Source: Syntrophales bacterium (GTDB lineage: Bacteria; Desulfobacterota; Syntrophia; Syntrophales; PHBD01). Taken from it: 64,000 nucleotides of DNA. The position numbers and the translations under genes were made by a program. The stretch covers positions 96,001-160,000 of the forward strand of contig OY764159.1 in assembly GCA_963668175.1 (NCBI GenBank), in the 5' to 3' direction. Below, piece after piece: positions 1-64,000 of the stretch. Positions within the stretch are counted from its first letter, which is position 1. The number at the start of each line of letters is the position of its first letter. The notes beneath the pieces were generated by a model. It did no database searches. It was not told where the DNA came from and saw only the letters and a list, made by a program, of their open reading frames with translations.

Positions 1-613
1 CTTTCTTAAGCCAACGGATCGATTCTTCGCTGAACAGCAGCATAAGCTGGCCGGAAACTTCACGTTTTTCAAAATTGAAGATGGTTCTCAAAACGATGAC
101 ATGATCATGTAGAGCCGTTAATTTATGCAAGGCAATTGCCCCGGCATGCTTTTCAAGCAGGACAGTCGGCGGCGAATAGGTCATAACATCGTTCAAAATA
201 TCTGCGATCTTGCCTATACACGCCCCGATCAGAATATTGCCGATTTCCATCAGGGCCGCTTTTTCCAGTTCATCAATCGGATCGGCCCCGTAGGTGTCCA
301 GGTCGTCTCCGGACAGGATGCTGATCAATGCTTTTCCCGATCCGGCGGGAAAAATCAGCAATGCATGCCCCTTGCACTTACCCCAGAATTTCTGTTCGAC
401 GACACTGATGGGCTCACGATTCCGTATTGCCTCACCGATATATTGAGAGATATCGTCTGTCTTCTTCACATGGACATCGGGGACGCTTAATTTGATGAAA
501 ATATCGATATATTCGGCAAGATCGGCAGTTGCTTTGCCGAAGGCAATATTCATGAGTTCTTGAAGGATTTCGATTTCTTCGTCGGCGATGCGGTCTTGTT
601 CGATATCAGTCAT
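1..613 (-). CDS. CheC-like chemotaxis phosphatase (3' end runs off the window)
   Basis: Not in the ORF track; translated by hand from the ATG at 613: MTDIEQDRIADEEIEILQELMNIAFGKATADLA... and later ...AALMEIGNILIGACIGKIADIL. Two ExxN CheC motifs; directly downstream of a receiver-domain gene. Confidence 0.8.
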   Translation of the reverse strand, partial: MTDIEQDRIADEEIEILQELMNIAFGKATADLAEYIDIFIKLSVPDVHVKKTDDISQYIGEAIRNREPISVVEQKFWGKCKGHALLIFPAGSGKALISILSGDDLDTYGADPIDELEKAALMEIGNILIGACIGKIADILNDVMTYSPPTVLLEKHAGAIALHKLTALHDHVIVLRTIFNFEKREVSGQLMLLFSEESIRWLKK

Positions 614-617
614 GCAT

Positions 618-995
618 TTACGCATTCGTCAGAATGCCGAGGGCCTCCGACAAGGCCTTCTGAACGGTCTCTTTGGATGCCGGTTTTCTTATAAAGCTAA
701 GCGCTCCAAGCGACATGGCTTTTCCGATGGATTGGATCTGGACATCAGCCGTGCACATGATAACGATAGCCTTTCCGTCAATTTTCATGATTTCTTCCAG
801 ACATCGCATACCGTCCATTTCCGGCATGGTAATATCCATAAAAGTGATATCGGGCTGGATACCTTTAAAAGCTTCCAATGCAGAACGGCCGTCCGCCGCC
901 TCATGAAACTCGAATTCGCTTTCCGTGATGATACAGCTTTTCAGAATCTTGCGGGCGACGGGTGAATCGTCAACAATAAGAATCTTTTTAGCCAT
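618..995 (-). CDS. Single-domain response regulator (CheY-like)
   Basis: KILIVDDS, FMDITMPEMDG (phospho-Asp), T and KP motifs. Confidence 0.92.
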   Translation of the reverse strand: MAKKILIVDDSPVARKILKSCIITESEFEFHEAADGRSALEAFKGIQPDITFMDITMPEMDGMRCLEEIMKIDGKAIVIMCTADVQIQSIGKAMSLGALSFIRKPASKETVQKALSEALGILTNA

Positions 996-1206
996 TTATC
1001 ATCAAACTCCTTACACTTAACCGCCTAATAAATCATATTCCGTACATTAAGCTCCTTCAACCGTCTCGATAGTAACACCCTACTACTACAGTATTACATA
1101 TAGCAGGATTGTACGACAAAGAAAAGATGAAGTTCATCTATATTCATTCCCGACAATTCAAGGATGGCTTGTCGTGTTAATGCTCACGTTCTTCATGACT
1201 TTTCCC

Positions 1207-1235
1207 TTGATTCCTGCCATTCCCGCTAGTATATT
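1207..1235 (+). promoter_or_regulatory. Putative sigma70 promoter
   Basis: TTGATT-17 nt-TATATT upstream of the ORF at 1324. Confidence 0.5.
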
Positions 1236-1323
1236 GACATTATGAATGGTCAGGCTATTCTACATCTCGGGGAAATGCCCAACTTAAAAAGAAACCTGCT
1301 GAACATACCAAGGAGGTATCCGA

Positions 1324-2028
1324 ATGAGACCCCCCGCCCCTAAGAGCGTTACCCAACTGATTGAAGATCACATTCAGCAATGGCAAGTCGGCGGCAAGAG
1401 GAAGTACAAGCAGCCGATCCGTCCTGTCGTCACCCTGTCGCGGCTTCCGGGCAGCGGCGGCGAAGTTCTGGGCCGCAAGCTCGCCGAAAATCTAAAAATC
1501 AGTTATTTCGACAATGAAATCATCGAAGCTATTGCAAAGAGCGCCAAAGTCGGAGATACGATCGTTGAAACGCTCGACGAGCAGGATCGGTCCATGCTGA
1601 GCGACTGGATTTCCGCCCTTTTGGGAGATCAGCAGTTATGGCCCTACGAATATCTGCATCATTTATCCAGGGTTGTCGGCGCGATCGCGGCGCACGGCCA
1701 TGCCGTCATCGTGGGGAGAGGAGCCGGCTTTATTCTCCCCCCCGAGATCAGCCTCAGGGTGTTGGTCGTGGCGCCCATGGAAGACAGGGTGAGGAACGTT
1801 GCCGAGATGTTCAAGGTTCCTGAAGAGGAAGCCAGGAAGCGGGTTATCAGAGCGGAGTCGGAAAGGCGGGCATATATTCGGCGTTATTTTAATGTCGATA
1901 TGATGGACCCTATTTACTACGATCTCATCATCAATACCCAATATCTCACGATCGATAACGGCGTGGAAATCGTCAAAGCGGCATACAACACCCGCCGTTG
2001 GTACGATTATTCTACACGGGAAAAGTGA
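1324..2028 (+). CDS. Cytidylate kinase-like family protein
   Basis: VVTLSRLPGSGG P-loop variant, VIVGRGA and YDLIINT motifs; AGGAGG RBS. Confidence 0.85.
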   Translation: MRPPAPKSVTQLIEDHIQQWQVGGKRKYKQPIRPVVTLSRLPGSGGEVLGRKLAENLKISYFDNEIIEAIAKSAKVGDTIVETLDEQDRSMLSDWISALLGDQQLWPYEYLHHLSRVVGAIAAHGHAVIVGRGAGFILPPEISLRVLVVAPMEDRVRNVAEMFKVPEEEARKRVIRAESERRAYIRRYFNVDMMDPIYYDLIINTQYLTIDNGVEIVKAAYNTRRWYDYSTREK

Positions 2029-2035
2029 GAAGAAA

Positions 2036-2073
2036 ACCGCCCCGTTCCCGGTCGACCCCGGAACCGGGGCGGT
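2036..2073. terminator. Stem-loop between convergent genes
   Basis: accgccccg ... cggggcggt inverted repeat; T-rich tail on the minus strand. Confidence 0.6.
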
Positions 2074-2110
2074 CAAACGGAAGTCCCGGATATCATTCAA
2101 GGAACAACCT

Positions 2111-3985
2111 TCAAACAAACGTCATCTTCAACTCATACACACCGGCCACAATACTTTTTTCGATTTCAAAGCCTCCCCGCTCAAAGACATGGAGCATCGG
2201 CTCGTTTTCCGCAAGGACTTCGGCCGTAAATCCCAGCAAACCCTGCCTCTTGGCAAGGTATGTCAGATACGAAAGCAATTCGGTACCGACGCCTTGCTGC
2301 TGATAGTCGTCCCTGACGGCAAAGGCAACCTCGGCCGAATGTTTGTTCGGCTCCACATAGTACCGCCCGATACCGATAATCTCCTCTTGGGCCTCCTGGC
2401 CAATAACGGCCAAGATTGCTATTTCTTTGGTATAATCGATGACGACCAGCGACTGAAGCCGTTCATGGGGCATGTCGGTTCGCGAAGAAATGAATCGCCG
2501 ATAGAGACTCTGGTCGGAAAGGGAATAGATGAAATTTTTATAACGGGCCTCATCGGAGATCTTGATCGGCCGGAAGAATATATTGAAGCCCTTGCTTGTT
2601 GTTCTGTAAGCTTCCATATTCTCGGGGTATTGGCCTTCGGTGCCGGGTATAAAAGCCTGGTCCCGATAAATCAAGCCCGCCTTTTTGGCTTCGCTGATGA
2701 GCCAGCCCCGAAACTTGGGATGAGCAATGGCAATGAGCTCCATCGCCCTTTCGCGGATGTTCTTGCCGCTCAAGTACGCGATGCCGTATTCCGTAACCAC
2801 ATACTGAACATCGCCGCGGGTCATCGAGGTCCCGGCCCCCTCCTTCAGAAAAGGCACGATCCGGGATACGACTTCACATGCCGCAGTCGACTGGATCGCG
2901 AGAATCGTCTTGCCCTTTTTCGCCAGGGCGGCGCCGCGCATGAAGTCGGCATGCCCGCCGACACCGCTGTAGAACGTCTTTCCGATGGACTCCGCCGTGG
3001 CCTGACCGGTCAGATCGATTTCCAAAGCGCTGTTGATCGCCACCATGTGCTCATGGCGGGCGATAATCAGCGGATCGTTCGTATAGTCTATCGTCCTGAA
3101 TTCAATCGCGGGATTGTCGTCAACATAGGCATAGGTTTCCCGATGTCCCATGCAGAAGCTTGCTACGGTTTTTCCCCGGTCGATGACTTTTCTGGAGTTG
3201 TCTATGACTCCTTTCTGCATCAGCTCGACGATGCCGTCCGACAGCAATTCCGTATGCACGCCCAGGTGTTTCTTGCCCGAGAGATGGGAAAGAAGGGCAT
3301 TCGGAATGCTGCCGTATCCCACCTGGATCGTATCGCCGTCTTCGATCAAACGGGAAATGTAATTGCCGATCTTGGTCGTAATATCCGTGTCCGATTCGGG
3401 CGTGTATTCCAGGAGCGGCTCATTATAAGGAATCAGGAAATCAATGTTGTCGATATGGACGAAGCCCTCGCCGTGGACCCGGGGCATGTATGTATTGGCT
3501 TGAACGATAACGGTCTTGGCCATCTCCGTAGCCGCCTTTACGATATCGACGCTGATCCCCATGCTCATATAACCGTGATCGTCGGGTACCGACGTCTGGA
3601 TCAGGACGACGTCCACCCGCGCGAGCCCGCGGTAGAAAAGATCGGGCACCTTGGAAAGGAAAACAGGTGTGTAATCGGCCACCCCGGTGTTGATAGCTTC
3701 ACGGGTCGGATCGCCGATAAAGAAGGAATTGTGCCGAAAATTCTGTTTGAATTTTTCATCGGCATACGGCGCGACCCCCAGTGTCCTCACATGGATGACC
3801 TCGGCATCAAAGAAAGCTTTCGGATTGGATTTAACATACCGTATGAGTGAATGGACCAGATATTGCGGTTCGGCACAGGCAGATCCGATGAAGATCACAT
3901 CGCCGCGGTGGACGTTGTTGAACACCTTCTCCACCGGTACAAACTTGTCCGGATATGCTTCTTTCCAGTCAGCAAGCGACTTCAT
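2111..3985 (-). CDS. Acetyl-CoA hydrolase/transferase (4-hydroxybutyrate CoA-transferase-like) fused to a C-terminal GNAT acetyltransferase
   Basis: IQVGYGSIP, GVHTE (catalytic Glu), SGVGGHADF, YVVTEYG; C-terminal AVRDDYQQQGVG acetyl-CoA-binding GNAT motif. Confidence 0.9.
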   Translation of the reverse strand: MKSLADWKEAYPDKFVPVEKVFNNVHRGDVIFIGSACAEPQYLVHSLIRYVKSNPKAFFDAEVIHVRTLGVAPYADEKFKQNFRHNSFFIGDPTREAINTGVADYTPVFLSKVPDLFYRGLARVDVVLIQTSVPDDHGYMSMGISVDIVKAATEMAKTVIVQANTYMPRVHGEGFVHIDNIDFLIPYNEPLLEYTPESDTDITTKIGNYISRLIEDGDTIQVGYGSIPNALLSHLSGKKHLGVHTELLSDGIVELMQKGVIDNSRKVIDRGKTVASFCMGHRETYAYVDDNPAIEFRTIDYTNDPLIIARHEHMVAINSALEIDLTGQATAESIGKTFYSGVGGHADFMRGAALAKKGKTILAIQSTAACEVVSRIVPFLKEGAGTSMTRGDVQYVVTEYGIAYLSGKNIRERAMELIAIAHPKFRGWLISEAKKAGLIYRDQAFIPGTEGQYPENMEAYRTTSKGFNIFFRPIKISDEARYKNFIYSLSDQSLYRRFISSRTDMPHERLQSLVVIDYTKEIAILAVIGQEAQEEIIGIGRYYVEPNKHSAEVAFAVRDDYQQQGVGTELLSYLTYLAKRQGLLGFTAEVLAENEPMLHVFERGGFEIEKSIVAGVYELKMTFV

Positions 3986-4029
3986 CTCCTGTCCTCCTCT
4001 TTCTCCATCATCTATAAAATATGTCCTTT

Positions 4030-6162
4030 TTATTTTCCGTTTTCAAAACCGGCCGGTCGCAAGACAAGCCGTCTGATCATTTCATCCTTGTCCGTCGTCG
4101 GCTCAAGACAGGTCTTGCCATGGCAGACATAGGCCGTAGCCCCACCGGTTTTGGCCGTCATATGCTCCGTAAAGGGCGCTATTACGGCAATTTCCGGCGA
4201 TGGGTCATCGGCCGGACGGTATAGAATAGCCAGTTCGGGGAGATAACATTCAGCAAGCCGTCGAAGCATGGCTTCCGTATCGACGCCGCCGGGCTCACCC
4301 ACAACGACCACTTCCCTCGAATCTATCTCAAGCAAATTTAGTGCCGTCATGAAGCACGAACAGGCCGACGGGAGCCTGGCTATCGTTCCCGAAAAGGCAT
4401 GAACGACCCGGCGGGCCTCCTCTTCCAGATCGCTCCGTCCGGTCAGCCTGGACAGGCGGATCAGATTGACGGCCGTCAAAGCATTGCCTGACGGGGTTGC
4501 CCCATCGTAGGCCTCCTTTTTCCGGAAGACCGTATTTTTCCCGTCATGGGCCGTGAAAAAAAATCCCCCCGATTTCACATCGAGAAAATACTTCGTGCAG
4601 TCTTCCTGGAGGGACAACGCCAGCTTCAAACAGCCGGTATCGAAACTTACCTGGTAATAATGAATCAGGCCCCATATGAAGAATGCGTAGTCGTCCAGGT
4701 TGGCGGGAATACCTTCGCCGTTTCCCCGCAGGCAATGCAGAAGCCTGCCGCGGCTATCTCGTAAACGGCTGCAGACGAAGTCGATGGCGGCCTTAGCGTG
4801 CTCCAGATATGTGCTCACACCCAACACGCGCGCCCCCTCGGACAATGCGGCGATCATGAGGCCGTTCCAGTCCGTCAGGATCTTATCGTCCCTCTGGGGA
4901 CGTACGCGCCTGGATCGGTATGTAAAGAGGCGCTGCCTTGCCGCTTCCAGTTTCTTCTCGAACTCTTCCGGAGGAAGTCCTAACGTCCCGGCAAATTCAG
5001 CGGCTGCCATGGCAGTGTGGAGGATGTTCATCCCCGTTTTTCTTCCGGTCGACTCATCCCTGAAATTGCCGTCCTGGTCGATGCGATAAAATTTCAAGAA
5101 CCACAGCGTGTCTTCGCGGTCCAGGAGACCGGCCACTTCCTCGTACCGCCACAGGTAAAACTTGCCTTCGCGGCCTTCGCTGTCGGCATCTTCCGCCGTA
5201 TAGAATCCTCCTTCGGGCGATGTCATATCCCGCAAAACGTAAGCCAGGACGTCTGAGGCCGTTTGCCTGTAAATGATGCGGCCCGTAGCTTGATAGGCCT
5301 CCAGATAGACAAGGGCGAGCTGTGCCTGGTCGTACAGCATCTTCTCGAAATGGGGAACAAGCCACCGGTCATCCGTCGAATAGCGGTGGAAACCATAGCC
5401 TACCTGGTCATATATGCCGCCCTGGCGCATGCATCGGAGCGTCGTTTCGACCATTTCCAGAGCCCGATCGTCTCCGAAACGTTTCCAGTAACGCAGAAGA
5501 AACAGAAGATGCCATGGCAGGGGAAATTTCGGAGCGGGCAGGAATCCGCCGCGGTCGTGGTCGAACATGTCTGCAAGTTCATCATAGGCCCGCTTGCTGA
5601 TCCCCGATATATCCGCCGCCGGAGTCTGCCGTTCGAACCGCTTCAGCTCTTTGCTTATCTCCTCCGCGGCATTAAGGGCATCGTTTCGCCGTGAGGACCA
5701 GATATTCCGGACAAGCGGGATTAGTTCCAGCATGCCCATTCTTCCCGACGCATTGTTTTTCGGCAGATACGTGGCCGCATAAAACGGCAGTCCTTCAGGG
5801 GTCAGAATAACGGTCAGGGGCCAGCCACCCGTGCCGGTCAGCAATTGACAGGCCGTCATGTAGACTTTATCGATGTCGGGCCTCTCTTCGCGATCGGCTT
5901 TGACAGAGATGAAGACTTCATTCATCAGCGCCGCGACTTCCGCATCTTCGAACGATTCATGCGCCATCACGTGACACCAGTGACAGGCAGAGTAGCCGAT
6001 GGAGAGAAAAACCGGCTTCCCCTCGGCTCTGGCTTTCGCGAAGGCCTCTTCACCCCAGGGATACCAGTCGACGGGATTTTTGGCATGCTGCTGCAAATAG
6101 GGGCTCTTCTCATGGATAAGCCGGTTGGGAGGTGCGGAGGAGATCGGATTCTCACTCATCAT
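4030..6162 (-). CDS. Thioredoxin-domain protein, YyaL/DUF255 family
   Basis: [32 protein letters not shown] and [11 protein letters not shown] motifs. Confidence 0.92.
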
Positions 6163-6663
6163 AGCGTTACATCTTGCCGGATTTTGTCAAACCCGATCTT
6201 GGTGCCTTTCTGTCCGATGGCAGGCGGCAAATTGCTGAGCACGAGACAAACATGCATGAAACGCGGTTTGCATAAAAGGAACATCCCGCGCCATTTTCTT
6301 CCGGATGACCGTATTGCAGCTATTTTGAGGACCTTAGTTTATGAAAACCATTGAGAAAAGAGGCCTCTCAACATCCTCAGCTTTCTCTACATCCACCGCA
6401 ACGACGACTTGTCGTACCGTCACCCATAGTATGGATTATAAAGGAAGAATGGCCTGAAAGCAAGCAAAAGGCCGGATCATGATATCCATAGCAGCGCGCC
6501 GGCTCCATGCGAAATCGCAAACCGCCCGAGAGCCGATCCCGATACAACAGACGACAGGCCGACTGCTTATTTCCCCTCTCGGCAAACTATGATATACATT
6601 AACCATATTGAAAGATGAAAACCGAAAATCGTCACATAAACGATCAGGAAGGAGGATGAAGCC

Positions 6664-7272
6664 ATGTTGGATAAGATATCCTGGTTGGGGCATTCAAGCA
6701 TTAAAATCAAGACGGACAAAGTTATCTACATCGATCCCTGGAAACTCAAGGATCAAGAAAAGGCGGATTTAATCCTCATCAGCCACAGTCATGGAGATCA
6801 TTTATCGCCCTCCGACGTGAAAAAAATTCAGAAGGATGAGACCGTCATCATCACCACGGCCGATTGCGCCTCCCAACTGAGCGGCAACATCAGAACCGTC
6901 CGACCCGGCGACGTGGTCACTGTTTACGAAATAAAAGTAGAGGCCGTTCCTTCCTATAATGTCTCCAAAACCTTCCACCCGGCGGCCAACGGTTGGGTCG
7001 GCTTTGTGATTACCTTGGCCGGGAAAAGAATCTACTACGCCGGGGATACCGATTCCGTGCCCGAATTAAAGAATATCGAGGCCGATATCATGATCATGCC
7101 CGTAGGGGGAACATACACGATGACAGCCGAGGAAGCCGCCCAGGCAGTCAATCTCGTCAATCCTGAGGCCGCAATCCCGATCCACTGGGGCGACATCATC
7201 GGCTCCGCGGCCGATGCCGATAAATTCAAGCGGCTGTGCCGGGTGCCGGTCGTCATCAAACCTATTGCATAA
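6664..7272 (+). CDS. MBL-fold metallo-hydrolase
   Basis: SHSHGDH, YYAGDT and PIHWG motifs; GGAGG RBS. Confidence 0.9.
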   Translation: MLDKISWLGHSSIKIKTDKVIYIDPWKLKDQEKADLILISHSHGDHLSPSDVKKIQKDETVIITTADCASQLSGNIRTVRPGDVVTVYEIKVEAVPSYNVSKTFHPAANGWVGFVITLAGKRIYYAGDTDSVPELKNIEADIMIMPVGGTYTMTAEEAAQAVNLVNPEAAIPIHWGDIIGSAADADKFKRLCRVPVVIKPIA

Positions 7273-7555
7273 GGACAATTTCGTCCGTTGCCGGCACAGA
7301 AATATCTTTTCCGGAGGCGGGGCGATTGCAGCGGCTTTCGTTCTACCTCGTTTTGTATCTTTTGTTTCTCCATTCGACCATTCCTTTCTCCCGTTTTTAT
7401 TATCGTCATCGCCGATTTTTCAAGCAATCCGGACCATCCCGTGAAACCTCATGCCTCTGAAGCCACAGAAAATGCCTGATTTTAAAGAGCTTTTCATAAA
7501 GCTATAAACTGCAATAATTAACGATAGTAAAAGATAGTGACGCATAAATATATTA

Positions 7556-7584
7556 TTGCAATGCTTGATAATGAATAGTATAAT
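7556..7584 (+). promoter_or_regulatory. Putative sigma70 promoter of the HTH/small-ORF unit
   Basis: TTGCAA-17 nt-TATAAT in an AT-rich tract; inverted repeats at 7510-7518/7552-7560 and 7603-7610/7616-7623. Confidence 0.55.
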
Positions 7585-7654
7585 CGGACAAAGTATAAGA
7601 ACCTCTATTAAACTATAATAGAGAACAAGAAAGTAAAAGTCGGTTGGGGGGAGG

Positions 7655-7855
7655 ATGGTTATGTTGGAGATCGGAGGCCACAAACTATACAATGTTCAAG
7701 AGCTTACGGAGAAATTGGATGTGACGAAACTTACCATCAGAACCTATATCAAACAGGGGAGGCTCGGCGCCCGGAAAATAGGGGGCAAGTGGTACGTGAC
7801 AGAGGAAGAACTCATCAGTTTCTTATCCTTAGCGGATCGCAGCAAAGAAGCATAG
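7655..7855 (+). CDS. Small helix-turn-helix DNA-binding protein (excisionase/HTH_17-like)
   Basis: LYNVQELTEKLDVTKLTIRTYIKQGRLGARKIGGKWYV is a typical excisionase-family winged HTH; GGAGG RBS; start may be the ATG at 7661. Confidence 0.85.
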   Translation: MVMLEIGGHKLYNVQELTEKLDVTKLTIRTYIKQGRLGARKIGGKWYVTEEELISFLSLADRSKEA

Positions 7856-7889
7856 GCCTAAACATCGCCCGGGAGAGGTAAAAACAAAG

Positions 7890-8075
7890 ATGCAGAAAAA
7901 CGGATATGGGGAATTGATGGCCAAGTATGTGGGAAACCGCTGGATTTACATCGACAGAAACAAGAGGGGAGAAGGCGTATTAAGGGATAGAGACGATAGT
8001 ACGCTGGTCCGCGATACGGAAACAGGGAATGAGGCGTCACAGGCGACACGGTCGATTATTGATAGACAAACCTAA
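7890..8075 (+). CDS. Small hypothetical protein (61 aa)
   Basis: GAGAGG upstream; co-oriented with the HTH gene; shares ELMxKYxGN with the next ORF. Confidence 0.5.
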   Translation: MQKNGYGELMAKYVGNRWIYIDRNKRGEGVLRDRDDSTLVRDTETGNEASQATRSIIDRQT

Positions 8076-8121
8076 CCTTGAGGTACGGAAGAAACCTCTG
8101 GTTTTCGCTCAAAGGGAGATC

Positions 8122-8310
8122 ATGTCCATGAATACGATCGAAAGAGAACTCATGAAAAAATATACCGGTAACGGCGGCGGCAGTTTCGGCAGACAGAACA
8201 TCAACACGGATACGAAGCCGGATCATAGCAGGATCATGATCAAAGAGGCCGAAAAGGAAACGAGGGAACAATCGGACCGCCTCATCCGCGAACTGATGGA
8301 AAGACTTTAA
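8122..8310 (+). CDS. Small hypothetical protein (about 62 aa)
   Basis: AAGGGAG RBS before ATGs at 8122/8128; MSMNTIERELMKKYTGN...; helical charged C-terminus; followed by a hairpin. Confidence 0.55.
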   Translation: MSMNTIERELMKKYTGNGGGSFGRQNINTDTKPDHSRIMIKEAEKETREQSDRLIRELMERL

Positions 8311-8328
8311 ACCCGCCCGCGAACTATC

Positions 8329-8356
8329 CAGGGGGGCGGCCTTTGCCGCACCCCTG
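8329..8356 (+). terminator. Putative intrinsic terminator
   Basis: cagggg..gcggc-cttt-gccgc.cccctg hairpin just after the ORF ending at 8310. Confidence 0.5.
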
Positions 8357-8546
8357 ATCCTTTACGACTCGTTTTCAAGACAGGCGTTTCCGCCCCGCAA
8401 ATTCGGCCGGCATTCACAGTACCTGTCCTATTCTCAACCGGAAAATCCTCTTGTTGCCGTTACGCCCTTTCCGCCGCACCTTCATTATGCGCCCGAGACA
8501 GGAAAAGGCGTCTTCTGAAAGCCTTTCTCCTGTCTGCATTCGTATT

Positions 8547-9443
8547 TTATCCTACATAAGACGGCAGGTCCCCAGGCTCCTTGCCTTGAAAACTGCAAGC
8601 GATATTGCAGGTTTTACAGGGCCCCTTGAGTGCCGGCAGAGGCGGCTCTCCTTTGATACCGTCTATGAAGTCAAGACATCGATTCACCGTTTCTTCGTCG
8701 CCGTCTACGATGAGCGAAACGGACCCTTCCGCGCCGCCATACCCCCCCGACGTAAAATGAACGGTATGCAGCCCGAAAAGGTTCTGGATGGCCTCTATTT
8801 CCGTCACGACGCTGCCGTCGGCCACACAGGCCATGCCGACGAGGGCGCCGATGGAGCGTCCCAGGGCAAGTCGGCCGCCATACCGGGCGGCTTCCTCCAC
8901 GGAGGGGATCAATTTTTCCAACCCTACCGGATAGATGGTCCTGATGCCCTGCGCTTTCAGCGCCATGTAGAACTGGCCCATCGTTCCGCCCACCGGGCTG
9001 GCCATGACCACGCCGACATTCCCCAGCGGGTCGACGGCATTGGCCCCTTTCAAGAGAATGTCGCCCTTGGTGAGGTTGTTGAGAACCTCCCCCGGTTCAA
9101 CGGCCAGAATCTCGCCCTTATGAAAGGTAACGGGCCTTGATCTCAATTCCTGGCTCAGGACGCAATAGAAACCCCTGATAACCTGACCTGCCATATATCT
9201 TTCCTTCTCGGTCTTTTCTCCGAGAAGTTCCTCGAGGATATAGGCGTTGGTCGAGCCGCGGCCAATGAGAAGATATCCGTTGTCCTTAGCCTTTTGTACT
9301 TCATCCAGACCCGCCACGGCCTTGCCGATCAGCCTTTTCGATTCCGACGGAGTCAATGTAAACAGCGCTTGCATTGCCAGCCTCCTTTCGGGAGTCATGT
9401 CCTCCCTTTCCGCGATATATGAATAATGTTTCTTCCAATCCAC
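8547..9443 (-). CDS. Hypothetical protein with C-terminal CxxCxxxC
   Basis: 298-aa ORF with natural protein composition; GRGSTNAY and KGANAVD motifs; CKTCNIAC near the C-terminus. Confidence 0.75.
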   Translation of the reverse strand: MDWKKHYSYIAEREDMTPERRLAMQALFTLTPSESKRLIGKAVAGLDEVQKAKDNGYLLIGRGSTNAYILEELLGEKTEKERYMAGQVIRGFYCVLSQELRSRPVTFHKGEILAVEPGEVLNNLTKGDILLKGANAVDPLGNVGVVMASPVGGTMGQFYMALKAQGIRTIYPVGLEKLIPSVEEAARYGGRLALGRSIGALVGMACVADGSVVTEIEAIQNLFGLHTVHFTSGGYGGAEGSVSLIVDGDEETVNRCLDFIDGIKGEPPLPALKGPCKTCNIACSFQGKEPGDLPSYVG

Positions 9444-9675
9444 CGCCCTTTTTTATCGATCCGGTTGCTTCTCCCTATTCAGATATATCATACCATGCCT
9501 CCTCGACGACCCCAACGGACTTTTTCATTTAAAACAAAATTTGAAAGTTATTCGTTAACGGATATGGCCGTGCGGCGTCACGGTCGACATTTTTTCAAGT
9601 TATGGTTGAACTTCGCATACAATCAGGGTATAAATTTTCCGTATTTCCGTATTCTCGGACAAGGCAATCAATCGG

Positions 9676-10962
9676 ATGGAAAAATTTGACGTCATCATCG
9701 TCGGGGCCGGGCTGGCTGGACTGGCAGCTGCGTATACCCTCGCCGGAAACGATATGGAGGTTCTGGTTCTGGAGCGCGGCGACTATCCCGGCGCCAAGAA
9801 TGTCTCCGGCGGTCGTCTTTACGTCAACCCTGTCCGCGGTCTCTTTACGGAACTATGGGACCAGGCCCCCTTGGAACGCTTCATCGTGCACGAGGGGTTG
9901 ACCCTGTTGGCGGAAGAACGCTCCGTCACTTTGGATTATACGGGGAGCGAACTGCGGATGGCGCCCCATCAGAGTTACAGTGTGCTGCGCTCCAGATTTG
10001 ACCGATGGCTTGCAGATCAGGCCGAAGCCAAGGGGGCCATGCTGCTCACCAAGATAAGGGTTGACGAGTTGATCCGGGATAAAGGGATGGTTGCGGGCGT
10101 CCTGGCGGGCGGCGATGAATTGCGCGCCGACGTGGTCATCGCCTGCGACGGCGTCATGTCGTTGATTGCGGAACAGGCCGGGCTTCGCGGTCCCGGAGTG
10201 CCGAGCGATCACGCGGTGGCGGTTAAAGAAGTAATCGCGCTGGAGGCAGAACGGATCAACGACCGTTTCGGCGTCGCCGAAGGAGAAGGCACGGCGCGCC
10301 TGTATGTCGGAGATGTCACACGCGGCAAATTCGGCGGAGGGTTCCTCTATACCAACAAGGAAAGCATTAGCCTGGGCATCGTCATGGGTTTGAAGGACCT
10401 TCTCGAAGACCGCACAGTCAGCAATTTCCCGGCACTCATGGAACGATTCAAGAACCGTCCGGAAATCGCCTGCCTGATTAAAGGCGGATCGACCGTCGAA
10501 TATGCCGCCCATGTCATCCCCGAAGGAGGATTTGGCGGCTTGGGCCGTCTGTACGGGGACGGCATCATGGTTGCGGGAGATGCGGCCGGTCTGGCCCTGA
10601 ACATGGGCTTCACGGTCCGGGGCATGGAATACGCCCTGGCTTCCGGATATCACGCCGCCCGGACCGTTCTGAAGGCCAAACAGAGAGGCGGTTTCGACAA
10701 GGAAAGCCTTTCTTCCTATCAACAGACCCTCAAGGACAGCTTCGTTCTAAAGGATTTCGAAAATTTCCGCGAGGCACCCCATATCTTGGATAATCCCCGC
10801 ATTTTCAATCAATACCCCGAAATGATCGGCGATATACTCAAAAATCTATATGAAGTTCCCGGCGGCGCCAAGGAAAGGATATATCCCGCTCTGAGAAAGC
10901 GCCTGCCCTGGGGAGAAGTCTGGAAAATCGCGAAAGATGCAAGGACCATGACGAAGATATGA
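9676..10962 (+). CDS. fixC: FixC-family FAD-dependent oxidoreductase (ETF:quinone oxidoreductase-like)
   Basis: DVIIVGAGLAG FAD motif, ERGDYPGAKNVSGG, GGGFLYTNKESISLG, AGDAAG; adjacent ferredoxin and ETF genes. Confidence 0.9.
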   Translation: MEKFDVIIVGAGLAGLAAAYTLAGNDMEVLVLERGDYPGAKNVSGGRLYVNPVRGLFTELWDQAPLERFIVHEGLTLLAEERSVTLDYTGSELRMAPHQSYSVLRSRFDRWLADQAEAKGAMLLTKIRVDELIRDKGMVAGVLAGGDELRADVVIACDGVMSLIAEQAGLRGPGVPSDHAVAVKEVIALEAERINDRFGVAEGEGTARLYVGDVTRGKFGGGFLYTNKESISLGIVMGLKDLLEDRTVSNFPALMERFKNRPEIACLIKGGSTVEYAAHVIPEGGFGGLGRLYGDGIMVAGDAAGLALNMGFTVRGMEYALASGYHAARTVLKAKQRGGFDKESLSSYQQTLKDSFVLKDFENFREAPHILDNPRIFNQYPEMIGDILKNLYEVPGGAKERIYPALRKRLPWGEVWKIAKDARTMTKI

Positions 10963-11243
10963 GCGACGGCACCGATTTGAAAGCAAAATTGGGACTCGAC
11001 GTATTCAAACCCTTGAACGAACCGCACATCAAAATCAAAAGCGGCCAAGAGAGGGATGAACGTCTTCAGGCGGCGGTCCGCATATGTCCGGCGGGGCTTT
11101 ACAGCCAAAACGATCAGGGGGATGTCGCTCTGACGACGGAGGGCTGTCTGGAATGCGGTACATGCCGTTTGCTATGCACAACGGACGTTTTGGAGTGGCG
11201 CTATCCCGAAGGCGGAACGGGTGTTCAGTTCCGCTTTGGTTAG
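10959..11243 (+). CDS. fixX: FixX-family ferredoxin
   Basis: CPAGLY, GCLECGTC and WRYPEGGTGVQFRFG; ATGA overlap with fixC. Confidence 0.9.
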   Translation: MSDGTDLKAKLGLDVFKPLNEPHIKIKSGQERDERLQAAVRICPAGLYSQNDQGDVALTTEGCLECGTCRLLCTTDVLEWRYPEGGTGVQFRFG

Positions 11244-11467
11244 CAGCAATGCCGCCTGGGTACGCACCCGGAGACAAGGGCAGAAAAGACGGACCCGGTG
11301 CCTGGTGGCGGCGTGATCCCAAGAACGGTAAACCAGGCTCGCCGTCAGGACGGCGGACGTCCATGATATTCATTTTTTCGTTTCACAAGTTTCCCGGAAG
11401 CTTGACGCCGGTGAGGCCATCGAGGTGACACCATGGCCGGGATAATAAGACCACAAGGAGGGATGAT

Positions 11468-12607
11468 ATGGATTTCAAACTGACCGAAGAACAAGAGTTG
11501 ATTCGCAAGAACATGCGGGAATTCGCGGAAAAGAACGTGGACCCTATTGCCGTGGAAATCGATGAAAACAGCCGTCATCCGGCCGAGCTGTTCAAGAAAC
11601 TGGCCGAAGGAGACTGGATGGGCATTCCCATTCCCCCGCAATACGGGGGGGCCGGGGCCGATTACCTGACCCACATCGTTGCGGTGGAAGAACTCTCCCG
11701 TTCCTGTGCATCCACGGGTTTTACCGTGTCCATTCACGTCGGCATCGCCTGTATGCTGGTTCTCCTTTACGGCAACGACGAACAGAAGAAGAAATTCCTC
11801 GTCCCGATGGCCAAAGGGCAGCATCTCGGGGCCTTCGTCCTTACAGAACCGGGCGCGGGAACGGACGTCATGTCGGCGACGACGACAGCCGTTCTCGACG
11901 GGAACGACTACGTCCTCAACGGGACAAAAACCTTCACCTCGAACGGTCCCACGGGCGATACGTATGCCGTCTTCGCCTGGACGGACAAGGCAGCGGGCCG
12001 AAAGGGCATGAGCGCTTTTATCATCCCCAAGGGAACTCCGGGCATGAAGCCGGGAGAGCATTTCAATAAAATGGGCCTCCGTTCGTCGCAGACGTCCGAA
12101 GTCTTCTTCAAGGATTGCCGGGTCCCGAAGGAATTCCTCCTGGGCAAGGAAGGAGCAGGGCTGGCCATGGCCATGACGGGTTTCGACCACGGCAGGGTGG
12201 GTATTGCCGCCCAATCGGTCGGCATCCTGCAGGCCGCCCTGGACGAATCCATCAAATACTCCAAGGAGCGCGTGCAGTTCGGAAATCCGATTTCCAGAAA
12301 TCAGGCCATCTCTTGGATGATCGCCAATATGGCGACGGACCTTGCCGCGGCTCGCTTCCTGACCTATCATGCCGCCTGGCTCAAGGACCAAAACCAGCCT
12401 TTCAGCAAGGAAGCGTCCATGGCCAAGCTTTTCGCCGCCGAGGCGGCCATGAGGCATACCATTAAAGCAGTGCAAATACACGGCGGCTACGGCTATGTCA
12501 AGGGCGCCAAGGTGGAGAGGCTGATGCGCGACGCCAAGATCACGGAAATCTACGAGGGGACCTCGGAAGCCCAGCGTATGGTCATTTCCGGCAACGTCCT
12601 GCGCTGA
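11468..12607 (+). CDS. Acyl-CoA dehydrogenase (short-chain/butyryl-CoA type)
   Basis: LTEPGAGTD, KMGLRSS, ERVQFG, QIHGGYGY and EIYEGTSE (catalytic Glu). Confidence 0.95.
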   Translation: MDFKLTEEQELIRKNMREFAEKNVDPIAVEIDENSRHPAELFKKLAEGDWMGIPIPPQYGGAGADYLTHIVAVEELSRSCASTGFTVSIHVGIACMLVLLYGNDEQKKKFLVPMAKGQHLGAFVLTEPGAGTDVMSATTTAVLDGNDYVLNGTKTFTSNGPTGDTYAVFAWTDKAAGRKGMSAFIIPKGTPGMKPGEHFNKMGLRSSQTSEVFFKDCRVPKEFLLGKEGAGLAMAMTGFDHGRVGIAAQSVGILQAALDESIKYSKERVQFGNPISRNQAISWMIANMATDLAAARFLTYHAAWLKDQNQPFSKEASMAKLFAAEAAMRHTIKAVQIHGGYGYVKGAKVERLMRDAKITEIYEGTSEAQRMVISGNVLR

Positions 12608-12631
12608 TTCCGTTTTTCTAAAGTTTTGAAA

Positions 12632-12664
12632 CCGGGCACGGCACACGTCGTGTGCCGTGCCCGG
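12632..12664. repeat. Perfect 15-bp inverted repeat (intercistronic stem-loop)
   Basis: ccgggcacggcacac-gtc-gtgtgccgtgcccgg between the acyl-CoA dehydrogenase gene and etfB. Confidence 0.8.
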
Positions 12665-12726
12665 ACCGTCTTCGGCGGTAAATATTGCGGTGCCGACCGT
12701 ATTCCGGCACCAAGAGGTGACAGATC

Positions 12727-13491
12727 ATGCCCAACTTCGTAACCTGCTTCAAATGGGTCGTCGATGAAGCCTACATCCGGCGGGGATCATCGGGAGCACT
12801 CGACTTCTCCTCCGTGGACTACAAGATCAGCGATTACGACCGCAACGCCATGGAGGAGGCCGTCCGTCTTCGCGAGGCACAGGGCGGTGCGGTTGTTGCC
12901 GTCACAGTCGGTACCCCGGAAGCAACCAAAGGCCTGAAAGATGCCCTTTCCCGGGGCGCGGACCAGGCATTCTTCATCGCCGATGCCGCTTTCCGCGATC
13001 TGGACCCGGGGCAGACGGCCGGAATTCTGGGGGAAATCATCCGTTCGCGGATTCCTTACGACCTCATTCTCTGCGGCGAGGGATCGAGCGACCTCTATGC
13101 CCAGCAGGTCGGTCCCGGACTGGCCGAATGCCTGGGGATTCCCAGCATATCCTTTGTACAAAAAATTCATTTGGACGGCCACCGCCTGACGGCAGAGCGC
13201 AAGGTTGAGGAGGGCGTCGAGATCGTCACCGTGGAACTTCCGGCCCTGGTGACGGTGCTCCCCGAGATCAATACTCCCAGGATTCCGGGCGTGAAAGACA
13301 CCCTCATGGCTTCAAAAAAACCGGTGACGACCATCCGCAAGGACGATCTTACGGAAGTCGGCGCATCCCGCCTGCGCACCACCGGTATGACAGCGGCAGG
13401 CATGGGACGCGATTCCGTCCGGTTCGGCACCGATGCCGGGGACATCGGACGCTTCGTCGAATCTTTACGAAAGAAAGGCGTCATCGCTTAA
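12727..13491 (+). CDS. etfB: Electron transfer flavoprotein beta subunit (FixA-like)
   Basis: ISDYDRNAMEEA, ALSRGAD, LCGEGSSDLYAQQVG, INTPRIP. Confidence 0.92.
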   Translation: MPNFVTCFKWVVDEAYIRRGSSGALDFSSVDYKISDYDRNAMEEAVRLREAQGGAVVAVTVGTPEATKGLKDALSRGADQAFFIADAAFRDLDPGQTAGILGEIIRSRIPYDLILCGEGSSDLYAQQVGPGLAECLGIPSISFVQKIHLDGHRLTAERKVEEGVEIVTVELPALVTVLPEINTPRIPGVKDTLMASKKPVTTIRKDDLTEVGASRLRTTGMTAAGMGRDSVRFGTDAGDIGRFVESLRKKGVIA

Positions 13492-13504
13492 AAGGGGTTA
13501 ATAT

Positions 13505-14455
13505 ATGGCTGGAGTTTGGATTATAGCGGAAACGAAGGAACAGGCGCAGGCGCTGCTCGGCATCGGCAAGGTCACAGCGGCCGCGATGGCAACGGCGGTG
13601 ACCGTGTTGCTTCCTAAAGATCGAGGAGCATCCTCGGATTTTTTCTCTCTTGGGGCGGACCAGGTATTCTTTTTGCCCATCCTTCCCCAAGACCAATCCT
13701 TCGACGCCTATCTCCCCGTCATGGCGGCCGAGGCGAAGAATGAAGACCCGGATCTCATCCTGGTTGCCGCAACGGCCAGAGGCAGGGACCTGGCCGCTCG
13801 ACTTGCGGCCAGGCTGGATACCGGTCTTTGCAGTGCCTGCATCGGCATGCATTACGACAGCTCAAGCAAGACCCTGGAAATGGAGCGCCTGGCTTACGGA
13901 GGAGCCGCCATTCAGAAAGTCGCCTGCACGACCCGTCCTTTTATCGCAACAATCACGCCCGGCACCTTTGAGGCGGCGAAGCCGGCAGAACCCAGGGAAG
14001 GCGCCGTAAAGGAACTGCCCGCACCGCCTCCTTCGGCGGTCAAAATCGCGGGAATAAAGGCCAAGGAACGGACAGGCCGGGATATCGCGGCAGCGAAGGT
14101 CGTGGTTTGCGTCGGCAGGGGCCTGCAAAAAGAGGAAGACCTCGCTCTGGCCAGGGAGCTGGCGGAATTGCTGGAGGGCGAAATCGGATGCACCCGGCCG
14201 ATCTCGGAAGAGATGCATTGGCTTCCGGAAGACCTCTGCATCGGGCTGTCCGGCATTCAGGTCAAACCCGACCTCTATATCGGACTGGGCGTCTCCGGTC
14301 AGATCCAGCATGTCACCGGTATACGCAATGCAAAAGTCATCTGCGCCGTCAATCAGGATGAGCACGCCCCGATCTTCGACGCCGCCGATTTCGGTATTGT
14401 CGGCGATCTCTACGATATTGTCCCGAAACTTATTGCCGAGTTGAGGAAACGCTGA
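13505..14455 (+). CDS. etfA: Electron transfer flavoprotein alpha subunit (FixB-like)
   Basis: VVVCVGRG, IGLSG, PDLYIGLGVSGQIQHVTG, APIFDAADFGIVGDL. Confidence 0.93.
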   Translation: MAGVWIIAETKEQAQALLGIGKVTAAAMATAVTVLLPKDRGASSDFFSLGADQVFFLPILPQDQSFDAYLPVMAAEAKNEDPDLILVAATARGRDLAARLAARLDTGLCSACIGMHYDSSSKTLEMERLAYGGAAIQKVACTTRPFIATITPGTFEAAKPAEPREGAVKELPAPPPSAVKIAGIKAKERTGRDIAAAKVVVCVGRGLQKEEDLALARELAELLEGEIGCTRPISEEMHWLPEDLCIGLSGIQVKPDLYIGLGVSGQIQHVTGIRNAKVICAVNQDEHAPIFDAADFGIVGDLYDIVPKLIAELRKR

Positions 14456-14635
14456 AAGGACAGGCGGTCTTCATAACCGATCAATAGATGTATTCGTTTT
14501 ATATGGGGATGTTTCGAACGGCGGATGATACGGGATCGAAATCCGGTCAGGGTGCAGCCTGAATTCCAGAGATAATACCGTATGATTCGAGGCTGCGATA
14601 AGCAGCTCGCAAGGGCTTCTTTGCAGCCTCGTTCT

Positions 14636-14824
14636 CTATTTCTGCCGGAAGACGGAAGCAGTCGACTCCATCGCCGCAGCAACAGCGAACTGCGCACAGG
14701 ATACGCCGAAACCCGTACACGCCGCCTGCGCATTCACCGCCACATCAATAACCCTTGCCGTCTTTGCCTCCGGCAGGGGCTGCTCCAACCTATCCAGGAA
14801 GCTGTCGAAATCACTCAACACCAT
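14636..14824 (-). CDS. Possible small hypothetical protein (62 aa)
   Basis: GAGGGG RBS before the ATG and a gaggctgc...gcagcctc hairpin just downstream; no recognisable motif. Confidence 0.3.
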   Translation of the reverse strand: MVLSDFDSFLDRLEQPLPEAKTARVIDVAVNAQAACTGFGVSCAQFAVAAAMESTASVFRQK

Positions 14825-14964
14825 CCGCCCCTCCCTCTAACATTGCATCACATTTTATTTAAGAGGAGGGGTGTCCCCCAACACAGCCCTCCCGCATGCC
14901 GATTTCTGCGTATAACAAGTTTACGTGTTCGTCAATGGATTTTTCAAAGACGGTTTTCTTTCGA

Positions 14965-15639
14965 TTATGAAACCCGGAAGCGATACTCCAGAATCGCCTT
15001 GAGATTCGCCGTTTCGATACGGTGAATGGCATCGAAATAGGGCCAGATGTCTCCTACCCACTTACGGTCCGTGCGATCGCGCCCGGTGGAGATATATTCC
15101 GGAACGTTCGTCACGCTCCGATCATAATAGGGATGCTTGCAGTTGGTCCATAACATGACGGTGCCCGGCTTGCGGAGCGTCGGCATGGCATCGAGAAAAC
15201 GAAAATGATACCTCATCCAGAGTTCCTCGCCCTGATCCCAGGCGCAGGGATAATCGACGACACGGCTGTCGGGATAGGCCTCTGCCCGTATGTAGATGGG
15301 GGTGTCCTTGCCGAGGAATTCCTCACCCTTGTACAGGCCGCCGCCGATGTGCTTAAAACGGCGCAGACTGAACGTCCACTCCTCCAAGCTGTAAACGTTC
15401 GCTGCGTATTCGAAGGCCATATCGACCGGGCATTGAATATACTCGCCGATGTGGCTGTACTTGCCGAAGATTTCCTCGTGCTGGTAAGATTCTTTCGTCA
15501 GCTCCTGAAGCTTCGCCGATATATCGGGAATGCCATGGTCTTCACAGGAATAAAGACCGGGGATATCTCTCGAAGCGATGCCATTGGTAACAAGAGCATC
15601 TCGGCTCCACGGCCCCAAACTGTCGCGCGTCTTTTCCAT
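14965..15639 (-). CDS. SRPBCC/START-like (cyclase/aromatase-fold) protein
   Basis: YIQCPVDMAFEYAANVYSLEEWT N-terminal pattern and amphipathic C-terminal helix (HRIETANLKAILE); AGGAGG RBS; follows the KAS III-like gene. Confidence 0.65.
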   Translation of the reverse strand: MEKTRDSLGPWSRDALVTNGIASRDIPGLYSCEDHGIPDISAKLQELTKESYQHEEIFGKYSHIGEYIQCPVDMAFEYAANVYSLEEWTFSLRRFKHIGGGLYKGEEFLGKDTPIYIRAEAYPDSRVVDYPCAWDQGEELWMRYHFRFLDAMPTLRKPGTVMLWTNCKHPYYDRSVTNVPEYISTGRDRTDRKWVGDIWPYFDAIHRIETANLKAILEYRFRVS

Positions 15640-15709
15640 GATTCCTCCTTAAAATCCATACAATGTAAATTTATTAAGATCGCCGATGCGATTTTTCCGT
15701 TTACAACGC

Positions 15710-16711
15710 CTATATCCATCGTATTGCCAGGGCACTCACGAAGTCCCCGCCATTGGAGAAGGTCCCCATGGCAATCCGGTCGCCATGATGTACTTTACCC
15801 TTTTCCAGGGCATCGGCCAGGGTGACGGGCAGAGAACCCTGGAAGAGATTCCCGTATTGCTCAAGCGTATCATGAACGCGGGGGGCATCGATACCTATCC
15901 GATCCCGCCATTCCCTGATAAAATGCGTATTGGGCTGATGCGTCAAGAGCAGTGCTATATCGTCGGCCGACAGGCCGGCCCCGGCAAGACAGTTTTTAAC
16001 AGCCTGTGGGACAAGCTCCAGGGCGTTTTTGCCGATCGTCTGCACCAGTTCGGCCGAGAAATGTACCATGATCGGGCCGGAACCCCTTTCCCAGTAATTC
16101 AAAGAGGCGGCCTGAACACTGTCGGGCTCAAATACGAAGAGGCCGTAATTTTCGCCGCAGGAGCGCTCGTAACTGCCAAGAAAGCTCGATTCCCCTTTAG
16201 ACAGAAGCGTGGCGGACGCCCCATCGCCTAGGACCCAGGATAATCTCGATTTTTGAAATTCGGGAAGCCTGGAGATGAAATTGGTCACGGTTACAACCGC
16301 CACCGTCCTGTAAAGGCCCGCTTCGATGAACGCCCGAGCCGTATTGAGCATGGACAGATACGAACTGCAACCGGTATCGATATTGATGACGGATGCCCCC
16401 TTTGCACCTACCCGGTGCTGGATGGCGGGTCCGATGCTGGGCCAGAGATAGTCGCTGAAGATGCAGGAATAGAGGATCAGGTCGACATCTTGCGGACCGG
16501 TGCCGGTGCGGTCAAGAAGGCGTTCAAGCACCCTGGCCCCCAGGTCTGATGAAAGGTATTCCGGCGAAGCAAAGCGTCTCTGCAAGACGCCCTTAAAAAA
16601 AAGATCGTTGTCCAGTTCGCCGCCATTTTCGACATTCGATACCAGTTTTTCGTTATCGACAATGCGCTCCGGCATGAAATTGACAACGTCGATGATTTGC
16701 GCACCTTTCAT
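15710..16711 (-). CDS. 3-oxoacyl-ACP synthase III-like condensing enzyme
   Basis: Cys-His-Asn triad: DTGCSS, THQPN, YGNL; LGDGASA motif. Confidence 0.9.
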   Translation of the reverse strand: MKGAQIIDVVNFMPERIVDNEKLVSNVENGGELDNDLFFKGVLQRRFASPEYLSSDLGARVLERLLDRTGTGPQDVDLILYSCIFSDYLWPSIGPAIQHRVGAKGASVINIDTGCSSYLSMLNTARAFIEAGLYRTVAVVTVTNFISRLPEFQKSRLSWVLGDGASATLLSKGESSFLGSYERSCGENYGLFVFEPDSVQAASLNYWERGSGPIMVHFSAELVQTIGKNALELVPQAVKNCLAGAGLSADDIALLLTHQPNTHFIREWRDRIGIDAPRVHDTLEQYGNLFQGSLPVTLADALEKGKVHHGDRIAMGTFSNGGDFVSALAIRWI

Positions 16712-16840
16712 GACTTGGATCCTTCATCATCCTCCGACGGATACTGTCCTGCCCCCCTCAAGGGCGATATTCACGTATTGGAAGGGGCAATAATTCCGGT
16801 TATTTATATCGGCCGAAGCAGACAGCCGAATCTCTTCGCA

Positions 16841-18580
16841 TCACAGAGGCTCCGTTTCCGGATCATCCGGCAGAAACGGCGTAAAGGGCGGCATTTCTTC
16901 GCAGGACAACCTCAGTTCCAGAACGCCCGGTATGGCGGTGTTTTCGTGATAGCTCTTAAGTTCCCTGCGCAGTTCGGACAGAGTTCCCGCACTGCCGACC
17001 CAGAGCCTCCCGGCATCGCCGAATCCTCTGACGGTCTGGGCGATATCTACCGGCGCATAGCGGACACACTCCAGTCTCGATTCGAAAAACAACTGCTGAC
17101 GCAGCGCACACATCCCGTGCATACCGTTGTTGAAAATAACATAGAGAATCGGGAGCCTGTATTCCACAGCCGTATGGATTTCAAAACCGGATATGAGAAA
17201 AGCGCCGTCACCTGCAAAAACGATGGTCCTGGCCCCTCGATCCGAACCCATCTGGGCGCCGACAGCGGCCGCGATGGCGTAACCCATCCCTCCCATGCCC
17301 AGGGCAATGATCGAACTGGCCCCGGACGGCAGCCGGGTCATGTGTATCGCCGCCGTGGCGCAGTTTCCCGCATCATGGATCAGATGACCGTTCACCGGCA
17401 GGTAATCCTGCAGACACCTGATCGCCTCGCTTTGCTTAAGCGGCGGCGAGTCGGCTGCAGCATGACGGTTATTTACATCAGGGGACGGGACAGGAAGAGG
17501 CTTGAATATCCGTCGTGTGTAGCCGGCAATCGGTTTGACTTTCAGTGGCGTTCGCTCCTGCAGCATGGATAGGACCTGAAAGACTTCACCCGCGTCGGCT
17601 TCAATGGCGATATCGGGAGTGGTGATCCGAGCGATTTGACCGATATCGACATTGACAACGGCGATTCTCTTTTTTTTAAGAACGACGCCGAGAGGCTGCC
17701 GTGTCATGAAATTGAGGCCCGATCCGACGACGACGAGCAGGTCCGCTCGCTCTTTCAAATAGGCATGAACGGACGGATGTCCGGCGACGCCCAGACTGCC
17801 CAGATAGAGAGGATCGTCGTTGGCGAATTCGGCGCGTCCGGAAAGGGTCGTCACCACGGGTAATCCGGCTGCCCGGGCGAAATCGGCCACGGCCTGCGGC
17901 TTGCTGCAGCGTCTCACCCCTTGACCGAAAACGATGACAGGATTTGCGGCCCGGCCGATTTCATCAAAGAGAGGGCGAACGGTCTCTTCCGACAACTTCG
18001 CCGGACGGACTTCGCCGCTCAGTTTTTCAACCCACCCGTCGGGGACGGGATCGACTTCCTTATCGAAGATATCGCGCGGCAGGAGTAAGGCCGCAGGCCC
18101 CGGCCGTCCGGAAAGAGCGGCCTTAACGGCCTCGGTCATGTGGCTCCAGAAGGATGCCGGATTCGATATTCTGGCCGTGTACTTGGTCACGGAACGCCAT
18201 AGCCCCAGGCTGTCTACCGATCGTCCGACCCCGGAAGACTCCTGGAACGAACCGGTTCCGTCCAATGCTGACGGAGGCTGCCCGATCAATGCCAGGATGG
18301 GAACCGACTCTGCATAGGACTCGGCAACGCCGGCAATGAGGTTCATCATGCCGCCGCCCGACGTCGAGCAACAGACGCCCAATGTCCTGTGCACCCGCGC
18401 GCGGCAGTCGGCCATGAACCCCGCCCCGTCTTCGCTTTTGGCCATGACGGACTTCAGTCTCCCTTGTCCCAGCCGGTGGATGGCGTCATGGAGATGTTCG
18501 ATGTTCGCGCCGCTGACGCCAAACACGTATCTCACATCCAGGGCAATTAAGGCTTCGACCAGAGCGTCACTCAGCATCAT
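16841..18580 (-). CDS. Thiamine-diphosphate-dependent enzyme (acetolactate synthase-like/acyloin synthase family)
   Basis: VFGVSG, SEDGAGFMA (catalytic Glu), GDGAF...FNN ThDP-binding motif. Confidence 0.9.
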   Translation of the reverse strand: MMLSDALVEALIALDVRYVFGVSGANIEHLHDAIHRLGQGRLKSVMAKSEDGAGFMADCRARVHRTLGVCCSTSGGGMMNLIAGVAESYAESVPILALIGQPPSALDGTGSFQESSGVGRSVDSLGLWRSVTKYTARISNPASFWSHMTEAVKAALSGRPGPAALLLPRDIFDKEVDPVPDGWVEKLSGEVRPAKLSEETVRPLFDEIGRAANPVIVFGQGVRRCSKPQAVADFARAAGLPVVTTLSGRAEFANDDPLYLGSLGVAGHPSVHAYLKERADLLVVVGSGLNFMTRQPLGVVLKKKRIAVVNVDIGQIARITTPDIAIEADAGEVFQVLSMLQERTPLKVKPIAGYTRRIFKPLPVPSPDVNNRHAAADSPPLKQSEAIRCLQDYLPVNGHLIHDAGNCATAAIHMTRLPSGASSIIALGMGGMGYAIAAAVGAQMGSDRGARTIVFAGDGAFLISGFEIHTAVEYRLPILYVIFNNGMHGMCALRQQLFFESRLECVRYAPVDIAQTVRGFGDAGRLWVGSAGTLSELRRELKSYHENTAIPGVLELRLSCEEMPPFTPFLPDDPETEPL

Positions 18581-18859
18581 AGGGTATCAGGTAAATTCCT
18601 CCCCCTGCTCACCGGGCAACTCGCCCGGATTTCTTGCTGCGTCTTTTCCGGCACCAGTGTCCCGCCGGAAAACAAAAAATCACCTCGCCCCCGATTCTGT
18701 CCGTGGGTGCCCATTTATTCAACATTATTCATTAAATTTTCACTGCCGCGGCAGTATATGGGGTGCCGTTCCGTGTGTCAACCATTTTCAACGGTGGGAT
18801 GTTTTGCAGATAAAGCACTTTAAGCGAAAACCGGATGATTTTATGAACCTTCCGGAAAG

Positions 18860-18900
18860 AAAAGGATCTCTGCGGCTTATCAAGCGGCAGAGATCCTTTT
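18860..18900. terminator. Intrinsic terminator downstream of the cytochrome gene
   Basis: aaaaggatctctgc ... gcagagatcctttt inverted repeat with T tails in both directions. Confidence 0.7.
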
Positions 18901-18973
18901 TTCCAGCGGAAGACAGCGGTACACGAGGCATCCAAATCGCAATTCACCGGCACGAGGGGTGATGCCCCATGGA

Positions 18974-19351
18974 TCACGGAACTTTCAAGCCAAAATGATG
19001 GCACTTGGCGCAGGCGTCTTCTGAGGGCTTATGGGCATGATGACATTGCTCGCAAGCCATTTCGCCGAGATGCGTATCATGCGGATTCGGTCTTACGGCA
19101 GCCGTTTTCATCGCCAGCTTTTCCGCATCGCCGTGACAAGAGAGACACTTGGCTGAAGGCACGGAATTCTTTGGGGGCGTTTCCTGATGGCAGGCATCGC
19201 ATTTGAGCCCCTTCGCTTTATGCTTGTCGGCAAGCATCATCTTGTCCTGGGCCATAATCATAAGCGGAAGGCCTGCAAGAACAAAACAAATGATCAGGAA
19301 AGCGGCAACCAACGCATTCCTGCTTTTTCGGGTAACCGGTATGTTCATCAT
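18974..19351 (-). CDS. Small tetraheme cytochrome c (flavocytochrome c heme subunit)
   Basis: Signal peptide; four CxxCH motifs (CDACH, CLSCH, CEQCH, CAKCH) and NPH. Confidence 0.92.
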   Translation of the reverse strand: MMNIPVTRKSRNALVAAFLIICFVLAGLPLMIMAQDKMMLADKHKAKGLKCDACHQETPPKNSVPSAKCLSCHGDAEKLAMKTAAVRPNPHDTHLGEMACEQCHHAHKPSEDACAKCHHFGLKVP

Positions 19352-19424
19352 ATCAACCTCCCATACCGTTATGAAAAAGCGGAGAGAAGGGTCTTCCCTC
19401 GTTCTCCGCTTTCGTATTTATCTG

Positions 19425-21149
19425 CTATTTCCAAGGCTTCAAAGCTGCGGCATTCTTTCCGGCAATGCGCCCGAAGACAATCAATTCGGTCAGATTTCCG
19501 CCTCCTTGATAGACGAATTTCAGTGCGGAAGATATCTCGCCGGCCGTAAATAACCTGGGAATGGGCTTGCCTTCCCAAGTGAGGACCTCTCTTTGCGCAT
19601 TCGCCATGATGCCGCCTTTGGTATTCGGCCCACCGGCAACAAGAGGCAGGGCATAGAAAGGAGGCTTTTCGACGGGTTTCAGCGTTCCGGCCCTGCGGCT
19701 GAAATCTTCATCCTTCCCTTTCTTGCAGAAATCGTTGAAGCGGGCAACGGTCTTGCTCAGGTTGGATGCATCCATCATATTCCTGTTCTCTTTTTGATTC
19801 TTAATCTTCTCGGCCAGGGCCTCCAGGGTGTCCGCCTGCAGAATCCAGCCGCGATTTATCGCGTCCATATTATCCTTGGTCCAGGGGACGAAACCGAAAC
19901 CGGCCGTCGAAATACCGAGGGACGTTATGGTGACATTGGCCCGTAACGTTTCGTCAAAGATCATCCAGCTCGGCATCCGCGGGTATATCAGGTTGGTGAT
20001 GTCGAATTTGACCGCTTCCTTATAGAAGAAGTAACGGCTTGGATCGGTTGTAATCAAAGTCTCCGCGGCATAACGGTTGCCGTAGTTGTCGACGACGATG
20101 GAGTTGGCCCCTCCGACGGAATCGGTGATGATTCCCATTTTCAAACCATAACGGCGGATGGGAACGACCATGATCATCCGGGATGCCGCCTTGCCCACTT
20201 TTGCCAACCCGGCACCGATCTTCATGGCCATCGCAATACCGTCACCGGTATTTTCCGGGCTTCCGTAAAAAGCCCATCCTTCGATTCCCGGTCCTTCCAG
20301 GAAAGCCTTTCGCATAGGCACGCTGTATTCATAACCGCCGGTCGTAATGATAACGGCCCTTTTGGCCTTACATGTCACCGTACCACCGTTTTTCTTTTGG
20401 CCGACCACACCGAGGATCTCTCCATCATCGTTTGCGATCAGACGAATGGCCGGCGTTTCCCACAGAATATTGACTTTTCGCTTTTCAACCGCCTCTCTCA
20501 GTACGGTAAAAAACGCCTCGCCGTTCATTTTTTGGTTCTTCGGCAAATCCTTCGTGGGGACATCGAAACTGGCCTTGTCCGTAAACGAACTTCCGTATAC
20601 GCGATACTTGCACTCTTTGGCGCCCGGGAAATTGGGGAAAGCGGCGCCCGAGAAGCGGGAAAAGGCCACGACATTGAAAGTCGGGTCCAGCTTCTTTAAA
20701 TAGTCGACATTCTCCGGAGAAAGATCGGCCCAGGCCTGCGCCAGGCCATCGGAAAATTCCGGCTGTTCGCCTTCCAGTTTGGCCGGGATATTCTCTCCGC
20801 TGAACATGGCTTTGGCATATGCCTTCAGCGCCTCCTTGTTTCCCGTCGGATCGGGGCAATGGAAGATACCGCCGGACATACGTGTATTGTTGATCAGATT
20901 GTTCTGAGGTTGCTTTTCCAGGATTATAACCTTCGCACCAGCGTCGGCAGCTTCGATAGCCGCACAAGCCCCTGCCCCGCCGAATCCCAGGATCACGACA
21001 TCGGCTTCTTTATCCCATTTCTTGGGAATCCCTGCCGATTCGGCAGTTCCCGTCCCAAGACCCGTCAAGGCCAGTGCACCCGTACCGAGAGCTACGCCCT
21101 TGATCAGATTTCTCCTGGTTACTCCTTTTTCCGAGATTTCTTTAGCCAT
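19425..21149 (-). CDS. Tat-exported FAD-binding flavoprotein (flavocytochrome c flavin subunit family)
   Basis: TRRNLIK twin-arginine signal; VVILGFGGAG FAD motif; ITTGGY, NTGDG, IPRLFTAGE. Confidence 0.88.
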   Translation of the reverse strand: MAKEISEKGVTRRNLIKGVALGTGALALTGLGTGTAESAGIPKKWDKEADVVILGFGGAGACAAIEAADAGAKVIILEKQPQNNLINNTRMSGGIFHCPDPTGNKEALKAYAKAMFSGENIPAKLEGEQPEFSDGLAQAWADLSPENVDYLKKLDPTFNVVAFSRFSGAAFPNFPGAKECKYRVYGSSFTDKASFDVPTKDLPKNQKMNGEAFFTVLREAVEKRKVNILWETPAIRLIANDDGEILGVVGQKKNGGTVTCKAKRAVIITTGGYEYSVPMRKAFLEGPGIEGWAFYGSPENTGDGIAMAMKIGAGLAKVGKAASRMIMVVPIRRYGLKMGIITDSVGGANSIVVDNYGNRYAAETLITTDPSRYFFYKEAVKFDITNLIYPRMPSWMIFDETLRANVTITSLGISTAGFGFVPWTKDNMDAINRGWILQADTLEALAEKIKNQKENRNMMDASNLSKTVARFNDFCKKGKDEDFSRRAGTLKPVEKPPFYALPLVAGGPNTKGGIMANAQREVLTWEGKPIPRLFTAGEISSALKFVYQGGGNLTELIVFGRIAGKNAAALKPWK

Positions 21150-21340
21150 TTCGGGAATCTCCTTTCCACAATATGATGATGGTTCGATAAGATGTTATTC
21201 TGTTTCGGCAACTTATCTCTTCTCTTTATGTATCACATTTTCATCCATTAATCCGCATTTTTTCATCACTTTGAAGGGCTTAGGACCACACGTGGGCATC
21301 CATTACCGAAAACGCTATCGAACCTCGTGAATCCGACTGT

Positions 21341-22261
21341 TCATTTCATGATAAGCTTGAATGATTTCAACCTGTCCACGGGGTAGTAAGACTTCTTGGA
21401 ATGGGCGAGATCGGGAAGCCCCATATCGCTTTCCTTGTTGATATAACGATAACCCGTAAAAAGCTGTTTGGCACACTCATTGTCGAGGAATTGATACAAA
21501 CCGCGGATATCGGAAAAGGCCTTTTCAAAATTGAGGACGCCGGTCGCATCGTTCAATCGCGAAGCGATCGCCAGCGCACTGACGACACCGTCAATTCGGA
21601 TTAAAAGCCCCCTGCCTTCGAGCGTATCGACAGAACGCAGGGCCGTTGTCAATGCTCTCTTTTCGCAGGCGAGGCTTTCATTTTCCGGTCCATCGCAGTC
21701 GCCATGCTCGGCGCACCATTTCGTCAAAAATTCGAGACACTCTTCTGCGTGGCTGCTCGTCAGGCGTTCCATGGCCACTCTTCCCGTATCCTTGTGCGTC
21801 CGGTCGAATTGGTGGATCAGATTTCGTTTCTTCGAGAATCGATTGCCTTTCAGGAGGGCGAGATCTTCTGTCAGATAGATGTAATCTTCATACTCGGGTT
21901 GCTCCGAGACAACGAACAGGGATTCGACGGCAGCAAGGTCGAACTGCTGTAAATAATCCGCCGGAACGAACCAGTATTCCCGATAGTCCAGTCGCCGGGC
22001 CAGCTGATGAAGATACTCGGGGGAGAAAGACCCTTTGGGGTTTACGGGCAGGACCAGATAGCGGTCCTGCGGGTTGTTGACGGCCTCATTGCCGAGAATC
22101 ACTGCCCCATCTTCGATGGCATAGCTGCTCGTATACTTTTGCCCGCTCCAAACAATGACCGACAAAAGGGAATAGATGCTCAAACGATAAGGCTGGTTGA
22201 CAAAATACGGATTAAGCAATGCATAATCTTCGATGCTTATTGGCTTCATGGAAATACGCAC
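21341..22261 (-). CDS. DUF2156 / phosphatidylglycerol lysyltransferase C-domain-like protein
   Basis: DYIYLTEDLALLKGNRFSKKRN, FEKA, INKESDMGLPDLAHSKKSYYP. Confidence 0.8.
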   Translation of the reverse strand: MRISMKPISIEDYALLNPYFVNQPYRLSIYSLLSVIVWSGQKYTSSYAIEDGAVILGNEAVNNPQDRYLVLPVNPKGSFSPEYLHQLARRLDYREYWFVPADYLQQFDLAAVESLFVVSEQPEYEDYIYLTEDLALLKGNRFSKKRNLIHQFDRTHKDTGRVAMERLTSSHAEECLEFLTKWCAEHGDCDGPENESLACEKRALTTALRSVDTLEGRGLLIRIDGVVSALAIASRLNDATGVLNFEKAFSDIRGLYQFLDNECAKQLFTGYRYINKESDMGLPDLAHSKKSYYPVDRLKSFKLIMK

Positions 22262-22284
22262 CTCATTTTACTCTTGGTTGTCTT

Positions 22285-22707
22285 TTATCCTTTCAACAGC
22301 ATGGGCCTGGACGCAGCCATCGCTTTAAAGCCCAGCTTCTCATAAAATCGAAACGAATCCCTCTCTGCAATAAGACCGATCCACCTCAAGCCGTCCGCAT
22401 GCAGCCGTTCGATGATCGTCTCGATCATCATCTTACCGATCCCTTGGCCCCGGCGAGACAACGATACTTTGACGTCCTGGATGTAGGCATCGCTGACACG
22501 GTCGCTGATCGCCCTCGCCATGCCGACAATCCGTTCGCCTTCGAAAACCGCGAGGAAACAATGACTGCCGGAAATGAGCCGCAACACGAGCCGGGGATCA
22601 TCCCCATCTTCAACTTCCCACCAGCCCTCTTCCTGATAGAGGGCAACAATCTGCCGGATTTGATCGGAAGTGACGGTCGTAACGAATGTATATTGCCTAT
22701 CCGGCAT
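22285..22707 (-). CDS. GNAT family N-acetyltransferase
   Basis: AYIQDV, RRGQGIG, FYEKLGF. Confidence 0.9.
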   Translation of the reverse strand: MPDRQYTFVTTVTSDQIRQIVALYQEEGWWEVEDGDDPRLVLRLISGSHCFLAVFEGERIVGMARAISDRVSDAYIQDVKVSLSRRGQGIGKMMIETIIERLHADGLRWIGLIAERDSFRFYEKLGFKAMAASRPMLLKG

Positions 22708-22728
22708 CTCGGGCTCCTTTCTTTTCGT

Positions 22729-23403
22729 TTACGCGGTAAGACGGCCCTGCAGGCCCGGGGCCATCGTCTTTTCCAGATGCATCCGCTGACACTCAAACTC
22801 GTCATGGTTGTCCGTTGCCGTAAACTTGATCATTTCGCCGAAGGATATGGTCACTCTGGAAAAGGGTTTGGGAAGGAAGAAGTTGTCCCAACTGTTAAAA
22901 TACCAGGCACGGTTGGCAGAAGTGTAGAAAGGAATGATCATGGCGTCCGCCGCGTGGGCGAGTCTTATCACCCCTGCCTTGACCTGTCCTGCCGGTCCCT
23001 GCGGACCGTCAACAATGTGCCCTACCATCCGCGACTGCCCAAAGCGCCCGATGATTGTTCGCAGGGCTTCCGCTCCGCCCCGCGAGGAAGAACCACGAAT
23101 AGGTTGCCAGCCGCTTCTCCTTGCGACGTCCGCAATAATCTCCCCGTCCCGGCTCTTGCTGATCATGATAGACGGATTCAAATGCCGATATTTCTGAAAA
23201 TAGCGGATGGCCGAAAAGAACTGCTGGTGCCACGCGCAGAGGACAACGGTCCCGCCTTGATTCACAAACGTCAGCCATTCGGTCTCATTTTCAATCCTCA
23301 GTCTGAAGGTAAGGCTGTATAAACGGATAAACCGGTATAAAAAAGCCAGAAAAGGCTTTGTCGTCAATACATTTTTCATTTCCATAACGGCGCATCGACT
23401 CAC
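22729..23403 (-). CDS. DUF374 / lysophospholipid acyltransferase family protein
   Basis: AWHQQ, ISKSRDGE, RGSSSRGG, VDGPQGP, SWDNFFLPKPFS; true start may be a few codons downstream. Confidence 0.85.
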   Translation of the reverse strand: MSRCAVMEMKNVLTTKPFLAFLYRFIRLYSLTFRLRIENETEWLTFVNQGGTVVLCAWHQQFFSAIRYFQKYRHLNPSIMISKSRDGEIIADVARRSGWQPIRGSSSRGGAEALRTIIGRFGQSRMVGHIVDGPQGPAGQVKAGVIRLAHAADAMIIPFYTSANRAWYFNSWDNFFLPKPFSRVTISFGEMIKFTATDNHDEFECQRMHLEKTMAPGLQGRLTA

Positions 23404-24362
23404 TTTCCTTTGTAAATGAAGCGTTCAAAAAATCGGTTAAAGGGCGTCCAGTCGGACTCGCTGTCATGGGCCGAATTTCCGATAAACTCCTGAAAGGCGT
23501 TCACCTTGGCATCGAGATCATCCATATAGTGCACGACAAGGGCTTCCACGGTTTTCGGTCTCTTTGGCGATCCGTATTCGAGAACGCCGTGATGGCTCAA
23601 AATCAGATGTCGAAGCGTCATAGCCAACTGGGGCGGAAAGCTCTCAACGGTCGCAATCTTCGCATCCAGCATTTCGAGACCGATTACAATGTGCCCTATA
23701 AGCCTGCCTTCATCCGTATAGTCAATGAGGCTGTCATAGGAAAATTCGTAAATTTTGCCGATGTCGTGGAGGATGCTCCCGACCAGCAGCATGTCACGGT
23801 TGACTCCTTGATAATGATGGGCAGCAAAATCGACAAGACGGACAACCGACAGGGTATGTTCGAGAAGCCCCCCCACATAGACATGATGGAACCCCTTGGC
23901 GGCCGGCGCGCGCTTGAAAAGGCGGAGGATATCTTCATCCTGCAGGAAGGCATCGAGCAGCGCCCGCAGATGGCTGTTTTCGACCTGCTCGACGAAAACC
24001 ATGAGATCTTTAAACATCTCGTCGATATCCTGCTTTGCGACCGGAAAGTAATCGGCCGGATCGATGTCCAGATTGTCAACCTTGACCACATCAGCGACGG
24101 AAAGCTGCACGGCATTGCGAAAGTTTAACGCCCGCGCGGAGATTTGCACGATGTCGCCTTTTTTGAACACCTTGTCCCATTCATGGGCATTATCCCAGAC
24201 TTTGCCTTCCACTTCCCCGGTCCTGTCTTTCAGGCGGAGGTTCAGATAAGGCAGTCCTTTCTGCGAATAGGCCAGGGTCTTCTCCGCGACCAGGAAATGG
24301 TCGCTGATTTTAGCCCCCGACTTGATATCCTTGATATAAATATTTTTTGTAATCAAATGCAT
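23400..24362 (-). CDS. OB-fold + HD-domain 3'-5' exoribonuclease (YhaM family)
   Basis: LKDRTGEVEGKVW OB fold; PAAKGFHH, GGLLEH, LHDIGK, ILSHHG. Confidence 0.9.
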   Translation of the reverse strand: MHLITKNIYIKDIKSGAKISDHFLVAEKTLAYSQKGLPYLNLRLKDRTGEVEGKVWDNAHEWDKVFKKGDIVQISARALNFRNAVQLSVADVVKVDNLDIDPADYFPVAKQDIDEMFKDLMVFVEQVENSHLRALLDAFLQDEDILRLFKRAPAAKGFHHVYVGGLLEHTLSVVRLVDFAAHHYQGVNRDMLLVGSILHDIGKIYEFSYDSLIDYTDEGRLIGHIVIGLEMLDAKIATVESFPPQLAMTLRHLILSHHGVLEYGSPKRPKTVEALVVHYMDDLDAKVNAFQEFIGNSAHDSESDWTPFNRFFERFIYKGK

Positions 24363-25156
24363 ACCCTTTCTTCACCATGATAGATTGTCATCTTGTCTCC
24401 ACGCACGGAACCGATGACCGTTATACCGGCCTGTCGGGCCAGACTGAGGGCCGCCGATGTCGGCACGGAGATTGAAATCACGACAGGAATCCCTATTGTC
24501 CATATCTTATGAATGATCTCGGCAGAAATTCTTCCCGTCCGGACAAGTATATTTCGCGATGCGTCCATGTCATTAAGTAACATGTTTCCGGCAAGCATGT
24601 CGACAGCATTATGCCGGCCGATATCCTCACGGACGGCGATGATACCCGACGCATCGGCCAGAGCGGCGCAATGGGTGCCCCTCGTCTCTTCATGAAGAAC
24701 TGCCAGAGAGATCATGTCGCGCATTAATGAGCAGGCTGTTGCCGGCGTTATCTTCATATCTATGCAGCTCTCGAGGGGTTCCCGCATCTGGTTTATCCTG
24801 TAACTCCCGGCACCGCTGGATGCAATGGACCGGACGTTATCAGGTCCCGAAAACAAATCGTTCTTGTTCGCGCAGGAACTTGCCCGGGTGAGACGGACGG
24901 CCCGGCCGTCTTCGGAAACCTGCAATCCGGCAATATCCCTCTTCGATCGGATCAGACCTTCGGACAACAGGAATCCGACAGCGAGTTCATCGATATGCTC
25001 GCCAACGCAGGCGATGGAAACCATCTTTTCGCCGTCGACGAACACATCGAGAGCAATTTCCCGGATGATCGCGGCCCGGACCGGTCGCGAGGAAGAACCG
25101 ATAAGTTCATTCACCTCGCACCACTCCACGGAAGAGTCGCCGGATGTCTTCATCAT
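24353..25156 (-). CDS. fdhD: Formate dehydrogenase accessory sulfurtransferase FdhD
   Basis: ELAVGFLLSEG, TRGTHCAA, REDIGRHNAVD, TGRISAE, SVPTS. Confidence 0.9.
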   Translation of the reverse strand: MMKTSGDSSVEWCEVNELIGSSSRPVRAAIIREIALDVFVDGEKMVSIACVGEHIDELAVGFLLSEGLIRSKRDIAGLQVSEDGRAVRLTRASSCANKNDLFSGPDNVRSIASSGAGSYRINQMREPLESCIDMKITPATACSLMRDMISLAVLHEETRGTHCAALADASGIIAVREDIGRHNAVDMLAGNMLLNDMDASRNILVRTGRISAEIIHKIWTIGIPVVISISVPTSAALSLARQAGITVIGSVRGDKMTIYHGEERVCI

Positions 25157-27072
25157 TTCGCTTCTCTTTCCCTTAGCAGGCGATGTTCGCCGGCCCGGAT
25201 GGTCAGTTTGGTCATATCGAAATATTCCATCAGGGGAATGATGAACTTTCGTGACAATCCGGTCAACTCCTTAAAACTTGTCGGTGTGGCTTTGCCCTCC
25301 CTGATCAGCAATCCCTTATAGTCCTCCCGGAGGTTTTCGAGAACCCTTCTGTCATAGTACAATTCCTCGCTTATCTTGACCAGGGCCCCCTCTCTCAGCA
25401 TAACATTCAGAACATTGACCACCTGAGATTTCTGCCCGGAGAATTTTTCCCCAATCTCCTTGACCGTCGGCGGCGCCAGTCCGCAGTCCCGATAAGATAA
25501 CGCTATGGCGCTCCGCAAATCTTCCATGTCCGCCTTGAGAGCAACTCGGTGGGTCGTCATGCGGACACTCTCTTTATCGATCACGATCTTACCGGCCTTT
25601 TCCATGTCCTTAAGCGCCATATTGAAAATTCTGGCTGCAATATAAGATCCCAATGTTGATCGCAACTCCTCCTTGGCGACACCTTCCTTGAGGACATTTT
25701 TCTTATGGTACGCCTCCAGTTCCCAGATCATGGCGTTTTGGAGAATTTCATAAACGGAACCCGAGACAACCCGGATGGGCTCATGCTCAACCTGGACGAC
25801 CTGCCGCCGGGATATTTGCCCCTCCAGGATTTTCTTCAGCTTATTCTGATGCAGACCCGTCCTGATCACCAGATGAGAAAGATCGATCCCTTCGAGTCCT
25901 GCACGTTCGATAATCGTCAGAGTTCTTTCTATCGGCTCTCCGCTGCAAAGACGGGCAAGCTCTCCGATCGAGCCGGCAGCATTTCGTTTATGCTTTTTCG
26001 GCAGAGGGTCGACGACGGTACCGCCGCCGATGGTCGTTACCGGCGAATAACTGCGGATGACAAACCGGTCGTCCGCCATAACCACCGTCGGGGATTCCAG
26101 AAAGAGCTGGGCATAGGCACGCTCACCCGGTTCGGCGGATTCCTTTTCCAGCAGAATTAATCGTGCAATGATTTCACTCGTTGCCGTATGAAACCTTACG
26201 AGCGTCCGGTTCTTCATTTTTTTTTCATTGACGGCCAGATACTCGAACAAAATGTCAATGCGGCGCGTCGGCTCAAAGGTTCCGGGGGCAACGAGGACAT
26301 GGCCCCTGTCGACCATCGCCTTGTCGATACCCTGAAGGTTGACCGCCGTGCGCTGTCCCGAATCGGCCATGTTGACGGGCCGGTTGTGTACCTGCAGGCC
26401 CCTGACTTTCGCCCGCAGGGCCGCGGGTTGAATTTCTATTTCCTCACCAACACCGACACGGCCCGAGACAAGAGTCCCTGTAACAACCGTGCCGAAACCT
26501 TTTATCGTAAAGACACGGTCAATGGGCAGTCTGAACAGGCCTGCGTCCGCGACCTCCTCGATCCTGTCAGTCATGGATTCCAGCGCTGACATCAGGCTGG
26601 GAATACCCGCCCCTGTCACGGACGAAACGGGTATGATAGGCGCTCCCTTCAAGAAGCTCTTTTCCAGGAAAGCCCGGATATCTTCGGTCACAAGCGACAG
26701 CCAGTCCTCATCGACCATGTCCGTCTTCGTCAAGACCACAATACCCTGGCTGATGCCCAAAAGCGAACATATATCGACGTGCTCCCGCGTCTGGGGCATA
26801 ATCCCCTCGTCCGCTGCGACGACCAGCATAACGAAATCGATCCCGGCGGCCCCGGCCACCATGTTCTTGATGAACTTTTCATGGCCCGGGACGTCCACGA
26901 TACCGAGTATCCGTCCGTTGGGAAGCGGCAGAAAAGCGAAACCGAGTTCGATGGTGATGCCCCGTTCCTTTTCCTCCTTAAGCCTGTCCGTATCTATACC
27001 GGTCAGCGCCTTGATCAGAGACGTCTTGCCGTGATCGACGTGACCGGCTGTTCCCATGACAACATTTTTCAT
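25153..27072 (-). CDS. selB: Selenocysteine-specific elongation factor SelB
   Basis: [37 protein letters not shown]-terminal winged helix with [14 protein letters not shown]. Confidence 0.96.
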
Positions 27073-27307
27073 TCAGTCATTCCCCGCAGAGGACGATCTT
27101 TTTTAGTAACAAACTCCCTCCATTTTCACAACGACTAAAAGTGCGAAGGCTTGCCGCAACCGATAGGTGGTGCAATCCGGTCATGGATGTGGTACAGGAA
27201 CATAAGCAGCCTGTATCCGCAGCTTTCGATCACACGTTCCGGCAAACACTGGTTTGATTTACGTGAAGGATGGCGTTGCAAATGGCCCTGGATCGCGAGG
27301 GTACTTT

Positions 27308-27871
27308 ATGAAAATAGTTATCCGGGGAGGAAGCGTAGCTGCAGGCCACGGTGTCGAACGGGGCTACGTCGACATTCTTAAAAGCTTCTACCATCGAAGG
27401 AACCACGAAATCATCAACCGGTCCCGGGCCAGGGATACGTCATTCGACGGCGTCAACTCCTTCGATGCAGATATCGATCCCCTGAAGCCGGACATCCTGA
27501 TGATTCACTTCGGGATCGACGATGCCTTTTTGCCGGTCTATCGTTCCGAATTCAAGGAGAACCTGGTCCATATCATACGCCGGGCAGACAAGCGTTTTCG
27601 TCCGGATATCGTCCTCGTCATGTCGCACTTGCTTGATAATCCCCGCGAGAGGGATGCCGTCGATATTTACCACCGGGTCATCAGGGAAGTAGCTTCCGAT
27701 CTCGGCTGTGCCATGATCCCGACCCATACGTACTGGGCGGGATACCTTTCTCAGCACAGCCTGAAACCCGCAGATCTTCTGATGCAGGATTCCCGCTATC
27801 CGAATGAAAGGGGGCATGGCGTTTACGCTGAAGCTGTCACTCACTGGCTCTCAGAGCTGTATGGTATCTGA
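27308..27871 (+). CDS. SGNH/GDSL hydrolase family protein
   Basis: GGSVAAG block I, FGIDD, DSRYPNERGH; start placed at the ATG at 27308 after GAGG. Confidence 0.75.
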   Translation: MKIVIRGGSVAAGHGVERGYVDILKSFYHRRNHEIINRSRARDTSFDGVNSFDADIDPLKPDILMIHFGIDDAFLPVYRSEFKENLVHIIRRADKRFRPDIVLVMSHLLDNPRERDAVDIYHRVIREVASDLGCAMIPTHTYWAGYLSQHSLKPADLLMQDSRYPNERGHGVYAEAVTHWLSELYGI

Positions 27872-27912
27872 CCGTTCCCAATGAACGAAGATCGAGGGCT
27901 GACGTGGCGTGC

Positions 27913-30900
27913 TCAAAACGATGCGAGCAATTCCCGGGACTGCTTCAGGAAGACGGTTGCGTCTGTTTGTTCAAAGATATCAACCGCTTCCCTGACGTAT
28001 CGCTCGGCCAACCGGTTCTTTCCCTGAAGGTGGAACAATCTTCCCAATTCCATGGACGCCTGCGCGACGAAGCTCATGGCGCCGATTTGACGGGCCGACC
28101 TGAGGGCGCAGTTGAGATGTTTTTCCGCTTTCTTCCTGGCCAAAGGGACCGTTTTAAGCAGAAACCAGAAATTCTTGGTTAAGAAGGAAATATCCTTCTT
28201 CCCCCCTCCCTGGACTATTTGCAGGTAGATCTTACCGAGGACGCAATTAAGCATGGCATAACGATACATGCTTTCGCTCACATTACAGAAGTCGATGGCA
28301 TTCTCCACGATGTCGACCCCCTGTTGAAGATTTCCCCGCGCGATTTGGACGATGCCGTTTAGTCCCTTGGCGACGGTCCCGACAAAACCGTATCCATACC
28401 TCTCATTGAATAATTCGATTTCGTGGAGGATGTATTCCGCCTGCTGATGTTGGCCGTTTGCCACATAGGAGATGCCCAGCATCAATTTCGCGGTAAACGT
28501 GAACACGGGCTCCAGTGCTGCCTTGATGGATTTTTGAAAACAGTCTATGGCGGAAGGGTAATCCCCCTGCACGAGATAGCTGATACCCAGACAGGTATGG
28601 CCATGGACCATGCACCCCATGTCATCGTAACTCTGGCCGTAGTCCAGAAGGAGCAACCCGGCATCATAGGCGCCGCGGGGCTCTCCTTTAAAATAATGGG
28701 CATATCCGATCCCTGCCGTCGACAAACGGAATATATTCTTGTCAGCAAGATGCAGGTCCATTTTGTGAACGCGCGTGCCAAGGTCAAGGGCTTCATCCAT
28801 GAGCCCCAAGTCGGAACAATTCATACTCAGCCACGTGCTGGCATAACAGATGATCGTCTCGTCGCCGATCTTTTCTCCGATAGCCAAGGCCTTGTGCAAG
28901 TACTCATACCCTTCGCGAAGGTACTCCAATCGTCCGTAAGCCGCTCCCATCCATACATAATACATCCCCAGCCTTTTCTTGTCTCCCAGGGAGACGGCAA
29001 AATCTTCGTAACGTTTCAGGACGTCGATCATCTGGTTATAATCGGCACGATGATAATAGACGACGGCCCAGTTGAGGAAAACATCCATCAACATCATGTC
29101 CGTCTCTCCTGTCCTGTCGGAAATATTGAGCAGCAATTCGAACGCTTCCCGGTAATATTGATGGGCCTCGTCAACGGCATAACGGTCGCGGTTCTTCTCA
29201 CCCGCTTTCGTCAGGTAATAAACGGCCTTGAGCTGAGAGTGTCCTTGTTTGAAATGGTACGCCAGGGCTTCGTAATACTCGGGAAGACGGTCGTGAAAGT
29301 GGGTTTCCATCACACGTCCGATCTTTTCATGGATCTCCTGCCGCTCTTTCTTCAATAAGCCGTTGTAGACGACCTCCTGAGTCAGGGCATGTTTGAATAT
29401 CAGTTCCTGTTCGGATTCAAGCGCATTCCCGGTACGAATGAAGTCCAGGCCTTCCAGACTGCTTATATGCCCGTTCAGATGTTCTTTGAGATCCGTGATG
29501 CTCTCCAGAATGTCATAGAGAAAGGATCTCCCGATTACGGACGCTTCCTGGAGGATACGTTTGGGTTCCCTTTCGAGCCTGTCGAGCCGTGCGGCAATAA
29601 CGCCCTGAACGGTGGAGGGGATATTGATGGATGTCAGCGGTTTCGACAGCAACCAGTGGTTGTTCCCTCTGACCAGTACTTCCGACTCGATCAGGGAATT
29701 GATGACTTCTTCAATATAGAACGGATTGCCTTCCACCTTATCCCAGATAAAATCTCTCAGTTCAGACGGAATGGATCTCGTCTTCAGGAGCGATTTAACC
29801 ATGATCTGCGTATCGGCCGGGGAGAGATCGTGAAGAACGATATCCTGATACGTGGCGGAACTTGCCGCGGGGAAAGTGGACGTAAACTTGAATACCGGCC
29901 GGTAAGTGCAAATAAAGAGCATGGTGTGATTCAATTCGGACAATACGCTGCCCAGCAGTTCCACCGTTGAAGGATCTGCCCAGTGGAGATCTTCTATACA
30001 GATGACCGTCGGCATTCTTTGTGAGAGATTGGCCAGGATCAATTGAACGGCCTCACGGAGCCTCACCTTCCAATACTCCGGCCCGACTTCTTCAATTTCC
30101 GCATACTTCAGAGACAGGAGACTTCCCACGTAAGGAATAAGATCGACCCTTTCCCCTAGGAGGGTGCCGATGACGGATTCTATCTTCTCCTTGATCTGTT
30201 GACGGGAATCGCCCTCCTCGATACGCCAGGTGCGATTCATCAGGTCGATAATCGGGAAATAGGGTATGTTCTGGGCATAAGCGTAGGCATTCATTTGCCG
30301 CCAAAGGACATCATGCCAATCCGACGATTTTCTGAACTCTTCCACCAAACGGCTTTTCCCGGTCCCGGCATCGCCCATGATCGAGACGACCGATCCCTGC
30401 CCTTGCTTGAGACGATCCAAAGCGTCGCCCAATACGGTCATCTCGGCCATTCTGCCGACCAATTCAGCGCTGAGCCCTGAGAGCCTGTGAATTTTTGTAG
30501 GCTCTCCCTTGGTGGCTATGACCTTGAATATCTGGATTCGCTCTTTCTTGCCCTTGACTTGGGCAGTATCAAGTTTCTTGAAGTGAAAGAATCCCTGGGC
30601 ATGACGCCATGTTTCCGCTCCGACGATGATTTCATCCGCCCGGGCCTGTCCAAGAAGTCGTGATGCCACATTGATCGTATCGCCGAGAATGCCATGCTTG
30701 CCTTCATCGACATTGATGTCTCCCGTGACAACGAGTCCAGTATTGATCCCTGTGTGCATCGTTACGGAACTGCCGGTTCTCTTTTCCAGGGAGGGACTCA
30801 TGTTCCGCACGGTTTCATGGATTTCCAGGGCGGCTTTGATGGCCCTGATCGGGTCATCCTCATGGGTTTTCGGAATACCGAACATGACCATGATCGCGTC

Positions 30901-31254
30901 ACCGATGAATTTTTCGATGAATCCCTCATATTTGACAACGACCCGGGCGATCTCCCCAAAAATACGCCCCATGATGTCCTTCACCTCTTCCGGATCGAGT
31001 GTTTCGGACATCGCCGTGTATCCGGAAACATCGCAAAATAAAACAGTTACATGTTTCCGCTCGCTTTGGGTGATGATTGTGGACGGGGAGCCCGAGGATG
31101 GCGTCGGATTTTTACAGCCGCAGAAACCGCAGAACAGTGTATCCCAAGGGATCATTTCCTTGCACTGGGGACATTCCCAGGCAATCTTTGTCCCGCACTG
31201 TTCACAGAAACTTATTCCATGACGATTTTCAAACTGGCATTTTGAGCACTTCAT
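27913..31254 (-). CDS. Class III adenylate/guanylate cyclase with double zinc ribbon, AAA/STAND ATPase and TPR region
   Basis: N-terminal CxxC pairs; TVLFCDVSGYT, KFIGDAIM, GDTINVASRL; Walker A GDAGTGKS; EDLHWAD; helical repeats. Confidence 0.92.
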   Translation of the reverse strand: MKCSKCQFENRHGISFCEQCGTKIAWECPQCKEMIPWDTLFCGFCGCKNPTPSSGSPSTIITQSERKHVTVLFCDVSGYTAMSETLDPEEVKDIMGRIFGEIARVVVKYEGFIEKFIGDAIMVMFGIPKTHEDDPIRAIKAALEIHETVRNMSPSLEKRTGSSVTMHTGINTGLVVTGDINVDEGKHGILGDTINVASRLLGQARADEIIVGAETWRHAQGFFHFKKLDTAQVKGKKERIQIFKVIATKGEPTKIHRLSGLSAELVGRMAEMTVLGDALDRLKQGQGSVVSIMGDAGTGKSRLVEEFRKSSDWHDVLWRQMNAYAYAQNIPYFPIIDLMNRTWRIEEGDSRQQIKEKIESVIGTLLGERVDLIPYVGSLLSLKYAEIEEVGPEYWKVRLREAVQLILANLSQRMPTVICIEDLHWADPSTVELLGSVLSELNHTMLFICTYRPVFKFTSTFPAASSATYQDIVLHDLSPADTQIMVKSLLKTRSIPSELRDFIWDKVEGNPFYIEEVINSLIESEVLVRGNNHWLLSKPLTSINIPSTVQGVIAARLDRLEREPKRILQEASVIGRSFLYDILESITDLKEHLNGHISSLEGLDFIRTGNALESEQELIFKHALTQEVVYNGLLKKERQEIHEKIGRVMETHFHDRLPEYYEALAYHFKQGHSQLKAVYYLTKAGEKNRDRYAVDEAHQYYREAFELLLNISDRTGETDMMLMDVFLNWAVVYYHRADYNQMIDVLKRYEDFAVSLGDKKRLGMYYVWMGAAYGRLEYLREGYEYLHKALAIGEKIGDETIICYASTWLSMNCSDLGLMDEALDLGTRVHKMDLHLADKNIFRLSTAGIGYAHYFKGEPRGAYDAGLLLLDYGQSYDDMGCMVHGHTCLGISYLVQGDYPSAIDCFQKSIKAALEPVFTFTAKLMLGISYVANGQHQQAEYILHEIELFNERYGYGFVGTVAKGLNGIVQIARGNLQQGVDIVENAIDFCNVSESMYRYAMLNCVLGKIYLQIVQGGGKKDISFLTKNFWFLLKTVPLARKKAEKHLNCALRSARQIGAMSFVAQASMELGRLFHLQGKNRLAERYVREAVDIFEQTDATVFLKQSRELLASF

Positions 31255-31587
31255 CCGTGCAAAGCCTTAAATTGTCACAGAAAAACAAGATGGCCTCTTC
31301 ATTTCACTTAGGCCATCACTATAATCCGCCGAAACAATTATGTAACGTCTTGACGATTATCTTGTATAATCGAATGCTTAAATATTTTAATCCCGATTGT
31401 CAAGGTATTTCTATGCGGAGATGGAATATCGCATGTACTGCGAAAATGAAATCATGCTTGCATAGTCGTTAAGTGTACAAAGATCTTTAGAAGAATTAGT
31501 GATTTAAATGTTCGCCACCTGCCGAGAGGAACAAACACCCGATCATGACGGACATCATCCGAAGGCGTGATCTCATCTAGTCCACCC

Positions 31588-31629
31588 CGGGGCAGATGGG
31601 TCTCTTCGAGACCCATCTGCCCCGTTTTT
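31588..31629 (+). terminator. Perfect 17-bp hairpin with a plus-strand T tract
   Basis: cggggcagatgggtctc-ttc-gagacccatctgccccg-ttttt. Confidence 0.7.
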
Positions 31630-31684
31630 CCGGCGCTTCATGAAAGTCTGACGCGATATTGGGTTGGATTCAAGCCTCTATTCT

Positions 31685-33025
31685 CTAATGCTTGTTGCTC
31701 TTATGCCAGATTCCCTGTTCTTTGGCTGCCTTGATAAGATCCTCCCGCGTGTCGGGATGGGCGATGCTGATCAACATTTCCGCCCTTTCCCAGGTTGTTC
31801 TGCCTTTCAGGTTCACCATGCCATACTCCGTCACGACATATTGCACGACGGTTCTGGGGATCGTAACAATGGCGCCCGGTTCCAATTTCGGCACAATACG
31901 GGATTTGATTTCGCCGGTCTTCTTGTTCTTCTGGTTTGAGGTGAGGCAGATAAAAGCCTTCCCACCCTTGGAACTGTAGGCACCGAACGTATAATCGAAC
32001 TGGCCTCCTGTTCCGGAGATCTGTCTCATCCCGGACGATTCGGAAGCGACCTGCCCGTAAAGATCGACCTCCACGGCATTGTTGATGGCGACCATGTTGT
32101 CGTTTGTGGCAATCCTGGCTGGATTGTTCGTATAATCAACGGAATAAGTGGCACAGCAAGGATTGTGATCGAGAAAATCGTAGAGTTTCTGGGTCCCCAG
32201 GGCAAACGTATAGACCATTTTCCCCGTATTGAGCTGTTTTTTCCTGTTGGTGACGCGACCTGATTCATACATGTCCACAAAGGAATCGACCAGCATCTCC
32301 GTGTGAACGCCCAGGTCTTTCAGGTCGGATTGGGCTATCATCATCCCGACGGCGTTCGGCATGCCGCCGATGCCGAGCTGTATGACCGATTCATCATGAA
32401 GTTCGTTCATGATCAGTCTGGCAATCTTGTCGTCCTCCTCGCTGATCGGCGCGGACGGCAGGCTGAAGAGCGGTTTGTTGTCCGACTCCACAATATAATC
32501 GACTTCGGAGATGTGGATGGATTCATTGAATCCGCCATAACAGTAAGGCACACTCGTGTTGACCTCGACGATGACTTTCTTGGCGCGGTCTGCTGTCGCC
32601 TTCGATATGGAACAGGAAGGGCCGAAATTGAAATAGCCGCTGCGGTTCATCGGCGCAACCTTGACCATGAACACATCGGAATCGATGATATCCCGATAAT
32701 AGGAAGGGCCTTCATGGTAAAGCAGCGGCACATAATTGCACAACCCCTTGTCATGAAGGATCCGGTCGCCGCCGCTGAAATGCCAATTGTTGTAGCAGAA
32801 TTTTTCTCTGGAAGGATCTGCCTGGGCCACAGCGGCCAATCCGGGATAGGTGACGGCGCGCACCTTGACGTCTTTCAGTTCGTCTGCCCTCTTGGCCAGA
32901 AAAGAATCGAGATACGTCGGCGCACAGGTGAAATGACCGTAATCCACCCAATCTCCCGATTTAACGGCACCTACGGCTTGTTCTGCAGAAACCAGCTTCT
33001 TCTTGTACTCGTCTTTGAAACTCAT
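31685..33025 (-). CDS. Butyryl-CoA:acetate CoA-transferase-like (acetyl-CoA hydrolase/transferase family)
   Basis: [37 protein letters not shown]. Confidence 0.88.
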
Positions 33026-33050
33026 ACAACGTCCTCCTTCTATGATTTAT

Positions 33051-34307
33051 TCAGATCATTTCCAAGACGCAGGCCATGGACACACCACCGCCGCCGCATA
33101 ACGTCGCCAGCCCCAGGGTCTTTCCTCTCTTCTTCATCGCCGAAAGCAAGGTCACCATAATCCGGCAGCCTGTCGATCCCACGGGATGGCCCAGGCCGAT
33201 CCCCGAACCGTTCACGTTGGTGATCTCGCGGTTCAGCCCCAGTTCCTTTTCCACGCCCAGGTACTGGGCGGCGAAGGCCTCGTTCACTTCCAGAAGCTCG
33301 AAATCGGATATTTTCAGTCCCGACCGGCTCATGACCGACCGTACCGCCGGCGCCGGACTGACTCCCATAACGGACGGATGGCATCCGCCGTAACCCACGG
33401 CCTTAATCCGCGCCACAGGCGTAGCGCCGAGTTCCTTCGCCTTTTCCGCCGACATGAGCACCATGCCGCTCGAACCGTCGTTGATCCCGGACGAATTGCC
33501 CGCCGTCACTTTCCCAACTTTCGGAATGAAGGCCGGGGGCAGCGCGGCCAGTTTTTCCATCGTCAGTCCCGGTATAAAGTGCTCATCCTTGTCGAACATC
33601 ACCGGCGGTTTCCCCTTTTTCTGCGGGACTTCGACCGGAACAATCTCCTCCCGGAACGATCCGTCCGCTGTCGCCCTCTCGGCGCTGTTATGGCTCCGGA
33701 GCGCCACCGCATCCATCTCTTCCCGGCTGATGTTGTACATCTGGGCAACGAATTCCGCCGTCTGTCCCATGATATAGGGCTTACCCTTACAGAGATCGAT
33801 CGGCATCCCTTCCTTCAAAGGCCCCTTCTCCGGACCCGGCTGCAGCTTTGAGCCGCAGTACAGGGCCTCGATCATCATGTCGTCGAAGCTCTGGCTCTGG
33901 AGGCGGCAGCCCCAACGCGCACCGGCGGATGCATAAGCAACGCCGGACATGTGCTCCACGCCGCCGGCAAGAATAACGTCGGCGAGGCCGGCCTGGATCA
34001 TCGCCATTCCCGAAACGACCGCCTCCATTCCCGATATGCAGACACGGTTGATCGTCACCGCCGTGGCCGTATCCGGAATTCCCGCCTCCAGGGCCGCCAC
34101 GCGGGCGATATTCAAGGCGTTGTAGGGCTCAAGGCAGCAACCGTAACGAACGTCGTTAATCGCTTCCACCGGAATCCCCGATCTCCTGACCGCCTCTTTC
34201 ATCGTCGTCGCGGCAATCTTGTAAGCGTGGACGTCTTTCAACGTTCCGCCGAAGGAACCGACCGCCGTTCGACAGGCTGAAACAATAACCACATCTTTCG
34301 TTTTCAT
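33051..34307 (-). CDS. Acetyl-CoA C-acyltransferase (thiolase)
   Basis: NRVCISG, NEAF, GHPVG, LCGGGG; start placed at MKTKDVV after a GGAGGGGAG RBS. Confidence 0.95.
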   Translation of the reverse strand: MKTKDVVIVSACRTAVGSFGGTLKDVHAYKIAATTMKEAVRRSGIPVEAINDVRYGCCLEPYNALNIARVAALEAGIPDTATAVTINRVCISGMEAVVSGMAMIQAGLADVILAGGVEHMSGVAYASAGARWGCRLQSQSFDDMMIEALYCGSKLQPGPEKGPLKEGMPIDLCKGKPYIMGQTAEFVAQMYNISREEMDAVALRSHNSAERATADGSFREEIVPVEVPQKKGKPPVMFDKDEHFIPGLTMEKLAALPPAFIPKVGKVTAGNSSGINDGSSGMVLMSAEKAKELGATPVARIKAVGYGGCHPSVMGVSPAPAVRSVMSRSGLKISDFELLEVNEAFAAQYLGVEKELGLNREITNVNGSGIGLGHPVGSTGCRIMVTLLSAMKKRGKTLGLATLCGGGGVSMACVLEMI

Positions 34308-34863
34308 CTTCTCCCCTCCCAGGTTTTCATGGATTGGCACCATACGGATAACGCATGGATGCACGTTTTCCGTTCTATAGGCTACAGACCGCAGTATTCG
34401 ACTACATGCGACGACATCGCCGCAATGATTCGATACTACTGTCTATTTTCCTATACTGACACGATGTGCTTCGCGATGCGCGTTTTCAGAACACGAAGAT
34501 ACAAAATCTATTCTGTAATGAAGAAATAAGACTGGTAAGGTTCCTCTTTCTCGACACTTTACGGGACAGCCGTGAAGCCGGAGCAACAAGGTGTTGTCTC
34601 TCGCATATTGGAACCTGTATATTCAGCGAAAATCATTAATCCGGAGAGGGGACTGGGGGTATGGCGTCTCCGGTTCCTGCAAAACGGCAACGACCGCCGC
34701 ACACACGGCCCCTCTGATTCCTATGTCTTGGTGTATGGAGTTCAGCGATTCGAGATGAAGGCGAATACGGGGCAATTTTCCCGTAACGCCTTTACATTAT
34801 AAAGGAAACATCTATCCAAATCAATACAATAAAGATGCATAGCGATTATATATAATATCTATA

Positions 34864-36540
34864 CTATGGAAGTGAGCCCAGATACGATTGCAAGTTGATT
34901 TTCTTATTGTTTATACCTAGTTTACTTCGAACGTGGTTGCGGTGGAGGGACACCGCTCCCGCACATATCCCCATCATTTCGGCAATTTCCTTCGTCGTCC
35001 TGCCTTCCTTGACCAGGTTGGCCACCTGCAGTTCTTTGGGTGTAAGATTGAGATGCCTCGAAGAGAGACGATGCGTGAACGATGACATGATATTCGTCAG
35101 ATTAGATTCCAGAATATTCACGAAGGACATATCCCGCTTGCCGATGCGGCCCTGCTTCAATTTCTCGATGTAAGGCAGCACCAGGCCCTTCACATTGGAG
35201 AGGACTTTCTCTTCCAATTCGGATTTATCTTCTTCGCGTTGCTTGAGAAGGACTTTCAACGCCGTATTCACTTCTTCCAGGTTGCGGGACTTCATCTGGA
35301 CTTCCCTCTCCCTCTTCCTTAGAGCCGTCTCGGACCGTTTCTGCTCCGTAATGTCGGCGAAAGAGGCCACGCTTTTCCTGGTTCCGGGAATAAGGGCGAT
35401 GGTGATGATGACGTTCCTGATATGGTTCTGCTTGTCAAGAAAAAGGAATTCGTAATTCCTGGGAACTCCCAAGGGATCGAGCCTTCTCTTTTTGTGGTAA
35501 CCGAGCATTCGCGTCAAATCTTTCTTGGTTACGAATTCCGTCCATTTGCGCTTCCCTTCCCAGTAGTCCCGGGGCGCCCCGGAAAGCCGCTCGAATTCCG
35601 TATTGACAAGGGAGAGCGTCATATCATCTTCAATAATGATCGTCGCGGTGCCTGTTGTTTCGAAGATCGTCCGATAAAGATTTTCCGATTCGCGAAGTTT
35701 ATATTCGGCCAATTTATGTTCGGTAACATCGGCAAAAGAAGCCACGCTTTTCCTTGTGCCCGGGATCATGCCTACGGTCAAATTCATGACCCGTATGCGG
35801 CCCCGGCTGTCGATAAAACCAAACTCGTAGTTTCTGGGGGCGGCATCGGGATTGATTCTTCTCAAGCCATGATAGGACTTCATCCGCTCAACATCCTTTG
35901 GGGCCACAAAATCGGTCCAGCTCCTCCTTCCTTCCCATTCGGCTTTGAAGTAGCCGGACATCTTGACGAATTCATTATTGACAAGGGATATGGTCGTATC
36001 TTCTTCGATGATGATAGTCGCCGTACCCGTAGTTTCAAAAATGGCGCGGTACAGATTCTCCGATTCACGAAGACGTTCTTCCGCCAGCTTGTGTTCGGTG
36101 ATGTCCATACAGTTGCCCAAGATGGCAGGCTGCCCGCCGTAGGATATGGACGTCACGGTCTCCATGACCCAGCGGATGTCGCCCCGTTTGGTCATGATTC
36201 GAAAAATATGCGGAACGGTCCTTGTGCCCCGCAACATGTCCCTGGCATTTTTCTTTACGATCTCTTTATCATCGGGATGAATGACACAATCGGATTTTCC
36301 TCCGATCAATTCGGAAAGCTCAAAGCCGGCATAGGAGGCCGCCTTGGCATTGACGTTGCAAAACGACCCGTTCTGAACGACATAAATCCCGGCAAACGAT
36401 TTCTGGGAAATCGTCTTGTAGATCTCCTCGCTTTCCCCAAGCTTCTCTTCGATAACCTTGAAACGCTCTATCCTTTTTTCCAGTTCCCCGATTTTCCGCT
36501 GCAATTGCCGAATGTTCGCTTCCTGATTCATCGATATCAC
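34864..36540 (-). CDS. Multi-PAS sensor with C-terminal LuxR HTH
   Basis: Three PAS/PAC units (IHPDD...DITEHK) and LTPKELQVANLVKEGRTTKEIA...HRNHVRSKLG. Confidence 0.92.
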   Translation of the reverse strand: MISMNQEANIRQLQRKIGELEKRIERFKVIEEKLGESEEIYKTISQKSFAGIYVVQNGSFCNVNAKAASYAGFELSELIGGKSDCVIHPDDKEIVKKNARDMLRGTRTVPHIFRIMTKRGDIRWVMETVTSISYGGQPAILGNCMDITEHKLAEERLRESENLYRAIFETTGTATIIIEEDTTISLVNNEFVKMSGYFKAEWEGRRSWTDFVAPKDVERMKSYHGLRRINPDAAPRNYEFGFIDSRGRIRVMNLTVGMIPGTRKSVASFADVTEHKLAEYKLRESENLYRTIFETTGTATIIIEDDMTLSLVNTEFERLSGAPRDYWEGKRKWTEFVTKKDLTRMLGYHKKRRLDPLGVPRNYEFLFLDKQNHIRNVIITIALIPGTRKSVASFADITEQKRSETALRKREREVQMKSRNLEEVNTALKVLLKQREEDKSELEEKVLSNVKGLVLPYIEKLKQGRIGKRDMSFVNILESNLTNIMSSFTHRLSSRHLNLTPKELQVANLVKEGRTTKEIAEMMGICAGAVSLHRNHVRSKLGINNKKINLQSYLGSLP

Positions 36541-36955
36541 CTATGTCATCAATCCTGTCTGTTCACCATACTCTCGACAACAAGGTACTCGTACCGGACC
36601 GGTGGGCGATCCTTCATATCATGGAGACGATTCGATTAAAAACGTGTATCCTCTCGGCTCCTTTCCGCCCGGGCAGCATGATCCACAATTTCTTCGGTAA
36701 CGAATAATTACACGCTTTTAATCTGCGGCGCAAGAAAGTTCGGCGCTTTCGTTCGACCTCGCGGATTGACATATTACCAGGATGCACAAGCAGAAAACGA
36801 ACATACCGGCGTACCGGGCCGCTCACTTCGCCTTTGACTCGGTTATGCAAAGGGAATAAGGTGAATCTCATGATTGTCGGTTTTTCCACCCGCGGATTTT
36901 GCGAGACGGCTCAAACGGCAATGAAAGCTGCAGGGAGCGCAAAGGGGTCCATAAA

Positions 36956-37753
36956 ATGTTCTCACGGATGAATAGAACCATCAGGCGCTTCATCGACTCC
37001 ATGAAAAACAGCGGAACCCTGGAAGAGGACGCTGGTCTTTACTGGAATATGAGTGCCAGGGACGAAAGGGTACAGGACCAGTCCCATTGGTGCGGCGCTC
37101 AAAGATGGACGGAAAACCGGTGGCTCCGGTACGGCGACGACTATTTCGATCTGATCCGGCAACTCCTCGAACGTTTTGCCCCAGGCAATTACATGGACGA
37201 CCTCGCTCAGAAGACGGCGCTGGAATGGGGATGCGGAGGCGGAGCGATTGCAGGACCGCTGTGTAAAAACTTCTTCAGGGTTTATGGCATCGATATTTCC
37301 CGCGCCTCCCTTGACGAATGCGAGAGACGGATGCAGAAACTCGGCCATGAGAATTTCATTAAGGTCCCCTTCCCTGCACAGAACCCGGAACACGTTTTGC
37401 TGGACGTGGCAAGTGCGTCAGTCGATTTCATCGTCTCCGTAAGCGTCTTCCAGCACTTTCCCTCCAAACCTTATACACGGCGTGTCCTCGGCGTTATGGA
37501 AAAGATTCTTAAGGATGGAGGCCATGGTCTGCTTCAGGTGAGATATGACGACGGGTCGCCGAAGCTCCGCCAAAAGGACAGGGACTATGCCCGAAACGTG
37601 ATCTATATGACGTCCTTCACGCCGGAGGAATTTACCAAACAGCTGCAGGAAACCGGCTTCCGCGTCCTCGCACGGGAACGCGATATAGACGGCCGTACTG
37701 AACATCACGACTATTATCTTGTGAGAAAACAAGCGGGCTTCGACGCATTATGA
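36956..37753 (+). CDS. Class I SAM-dependent methyltransferase
   Basis: ALEWGCGGG motif I, YGIDIS, VFQHFP, LKDGG; start uncertain. Confidence 0.85.
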   Translation: MFSRMNRTIRRFIDSMKNSGTLEEDAGLYWNMSARDERVQDQSHWCGAQRWTENRWLRYGDDYFDLIRQLLERFAPGNYMDDLAQKTALEWGCGGGAIAGPLCKNFFRVYGIDISRASLDECERRMQKLGHENFIKVPFPAQNPEHVLLDVASASVDFIVSVSVFQHFPSKPYTRRVLGVMEKILKDGGHGLLQVRYDDGSPKLRQKDRDYARNVIYMTSFTPEEFTKQLQETGFRVLARERDIDGRTEHHDYYLVRKQAGFDAL

Positions 37754-37816
37754 TTCAATCCGTCCGGCAGCGATACTTTCGTATCTCTTTCCAATCGCAG
37801 CAGATAAAATCCACTA

Positions 37817-38815
37817 TCAGACAGTCTTCAAAAGCCTGTGCACGCCGCGCTCCGCCTCTCCGGCCTGCCTCAGCAACGCGGCAATATGTCCTAAATCAAT
37901 TGCACCCTCCCTCGCTTTGAAGGTCCGGGCGCAAACCAGGGCGAACTGCCGCCACAAGTGGCCGCACTCCATCATCTGCCGGGACGCTTCCTGAAGAACC
38001 GGCAGTTCCAGGCGCGTATAGGCCTCCTGAAGGAAGGCGGCATACATATAACGGAACCCGCCGCCGCCGCTGCCCGTTTCTTCCTGCATTTGCGCGATAT
38101 GCCCTAGAAGGAAGCGGATATATTTTTCATCCCGCCGGCCTTTGAGTTTCTCCAGGTATTTGGCGAGATAAAAGATGCCCCTGACGCCGCAGGGCGGGGG
38201 CGCGCCGAGCATGGTCCTGGACGTCTTCCTGATCGCTTTTAAAATCAATGGATCGATGTCGACCTTCTCCGGAATGTACGTTGGATAGTAGACAAAGCCT
38301 TTGGGGGCCATAACGCCCTTGGCAAACCGCGCATTCTGTAAATCCCGGGGCGCTATCCTGCTGGGCTGTTCCAGGAATATGTCGCCGACCCAGTAATCCC
38401 CGTTCTCTTTGCCGAAGGCAATGATATTATGGGCGTTAAACTGGACACGCATCTCCTGCGGTATGAAGGGAAGCCAGAAGAGGGATGCCTGCAGCCCGAC
38501 GATCTTCTTCTCCCTCATCATCTCGTCCAGTTCCTTCATGGCCCTGGCTTCGTCCTTATAGCTTCTCGTCTCGAACCTAACCCCAAGCTGCTTCTGGATA
38601 CCCCGGATGATGGACTTGGGCATAATCCGGTAGGCCACCACGGGCATCCCGCCCATCATCTTGACGAATGGCAGAAAGGCAAACATCAGCCCGCTGGTCA
38701 AACCGAAGATCATCGGTTCGGATATCTCCAACCCATGATGCCTCAGAAGGGTCGCCACAACTCCGGTTTCACAGTGGGCATAAAGCCTGTGTTCATACGT
38801 GTCTTTGATTATCAA
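37817..38815 (-). CDS. BtrH N-terminal / DUF4872 family protein (papain-like Cys-His fold)
   Basis: AHCETG, FNAHNII, QEETGSGGGGFRYMYAAFL; TTG start. Confidence 0.8.
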   Translation of the reverse strand: MIIKDTYEHRLYAHCETGVVATLLRHHGLEISEPMIFGLTSGLMFAFLPFVKMMGGMPVVAYRIMPKSIIRGIQKQLGVRFETRSYKDEARAMKELDEMMREKKIVGLQASLFWLPFIPQEMRVQFNAHNIIAFGKENGDYWVGDIFLEQPSRIAPRDLQNARFAKGVMAPKGFVYYPTYIPEKVDIDPLILKAIRKTSRTMLGAPPPCGVRGIFYLAKYLEKLKGRRDEKYIRFLLGHIAQMQEETGSGGGGFRYMYAAFLQEAYTRLELPVLQEASRQMMECGHLWRQFALVCARTFKAREGAIDLGHIAALLRQAGEAERGVHRLLKTV

Positions 38816-39229
38816 TCATTCACCTTCCTTGAAATGGATTAAATCATCGGCGCTTATATTGAAGATCCTGGCGTACGCCTCGATCGTCCCCTCGTCCAGT
38901 TTCCCGAAGACCGCCGGCTTGAAGTGACGCTTCACCCGCCACGCGGCAATGCCCATGGCCTGGCCGAGACCGGCCGGGTCGAGAAGGCTTTTATACATGA
39001 AATATTCGATGGGCGACGCTTCGCCGGCAAGAACGCGCTTTCTGGCCTCTGCGGCCTTCTCGTGAAATGAGTCGGATAAACGGTACGATATGATAAATTC
39101 CCGGTCTTCCCTCTCCAGGGTCGTCGTATATTTTCCCTGCTCATCGACCGTGTAAATCACATAAGCCGCTTTTTTCCAGCGCTCGTCCCGCGGCGGTTCC
39201 TGTGTTTTGTCTTTATCCTCTGTTTTCAC
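38816..39229 (-). CDS. Hypothetical protein with HTH-like C-terminus
   Basis: GTG start after AGAGGA; SPIEYFM and WRVKRHFKP motifs; tightly coupled to both neighbours. Confidence 0.7.
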   Translation of the reverse strand: MKTEDKDKTQEPPRDERWKKAAYVIYTVDEQGKYTTTLEREDREFIISYRLSDSFHEKAAEARKRVLAGEASPIEYFMYKSLLDPAGLGQAMGIAAWRVKRHFKPAVFGKLDEGTIEAYARIFNISADDLIHFKEGE

Positions 39230-39815
39230 TCTTCTTCCTCTCTGCAAGTGCAGCAATATTCGTGCGGTGGTTCCATACGATAAACATCGCCGTAACGGCT
39301 ACACCGGCAATCACAACCGGCGTATGGCCGAAGGCAATCACAGTCCCGACGGCAAGAAAAACGACCATATAAAGGGAAGCCACGAAGGGGACGCGGAAGA
39401 TGGCATAGGACATTACCCAGACAAAACAGGATGTAACGGCTATCAAAGGCGACAGGGCCGCCGTATAACCGATATAGCCGGCCACGCCTTTCCCTCCTTT
39501 GAATCCGTGGAAGCAAGGGTAGCGGTTACCCGCAATAAGGCAAAGGCCGACCCACGGAACCATGGATTTGTCCAGGAGATCGAGGGCAATGAGACCCGCC
39601 AGCAGCGCCCTGCCGACATCAAGGAACAAGACGACGCCGGCCCAATATGAACCCGCCAGACGATAGACATTCGTCGCCCCGGCATTGCCGCTGAATCGGG
39701 TCCGGGGATCGCCCTTGCCGAGAAAGCGGAGGATCAAGATCGCGAAATTCAGCGAGCCGGCGATGTAGACCGCCAAACAAACCATGACCGGAAGCAGAAT
39801 CAAGACGCACCCCAT
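39213..39815 (-). CDS. plsY: Glycerol-3-phosphate acyltransferase PlsY-like
   Basis: SGNAGATN, FKGGKGVA, HRTNI motifs; multiple TM segments. Confidence 0.82.
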   Translation of the reverse strand: MGCVLILLPVMVCLAVYIAGSLNFAILILRFLGKGDPRTRFSGNAGATNVYRLAGSYWAGVVLFLDVGRALLAGLIALDLLDKSMVPWVGLCLIAGNRYPCFHGFKGGKGVAGYIGYTAALSPLIAVTSCFVWVMSYAIFRVPFVASLYMVVFLAVGTVIAFGHTPVVIAGVAVTAMFIVWNHRTNIAALAERKKSENRG

Positions 39816-40016
39816 TTGTGAAATTCACATTAATGTTTAACTATACCATGAGTCACGACGCTTGAAAAGCCATGTCCGCAGTCGTGCTCAAATGAAGCCC
39901 TTTATACGTGCATTCGACAATCAGCGATAACGGGGCCGTTCTTCCGAACAGCGTTGATAATCCGCCGGCAATCATGTATTGTTTAGTGTAAGCGAATCCC
40001 CCGGAGAATAACCGTC

Positions 40017-41297
40017 ATGCGGTTCCGATACGGCCTCGATGAACGACCGCCCCTGCGCGACACGATCCTTTACGGCATCCAGTGGTTCGCCGTGACCATC
40101 CCCGTCATTATTATTCTCGGCAAGATTACGGGAAGTTTCCATTTTTCCGATATCGGCGAACAGATGGTCTATTTGCAGAAACTTATCTTCGTCATGGCTG
40201 CGGCCCTTCTGGGGCAAATATTCTTCGGGCACCGGATGCCCCTGATCATCGGCCCTTCATCCATCCTCCTCATCGGCATCATCGTCAGCACCGGCCATCC
40301 CGCGGATACCGTTTACTCCGCTATATTTTACGGAGGGATTCTGTTAACCGCGCTGAGCGCAACCGGACGGCTCGGCTATTTGAGGAAACTCTTTCCCGCC
40401 CGTGTGGTCGCCGTCGTCCTCTTCCTCATCGCCTTCACCCTGTCGCCGACGATCCTGAAATTAACACTGGAAGACGCCTCGGGCGCCGGCCGTTTGACCT
40501 GTTTTATTTTTACCTTCGTCTTTGTCTTCGCCATGTTTGCCATGCAGAAGATTCTTTCGGGCATCTGGAAATCGACGCTCATCGTCTGGATGATGGCGGC
40601 CGGAACGACAGTTTGGTTCCTGATGATACCTGGCAGCTTAAGGATAGAAAACATCGCCTCCGCAAAGCCGTTCGCCCTGTTCTTTCAAAACCTGACGTCG
40701 CACTTTACCGCCGACCCCGGCATCCTCATCTCGTTCCTTATCTGCTTTATCGCCCTCTTCATCAACGATCTCGGCTCCATCCAGGCCATGAACGGGCTGT
40801 TGCAGCCCGACGACCCCAACGGAAGGATTAATCGCGGTGTTTTCATCACGGGATTGTCCAACGTGGCATCTGGGCTTCTGGGGGTTATCGGTCCCGTCAA
40901 TTTCTCCCTGAGCCCCGGAGTCATTACGGCAACGGGCTGCGCTTCGCGCTTCACCATGATACCGACAGCGCTCATCCTGATGCTGCTTTCGTTCTCGCCG
41001 GCGGCCATCGCCTTCATCGGCAACGTTCCATCCATCGTCATCGGCGGCATCCTCATCTATGTCCTGACAGCCCAGATCGCCGCCGGTCTCACGGTGGCCT
41101 TCGAAGCAGCCGAATCTTTCACGCTCATAGACGGATTCGTCATCGGCCTTCCCCTGCTTCTGGGCACTGTCGTTGCTTTCCAGCAACCTTCGACGCTGCA
41201 GGCCTATCCTGCAATCCTGAGACCTATTCTCGGCAACGGATTTGTGGTCGGCGTTATTGCGGCGCTTATTCTCGAACACGGCCTTCTCAGACGCTGA
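40017..41297 (+). CDS. Xanthine/uracil permease (NCS2 family)
   Basis: YGLDERPP, GHRMPLIIGPS, SPGVITATGCASR; many hydrophobic helices. Confidence 0.85.
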   Translation: MRFRYGLDERPPLRDTILYGIQWFAVTIPVIIILGKITGSFHFSDIGEQMVYLQKLIFVMAAALLGQIFFGHRMPLIIGPSSILLIGIIVSTGHPADTVYSAIFYGGILLTALSATGRLGYLRKLFPARVVAVVLFLIAFTLSPTILKLTLEDASGAGRLTCFIFTFVFVFAMFAMQKILSGIWKSTLIVWMMAAGTTVWFLMIPGSLRIENIASAKPFALFFQNLTSHFTADPGILISFLICFIALFINDLGSIQAMNGLLQPDDPNGRINRGVFITGLSNVASGLLGVIGPVNFSLSPGVITATGCASRFTMIPTALILMLLSFSPAAIAFIGNVPSIVIGGILIYVLTAQIAAGLTVAFEAAESFTLIDGFVIGLPLLLGTVVAFQQPSTLQAYPAILRPILGNGFVVGVIAALILEHGLLRR

Positions 41298-41315
41298 AGG
41301 ACCGAACGCCCCTCT

Positions 41316-43745
<2,430 letters not shown>

Positions 43746-43904
43746 GGGACGCTTCCTCAAAATAAGGTTCTATTTCAGGAAGAGACGATTTGCAAGATGA
43801 TGTTTATTAGGAAAGAGGCAACCGGGGGGTGACACTGGAGAGTCGTTCGACGGCCGCAGCCGCGCGATTACCGGCGAGAAAAAAATTGAGGCCGGCCTAT
43901 TGGC

Positions 43905-44273
43905 CTATTCGCCCTTCAATTTTTCCAGCTTTTCCTGTTTGGTTTTGCAATCAATGCACGACGTCGTAACGGGTCTGGCCATCAGCCTCTTCTCCGAAAT
44001 GGGGCCGCCGCACGTTTCGCAAATGCCATAAGCCCCGTCGTCGATCCTTTTGATCGCTTCCTGCATTTTAGAAATCAGTTTTCTCTCGCGATCGCGGATG
44101 CGCAATTCGAAATTCCTGTCCGATTCCAGAGAGGCCCGGTCGGTCGGATCTGGGAAATTCTCCTTGCTGTCCGTCATTTCAGTGACGGTCTTTTCTGCCT
44201 CTCCCAAGAGCTCATTGATCTTAAGAATAAGCATGTTTCTAAAATATTGGAGTTTCTCCGGCTTCATGGGCAT
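43905..44273 (-). CDS. dksA: RNA polymerase-binding protein DksA
   Basis: FPDPTDRAS, YGICETCG, RLMARP, CIDCK. Confidence 0.95.
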   Translation of the reverse strand: MPMKPEKLQYFRNMLILKINELLGEAEKTVTEMTDSKENFPDPTDRASLESDRNFELRIRDRERKLISKMQEAIKRIDDGAYGICETCGGPISEKRLMARPVTTSCIDCKTKQEKLEKLKGE

Positions 44274-44390
44274 AGACTCACCTCATGCAGTTTCCATAAA
44301 ATAAAATTAGGGTGAGTGTCATACATAATGACATCCTATTTGTAAAGAAAAAAATGATGGTCAGAGTATTTTCACGGCAGAAAAAACATC

Positions 44391-44419
44391 TTGATTAAAA
44401 AAAATTCTTGAATTATGGT
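44391..44419 (+). promoter_or_regulatory. Putative sigma70 promoter of the his genes
   Basis: TTGATT-17 nt-TATGGT. Confidence 0.5.
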
Positions 44420-44455
44420 ATCGGGCTTTAATAACATCGTGATGGAAGGAACATT

Positions 44456-44833
44456 ATGTCGATTGAACCCGATTTTGATAAAGGTGGCGGGCTGGTGCCC
44501 GTCATCGTGCAGGATAGCGAAACGAATGCGGTGTTGATGCTCGCTTATATGAACCGTGATTCCTGGCTCAAGACCCTGGAGACGGGCAAGGCCACATTCT
44601 GGAGCCGATCCAGGAACCAGTTATGGCTGAAAGGGGAGACTTCCGGTCATGTCCAAATCGTCAGAGATATTCTGATCGACTGCGACAACGATACCGTTCT
44701 TCTGAAAGTGACCCAGGTCGGAGGCGCGGCCTGCCATACCGGATATGCATCCTGTTTCTACAGAAAACTGAGCGGAGACGGTTTTGAAACGGTCGGCGAA
44801 CGCGTATTCGATCCAAAGGAAGTCTATAAATGA
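44456..44833 (+). CDS. hisI: Phosphoribosyl-AMP cyclohydrolase
   Basis: [28 protein letters not shown]. Confidence 0.95.
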
Positions 44834-45702
44834 GTATATTAAAACTGGGAATTCCCAAAGGAAGTCTGGAGACAAGCACGGTCGATCTTTTCAAAAAAGC
44901 CGGCTGGAGAATTACCTATGACAGCCGGAGTTACTTTCCCGATATCGACGACAGCGAAATCTCCTGCCTGCTTGTGCGGGCCCAGGAGATGTCCAGATAT
45001 GTCGAAGACGGCACACTGGACCTGGGGCTGACGGGTAGGGACTGGATCGTGGAGAATGAATCCGATGTCCAGGTGGTGGAGGATTTGGTCTATTCCAAGA
45101 CATCGGCCAAAGAGGCCCGGTGGGTGCTTGTCGTCCGTCAGGATTCGCCGATCCAGTCGATCGAAGACCTCGAAGGCAAAAGGATATCGACGGAATTGGT
45201 CAGTTTCACGAAGCGTTATTTCGCAGAAAAGAAGATCGACGTCCATATAGAGTTTTCCTGGGGCGCAACCGAGGCCAAGGTCGTCGAAGGGCTGGTGGAC
45301 GCCATTGTGGAGGTCACGGAAACCGGGACCACCATCAGGGCCAACAAGCTCAAGATCATTCATGAACTGATGAAAACCAACACGCAGCTCATCGCCAATC
45401 ACAGCGCCTGGAATGATCCCTGGAAACGCCAGAAGATAGAGCAAATCAGGACCTTGCTCAATGGTTCGCTTCTGGCCATGGGCAAAGTCGGCTTGAAGCT
45501 CAACGTATCCAAAGAGAATCTGGGAAGGGTCGTGCTTCTGCTCCCTTCGCTGAAAGCACCCACGATATCGACCCTCTTTTCGGAAGAATGGGTTGCTGTT
45601 GAGACCATCGTGAGCAACAATGTTGTCCGCGACCTGATTCCCCTCCTTCGTGAGGCCGGCGCGGAAGGGATTATCGAATATCCTCTCAATAAGGTCATTT
45701 AG
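44830..45702 (+). CDS. hisG: ATP phosphoribosyltransferase (long form)
   Basis: [24 protein letters not shown] and the C-terminal regulatory domain. Confidence 0.95.
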
Positions 45703-45711
45703 AGGGCTGCC

Positions 45712-46299
45712 ATGGCGCGAAAGGCAAGAATCAGCAGAAAGACGAATGAAACCAGCATTGTGCTGGAGATTAACCTCGACGGGACGGGTGAAGGCAATAT
45801 AGCGTCATCCATACCCTTCCTGGATCACATGCTGAATCTTTTTTCCAGGCACAGCCGCATCGACCTTGCCGTTAAAAGCAAAGGGGATACGCACATCGAC
45901 GATCACCATCTTGTCGAAGATATCGGCATCTGCCTCGGGAAAGCGTTTCAAAAAGCCATGGGAGATAAAGCGGGAATCAAGCGGTACGGATCCGCCTTCG
46001 TGCCCATGGATGAGAGTCTGTGCGGCGTCAACCTCGATATCTCCGGCAGACCATATCTGGTTTATGAGGTTAAATTCGGAAATAAGAACATCGGCGGCTT
46101 CGACCCCGCCCTGTTAAAGGAGTTTTTCAAAGCATTTTCGGATCATAGCGGAATAACCTTGCACATACAGGTCGTGTATGGTAGCAACTACCACCATATG
46201 GCGGAAGCGATATTCAAGGCCTTCGCCCGAGCCTTGGGGGAGGCGTTGACGCCCGATTCGAGGATCAAGGGCATACTTTCCACAAAAGGGTGCCTATAA
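45712..46299 (+). CDS. hisB: Imidazoleglycerol-phosphate dehydratase
   Basis: FLDHML, DDHHLVED, NYHHMAEAIFK, STKG. Confidence 0.96.
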   Translation: MARKARISRKTNETSIVLEINLDGTGEGNIASSIPFLDHMLNLFSRHSRIDLAVKSKGDTHIDDHHLVEDIGICLGKAFQKAMGDKAGIKRYGSAFVPMDESLCGVNLDISGRPYLVYEVKFGNKNIGGFDPALLKEFFKAFSDHSGITLHIQVVYGSNYHHMAEAIFKAFARALGEALTPDSRIKGILSTKGCL

Positions 46300-46340
46300 A
46301 GCAATTCTCCATCCTGTTGTCATAAGGGAAGGCGGCAGCC

Positions 46341-47033
46341 ATGCACGCGGTTACGGTTATGTTCAGTCTCATGCGATTCCTGTTACCGGCAGTCCTCCTG
46401 ACAGCTTTTCTGGCTGGTTGCGCATCCAATAAACCCTCAGCCGTTAAATACGGACCCGAAGAGGTTTTCCGAAGAATAGCCGTCGTTCCTTTCCAAAAGG
46501 CGGCGCCTGAAGATATCAACGTCCAGCAGGCTCGTCATCCGATTGCGGCAGGCTCATTCAGAATCGACCAGTCCGATAAAGACCCGGAAAAAATACTGGG
46601 TGATCTATTCACGGACAAGCTCAAACAGTACCCAAAGCTGGAAGTCATCTCGACGGATAAGGTGGGCGCTGTTTTCCTGAGGACAACCGCCGGATCTCTT
46701 AAGGCCACCCTGCCGGAAGTTTTAAAGAAAATCGGCGACGAGGTCGAAGCCGACGGCATCGTCGTCGGTTATCTCTATCGCTGGCGTGAATTGCAGGGAC
46801 GTCCCTATTCCGCCGAAAAGCCTGCCTCCGTTGCCTTTGACGTTCAGCTGTTCAGGGTTAAAGACGGCGCTTTGATGTGGAGGGGTTTTTTTGATCGCAC
46901 CCAGACCTCTCTTATGGAGAATATGCTGCAGATGTCGTTCTTCTTCAAAGAAGGAGGACGATGGGTAAGCGTTCGGGATTTGGCCATTGCGGGACTGGAT
47001 GAAGTCTTGAAAACATTTCCGGCGGCGAAATAG
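46341..47033 (+). CDS. Putative lipoprotein (IAVVPF-type alpha/beta domain)
   Basis: Lipobox FLAGC; RIAVVPF; start may be 46371. Confidence 0.75.
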   Translation: MHAVTVMFSLMRFLLPAVLLTAFLAGCASNKPSAVKYGPEEVFRRIAVVPFQKAAPEDINVQQARHPIAAGSFRIDQSDKDPEKILGDLFTDKLKQYPKLEVISTDKVGAVFLRTTAGSLKATLPEVLKKIGDEVEADGIVVGYLYRWRELQGRPYSAEKPASVAFDVQLFRVKDGALMWRGFFDRTQTSLMENMLQMSFFFKEGGRWVSVRDLAIAGLDEVLKTFPAAK

Positions 47034-47065
47034 ATACCGAATCCAGCAAACGGGGTTGAATGAAT

Positions 47066-47101
47066 TCGGAATTTCCTTCGCTGAGGGAATTCCGATTTTT
47101 T
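47066..47101 (+). terminator. Putative intrinsic terminator
   Basis: tcggaatttcct ... agggaattccga followed by tttttt. Confidence 0.55.
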
Positions 47102-47117
47102 CTTGGAAGGATTCATT

Positions 47118-47849
47118 GTGATTATCATACCGGCAATCGATCTTCGGGACGGTAAATGCGTCAGGCTCGCGCAAGGCGATTTTAACCGCATGACTGTTTA
47201 TTCCGACGATCCCGTCGAAATAGCCCTGCGATGGCAGGCCAAAGGCGCCAGCCGCCTTCATGTCGTCGACCTTGACGGCTCCAGGTCAGGCGCACCTCAG
47301 AACATGACGGTCGTGAAGGACATTATCGCCGCTGTCGATATGTCTGTGGAGATCGGCGGCGGCATAAGGGATCTGGCGACCCTGGAACGCTATCTCTCTT
47401 TAGGTGCCGGCTGGGTCATCCTGGGAACGGCCGCCCTGAGGGACGAGATGTTCGTCCGCGAGGCCTGCCGGCTTCACGGCAGGCAGGTCATTCTCGGTAT
47501 AGATGCAACGGACGGCATGGTAGCCGTCCAGGGCTGGACCGAAAAGACGACCGTTTCCGCCCATGAACTTGCCGCTCAGTATGAGGATTACGGGCTGGCA
47601 GCCATTGTCTATACCGATATCAAAAGGGACGGCATGGAGAAGGGCGTCAACATCGAAGCAACCGAGGCCTTTGCCCGGCGGATCAAGACGCCGGTTATAG
47701 CGTCCGGCGGCGTTTCGGACATACATGACATCGAAAAAGTCCTCTCGATAGAAAAATTCGGAGTTATGGGCGTCATTGTGGGAAAATCCCTTTACACCGG
47801 CGCCGTATCGCTGGAAGAAGCCGTCGCCCTGACTGCGAGAAATAAATAG
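47118..47849 (+). CDS. hisA: ProFAR isomerase HisA
   Basis: IIIPAIDLRDGKCVRL, HVVDLDG, GGGIR, YTDIKRDG; GTG start. Confidence 0.95.
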   Translation: MIIIPAIDLRDGKCVRLAQGDFNRMTVYSDDPVEIALRWQAKGASRLHVVDLDGSRSGAPQNMTVVKDIIAAVDMSVEIGGGIRDLATLERYLSLGAGWVILGTAALRDEMFVREACRLHGRQVILGIDATDGMVAVQGWTEKTTVSAHELAAQYEDYGLAAIVYTDIKRDGMEKGVNIEATEAFARRIKTPVIASGGVSDIHDIEKVLSIEKFGVMGVIVGKSLYTGAVSLEEAVALTARNK

Positions 47850-47864
47850 GAGGAGGTGCGAGCG

Positions 47865-48209
47865 ATGGAAGACTGCATTTTCTGTAAAATCGCCAGCGGT
47901 GCAATCCCATGCAACAAAGTTTTCGAAAATGATCGTGTGCTTGCCTTCGATGATATTCATCCTGTGGCACCCGTTCATGTCGTCGTCATCCCCAAGGACC
48001 ATATCCCGACCCTGATGGACATCACCAGGGAAAAGATGGAAACCTTCAATGCCGTCACCGCGGCGGTTCAGGAGGTGGCAAGGATCAAGGGCATCGATCA
48101 GAGGGGCTTCAAGACCGTCATCAATACCAATAAAGAAGGCGGACAGGTCATTTTTCATCTGCATGTCCATGTCATCGGCGGAGGGAAAATCGACGTGGAA
48201 AAACTGTGA
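47865..48209 (+). CDS. HIT family nucleotide-binding protein
   Basis: DCIFCKI, GQVIFHLHVHVIGG. Confidence 0.93.
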   Translation: MEDCIFCKIASGAIPCNKVFENDRVLAFDDIHPVAPVHVVVIPKDHIPTLMDITREKMETFNAVTAAVQEVARIKGIDQRGFKTVINTNKEGGQVIFHLHVHVIGGGKIDVEKL

Positions 48210-48220
48210 CGAAATGTATA

Positions 48221-48248
48221 TTGACAAATCAATAAGCGAACTTATCTT
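48221..48248 (+). promoter_or_regulatory. Putative sigma70 promoter of yqeY-dnaG-rpoD
   Basis: TTGACA-16 nt-TATCTT. Confidence 0.5.
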
Positions 48249-48263
48249 AATTAAGGTGACGAT

Positions 48264-48710
48264 ATGAATTTCAAGGAAAGAATCGAAAAAGAGATGGTGG
48301 CGGCCGCAAGAGCCAAGGACAAGCTGCGTTTATCGGCCTTGAGGCTCGTTAAAAACGGACTGCACAATAAGGAAATCGACCTCCACAGGGATCTCAACGA
48401 GGCGGAATTTCTGCAGATGGTCGCCGGAATGGTCAAACAACGGAAAGATTCCATCGAACAGTTCGCCAAGGGAGGCCGGATTGACCTCGTGGAGAAGGAG
48501 GAGGCCGAGTTGAAGGTTGTCCTCGAGTTCATGCCCGCTCAGATGACCGAAGCGGAACTCGACGCGGAGATCGCCAAAGCTATCGAGGAAGCGGGTGCGG
48601 CAGGCCCCAAAGATATGGGCAAGGTCATGAAAATATTGATGCCGCGGTTGGCCGGCAAAGCCGACGGAAAAATGGCCGGCGACAAGGTAAAGGCAAAGTT
48701 GTCTTCCTGA
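48264..48710 (+). CDS. GatB/YqeY domain protein
   Basis: KQRKDSIEQFAKGGR, DMGKVM, GKADG. Confidence 0.92.
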   Translation: MNFKERIEKEMVAAARAKDKLRLSALRLVKNGLHNKEIDLHRDLNEAEFLQMVAGMVKQRKDSIEQFAKGGRIDLVEKEEAELKVVLEFMPAQMTEAELDAEIAKAIEEAGAAGPKDMGKVMKILMPRLAGKADGKMAGDKVKAKLSS

Positions 48711-48811
48711 TGGTTATTTACTAAATTGGGCAACGTTTCTCTGAAAATTCATGCTGTCGGCTGGAAATGGCGTTTCCTGTTTCTTTAGCCTTCTGACTGA
48801 GGGAGACGATA

Positions 48812-50584
48812 TTGAAGGGGTACATTCCCGAAGATAAGGTCGAAGAGATCAAGAGCAGGACGAATATTACCGATGTCGTTTCACAGTACGTAACGCTGAA
48901 GAAAGCGGGACGAAATCTGGTGGGGCTTTGCCCCTTTCACAAGGAAAAGACGCCTTCGTTCACGGTAAGAGAGGATAAACAGATCTTTCATTGTTTCGGA
49001 TGCAATGAAGGGGGGGATGCGGTCTCTTTTTTAATGAAGGTCTCCCAGATGACCTATCCCGAGGCGCTTCGGCATCTGGCGGAAAGAGCCGGTGTCGTTC
49101 TGCCGGAAAGGACCGGAAACCGCAACGATCAAGACCGTCACAGCAGCCGCGAACAGTCCTATCGCGTCAACACGCTTGCGGCCGGCCACTTTGCAAAGAA
49201 TCTGACGCTGCCGCTCGGCAAGGTGGCCAGGGATTATCTGGCCAAGCGTGATATCGGTCCCGGGGCGATAGCAACGTTCAACCTGGGTTACGCTCCGGAC
49301 AGTTGGCGGAATCTCAGAGATTACCTGGAAAGAGAAAAAATATCGCTCCAGACGGCTGAGAAACTGGGGCTGCTGATACCCCGGGAGGGCAGCGGCTCCT
49401 ATGACCGTTTCCGGGGACGGCTCATCTTCCCCATCGAGGACGTGAGCGGCCGGGTGATCGCGTTCGGCGGCAGGATCCTGGGCGAAGGGGTTCCTAAATA
49501 TATGAATTCGCCGGAATCCGAGATATATACCAAAGGAAGGCATCTTTACGGCCTTTATCGCACCCGGGAAGATATCCGGAAGGAAGGCTACGCCATCCTC
49601 GTCGAAGGTTATTTCGATTTGATCGCCCTTTGGAACTTTGGCGTAAGAAACGTCGTAGCGACACTGGGCACGGCACTGACCCATGAGCATGTCGATCTTA
49701 TCCGCCGGTATACGCAGAACATGGCGGTCGTCTTCGACTCCGATGAAGCGGGAAAGAAAGCGTTGACCAGGAGCATCGGTTTTTTTCTTGCCGGCAATAT
49801 GAAGGCGAAAGCGGTTGTTCTTCCCGACGGCTATGACCCTGACGACTTCGTGAGGGCTTTCGGTAAAGAAAAATTGACGGACATCATCAAGAATTCAGGG
49901 TCAATGGTCGATTACTATATCGACCGGGTCATCGGCGAACGGCACGGGCTGGAAGAAAAACGGGAGGCCCTGCACCAGGCCGTGGCCCTTATTAAAGATA
50001 TATCGAGCGCATCCGAACAGGATCTTTTTATACAAAGGGTAGCCGAAAGACTCGGCATAGATCGGGCGCTGCTTCGCAAAGACGTGCGCCGAACCGCAAC
50101 CGTTCCGCCGACGGTGACGCGCGGTTCTGCGGAAGCGGCGAAAAAGAATGTTGCCGTCGATGCCGTGGAGCTGCTCCTTGTCAGCACCATGCTCGAATTC
50201 CCGAAAGTGATCCCGACGGTCGACGACGCGAACGTTATGCTCTATCTTGCGACGGGCGACCTGAAGCGGATCGGCGAGGAGGTCCTGGAAACATTCAAAA
50301 AGGACGGCAGGATCGATGTCATGGGCGTCATGAACGGCATGGAACAAGGTCCTGCCCGGGAAAGGCTGATGCAGTTGATCATCAATGATCACCCCTATGA
50401 TGAAACGGTGGTCGATCGGGTCGTTGCCGACGCCATAAAAAAGATAAAACAAAGATGGTACAAGGAGAAGCGGAGAGCCCTTCAAATTGAGCTACGCAAG
50501 GCGGAAAGCGAAGGCAATGCGTCATTGAGCGATCAACTCGTTCTTGAACAGAAGAAATTGATTCAGGAAGAAAAAGGATTATAG
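48812..50584 (+). CDS. dnaG: DNA primase
   Basis: [11 protein letters not shown]...CFGC zinc domain, KYMNSPE, VEGYFD, FDSDEAG, DPDD. Confidence 0.96.
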
Positions 50585-50586
50585 CC

Positions 50587-52362
50587 ATGGCAGCAAAAAA
50601 ATATCGGGGAGATACGGATATGGGAAAGGACGTCCAGTCTGAAGAATTTAAGAAGCTGATTACGCTCGGAGAGGAAAAGGGTTTCCTCACCTACGACGAT
50701 TTTAACGATTTGTTGCCGTCAGACGTCATATCTTCAGATCAAATAGATGATATCATTATGCTGTTCGGCGAAAAGAACATCGACATCATCGATACCGACA
50801 AGGGCGAAAAGCTCATCGTCAAAAAAGCGGCCGACGAAGTCGTCGATACGAAGGAAGAAGACACCCTCGGCCTTCTGCCGACCATCGGAAAGACTGGCGA
50901 CCCCGTGAAGATGTATCTCCGTGAAATGGGTTTGGTTTCTCTGCTCAGCCGGGAAGGGGAGGTTGAGATAGCGAAGAAAATCGAGCTCGGCGACAAGGAA
51001 GTCATGGACTCCGTTTTCAGCGTCAATTCATCGGTAAAGGCCGTGGTCGACCTGGGGGCAAAGCTTAAGACGGGCGAGATCCGCATTAAAAGCGTCGTGG
51101 ACAATCTCGAAGACGAAGAAGGGTTCGTCGAGGAAGAGATGCATCGGGAAAGGGTCGCCAAGCTGATCGACAAAGTCACGGCGCTGGACAGGAAAAACAA
51201 CGCACTTCGGCTCAAGCTCAAGGAAAAAGGCATCAATGAAACGAAAAAGGACCTTATCAAGGTCGATATCGGTAAGAACTTGCGGAGCATCATTAACTAC
51301 TGCCGGAAAATCAAGTTCAGCAAAAAACAGATCGACCGCATGGTCCTGAAACTCAAATATTATATGTCCGAACTGGACAAAGCGGAGAAAGACATCCGCA
51401 TTGTCAAAGAGAAGACCGGGCTCCCCCTGAAAGAGCTTGACAGGGTCTGGGCGCGAATGAGGATTTCTCCGAAGGAGGCCAAGCTGGCGGCGAAAGAAGT
51501 GGGCGTCTCCGCCGATAAGCTGAGATCCTATGAAAATATGATCAAGGATGCGAGCCATGTCATCAAGGAGATCAACCAGGAGACGGGAATCACCTCGGCG
51601 GCCCTGAAAAAGGTGATCCAGTCGATAGAAAAGGGCGAATCGGAGGCCGAAATTGCGAAAAGAAAGCTCGTCGAGGCCAACCTCCGCCTCGTTGTGAGCA
51701 TCGCCAAGAAATACACGAACCGCGGCCTCCAGTTTCTCGATCTCATCCAGGAGGGCAACATCGGCCTCATGAAGGCTGTCGATAAATTCGAGTACCAACG
51801 GGGCTACAAATTCTCCACGTATGCCACATGGTGGATAAGGCAGGCCATCACGAGGGCCATCGCTGATCAGGCCAGAACCATCCGCATTCCCGTTCACATG
51901 ATTGAGACAATCAACAAGCTGATCCGGACGTCCCGTTACCTCGTGCAGGAACTCGGTCGGGAACCGAACCCCGAAGAGATTGCCAACAAGATGGAATATC
52001 CCTTGGAGAAGGTGAGGAAGGTTCTCAAAATCGCCAAAGAACCCATCTCCCTAGAAACCCCGATCGGAGAGGAAGAAGACAGCCATCTGGGAGATTTCAT
52101 CGAGGACAAGAAGATCATGTCGCCCTCGGAGGCGACCATCAGCATGGATCTGGCCGAACAGACCAGGAAAATTCTTGCGACGCTGACATCCCGGGAGGAA
52201 AAGGTTCTCCGGATGCGCTTCGGCATCAGCGAAAGGCTCGATTATGGACCCGATGAATCCCAGGAAGTCCTGACCGCCAAGAAGGATAAACCGAAACAGA
52301 TCGAAGCGCCGCCCGGCAAGAAGCCCGCGAAGTCGCAGATCAAAAAGGCAATCAAGTACTGA
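50587..52362 (+). CDS. rpoD: RNA polymerase primary sigma factor RpoD with degenerate region 4.2
   Basis: Regions 1.1, 1.2 ([11 protein letters not shown]), 2 ([24 protein letters not shown]), 3 and 4.1 intact; canonical position after dnaG; alternative start at 50620. Confidence 0.93.
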
Positions 52363-52375
52363 TTCTAAAAATATG

Positions 52376-52404
52376 TTGACAAGAATGGAGAATGAGGTTA
52401 GCAG
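52376..52404 (+). promoter_or_regulatory. Possible tRNA promoter
   Basis: TTGACA-17 nt-TAGCAG (weak -10). Confidence 0.35.
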
Positions 52405-52461
52405 AAATCGCGGTTGCGTATGAGCCGACGGTTCAAACGTAATAACCATAAGTAAAATAAA

Positions 52462-52537
52462 GGGCCCATAGCTCAATTGGTAGAGCCACCGGCTCATAAC
52501 CGGTAGGTCCCTGGTTCGAACCCAGGTGGGCCCACCA
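52462..52537 (+). tRNA. tRNA with CAT anticodon, probably tRNA-Ile2 (lysidine)
   Basis: Cloverleaf GGGCCCA...TGGGCCC-ACCA, TAGCTCA, CTCATAA loop, GTTCGA; position after rpoD matches ileX-type loci. Elongator Met cannot be excluded by eye. Confidence 0.9.
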
Positions 52538-52657
52538 TTTTTAAACAGCGTTGAATATATACGAAACGACATTTATCGGGGATAGATGAAATGGCATGTG
52601 AGTGTATGCGCCGCGGCAACCCTCGTTCATCTTCAAAGGAGGAGTATCCTGAGACTG

Positions 52658-52686
52658 AATGCACCGTATAGCGGTGCATTTTTTTT
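52658..52686 (+). terminator. Intrinsic terminator
   Basis: aatgcaccg ... cggtgcatt followed by a T run. Confidence 0.7.
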
Positions 52687-52724
52687 CGGTAGTAATATTT
52701 TGTTCTGGTGAAAGGGGGCACTTT

Positions 52725-53447
52725 TTGAAAGAATCGCTATCATTTCTCATCGAAGTTCAACAAATAGATTCGTCGATCGGCCGAATTTACGGGAAGAAAA
52801 AGGATTTGCCCGAAAAACTGTCGGAACTTCAAGGAGCCTTCGAGAAGGCCAACAACGAATTCTCGGAAAACAAGAAGAATATTGACGAATTGGTAGGAAA
52901 ACACAAAGAAAAGGAAGACAGCCTGAAGAAAGGCCAGGAACTCCTGAAAAAGACCAAGGCCCGTCAATTCGAAGTGAAAACCAATAAAGAATATGAAGCG
53001 ATCCTGAAGGAGATTGAATCCATCGAGGAAAAAAACAGCCAGGCGGAGGATCAGATCATCATCCTTCTCGATGAAATGGATCGCTGCCGGGCCGCTTTCG
53101 TTCATACGGAGAAGGAATTCAAGGAATTTAAACTCCGTTATGAAGGCGATAAAAAGAAGATTGAAGATGAACTGGCCGCCCTGGATTCGGAACTCCAGAT
53201 TTTGCAGGAAAAAAGCGATAAAGTTCGCCAAGTGATCGACAAAGCGCTCCTGAAAAAATACGAGGCCATTAAGGGACTCAATAAAGGTTTGGCTGTTGTT
53301 CCCGCGTGGAAGGAAGTGTGCCAGGGCTGCCACATGAACATCCCGCCTCAATTGTATAACGAGTTGCAGAAAACGGTCCAGTTGATCACCTGTCCGAACT
53401 GCAACCGCATCCTCTATTGGGAAAATCAGAATACAGACAGCCATTGA
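52725..53447 (+). CDS. Coiled-coil protein with C4 zinc ribbon (DUF164 family)
   Basis: Long coiled coil, KTNKEY, CQGCHMNIPPQ...CPNCNRIL; TTG start after AAGGGGG. Confidence 0.9.
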   Translation: MKESLSFLIEVQQIDSSIGRIYGKKKDLPEKLSELQGAFEKANNEFSENKKNIDELVGKHKEKEDSLKKGQELLKKTKARQFEVKTNKEYEAILKEIESIEEKNSQAEDQIIILLDEMDRCRAAFVHTEKEFKEFKLRYEGDKKKIEDELAALDSELQILQEKSDKVRQVIDKALLKKYEAIKGLNKGLAVVPAWKEVCQGCHMNIPPQLYNELQKTVQLITCPNCNRILYWENQNTDSH

Positions 53448-53598
53448 GTTTCCGTCTGTTCTTTTCTTATGGGCGGTAGGCTGCCCTTAAAATAGCGGAC
53501 ATGCAGAAACCGGGGCGGTTATTGTTCCGAATCTCCCTGGAGCAGAAAGCAGGGAGATCGAAGCCCTATCTTTCATTAGACGCTCTTTCAAATTTACG

Positions 53599-53989
53599 GG
53601 TGTTGGAGCAGGCCAGATGATCGCTGTTCCGGTTTTCCGGAACGGAGGAAAGTCCGAGCTCCGCAGGGCAGGATGGTCGCTAACGGCGACTGGGGGCGAC
53701 CCTAAGGAAAGTGCCACAGAAAATATACCGCCCGGTTCCCCTTCGGGAGAATCAGGTAAGGGTGAAAAGGCGAGGTAAGAGCTCACCAGTTTCCCGGGTG
53801 ACCGGGAAAGCTTGGTAAACCCCATCCGGAGCAAGACCGAATAGGAGAACACGAAGGGCGGCCCGTCCAACGTTCTCGGGTTGGTCGCTTGAGGCAACGG
53901 GCAACCGTTGCCCCAGATGAATGATCATCACCGCCAGGAGGGCAACCTTGAGGCGGCACAGAACTCGGCTTACGGCCTGGTCCAGCACC
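53599..53989 (+). ncRNA. rnpB: RNase P RNA (type A)
   Basis: GAGGAAAGTCC, GGAAAGTGCCACAGAAA, GGTAAACCCC, GAGCAA and ACAGAACTCGGCTTA signatures; terminal P1 pairing ggtgttggagcaggcc / ggcctggtccagcacc. Confidence 0.95.
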
Positions 53990-54659
53990 TCACAATAGAT
54001 CATTATAAATCTTCGGCGCCTTTACGCATACACATCATTTATTACCTGTTCTTCCCAGTTCTCATCAGAAGATGTAAACTGCAACACCATGCGGCATAAG
54101 CACCGTGCTGTCCCCGTCCGTCCAATGGCACAGTGTATCGCTCACGACCCGTCTACATAACAATTCCAGCCGGCATCAATCGCTAAGCCCTCTCGAGACG
54201 GCCATTCGGCAACCGGGAGCATGGGAGCCGGAGCAAACAAAGTCCGAGCAGACCCTGGCGCCGGCCCTAAGCGGCTGACTCAAAAAGCACTATCGCAATC
54301 TATACAAAAAGAGAATTTTACTTAGGGAAAACCTCATGAAAAAACTTGAGACATCTTCATTGTATTCCTTGACAAATAACACATTTAAGTATAGCTATCG
54401 CAAGTAACACTTATAATTGGCGTTGTCTCCAGCCGTTATTCATCAGAGGTAATCTTTTTCATTTACATCGGCGACACGAAGGCATTCAGATCACACTGCA
54501 ACGGTGGCGGTCGGAATGCCCAAGTTATACTGATACTTCTGCTCCTGCTGCTTATTGAAATACGTGCCAGCTCTGTTTCCGCCTGTCCACAGTTTATAAC
54601 TGATAGTTGTAATAAGTATCGAACTTTTTACTAACTAAGACTGGAAAGGAGGGTGTACA

Positions 54660-56342
54660 GTGTATTTCGCTAAAGAAGTGCTGGAGAGTTCCAGCGAAAT
54701 GAGGAGAAAGTGGGAAGACGAAGTAAAAAAGACCATTGCCAAGAACCCTGACCAGAAGCCGCGCTGGTCAACCGTTTCCGACCTCGAAATCAGAAGACTT
54801 TACACACCGGATGACATCAAAGACATGGAATTCGACCGGGATATCGGCTACCCGGGGCAATTCCCCTATCTGCGCGGCAATCAGGCCACGGGTTACCGCG
54901 GCAAGTATTGGACGTTCAGGATGTTTTCCGGCATGGGCGATGCCAAGACCACGAATGAACGCTGGCACCTGCTGCTGAAGGAAGGACAAACCGGGCTCAG
55001 CACAGCGTTCGATTTCCCGACGCTCATGGGTTACGACACCGATTCGCCGAAAGCCCGCGGGGAGTGCGGTAAATGCGGCGTGGCCATCGACACCCTTGAG
55101 GATCTCCTGCAGCTGACCGATGGGATTCCCATGGACAAGGTCACGACTTCCATGACGATCAATCCTCCGGCAACCGCCCTCTGGGCGATGTATTGCGCCG
55201 CCGCTGAAATCAGGGGCGTCCCCTTGAGCAAGATCGGCGGTACCATTCAGAATGATATGCTGAAGGAGTTCATCGCCCAGAAGACCTTGATGTGCCCGCC
55301 GGATCCTTCTGTCAAGCTGGTCAGCGATACGGTGGAATTCGGTACGAAATATGTGCCGAGGTGGAACACTATCAGCATCAGCGGTTACCATATCCGCGAA
55401 GCAGGCGCCACGGCTGTGCAGGAATTGGCCTTCACGCTCCGGGACGGCATGGAATACGTCGAGGACGTCATCCGCAGAAAAGGCCTCGATGTCGATTCCT
55501 TCGCCCCGCGCCTGTCGTTTTTCTTCAACTCCCACATCGATTTCTTCGAGGAAATCGCCAAGATGAGGGCTGCACGCCGGATCTGGGCGAAGGCCATGAA
55601 GGAGCGTTATAAATCCAAAGACCCCCGGTCCTGGTGGATGCGCTTCCATACGCAAACCGCAGGCTGTTCGCTCACGGCCCAGCAGCCTTACAACAACGTC
55701 ATTCGTACCGCAACACAGGCCCTGGCCGCGGTGTTGGGAGGGACGCAGTCTCTCCATACCAACTCCCTGGATGAAGTCCTCTGCCTGCCGTCCGATCATG
55801 CCGTTCAGATCGCGCTCCGGACCCAGCAGATCATTGCCGAGGAAACCGGCGCGGCCAACACGATCGATCCGCTGGCCGGGTCTTATTTTGTGGAAGCCCT
55901 GACCAACGAGATGGAAGAGAAGGCCTGGGAATACATCCATAAGATCGATGACATGGGCGGCATGGTAGCCGCCATCGAAAAAGGCTATCCGCAGTTGGAA
56001 ATCGCCGACGCCGCTTATCTCTTCCAGCGCCAGATCGACGCCGGAGAAAAAATCATGGTCGGCATCAACAAATACGTCACTGCCGAAGAAACCCCCATTC
56101 CTCTGGTGGAAATCGACGATTCGGTGGAAACGCAGCAGATCGAACGGCTGAATGCAGTCCGCAGGAAACGGGACGGCAAGGCGGTCAAGAAGGCCCTCGA
56201 CGACATCAGGAACGCTTGCAAGAAGGGCGACAACGTGATGCCTTTCTGCATCGAGGCCGTCAAGAGCCTGGCCAGCGTTCAGGAAATCTGCGACGTATAC
56301 CGCGAAGTCTACGGCGAATACCGGGATCCGGGACTTTACTAA
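54660..56342 (+). CDS. B12-dependent acyl-CoA mutase large subunit (isobutyryl-CoA mutase-type residues)
   Basis: GQTGLSTAFD, GTIQNDMLKE, ISGYHIREAG, FAPRLSFFF, QSLHTN; no B12 domain; GTG start. Confidence 0.92.
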   Translation: MYFAKEVLESSSEMRRKWEDEVKKTIAKNPDQKPRWSTVSDLEIRRLYTPDDIKDMEFDRDIGYPGQFPYLRGNQATGYRGKYWTFRMFSGMGDAKTTNERWHLLLKEGQTGLSTAFDFPTLMGYDTDSPKARGECGKCGVAIDTLEDLLQLTDGIPMDKVTTSMTINPPATALWAMYCAAAEIRGVPLSKIGGTIQNDMLKEFIAQKTLMCPPDPSVKLVSDTVEFGTKYVPRWNTISISGYHIREAGATAVQELAFTLRDGMEYVEDVIRRKGLDVDSFAPRLSFFFNSHIDFFEEIAKMRAARRIWAKAMKERYKSKDPRSWWMRFHTQTAGCSLTAQQPYNNVIRTATQALAAVLGGTQSLHTNSLDEVLCLPSDHAVQIALRTQQIIAEETGAANTIDPLAGSYFVEALTNEMEEKAWEYIHKIDDMGGMVAAIEKGYPQLEIADAAYLFQRQIDAGEKIMVGINKYVTAEETPIPLVEIDDSVETQQIERLNAVRRKRDGKAVKKALDDIRNACKKGDNVMPFCIEAVKSLASVQEICDVYREVYGEYRDPGLY

Positions 56343-56366
56343 GATCACAATGGAGGTGGTGAGAAA

Positions 56367-56771
56367 ATGGCAGATAAGAAAATTCGCGTGATGGTTGCTA
56401 AACCGGGTCTCGACGGTCACGACCGAGGAGCCAGGGTTTTGGCCAGATGCTTCCGTGACGCCGGCTTTGAGGTCATCTACACGGGATGTCACCAAACGCC
56501 GGAACAAATCGCGGCATCGGCCATTCAAGAGGATGTGGATGTGGTGGGTCTCAGTTGCCTGTCCGGCGCTCACCGGTATCTCTTTCCCGCGGTGGCAAAA
56601 CTGCTTAAGGAAAAAGGGGCCGAAGATGTTGTCGTTGTGGGTGGCGGTATCATTCCCGATCAGGATTTTCAGCTGCTTTACGATGCTGGGCTGAAAGCGA
56701 TTTTCACTCCTGGAGCGACTCTTGACAGTATCGTGGACTGGTTCAAACAAAATGTGCAACCGAGGGCATGA
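56367..56771 (+). CDS. Acyl-CoA mutase cobalamin-binding small subunit
   Basis: KPGLDGHDRGA (DxHxxG), GLSCLSGAH, GGGIIP. Confidence 0.95.
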   Translation: MADKKIRVMVAKPGLDGHDRGARVLARCFRDAGFEVIYTGCHQTPEQIAASAIQEDVDVVGLSCLSGAHRYLFPAVAKLLKEKGAEDVVVVGGGIIPDQDFQLLYDAGLKAIFTPGATLDSIVDWFKQNVQPRA

Positions 56772-56775
56772 CATA

Positions 56776-57753
56776 ATGGAGAGAGTAAAAAAAATAAAAC
56801 AAGGAGACGTAAGAACCGCCTCGCGTCTGATTCGTAATCTGGAAGACGGGGTGGACGATGCGAGGATGACCATCAAGCACCTTTTCCCAATGACGGGAAA
56901 CGCTCATGTCATCGGTATTACCGGTTCGCCGGGAGCGGGCAAGAGCACGTTGGTGGACGGCCTCGTGGAATCCTTCCGTAAGAAGAATAAAACCGTCGGC
57001 GTCCTGGCTGTCGATCCTACCAGTCCCTTCACCGGTGGGGCCATTCTCGGCGACAGGATCCGCATGCAGCGCCATGCCGAAGATCCGGGGGTATTTGTCC
57101 GCAGCCTGGCAACGAGGGGGGCGCTGGGCGGTCTGGCCAAGGCCGTCGGCGACGCCATCCATGTCCTTGACGTCATGGGCAAAGACATGATTCTCGTGGA
57201 AACCGTCGGCACCGGTCAACAGGAAGTCGACATTATCAATCACTCCCATACGGTACTCGTAGTCCTTATTCCCGGCATGGGGGATGAGATCCAGGCCATC
57301 AAAGCCGGGATCATGGAAATCGCCGATATCTTCGTCATCAACAAGGCGGACCGGGACGGTTCGTCCAAGCTCAACCGGGAGCTCATGGCCATGTTGGATA
57401 TGGCCCCTCCATCCACTTTCCCCGGCGGCTGGCGGCCTCCGATCATCCGGGTCGAAAACGCCTTCGAGCCCGTCTCGTTCGGAAGCAGCCTGGAAGAATT
57501 GTCCGATACGATCGACAGGCACTATGATCACCTCGTCAAACACGATCTTCTGGGTTCACGGATACGGCGCAAGACATCGGTCGAGTTGAACGAAGCGATC
57601 AGGACTTGCGTTTTGGAACCGGTTTTGATGAAACTGGTTGCCGAAGGAGAAATTGATCAAATGATCGATCGGCTCCTCAAGAAGGAATCCGATCCTTACA
57701 CACTGGCTGAAGAAGTGGCCGGGCGGTTTCTGAAAGCGGAAGCCGGACGGTAA
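56776..57753 (+). CDS. meaB: Mutase-associated GTPase MeaB
   Basis: GITGSPGAGKST, VDPTSPFTGGAILGDRIRM, ETVG, NKAD. Confidence 0.93.
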   Translation: MERVKKIKQGDVRTASRLIRNLEDGVDDARMTIKHLFPMTGNAHVIGITGSPGAGKSTLVDGLVESFRKKNKTVGVLAVDPTSPFTGGAILGDRIRMQRHAEDPGVFVRSLATRGALGGLAKAVGDAIHVLDVMGKDMILVETVGTGQQEVDIINHSHTVLVVLIPGMGDEIQAIKAGIMEIADIFVINKADRDGSSKLNRELMAMLDMAPPSTFPGGWRPPIIRVENAFEPVSFGSSLEELSDTIDRHYDHLVKHDLLGSRIRRKTSVELNEAIRTCVLEPVLMKLVAEGEIDQMIDRLLKKESDPYTLAEEVAGRFLKAEAGR

Positions 57754-57779
57754 ACGATGCAGCCTCAACCTATTTAACA

Positions 57780-57818
57780 TCAAAGGCGAGAAAACGACGG
57801 TTGTTTTCTCGCCTTTGA
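57780..57818. repeat. Perfect 16-bp inverted repeat between meaB and cobO
   Basis: tcaaaggcgagaaaac ... gttttctcgcctttga. Confidence 0.75.
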
Positions 57819-57838
57819 ATTCATCGAGGGATTTTATT

Positions 57839-58393
57839 TTGAGCGATCTTATTAAAAATACGCTGGAAAAATACCAAAAAGGCCTGATTATCGTTATTAC
57901 GGGCGATGGCAAGGGGAAAACAACGTCAGCCATCGGCCAGGCCGTGAGAGCGGCAGGACACGGAAAGAAGATTCTGGTCGTCCAGTTCATGAAGGGGAAA
58001 AAATACGGAGAAGTCCTCTGCACGGAGAAACATGTCCCCGGCATAAGCATGATCCAGTGCGGGCTGGACAGCTTCGTCATGAAGGACAACCCGGCCCCCG
58101 TCGATATCGAACTGGCGCAGCAGGGTCTGAAAATTGCGAAAGATGCTGCGGCCGCAGGCGAATACGACATGCTCATCCTGGACGAAATCAACGTCGCAAT
58201 GGATTTCAAACTGGTCGACGTTAAGGATGTGCTTCAACTCATCAAAAACAAGCCGGCGGGTATGGATCTTATTCTAACCGGGCGGTATGCCCCGGCCGAT
58301 ATCGTCGACGCGGCCGATACTGTCAGCGAAGTACGCGAGATCAAACATCATTATTCGCAGGGCATCAAAGAAAGGGCCGGAATAGAATTCTAG
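57839..58393 (+). CDS. cobO: Cob(I)alamin adenosyltransferase (CobO/BtuR family)
   Basis: TGDGKGKTT, VQFMKG, ILDEIN, LILTGR, GIEF; TTG start after GAGGGG. Confidence 0.92.
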   Translation: MSDLIKNTLEKYQKGLIIVITGDGKGKTTSAIGQAVRAAGHGKKILVVQFMKGKKYGEVLCTEKHVPGISMIQCGLDSFVMKDNPAPVDIELAQQGLKIAKDAAAAGEYDMLILDEINVAMDFKLVDVKDVLQLIKNKPAGMDLILTGRYAPADIVDAADTVSEVREIKHHYSQGIKERAGIEF

Positions 58394-58419
58394 ATCAGAA
58401 GGAACATGATCGGAAAACC

Positions 58420-59004
58420 ATGCAAAAACCCCAAAAGGCGGGAAAGAGTGACCCAAAGAGAATAATCCTTGCCGATGAAGCCGTCAGGCAAGGCGCAGCG
58501 GCGGCTGAATGGATATCCATCCAGGATATCGTTCTTGACGAACGGGTCCGCCTCAAGTGCCAGATACCTTTATGCGACAGTTACGGCCGCAACCTGATGT
58601 GCCCCCCGCGCCTTCCCGAAGTCTCCAAATTCAGGGAAACGATTGCGCTCTTTTCTCAGGCTTTGCTCGTCCAGCTAGCGGCGCCGCTGACGGCGAAACC
58701 CTCCCGAAGCAGGAAGGAGGTCTACCTGCCGGCCAAGAGACTCCATGCCTTGATCAATCGTCTGGAAAAAATGGCTTTTGAAGAGGGATGTTATTACGCT
58801 ACGGGCCTGATCGGAGGATGCTGCCGTCTCTGCCCGGAGTGTGCAGCCGTCAGGGGCGAGACAAAATGTCGGCATCCCTTCCAGGCAAGACCTTCCATGG
58901 AAGCGATGGGAATCGATGTTATGGCGACCTTAGAAAAAGCAGGAATATCTTGTTCATTCCCGGTCTTGGACCATATCCGCTGGACCGGTCTGCTGTTGAT
59001 TTAG
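58420..59004 (+). CDS. DUF2284 family predicted metal-binding protein
   Basis: RLKC...C..YG...CPP, CCRLCPEC, CRHP..ARPSMEAMGIDV. Confidence 0.85.
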   Translation: MQKPQKAGKSDPKRIILADEAVRQGAAAAEWISIQDIVLDERVRLKCQIPLCDSYGRNLMCPPRLPEVSKFRETIALFSQALLVQLAAPLTAKPSRSRKEVYLPAKRLHALINRLEKMAFEEGCYYATGLIGGCCRLCPECAAVRGETKCRHPFQARPSMEAMGIDVMATLEKAGISCSFPVLDHIRWTGLLLI

Positions 59005-59085
59005 CCGTACAGACGGCCGAATGCCTGGAATTTCGCTTATCAAGCCCGGGAGGGGATTATTTTACCCGGACCTTGCACTTGGAGC

Positions 59086-59114
59086 TTGACTTCTTATCCC
59101 ACATCAACTATAAG
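59086..59114 (+). promoter_or_regulatory. Putative tRNA-Glu promoter
   Basis: TTGACT-17 nt-TATAAG followed by a GC-rich stretch. Confidence 0.5.
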
Positions 59115-59160
59115 ACGCACCTCTTACGGTCCGGCCCCGTCGCGAAGTTCGTTCACGCAC

Positions 59161-59236
59161 GTCCCCATCGTCTAGTGGCCTAGGACACCGGCCTTTCACG
59201 CCGGTAACCAGGGTTCGACTCCCTGTGGGGACGCCA
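59161..59236 (+). tRNA. tRNA-Glu (TTC)
   Basis: GTCCCCA...TGGGGAC-GCCA acceptor, CTTTCAC anticodon loop, GTTCGA T loop. Confidence 0.95.
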
Positions 59237-59368
59237 ATTCACCTCTATGATTCCCCTATATCGCCGGCGACATGCCGCCGTCATCCAGCATATCGATATT
59301 ATGAAGGATTCGTCCCGCTTCGGTATTGATACCAGGTTCAGCTCGCCGCAGATGAAGGTTGTGAAGTC

Positions 59369-60451
59369 TTATCCGTTACTCTTTTTACGGATGAGCATCA
59401 TATGAACCAGGTACTCCATGACGCTGCGGTCGTGGAGTCGAAGCGTCCAGGGAATGTCTTTTTCAGAGATAAGTTCGAGATCGTTGATCGCATTGCCGTG
59501 GCCTCCTCCGGAGAAGAGCGAACGGACCATGGCGGGGCTCGATCCTTTATGCTCGGACCGCTGGGAGTGCCCCCCCAGCCATGCCTCAACCGGAGTGGCA
59601 TTGGCGGTCCAGTCGTACGGGCTGGAAACGGCCGCGCTGCCGCCGGGCATCAGAATTCTACCGATCTCCTTCAGATAGTCGTAGGGCGACCAGACACAAT
59701 CCAGAACGTTAAGGCTTAATGCTGCGGAAAACGTCCGTTCGGCAAAAGGAAGGGCCGTCGCATCGCATACCCAGAAATCCACATGGTCTGCTTTCGGAAA
59801 TGTGACCGGAAATCTGCGGCGGTCAAAGGCAAGTCCTCCCCGACGCAGGGGATAGGATATGTGCCCTTTTTCCAGAATGGCCGCACCCGTCTTCAGCATG
59901 CCGAAATTCAGGTCGACTCCCAGCACGATTTCATCGAGCGCCTCCGCCAACTCAAAACTCGTACGGCCGACGGCGCAGCCGATATCGATCAATGGCCCTC
60001 CCCCGCCGTATTCATCCGACAGGACACCCTGACGAAGCAATTTGACGATCGACCCCGGCGCCACCGGAGACGACGGCCATCCTTCCGGGTCCAGGTCGCC
60101 GTAGTGATCGAACGCATAGGTGCTGATATGCTGGCGCTGCGAATCGAACACCGACCCCGGACCGAAACAGTCCCCCAGGAGACTCTCCATGGTTTCGGTC
60201 AAATCGTCCCGGCATAAGACAGGCAGTACATTATGAGAAATATAGTTTCTCAGGTTGGCGACGATGACGGGGATTCCGTCAATCACCGGATATTCGCTGA
60301 GACACCGGCCGTCGGAACAGACGAGAATGCCCTCTGTGATCGAACGGTTATTCTCCTTGAGGACGGTTTTGATCGTAAGCGCGGATTCCCGCCCCGCCGA
60401 TCGGCATACGGGACACAAAGGCTTCAGTTTTTCGAAATGAAGCGGTTTGAT
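59369..60451 (-). CDS. Class I SAM methyltransferase with N-terminal Trm112-like zinc knuckle
   Basis: CPVC...GILVCSDGRCLSEYPVIDGIPV; IDIGCAVGR motif I, GVDLN, CDATALPF, LMPGG. Start uncertain (ATC at 60451 has the only good RBS). Confidence 0.8.
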   Translation of the reverse strand: MKPLHFEKLKPLCPVCRSAGRESALTIKTVLKENNRSITEGILVCSDGRCLSEYPVIDGIPVIVANLRNYISHNVLPVLCRDDLTETMESLLGDCFGPGSVFDSQRQHISTYAFDHYGDLDPEGWPSSPVAPGSIVKLLRQGVLSDEYGGGGPLIDIGCAVGRTSFELAEALDEIVLGVDLNFGMLKTGAAILEKGHISYPLRRGGLAFDRRRFPVTFPKADHVDFWVCDATALPFAERTFSAALSLNVLDCVWSPYDYLKEIGRILMPGGSAAVSSPYDWTANATPVEAWLGGHSQRSEHKGSSPAMVRSLFSGGGHGNAINDLELISEKDIPWTLRLHDRSVMEYLVHMMLIRKKSNG

Positions 60452-60456
60452 GGGTC

Positions 60457-60840
60457 CTACCCTCCAATCATGACGGTCGGGCATCCGGGGGGAAGAATTT
60501 TGCCCGTAGGACTGGGGATGGGGGCTGCGCAAGCGGCGTGGGCGGTCAGGTCGTTGACCCTGGCCGCGGGGAGGCCGCCGATCATGACGGTCGCCGATCC
60601 CATGACCACGGTGCCGGGGCCTCCGGGCACGCAGCCGGGAACCGTGCACGGCGTCGTGGTGCTTGTCAGTCGCGCGGCGGGCTGGTTACCGATGAGGACG
60701 GTGAACATGCCGGTGATGATCGTGACCGGCACGGCCGGATGGGGCACAGGCGTGGGCACAGGCGCCGCCGGATGGATGGGGGCATGGCAGTGCGGAGCAT
60801 CCTGAAGGACCATATCACCTACGCGGGCGGCAGCCGGCAT
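60457..60840 (-). CDS. PAAR-repeat protein
   Basis: Three motifs PAAARVGD, PAARLTS, PAARVND; His/Cys candidate metal ligands; ends TVMIGG; AGGAG RBS. Confidence 0.92.
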   Translation of the reverse strand: MPAAARVGDMVLQDAPHCHAPIHPAAPVPTPVPHPAVPVTIITGMFTVLIGNQPAARLTSTTTPCTVPGCVPGGPGTVVMGSATVMIGGLPAARVNDLTAHAACAAPIPSPTGKILPPGCPTVMIGG

Positions 60841-60881
60841 GTTCTCTCCTGCAATATAAGGAACCCCAAATCCATTCCGGG

Positions 60882-61268
60882 TCAGTTCAGATGGATGATT
60901 TTCCCTTCGACGCGAACGTCGTCGTCGGACCGAATGTCCATCTTCTCAGCGGAATCCAGTTGCAGACGACCCTCGCTTTTCAGAACCGCCTCTTCTTTGG
61001 CATGGATCCTTATCTTCTTCGCATCCAGGGTGACGGTTTCGGTCGCTTTGATCGAAAGATGGGCCCCTTCCACGGTAATAACCGGCCCGGCATCGGTCAT
61101 GCGAACCGTGAGCGTGACCTCTCCCTTCGGTTCCACAATCTGGATAAGGTCCTCTTCACGATCGGAGCGGGCGACGATCTCCCGGCCCGATTCAAGCTGC
61201 AGCCGATCTTCTCTGCCTTCGGAAACCTTTGCCGACTTGAGTTTCACGACATTCGCTTTCTTGCTCAT
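60882..61268 (-). CDS. Hypothetical protein resembling a short gp5/VgrG C-terminal beta-helix
   Basis: 7-8-residue beta repeats ending in VRVEGKIIHLN; TAAGGAG RBS; directly upstream of the PAAR gene. Confidence 0.65.
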   Translation of the reverse strand: MSKKANVVKLKSAKVSEGREDRLQLESGREIVARSDREEDLIQIVEPKGEVTLTVRMTDAGPVITVEGAHLSIKATETVTLDAKKIRIHAKEEAVLKSEGRLQLDSAEKMDIRSDDDVRVEGKIIHLN

Positions 61269-61319
61269 GGTATGACTCCTTATGGGGGCCGTTTTCGACT
61301 ACTTATTATACGTGTCGCG

Positions 61320-61348
61320 AGTATAAGAAACGGCATACTGCGTGTCAA
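61320..61348 (-). promoter_or_regulatory. Near-consensus sigma70 promoter
   Basis: Minus strand reads TTGACA-cgcagtatgccgtttct (17 nt)-TATACT. Confidence 0.7.
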
Positions 61349-61364
61349 GCAATAAAGACCTGTC

Positions 61365-62699
61365 CTATGCCGCATCCGTGCCGCCTCGTAACCGTTCGAC
61401 GGCAAGGGCCTTATCCTCTGCATTGAAAGAAGCACCGTATCTTTTCAGGTAACTGTCTTCGCGGACGCGGCCGAATACGCGATAATATCGGGCAATGTCG
61501 TCTTTGGTCAGGCCGGGCAGGGTTAAAATCGATTGATCGTCGTCGGCCGCAAGTTCAAGATAACGCTCCGGGAGGTACCCATTATCGCGGCATACGTCGA
61601 AAAGGACCGTCCCCGGATAGGGATAGAAGACGAAGCAGCCGAAATCGTCGGGGGCTATCTGATCGTTCAAGGCGAGGGTTTCTTCGATATCGTTCCCCGT
61701 CTCTCCCGGGATTCCGATCATATAGTTGGTAGTGGCAAGCATCCCCGCCTCTTTGGTCCACCTTACGGCATCGACGAAAAGTCTGCTGTCGCCCGGCCTC
61801 TTCAGGATATCCTCCCGAACACGTCTGCTGCCGCTTTCCACGCCGTAGATAATATGCATGCAACCGGCCTTTGCCAGCATGGAGATGATCTCGGGGTTCA
61901 CCGTGTCCGCTCTGGCGTTAATGGAAAAGCCCGTGCCGAACTCCTGTCCGTAAGATTGGCAGAATTCTCTCACCCAGTTCTTGTTCAGCGTAAAAGTATC
62001 GTCGAGAAAAATAATATAGTTGACCGGTGTATTCTTCCGGAGTTGTCTCAACTCTTCCAGAACCCCCTCAACCGTCCTCCTTCTTATATATTCCTTGCCG
62101 CCATAGAGCCGGCCTATCGCTCCGCCCGCACAGTAGGCGCAGGGAAAAGCGCAGCCTCTCATCGTGCTGACGTGGACCACGCCGTGGTTTTCCTCAAGCA
62201 TGTCGCGGGCCATGAACGGCAGAAGATCGACGGCCGCGGGCGGCCTGATCTCCGGCCGCTCGGAGCCTCTCGCCCAGATATTGGATATCCCGCCGGCAGT
62301 AAGGCCGCGGCCGCTTTCCAGGTAGGTGAGGAGCTCACAGACGGCCTCCTCCCCCTCCCCCAGGCATAGGTAGTCGAAAGGACCGGATTCCAGGACGGAA
62401 AGGGGCGCGAAAGTCGGGTGGAGTCCGCCGGCGATGATCGGAATATCCATTCTCTCCTTGATTTCTTTGGCAACGGAGACGGCTTTGGCAAACTGCCTTG
62501 TGGTCATCGAAAAACCTATCACGCCGGGGGCAGCCTCTTCCACGGATCGGCAAACGTCCCCGATATCGGTGTCCTGCCTGACTCTGAGGAGGGCCGCGTC
62601 ATGGCCGTGCCGGCGGATGTATGATGCGATAAAGGCCGCCCCGATCGAAGCCAGGGCCTGGCTCTGACCGGTTTCAATGTCCAGAAAAAGAATTTTCAT
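61365..62699 (-). CDS. B12-binding-domain radical SAM protein
   Basis: N-terminal B12-binding domain (IGFSMTT, IAGGLHPT, GEGE); RGCAFPCAYC; DDTF, GVESGS, MIGIPGET, YPYPGT. Confidence 0.92.
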   Translation of the reverse strand: MKILFLDIETGQSQALASIGAAFIASYIRRHGHDAALLRVRQDTDIGDVCRSVEEAAPGVIGFSMTTRQFAKAVSVAKEIKERMDIPIIAGGLHPTFAPLSVLESGPFDYLCLGEGEEAVCELLTYLESGRGLTAGGISNIWARGSERPEIRPPAAVDLLPFMARDMLEENHGVVHVSTMRGCAFPCAYCAGGAIGRLYGGKEYIRRRTVEGVLEELRQLRKNTPVNYIIFLDDTFTLNKNWVREFCQSYGQEFGTGFSINARADTVNPEIISMLAKAGCMHIIYGVESGSRRVREDILKRPGDSRLFVDAVRWTKEAGMLATTNYMIGIPGETGNDIEETLALNDQIAPDDFGCFVFYPYPGTVLFDVCRDNGYLPERYLELAADDDQSILTLPGLTKDDIARYYRVFGRVREDSYLKRYGASFNAEDKALAVERLRGGTDAA

Positions 62700-62885
62700 A
62701 TTCCCATGACGGCATCAAATCCCCGGCCGTCTCATGCTTATCAGAGTTTGATGTTCCTCGTATTTATCGTTCAAGAGAGATCTGCCAGGACGTACGCCGA
62801 ACAGCGGGACCGGGCCGGCGCATCATAAAACCCGCCCCTTGCGCGTCCGCCGGGACGCGGGATACGGCATCCCGATATCCGTGCT

Positions 62886-63317
62886 TCATGATGATGTCTT
62901 ATCATAGGCGACAAGGGTCAGTCTGTTTCGCCCTTCTTCGCGATGGTAGCGGACATCATCCATAAACTGCTTCACAAAAAAAATACCCAAACCTCCGATG
63001 CGGCGTTCGTCGATACCGGCACACACATCGGGTTCCCGGGCGGAGGAAATATCGAAAGGAGCGCCCGAATCCACGACGTCAATGATAAGTGCGTGGGCAT
63101 CGCCGAGCTTGCAGGTAATCTCTATGTCGCCTGCGGCATCGCGGCCTTGGTAAGCATACTTGATGATATTGACGAGGACTTCCTCAAGGGCCAGCGCTAT
63201 TTTGCTGATTCTCTCACTGCTGAATCCCTGTTCCCGGGCGAAGCGCGAGACAAAGTCAAGGAAAGGATAGAGAGAAGTCAATGTCCCCGGCAAGGTCATG
63301 GTGTGGGGCATGGCCAT
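62886..63317 (-). CDS. Anti-sigma factor Ser/Thr kinase (RsbW/SpoIIAB-like)
   Basis: EEVLVNIIKYAY (N box), DSGAPFD, GGLGIFFV. Confidence 0.9.
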   Translation of the reverse strand: MAMPHTMTLPGTLTSLYPFLDFVSRFAREQGFSSERISKIALALEEVLVNIIKYAYQGRDAAGDIEITCKLGDAHALIIDVVDSGAPFDISSAREPDVCAGIDERRIGGLGIFFVKQFMDDVRYHREEGRNRLTLVAYDKTSS

Positions 63318-63320
63318 AAC

Positions 63321-63653
63321 TCAGACCCGTTTCAGTGCATCTTCCTGTGTATCGAATATTTTGAAGATCGTGCCGAATCCGGAAATCCTGAACACATCCT
63401 TAACCGGTCCTTTAAGTCCGGAAAAGAAGATATCCCCTCCTTTCGGCTTCAATTGCTTCGCGGCGGCGAGAATGCTTCTCAGGCCCGTACTGCTGATATA
63501 TTCGAGTCCGCTGAAATTGAGAAGAAAGCTGCTCTCTCCCTCGGCAACGAGTTTGGTGAGCGCTTTATCGAATGCCGGCGTTGTGACGGCATCGATCTTG
63601 CCTTTAACGGAAACCACGACCGTATTCTTCTCTTTGACTGTTTCAATTTCCAT
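63321..63653 (-). CDS. STAS-domain anti-sigma factor antagonist (RsbV-like)
   Basis: GKIDA, LEYISSTGLR with phosphorylatable Ser, VFRISGF. Confidence 0.92.
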   Translation of the reverse strand: MEIETVKEKNTVVVSVKGKIDAVTTPAFDKALTKLVAEGESSFLLNFSGLEYISSTGLRSILAAAKQLKPKGGDIFFSGLKGPVKDVFRISGFGTIFKIFDTQEDALKRV

Positions 63654-64000
63654 ATTATCACCGTACGCTTTCTGATGGACTTTTCAAAAGAGTGTCAGGG
63701 TGCCCTCCGGCCGTAAGGGTATCGTCGTATATCGCTTTTATTCTATCCCATCGGGGGCGTTTGATTATTTTTTACGCGATAAGGCGTAAGCTTTCTTGAG
63801 CGGGAGTATATGCTCAACCACCCTTTGTGTCAACGAATTACTCCACTTACGCGCATTTCCTGTCTGCCCCGAAATTCAATCCCGGCTGAAAATCGTACGG
63901 CAAAGACGTGCCCCCTGAGTGTATACGAGGGGCATTTTCTCATACATCGGATTTCGAAGAAAACCTTTATCCGAATGTAAATAATGAGTAAATATATAAC

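Follow-up and report, generated by a model that had tools for sequence, protein, structure and literature searches.

A Syntrophales RpoD that lacks region 4.2, and a 94-residue protein as candidate reader of the -35 box

The stretch of DNA analyzed here, referred to as the window, comprises 64,000 nucleotides from a Syntrophales bacterium (GCA_963668175.1 OY764159.1:96001-160000); positions are counted from its first letter. It carries a housekeeping gene row in which a yqeY-like gene, dnaG and rpoD follow one another (open reading frames starting at 48264, 48812 and 50587, respectively), with the promoter-like sequence TTGACA-N16-TATCTT (48221..48248, plus strand) upstream of the row. The dnaG gene (48812..50584) lies immediately upstream of rpoD (50587..52362, plus strand), which encodes a protein of 591 amino acids with intact regions 1.1, 1.2, 2, 3 and 4.1, while region 4.2 is missing. 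Just past the rpoD stop codon, a further promoter-like sequence, TTGACA-N17-TAGCAG (52376..52404, plus strand), is located 86 nt upstream of a tRNA-Met (CAT) gene (52462..52537, plus strand), which was identified using ARAGORN and Rfam.

Up to region 4.1, the RpoD protein has the features of a canonical primary sigma factor. The Pfam domains Sigma70_r1_1 (68.5 bits), Sigma70_r1_2 (47.2 bits), Sigma70_r2 (85.9 bits) and Sigma70_r3 (106.3 bits) were each detected above their cut-offs, and the NCBIfam RpoD equivalog NF004208 matched with 612.3 bits at a cut-off of 555. Thus, regions 1.1 to 3, the locus and the equivalog score assign the protein to the group 1 sigma-70 factors, whereas a complete region 4 is lacking. 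It is encoded by the sole gene of group 1 type in the genome. The dnaG-rpoD locus and regions 1.1 to 4.1 are shared with the RpoD/SigA proteins of other Desulfobacterota, and a dN/dS of 0.03-0.07 points to strong purifying selection on the body of RpoD. Region 4.1 (52144..52227, plus strand; approximately residues 520–547) consists of two helices, which an AlphaFold2 model based on an alignment of 50 RpoD C-termini (alignment A1) places at residues 520–531 and 535–545 with a pLDDT of about 93. Mean column identity in alignment A1 is 55%, but region 4.1 contains invariant columns, and its dN is 0 in four out of seven close pairs. Despite the loss of its usual partner helices, region 4.1 is nearly invariant across the class, and it hardly differs from the region 4.1 of relatives whose sigma factor is intact.

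At the position where canonical RpoD possesses the helix-turn-helix (HTH) of region 4.2, the Syntrophales protein has a variable tail. In the window this tail has 44 residues (52228..52359, plus strand), is acidic and then Lys-rich, is predicted to be disordered, and appears as a relic collinear with the HTH. The Pfam profile Sigma70_r4 scored only 18.9 bits on RpoD (cut-off 24.1), with residues 530–546 aligned to profile positions 2–18 out of 50, indicating that region 4.1 is present and the HTH of region 4.2 is absent. In agreement, residues from about 556 to 588 were modeled with pLDDT values below 50, and neither the AlphaFold2 model nor the Pfam match revealed an HTH in the tail. A preceding reading of this DNA, made from the sequence alone, had proposed that region 4.2 is eroded while regions 1.1–4.1 are conserved; the end of the open reading frame, the domain scores and the modeled C-terminus bear out both parts, and the model does not show the intact HTH that would have contradicted the proposal.

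The same sequence-only reading had suggested a comparison of substitution rates by region. In close pairs, dN/dS of the tail ranged from 0.02 to 0.35, as compared to the values for the body given above: the low values, 0.02-0.03, come from a single genus and the higher ones, 0.19-0.35, from two other pairs, figures which derive from 44–48 codons only and are noisy. Between genera the tail turns over fast; in the comparison with the nearest genus, its dN is 0.50, while that of the body is 0.11. The purifying selection seen in some genera argues that the tail has some function of its own and, judging from these substitution patterns, it is not neutral junk. This selection is a point against the split sigma factor proposed below.

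Erosion of region 4.2 is not confined to the window. All RpoD tails that were read from Syntrophales genomes, 51 out of 51, are eroded (29 including that of the window's own genome, 21 from further genomes and that of genome G109), and all of them part from the consensus directly after the motif RMRFGI[SG][ED]R. Among the incomplete genomes, G020 yielded no RpoD with the RpoD query, and G017 yielded a second sigma factor only. Conversely, a canonical region 4.2 is present in 28 out of 28 tails from other families of Desulfobacterota (29 loci taken, 28 parsed). Thus, the alignment of related RpoD proteins that had been proposed as a check reveals a clade-wide loss. An eroded RpoD was also found in a second lineage, represented by genomes G059 and G122, the sole two of their class in the collection; here, RpoD has 578 residues and ends ...REEKVLRLRFGITEGAEG... 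The genome containing the window is a single closed contig of 4.57 Mb rated 100% complete, and positions 51800–52490 are covered, with 0 differences and no joint, by contigs assembled from the short reads of a single sample (two runs); as this sample may be the source of the genome, the latter is not independent support. A misassembly at about position 52228 was accordingly not found, and the statement that no single frameshift accounts for the altered C-terminus holds, since the same erosion recurs across the related genomes.

The Syntrophales tails are variable and often acidic followed by a Lys/Arg-rich stretch. They differ between families: some retain relics of the ancestral recognition helix, e.g. 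...RERARQIEANTLGKFRNPSRKR or ...RQIE.N.L.KLRNPSRR, while several are devoid of such a relic, including the tail of the window genome and the purely acidic tail at locus L040. In bacteria generally, few protein segments are as highly conserved as region 4.2 of the primary sigma factor.

From the erosion it had been concluded that this RpoD has lost reading of the -35 box and depends on extended -10 elements or on activators. The promoters of the genome do not agree with this conclusion. In a whole-genome search, the combination of TTGACA and TATAAT, each with at most one mismatch, occurred 294 times at a spacing of 17 bp as compared to 95-172 times at the other spacings between 8 and 30 bp. When all 4096 hexamers located 17 bp upstream of -10-like boxes were ranked, TTGACA came out top with 87 occurrences versus 9.0 expected (z = 26), the expectation being the mean at other spacings, and TTGACT ranked second. 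The sequence TTGACA-N17-TAnnnT was found at 161 sites, as compared to 15-46 sites at the other spacings from 12 to 23 bp. No extended -10 signal was detectable among the TTGACA-N17-TAnnnT sites, as TG at positions -15/-14 was present in 6.2% of them, i.e. at chance level. Aligning all 1305 TATAAT or all 1817 TTGACA sequences genome-wide gave weak logos only, because most occurrences fall into coding DNA.

Stable RNA genes exhibit the same arrangement. Of the 50 tRNA genes, 19 have a perfect TTGACA in the 110 nt that precede them, where about one would be expected; all 19 belong to the 40 lead genes, i.e. those without another tRNA gene just upstream. Most of these boxes are located 49–64 nt before the mature 5’ end, and the tRNA-Met gene following rpoD is one of the 19. 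A stringent promoter search returned only two matches upstream of tRNA genes; when less was demanded of the -10 box, conservation proved to reside in the -35 box, which is perfect, the -10 boxes being weak (TAnnnn). Likewise, the rRNA operon carries TTGACT-N17-TAGTTA and TTGACA-N17-TATATA upstream of the 16S gene. The enrichment of TTGACA at 17 bp and at tRNA and rRNA genes thus lends no support to the supposed loss of -35 reading, and the extended -10 alternative fails on the random frequency of TG. If anything, the -35 box would appear to be the dominant promoter element. It seems that something still reads -35 boxes at the canonical spacing, as maintenance of the specific sequence TTGACA at exactly 17 bp should need a specific reader.

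Next, we consider which proteins could provide this activity. As had been proposed along with the initial reading, the genome was searched for other group 1 or group 2 sigma factors and for stand-alone sigma-4 proteins. Besides RpoD, the sigma-70 family is represented by RpoH, FliA and two ECF sigma factors only; RpoD itself matched RpoH (286 aa; TIGR02392, 330 bits) and FliA (236 aa) and no others. Hence, the closed 4.57-Mb genome has no second group 1 or group 2 sigma factor, and the idea that RpoD became subfunctionalised beside an intact paralogue finds no support in this genome. The search for stand-alone proteins, on the other hand, was productive, since it uncovered a separate, conserved protein with a region 4.2 that occurs in the same genomes as the eroded RpoD, with the exceptions given below: the Sigma70_r4 profile detected a 50.9-bit match, covering profile positions 18–50, in an open frame of 104 codons at 1.33 Mb.

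The corresponding gene, P0001 (G000:C1:1333502-1333783, minus strand), encodes a protein of 94 amino acids and is located 1.19 Mb away from rpoD. It has a TTG start codon preceded by AAGGAG, and TTGACA-N17-TAGTCT is present upstream of the start. The possibility that the gene represents a displaced 3’ end of rpoD, generated by an inversion or a misjoin, was rejected, because the gene is complete, has a ribosome-binding site and a start codon of its own, encodes a Cys-rich N-terminus and is conserved in other genomes. In public records the protein is named ‘hypothetical protein’ or ‘sigma factor-like helix-turn-helix DNA-binding protein’, and a search of the open-access literature retrieved no paper on it or on region 4.2 of Syntrophales RpoD.

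The small protein consists of two parts. Residues 42–86 represent a region 4.2 of group 1 type, and the best NCBIfam matches are to the C-termini of RpoD-type models. Sigma70_r4 (PF04545) scored 50.3 bits on the small protein (cut-off 24.1), with residues 42–74 matching profile positions 18–50 only. RpoD and the small protein therefore carry complementary halves of the profile, positions 2–18 and 18–50, respectively. Residues 1–41 matched no Pfam or NCBIfam family, including the domain of WhiB-like (Wbl) proteins and its cysteine motif. They contain four invariant cysteines, C7, C18, C23 and C35, in the arrangement C-x10-C-x4-C-x11-C, and the Cys-rich N-terminus constitutes a new domain, possibly a metal-binding one. 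In an alignment of 33 orthologues (alignment A2), 43 of 94 columns are invariant and mean column identity is 85%; the motifs NCTWVA, GP.TLEE.G and TRER together with the residues that follow are invariant in all 33 sequences. A six-frame scan of the 4.57-Mb genome detected the recognition-helix signature [ST]R[EQD]R[IVL][RK]Q[IL] in the small gene only. Taken together with the erosion of RpoD, sequence constraint has shifted from the 3’ end of rpoD to the small gene.

An AlphaFold2 model of the small protein, the confidence of which is low (pLDDT 56.7 on average), contains a helix at residues 33–41, an HTH formed by residues 47–54 and 58–71, and a C-terminal helix. The additional helix in front of the HTH suggests that the protein might be a self-contained three-helix domain without need of RpoD region 4.1, which would count against a shared domain. 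Foldseek found no match to the PDB at E ≤ 0.001 with this model; the best rows were sigmaA region 4 chains from WhiB complexes, and it is sigma-4 that accounts for the similarity.

Of 61 Syntrophales genomes, the window's own included, 59 encode a full-length orthologue with 73-89% identity, in open frames of about 90-210 and mostly 90-130 codons. No full-length match was detected in the Syntrophales genomes G014 and G109, both of which are 98% complete, which counts against the split sigma factor proposed below. The small gene is present in nine of ten genomes of the G014 family, including the other genome of the same genus, and in G012 and G107, the congeners of G109. In a sample of 121 genomes from the phylum, full-length matches were restricted to four Syntrophales and to G059 and G122, and were absent from the other 115. 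In 110 of the latter, the match was limited to residues from about 44 to 85 and with few exceptions fell within sigma-sized open frames of approximately 350-950 codons, i.e. into their own intact region 4.2; the remaining five yielded nothing at E ≤ 1e-8. Hence, the small protein co-occurs with the eroded RpoD, including both genomes of the second class. This co-occurrence, however, might go back to as few as one or two evolutionary events, which reduces its weight. The RpoD tree, obtained by a quick search using regions 2–4.1 only, has poor resolution and does not separate one origin from two, since the branch leading to the RpoD of the second class is very long; nor does it show whether this class is the sister of Syntrophales.

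The small gene lacks a conserved neighborhood, as only three of the 18 loci compared have the same upstream gene; this and the distance to rpoD give no hint at a functional pairing of the two genes and rather speak against it. Among 1.84 billion representative proteins, 11 clusters were recovered at E ≤ 1e-30. A looser set comprises small proteins in which a Cys-rich part is combined with an HTH whose recognition helix has diverged, e.g. P0191, P0252 and P0141. An origin from phages was considered as well: a full-length relative was present in one of the 80 viral-contig loci kept (L234), while the remaining 79 match the HTH part alone.

We consider it probable, if by no means certain, that the housekeeping sigma factor of these bacteria is functionally split between regions 4.1 and 4.2, with RpoD and the small protein as the two parts. 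RpoD would supply regions 1.1–4.1, i.e. core binding, recognition and melting of the -10 region, together with helices one and two of sigma-4, whereas the small protein would contribute the region 4.2 HTH that reads TTGACA. To bring this HTH to a box that lies 17 bp from the -10 element, the small protein would have to dock on the holoenzyme, presumably against RpoD region 4.1 and/or the tip of the beta flap, to form a sigma-4-like module, and the Cys-rich N-terminal domain may offer the docking surface. As to the history of this arrangement, region 4.2 may have been duplicated onto a Cys-rich module, whereupon the resident copy in rpoD would have lost constraint and decayed independently in each lineage, which would explain the different relics in different families. 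We favor this explanation because the two proteins carry complementary halves of sigma-4, the small gene is the sole carrier of the recognition signature, no other candidate sigma factor is available and the distributions match.

Alternatively, the small protein might be an independent DNA-binding regulator, or a mimic or competitor of sigma-4 acting at TTGACA-like sites or at the beta flap, with the -35 box being read by other means. The missing linkage of the genes and their variable context are in line with this possibility, and so is the wider set of Cys-rich HTH proteins, whose diverged recognition helices indicate that the architecture is not tied to an RpoD-type specificity. However, the strict geometry of TTGACA and -10 boxes at tRNA and rRNA promoters would then be left without a reader, and neither the restriction of the protein to genomes with an eroded RpoD nor the invariance of its HTH, which reaches the level of primary sigma factors, would be explained; moreover, the recognition-helix signature occurs in no other open reading frame. 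We therefore regard an independent regulator as unlikely, albeit worth keeping in mind. Considerably less probable in our view is that RpoD itself reads or bypasses the -35 box, e.g. through a basic tail that contacts upstream DNA non-specifically, TTGACA being kept for other reasons or weakly read by the relics. Many tails indeed end with Lys/Arg-rich sequences, relics of the type cited above persist in some of them, and purifying selection acts on the tail in some genera. But the tails are not conserved between families, several including those of the window genome and L040 have no relic, the tail is predicted to be disordered and has no HTH according to Pfam, and the maintenance of TTGACA at exactly 17 bp demands a specific reader.

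It is also very improbable that another complete sigma factor serves the TTGACA-N17 promoters, RpoD being specialised or decaying. Such a factor would have a precedent in other Syntrophales, of which some possess a second sigma open reading frame of 390-530 residues with an intact region 4.2 (G002:C97, G017, G037, G046 and G054). RpoH, FliA and the two ECF sigma factors are, however, all that the closed genome has to offer, and an RpoD that resides in the dnaG-rpoD locus, scores above the equivalog cut-off and shows the low dN/dS of its body does not look like a decaying protein. Finally, there is practically no chance that an error of sequencing or assembly at about nt 52228 explains the tail, as the closed contig is crossed by short-read contigs with 0 differences and no joint, possibly from the same sample, and the eroded state recurs in 51 of 51 Syntrophales genomes, so that the comparative data refute a local assembly or frameshift error.

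The proposed split of the housekeeping sigma factor can be compared with known systems. Split sigma factors, in which one sigma function is distributed over two polypeptides that both interact with core RNA polymerase, include SigO-RsoA of B. subtilis, Sig7-Sig8 of Tn916, gp55/gp33 of phage T4 and gp33/gp34 of SPO1 (bioRxiv 10.64898/2026.10.01.756105). The known cases are alternative factors of phages, conjugative elements and stress responses, and a region 2 protein is separate from a region 4 protein. Distribution of promoter reading over two polypeptides would be the feature shared with the presumed Syntrophales pair. The differences are that the Syntrophales case concerns the housekeeping group 1 sigma factor of a whole class, that the break lies inside sigma-4, between regions 4.1 and 4.2, and that the small subunit carries an extra domain with four cysteines. 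Between them, RpoD and the small protein contain the full promoter-reading set, and they co-occur. The genes of known split sigma factors are as a rule adjacent, whereas those of the Syntrophales pair are unlinked and 1.19 Mb apart. Another comparison is provided by the Fe-S proteins of the Wbl family and by T4 AsiA, which are small and in some cases cysteine-rich, and bind to an intact sigma-4 but are not known to have a region 4.2 HTH of their own. The small protein would resemble them in size and in its presumed location at sigma-4 and the beta flap, but differs in being itself the HTH.

Syntrophia/Syntrophales are a class of strict anaerobes and key syntrophic degraders of fatty acids and aromatic compounds in methanogenic systems. 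The class as a whole has a primary sigma factor without region 4.2, and yet its promoters look strongly -35-dependent, while in textbooks reading of the -35 box is intrinsic to sigma-70. What is new here is a candidate for the reader of this box, the protein of 94 residues. If it is the missing reader, no housekeeping sigma factor divided in this way would have been known before, and the division would run through a single folded domain. We can only speculate that all housekeeping -35 recognition throughout the class relies on a detachable subunit with a metal or an Fe-S cluster bound to its four invariant cysteines; redox state, metal supply or abundance of the subunit could then switch or tune promoter recognition globally; this is a doubtful proposition at present, and we know of no primary sigma factor that is subject to global transcription control of this kind. 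If the split is real, core enzyme and RpoD with or without the 94-aa protein would provide a simple system to study positioning of sigma-4 on the beta flap, the small protein would need to be re-annotated as a probable essential transcription factor, and models of promoters and regulation in Syntrophales would change.

Downstream of rpoD in the window, the tRNA-Met gene (52462-52537, + strand) is followed by an ORF encoding 262 aa (52659-53447, + strand), whose product is coiled-coil-like and carries a C-terminal CxxC...CxxC motif. This ORF is flanked on its other side by the gene for the bacterial class A RNase P RNA (53605-53987, + strand; Rfam RF00010, 323.5 bits), which is located two genes downstream of rpoD.

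In the entire genome harboring the window (G000), the pattern TTGACA-N17-TAnnnT occurs at 161 sites. The most frequent -10 hexamer among these sites is TATACT (20 sites), followed by TATAGT and TATATT (13 each), and by TATAAT and TAAAAT (11 each). In the tRNA promoters of this genome, the -10 boxes paired with the perfect -35 box are weak.

In some Syntrophales genomes, there is a further sigma ORF, 390-530 aa long, whose region 4.2 is intact. These ORFs, which are located at G002:C97:861-1571, at locus L044 of genome G017 and on contigs G037:C37, G046:C26 and G054:C12, exhibit 47-57% identity to the C-terminal half of RpoD. No such additional sigma ORF with intact region 4.2 is present in G000.

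A looser family of small proteins (P0134, P0136, P0141, P0147, P0191 and P0252; 84-99 aa) was also observed. Its members share the layout of the small region 4.2 protein P0001, i.e. spaced cysteines followed by the motif NC[TS].[VI]A...GP and an HTH, with diverged recognition helices (e.g. SRMRVCQIE). Among the 80 viral-contig matches listed, a single full-length relative of P0001 was detected (73% identity), which is encoded at positions 3001-3243 of L234, a 41-kb IMG/VR contig. This could be a region of a prophage, or a Syntrophales contig that has been misclassified.

Within the Syntrophales, the 4.5-Mb genome G041 carries the small gene in two copies (G041:C2:36103-36357 and G041:C2:2989863-2990141), the products of which are 76% and 83% identical to P0001, respectively. 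No full-length match to P0001 was found in genomes G014 and G109, each of which is 98% complete. The RpoD tails encoded by these two genomes retain comparatively well-kept relics of the recognition helix (...IRRAKQIEKNVLKKLRG... and ...VEKARQIEENVLKNLRNPSRRR...). A gap in the assembly may account for the state of G014 and G109, or this state may be a genuine intermediate.

Follow-up and report, generated by a model that had tools for sequence, protein, structure and literature searches.

At the vgrG-PAAR-effector loci of T6SS and eCIS machines the effectors are usually swapped, and the position directly after the PAAR gene is the classic place of a cargo effector. The Francisella pattern consists of a spike protein of very short size (VgrG) together with a small tip protein. 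The Francisella pathogenicity island T6SS (T6SSii; PMC5014421, PMC5349215, PMC12955703) has a short VgrG and the PAAR-like IglG, and a further paper describes a TvpC-PAAR pre-complex in the Tvp accessory systems of Serratia marcescens and P. aeruginosa (PMC13373197). Here we report a four-gene cassette of a Syntrophales bacterium which is rather likely to be a spike-tip accessory operon of an adjacent Francisella-island-like T6SS, provided with a methyltransferase dedicated to its PAAR protein.

The cassette and the adjoining T6SS

The window, that is, the whole stretch of DNA analysed, comprises 64,000 nucleotides (C1:96001-160000) of a closed genome of 4.57 Mb, and the cassette lies towards its end (Table 1). 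An earlier note made from the sequence had recognised four co-oriented genes, which were borne out as minus-strand ORFs, and had read them, in its headline, as an orphan cassette with no injection machine of its own. For this genome that headline proved wrong, since a complete Francisella-island-like T6SS, divergent from the cassette operon, adjoins it. The reported absence of sheath, tube and baseplate genes is true inside the window, where 45 further ORFs (>=110 aa) were either housekeeping or gave no match at E <= 1e-8 and contractile-injection families were absent, but it is misleading: clpV starts at C1:160174, and because the complete T6SS begins ~170 nt beyond the window end, the lack of an injection machine is a window-edge artefact.

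Table 1. Cassette genes, flanking genes and candidate promoters, with positions in the window.
Feature	Position	Strand	Basis
B12 radical SAM gene, 444 aa	61365..62699	-	Radical_SAM (PF04055) 87.5 bits and B12-binding (PF02310) 67.4 bits (Pfam)
Mini-spike gene, 128 aa	60882..61268	-	Beta-rich; weak VgrG-tip likeness at profile level
PAAR gene, 127 aa	60457..60840	-	PAAR_motif 52.5 bits, cut-off 27
Zn-ribbon (Trm112-like) class I SAM methyltransferase, 371 aa	59369..60484	-	Start revised using homologues
STAS-domain anti-anti-sigma-type protein, 110 aa	63321..63653	-	PF01740 STAS, 77 bits
RsbW-type anti-sigma factor / serine kinase, 143 aa	62886..63317	-	PF13581 HATPase_c_2, 92.7 bits
Candidate sigma-70-like promoter upstream of STAS gene	63805..63833	-	Consensus match only: TTGACA, 17 nt, TATACT, 11/12
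Second candidate sigma-70-like promoter, identical hexamers	61320..61348	-	Consensus match only; 96-nt gap before 128-aa gene

The STAS gene is the first of the minus-strand arm, and its candidate promoter (L003:1833-1805 in locus coordinates) lies in the divergent intergenic region facing clpV, where a sigma-70 scan found 3 sites against 2.5 expected by chance. L006-L011 and 5 metagenome loci likewise have STAS and anti-sigma kinase genes beside the cassette, and SpoIIE phosphatases are found near it in L006, L009 and L010.

The neighbouring cluster encodes ClpV, a TssM-like protein, IglE, TssB, TssC, TssK, TssE, TssF, DotU, TssG, an IglI-family protein and a 173-aa short VgrG-like protein; TssC/VipB, located at C1:169998, scores 385.9 bits. 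IglI_fam (304.6 bits, cut-off 100) and the Pfam family IglE_N (87.3, cut-off 26) are over threshold. Below the NCBI cut-offs are the NCBIfam IglE equivalog (53.7 vs 75) and the Francisella equivalogs TssI_Fran (25.5 vs 100), IglH (47.7 vs 75) and IglJ (23.9 vs 100). The 173-aa protein matches Francisella TssI weakly and, as judged from profile scores, the short VgrG, TssF and TssG of the cluster represent Francisella resemblance, not equivalog membership. Profile searches of the whole genome gave a single PF05488 match, the cassette PAAR, and 0 matches for Phage_GPD, Phage_sheath_1, Baseplate_J and Phage_base_V; with neither Phage_GPD nor Phage_base_V matched, the lack of a full-length VgrG that had been noted for the window holds genome-wide.

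Cassette proteins and their conservation

The PAAR protein, for which the described lack of an effector extension was confirmed, scored 49.1 bits against PAAR_motif in the whole-genome search, and three PAAR-type motifs (PAAAR, QPAAR and LPAAR) can be read in its translation. C18, H23, C70 and H101, which we take to be metal-binding residues, do not vary among 11 sequences taken from two phyla. Identity to Syntrophia-type loci is 72-98% where the match is full-length and 54-88% in 4 partial or more distant loci, with dN/dS values of 0.03-0.12.

The 128-aa beta protein, here called the mini-spike, was likewise upheld as a beta-rich ORF. It reaches no Pfam or NCBIfam family over cut-off and belongs to a Pfam-less family of ~800 clusters. 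The best match of the family profile in the PDB, a weak one, was the VgrG beta-prism of 9jg8_G (residues 499-555, E 6.8e-4), followed by the T6SS VgrG entries 9rce_F (0.034) and 8gra_I (0.04). Pfam searches of the protein gave a sub-threshold DUF3540 match (17.6 bits, cut-off 27.9), sub-threshold DUF2345 matches, which are also seen in its relatives, and no match to DUF6484, Phage_base_V or the gp27-like hub domain (Phage_GPD). Among named Atlas clusters the closest is that of DUF3540 (0.91); the 159 features shared with it are fewer than the guide value of 170, so that this is only a lead. Its C-terminal 56 residues align with the C-terminus of the 173-aa VgrG-like protein of the T6SS cluster (E 0.003). 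The AF2 monomer is poor (pLDDT 40.7), and the five short strands it shows at residues 20-66 have a pLDDT (46-65) too low for interpretation. Taken together, these weak similarities suggest a short N-terminal beta domain joined to a C-terminal half resembling the VgrG beta-prism tip, without gp27.

As to the zinc-knuckle methyltransferase, the domain is present with its four Cys, but the start of the ORF as originally listed (59369-60649) is wrong: that ORF begins at a GTG within the PAAR gene, and homologues favour the ATG at 60484. With the revised start, the gene shares 28 nt with the end of the PAAR gene, and this overlap is conserved. Across 20 sequences C24, C27 and C61 never vary, and C56 is kept in >=90%. 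The protein scores 49.1 bits on Methyltransf_11, 100.7 on ovoA_Cterm (cut-off 170) and 24.1 on a Trm112-like family (cut-off 77), and its best PDB sequence matches are OvsM (9bxh, E 2.8e-20), OvoA (8khq) and OvoM (9bxl). The PAAR-adjacent methyltransferases of Thermodesulfobacteriota and Myxococcota form one clade (UFBoot 97, SH-aLRT 92, with 24 generic Zn-ribbon methyltransferases as the comparison set), all 18 members of which are PAAR-linked, in three gene orders; a Myxococcota methyltransferase searched against this genome matched solely that of the cassette. The generic ~313-aa family of Zn-ribbon, OvoM-like methyltransferases has matches in 42 of the 401 sampled genomes of the phylum, and no PAAR was present within the ~3.6-kb loci of the 3 of 24 generic methyltransferases that were checked (L030-L032).

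The B12 radical SAM assignment was also sustained, both class B domains being present and CxxxCxxC readable in the translation. None of the characterised subfamilies (ApyD, HpnJ, MCR glutamine methylase, PhpK and others) was reached, the 28 NCBIfam matches all lying far below their cut-offs (best ApyD, 118.9 vs 750); the best PDB match is 9ccb_A (E 9e-22). Immediately upstream of the mini-spike, this gene was found at 6 of the 8 genome loci and at 14 of the 19 metagenome loci that could be assessed; the S. buswellii-type loci (L008, L010) lack it. The radical SAM gene of the Myxococcota loci is a different paralogue, the cassette one ranking 11th among at least 20 matches in this genome, which from sequence comparison marks it as lineage-specific and not orthologous between the two phyla.

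The neighbourhood survey that the earlier note had proposed found the gene order conserved. In Syntrophia-type metagenome loci the PAAR gene follows the mini-spike in all 35 assessable cases, and the methyltransferase follows the PAAR in all 24; all 7 assessable genome loci likewise have PAAR after the mini-spike, with the methyltransferase intact in 5 and truncated in 2. Of the assessable loci of the Myxococcota type, 9 of 13 from genomes and all 10 from metagenomes have the methyltransferase beside the mini-spike, and an 825-aa protein with an O-methyltransferase domain is found directly after the mini-spike. G412 and G291 carry PAAR and methyltransferase without a mini-spike.

The machines of the carriers vary, being FPI-like T6SS, eCIS or phage tail, and in L018 the module lies inside an eCIS cluster, beside gp25. 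As to the possibility raised earlier that all carriers have a complete T6SS or eCIS, at least one contractile marker was detected in 20 of the 22 other carriers, but in G003 (L007) and G007 (L011) there was no match to TssC, Phage_sheath_1, gp25, Phage_GPD or Phage_base_V. Both are single-record 3.2 Mb MAG chromosomes in which the radical SAM gene, mini-spike and PAAR are present and the methyltransferase is broken; it is intact in the others. Between the two, dN/dS of the three remaining genes is 0.08-0.13 at dS 1.1-2.1. Sheath and gp25 are still present in L009, a close relative of G003 (dS 0.12-0.20), so that the loss of the machine in G003 may be recent and the selection signal may predate it.

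A proposed tip module and competing explanations

We hold it very probable that the cassette is the tip module of the adjacent T6SS. In L006, L008 and L010 cassette and FPI-like T6SS genes are also <=10 kb apart, with the cassette at the opposite end of the T6SS. Weighed against this reading are the T6SS cluster's own short VgrG-like protein, which leaves a second spike piece without an evident need, and G366, where an FPI-like T6SS occurs without the cassette, together with an ordinary PAAR and only a generic methyltransferase; G366 also gave no match to the mini-spike profile, a weak result, since that search gave no match anywhere. The tip-module reading is close to an alternative offered in the earlier note, an interchangeable tip supplied in trans, except that the machine is next door and not elsewhere. 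In mechanistic terms, the 128-aa protein would trimerise into a short beta-prism without gp27, the blunt end of which would mimic a VgrG tip and take the PAAR cone. This trimer could serve, like TvpC, as an assembly template from which PAAR passes to the 173-aa VgrG-like spike, or else as a terminal extension of that spike.

The opposite view, that the 128-aa protein and PAAR are a self-contained tip complex working without a contractile machine and modified by the SAM enzymes, is very improbable. G003 and G007, with three genes under apparent constraint and no contractile marker, and the inconstant machine type in the 20 marker-bearing carriers are what it would account for. However, the cassette PAAR is the only candidate tip of the full T6SS adjoining it here, nearly all other carriers have a contractile marker, the module is embedded in the eCIS cluster of L018, and the two exceptions have a broken methyltransferase and perhaps a recent loss of the machine.

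That the SAM enzymes are tied to the tip, as the earlier note had supposed, is well borne out for the methyltransferase, through its constant place and its clade, and less so for the radical SAM enzyme; functional coupling of the methyltransferase to PAAR is probable. Also very improbable is the idea that the enzymes are unrelated to the tip and merely syntenic with it, their product being a methylated small molecule such as a thiol-like derivative of histidine. The PDB relatives OvsM, OvoA and OvoM are indeed small-molecule imidazole N-methyltransferases, generic relatives exist away from PAAR at the 3 loci checked, and, with at least 20 paralogues of the B12 radical SAM gene in the genome, finding one near any given locus is not rare. 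Mere synteny is, however, difficult to reconcile with a clade PAAR-linked throughout in two phyla and three gene orders, with the conserved PAAR-stop/methyltransferase-start overlap, or with the invariable place of the methyltransferase after PAAR in the assessable metagenome loci.

Whether the coupling means modification or transport is a closer matter. Post-translational modification is our tentative preference, held at somewhat less than even confidence, and cargo is the more doubtful of the two. The cargo reading as a whole, in which the methyltransferase is an effector injected on the PAAR tip and the cassette an ordinary vgrG-PAAR-effector island whose enzymatic payload is unusual, is unlikely. 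It fits the overlapping position directly after PAAR, the usual place of a PAAR-dependent effector, the occurrence of the pair with different machines, the truncation of the methyltransferase in both marker-less carriers and its intactness in others, and the large multidomain protein after the mini-spike in Myxococcota loci, where the 825-aa protein could also be cargo. Yet a single methyltransferase clade stays with PAAR in two phyla, with 50-80% identity within the Syntrophia type, no conserved immunity-like gene was seen after the methyltransferase, and the oxygen-sensitive B12 radical SAM enzyme of the same operon is an implausible payload; moreover, the methyltransferase makes up ~35% of the four-gene coding length, and chance could account for truncation in two of two cases. 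Leaning towards modification are this stable, non-polymorphic pairing and missing immunity-like gene, the rank of PAAR as the most conserved gene of the set and the recurrence of methylases around the tip (class I methyltransferase, class B radical SAM enzyme and Myxococcota O-methyltransferase domain). Weighing against it, the closest characterised relatives of the methyltransferase act on small molecules (5-thio- and 5-selenohistidine), not on proteins, and a modified PAAR or VgrG is to our knowledge without precedent.

Under the modification reading, the methyltransferase would be translationally coupled to PAAR and would act on the PAAR/tip complex within the producer cell, with methylation of PAAR itself favoured, and the B12 radical SAM enzyme of the Syntrophia-type loci would methylate that substrate as well. 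We infer that the module is portable, as mini-spike, PAAR and methyltransferase also occur where the sole contractile markers are of eCIS or phage type. A further-reaching proposal, speculative and rather unlikely as a whole, is that the methyltransferase, joined in the Syntrophia lineage by a cobalamin radical SAM methylase, has the PAAR tip, possibly with the mini-spike, as its dedicated substrate, and that the matured module travels whole among Francisella-like T6SSs and eCIS-type machines and may persist under selection in machine-less genomes. If true, an enzymatically matured spike tip would be new among contractile injection systems.

Comparison with described systems

The cassette methyltransferase resembles the OvoM, OvsM and OvoA C-terminal imidazole N-methyltransferases in its best PDB matches and its ovoA_Cterm score, but that score is below the cut-off, and the tree places the protein a long way from the OvoA C-terminal domains. 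It also carries an N-terminal four-Cys Zn ribbon and a conserved ~60-aa linker, the latter absent from the generic 313-aa relatives. As in the vgrG-PAAR-effector islands of T6SS and eCIS, spike-like, PAAR and enzyme genes stand in a row near or inside a contractile cluster. Here, however, the spike gene matches neither gp27 nor the OB-fold, one conserved clade in two phyla supplies the enzyme in place of a variable toxin, an immunity-like gene is lacking, and the operon includes a B12 radical SAM gene. No PAAR + dedicated methyltransferase pairing was found described in the literature.

With Francisella T6SSii the neighbouring cluster shares an IglI-family protein, IglE_N, the 173-aa weak TssI match and the absence of a gp27-type VgrG. 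Unlike in Francisella, the tip is a canonical PAAR (PF05488) and not of DUF4280/IglG type (the DUF4280 search was empty, its control being silent too), and the host is an environmental Thermodesulfobacteriota genome; we know of no FPI counterpart of the extra 128-aa spike-like gene with its enzymes.

TvpC (PMC13373197) and the 128-aa protein are alike as small stand-alone VgrG mimics without gp27 whose genes neighbour both a PAAR gene and a T6SS, and both are proposed to hold PAAR at the end of a short beta-prism. The 128-aa protein, however, is shorter than TvpC, falls below the DUF3540 cut-off and matches neither DUF6484 nor Phage_base_V; the cassette genes and their flanks include no partner of DUF2169 (TvpA) or pentapeptide (TvpB) type, the PAAR is PF05488 instead of DUF4150 and the machine FPI-like instead of T6SSi; the conserved partners here are instead the methyltransferase and the radical SAM enzyme.

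Cassette genes and the adjacent type VI secretion cluster

The four co-oriented minus-strand genes that the earlier note placed in 59369-62699 were recovered as such, with the start of the fourth moved to 60484: the GTG listed at 60649 falls within the PAAR gene, 20 homologues align from the ATG, and the corrected gene shares 28 nt with the end of the PAAR gene. The PAAR protein was likewise confirmed to have no effector extension. Comparison of the radical SAM protein with NCBIfam gave 28 matches, all far under their cut-offs (best ApyD, 118.9 against 750 bits). In the Zn ribbon of the methyltransferase three cysteines are invariant (C24, C27, C61) and a fourth (C56) is conserved in at least 90% of sequences. 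Among solved structures the sequence comes closest to three imidazole N-methyltransferases, OvsM (9bxh, E 2.8e-20), OvoA (8khq) and OvoM (9bxl), and the match to ovoA_Cterm (100.7 bits) lies under the cut-off of 170. PADLOC returned weak generic matches only (29.9 and 32.2 bits) and no known defence system.

Another 45 ORFs in the window, each 110 aa or longer, are housekeeping genes or gave no match (E <= 1e-8), and none belongs to a contractile-injection family. The statement that no injection machine accompanies the cassette therefore holds within the window; it fails for the closed 4,567,304-bp genome of which the window is part. Scanning the ORFs of C1:158001-198000 revealed a complete plus-strand type VI secretion system (T6SS) cluster that begins at C1:160174, approximately 170 nt past the last window base, and extends to C1:183560 (L003:2174 to L004:5562), with TssC at C1:169998. 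The absence of a machine is thus a window-edge artefact, and the cassette arm and the T6SS cluster diverge from one shared intergenic region. The whole genome encodes one PAAR and one TssC, with no match to Phage_GPD, Phage_sheath_1, Baseplate_J or Phage_base_V, which leaves the cassette PAAR as the only candidate tip of the genome's only contractile machine and extends the reported lack of a full-length VgrG to the entire genome.

Table. Features of the cassette, its upstream region and the neighbouring T6SS cluster
Feature	Position	Strand	Evidence
B12 radical SAM protein, 444 aa	61365-62699	-	B12-binding 67.4 bits, radical SAM core 87.5 bits
Mini-spike, 128 aa, beta-rich	60882-61268	-	sub-threshold matches only
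PAAR protein, 127 aa, without extension	60457-60840	-	52.5 bits against cut-off 27
Methyltransferase, 371 aa	ATG 60484	-	Methyltransf_11 49.1 bits, four-cysteine Zn ribbon
RsbW-type anti-sigma kinase	62886-63317	-	upstream of cassette, same strand
STAS protein	63321-63653	-	upstream of cassette, same strand
Promoter-like site before STAS gene	63805-63833	-	consensus match only
Promoter-like site in 96-nt gap before 128-aa gene	61320-61348	-	consensus match only
ClpV	first in cluster	+	Pfam AAA_2, ClpB_D2-small, Clp_N
TssM-like, 1249 aa	second in cluster	+	TIGR03348 46.8 bits, under cut-off
IglE-type lipoprotein	third in cluster	+	IglE_N 87.3 bits
578-aa protein	fourth in cluster	+	weak AMP-binding match only
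TssB	fifth in cluster	+	T6SS_VipA 138.2 bits
TssC	sixth in cluster	+	VipB 385.9 bits
190-aa ORF	seventh in cluster	+	no family
TssK	eighth in cluster	+	T6SS_VasE 130.2 bits
TssE	ninth in cluster	+	GPW_gp25 49.3 bits
541-aa ORF	tenth in cluster	+	no family
173-aa protein	eleventh in cluster	+	weak Francisella TssI match, 25.5 bits, E 1.1e-5, under cut-off
TssF	twelfth in cluster	+	T6SS_TssF 102.7 bits
DotU	thirteenth in cluster	+	DotU 65.1 bits
TssG	fourteenth in cluster	+	T6SS_TssG 34.7 bits
IglI-family protein	last in cluster	+	304.6 bits against cut-off 100

Hallmarks of the Francisella pathogenicity island (FPI) are thus present in an environmental Thermodesulfobacteriota genome: IglI_fam, IglE_N and a 173-aa VgrG-like protein, with no gp27-type VgrG. 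Only 2 of 401 sampled genomes of the phylum passed the IglI_fam cut-off. Genome G366 has an FPI-like T6SS (IglI_fam 305.9 bits) with an ordinary PAAR and without a cassette-type methyltransferase (the mini-spike profile gave no match there, in a search without any positive), which argues that the cassette is an accessory of such systems and not part of their core. The 190-aa ORF after tssC occupies what we take, by gene order, to be the Hcp/IglC position. A second copy, 82% identical, lies at G000:C1:2234418-2234987 of the same genome (L111:6418-6990), between a choloylglycine-hydrolase-family gene and a 223-aa ORF followed by a TAT-signal polysaccharide deacetylase gene; this locus may be an auxiliary tube-effector module. 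A DUF4280 search of the genome gave no match, with controls equally silent. The abstract of one study describes T6SSii as unique to Francisella (PMC12955703), and literature searches of open-access main texts returned no description of an FPI-like T6SS in this phylum. As a by-product, our analysis places a Francisella-island-like T6SS in a free-living anaerobic member of the Thermodesulfobacteriota.

The two promoter-like sites carry identical hexamers (TTGACA, 17 nt, TATACT; 11/12 consensus matches), an identity that extends to TTGACAC ... TATACTC, and this pairing suggests two co-regulated transcription units. Upstream of the cassette, the STAS and RsbW-like kinase genes (62886-63653) form a partner-switching set that also occurs near the cassette in several Syntrophia-type loci (L006:6820-8211, L009:12675-14696, L010:9265-11208), relatives adding SpoIIE/PP2C phosphatases with sensor domains; this makes the set a candidate for regulating either the tip operon or the T6SS.

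Conservation of gene order and the PAAR-methyltransferase pair

A survey of one genome per GTDB species yielded 22 loci encoding a mini-spike relative, 8 of Syntrophia type (Syntrophus, Syntrophobacterales, Desulfobacteraceae) and 14 in Myxococcota (Kofleriaceae, Haliangiales). Among the Syntrophia-type genome loci the mini-spike gene is followed by the PAAR gene in 7/7 assessable cases (L005 ends too early) and PAAR by the methyltransferase in 7/7 (intact in 5, truncated in L007 and L011), with the radical SAM gene preceding the mini-spike in 6/8 (absent from L008 and from L010, the Syntrophus buswellii locus). In L006, L008 and L010 the 10 kb surveyed also contain genes of an FPI-like T6SS, the cassette standing at the other end of that cluster compared with the window genome. 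A metagenome scan added 48 loci, of which L068 repeats the contig of L008; 37 of the 48 are Syntrophia type. Here too the gene order was conserved, the mini-spike preceding PAAR in 35/35 assessable loci and the methyltransferase following PAAR in 24/24 loci that extend 300 nt or more past it, so that the proposed association of SAM enzymes with the tip is supported for the methyltransferase. Support is weaker for the radical SAM gene, which precedes the mini-spike in 14 of the 19 loci whose upstream sequence reaches about 470 nt or more (one further locus, L092, has it downstream) and is represented in Myxococcota by another paralogue.

The Myxococcota layout places PAAR (106 aa), a 278-aa protein and the methyltransferase on one strand and the mini-spike on the other, the latter often preceding the gene for an 825-aa protein that contains an O-methyltransferase domain. 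The methyltransferase adjoins the mini-spike in 9/13 assessable genome loci and 10/10 assessable metagenome loci, and PAAR was seen in 9/14 genome loci. The 278-aa protein could be assigned neither to a Pfam family nor to a named Atlas cluster, and its AF2 model (pLDDT 65) found nothing in the PDB with Foldseek at E <= 1e-3. At L060, a Syntrophia-type metagenome locus, a stretch 33% identical to this protein (L060:1413-2012) takes the place of the radical SAM gene ahead of the mini-spike, PAAR and methyltransferase, giving a hybrid of the two layouts. A 178-aa ORF without a Pfam family follows the methyltransferase at L009:12017-12553 and L012:12087-12623 and is absent from the window.

When the methyltransferase was used as query against 401 genomes of the window's phylum, 45 matched at E <= 1e-10, of which only G412 and G291, beyond the window genome itself, gave close full-length matches; the remainder belong to a generic family of Zn ribbon plus OvoM-like methyltransferases of about 313 aa or are OvoA C-terminal domains. 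This generic family, apparently uncharacterised, has matches in 42/401 sampled Thermodesulfobacteriota genomes (L030-L056), and no PAAR or radical SAM gene was seen in approximately 3.6 kb at three of its loci (L030-L032). An IQ-TREE phylogeny of 44 sequences (8 Syntrophia-type, 9 Myxococcota cassette, G291, 24 generic, 2 OvoA; truncated rows L011 and L056 excluded) has one branch, with UFBoot 97 and SH-aLRT 92 and, per a program warning, long branches meeting at it, that parts both cassette types and G291 from the generic and OvoA sequences. All 18 clade members are linked to PAAR. G412 carries the radical SAM, PAAR and methyltransferase genes with no room for a mini-spike, and G291 carries a Myxococcota-type PAAR, methyltransferase and 278-aa protein; neither matched the mini-spike profile, an absence weakly shown by a search without any positive. 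Taken together, these results indicate that the constant pair is PAAR and methyltransferase.

Reciprocally, a Myxococcota methyltransferase query found the cassette gene as its sole match in the window genome. The Myxococcota radical SAM query found at least 20 paralogues there, among which the cassette copy ranks only 11th (86.7 bits against 149 for the best). Orthology of the radical SAM genes between the two phyla was therefore rejected; their link was recruited twice or is partly synteny, and we treat the gene as a lineage-specific addition. Among Myxococcota PAAR proteins, no residue was seen to discriminate the 8 whose gene adjoins a methyltransferase from the 3 whose gene does not. The G291 locus (L029 / L106, G291:C69:1611-2660) has one in-frame TGA in the methyltransferase and a TAG in the PAAR frame, which could reflect pseudogenes, sequencing errors or recoding. 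Literature searches of the same scope found no link of PAAR to a methyltransferase or radical SAM enzyme, and in a PAAR survey (PMC8651086) "methyltransferase" and "radical" both occur 0 times.

The 128-aa mini-spike family

The 128-aa protein passed no family cut-off in Pfam or NCBIfam, its sub-threshold matches being Sarcoglycan_1, DUF3540 (E 0.0038) and Cthe_2159. Its family is tight: of 114 candidates 38 matched at E <= 1e-3, 36 of them exactly 128 aa long, and a few are labelled by JGI as, for example, "DUF2345 family" or "phage gp45-like". When 1.84 billion representatives were searched with the family profile, 801 clusters matched at E <= 1e-3 (239 at <= 1e-10), and among the 150 clusters listed nearly all are stand-alone proteins of approximately 100-220 aa; none of 29 sampled members exceeded any Pfam cut-off. 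Against the PDB, the family profile matched best to the beta-prism ends of T6SS VgrG proteins (9jg8_G residues 499-555, E 6.8e-4, followed by 9rce_F and 8gra_I), and the last 56 residues of the 128-aa protein align with the C-terminal end of the 173-aa VgrG-like protein of the T6SS cluster (E 0.003). We call the protein a VgrG-tip mimic on the basis of this weak homology together with its strict genomic context. The closest named Atlas cluster is DUF3540 (0.91, 159 shared features), which is a lead only. The AF2 monomer was poor (pLDDT 40.7), as could be anticipated if the protein forms an intertwined trimer. Aligning the family by hhalign with the spike protein of an extracellular contractile injection system (eCIS) at L018 was uninformative (probability 7.8%), and a DUF3540 search in 5 Myxococcota carriers gave no match, with controls equally silent. 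The protein is a member neither of VgrG, as it has no gp27 and matches no OB-fold, nor of TvpC, as DUF3540 stays under cut-off and a DUF2169 partner is absent.

Proposed tip maturation, the cargo alternative and comparison with known systems

Contractile markers occur in most of 22 other carrier genomes (TssC in 5, Phage_sheath_1 in 19, gp25 in 20), and G003 and G007, single-record 3.2 Mb MAG chromosomes, have none of TssC, Phage_sheath_1, gp25, Phage_GPD and Phage_base_V. In these two genomes the radical SAM, mini-spike and PAAR genes are all intact, with dN/dS of 0.08-0.13 at dS 1.1-2.1 between them, and the methyltransferase is broken in both (in L007 its resemblance to relatives ends at residue 289; in L011 residues 1-109 alone remain). 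Machine loss in G003 may be recent, since its close relative L009 (dS 0.12-0.20) retains the sheath, gp25 and an intact methyltransferase. In the Myxococcota locus L018 (L018:3199-15192) the tip module, without the methyltransferase, sits inside an eCIS cluster of CIS_tube, a Phage_GPD hub, two Phage_base_V spikes (240 and 785 aa), gp25, Baseplate_J and Tail_P2_I. Its insert between the spikes and gp25 encodes PAAR, a 280-aa counterpart of the 278-aa protein, a mini-spike of 149 aa and a Zn-ribbon protein of 81 aa, the last of which also follows the mini-spike in L015.

In the mechanism we propose, the 128-aa protein would form a trimeric prism presenting a VgrG-like blunt end to PAAR, and would either serve as a TvpC-like template, later handing PAAR over to the 173-aa VgrG-like spike, or extend that spike. 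The methyltransferase, and perhaps the radical SAM enzyme, would mature the tip, a reading we hold tentatively and at somewhat less than even confidence. In its favour, PAAR and the methyltransferase form a deep and non-polymorphic pair, and no other gene of the set is as constrained as PAAR (72-98% identity against 44-80% for the mini-spike among Syntrophia-type loci with a full-length PAAR match; dN/dS 0.03-0.12). Maturation is also favoured by the absence of an immunity-like neighbour and by the recurring methylases, among them an oxygen-sensitive B12 enzyme that is not sensibly cargo. B12 radical SAM enzymes and SAM methyltransferases are known to methylate protein in methyl-coenzyme M reductase. 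That the methyltransferase is instead cargo delivered on the tip is a slightly less likely reading, favoured by its classic position directly after PAAR, its portability between machines and its loss in both machine-less carriers.

PAAR and VgrG tips are regarded as passive adaptors that undergo no modification and serve to sharpen the spike and to carry toxins. Our data point to a PAAR clade that keeps a private methyltransferase in two phyla, often with other methylases, while moving among contractile machines, which suggests either a new tip-maturation route or a new, unusually stable class of enzymatic cargo. The cassette is less strange than the earlier note proposed, since a T6SS is present, and in one respect more solid, since the linkage of enzyme and tip is real and old. 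A testable function can also be offered for a Pfam-less family of approximately 800 clusters of VgrG-tip mimics, 110-220 aa in length.

Among known systems, the cassette works like a vgrG-PAAR accessory island, but with a spike that has no gp27 or OB-fold match. TvpC, of the DUF3540 family, mimics VgrG as a trimer that has no gp27, and it holds PAAR in a pre-complex until VgrG1 takes its place (PMC13373197). The cassette works like that pre-complex too, with the differences that its DUF3540 match falls under the cut-off and that it has no DUF2169 partner, and it would extend the recent idea of VgrG surrogates that pre-assemble PAAR past canonical T6SSi.
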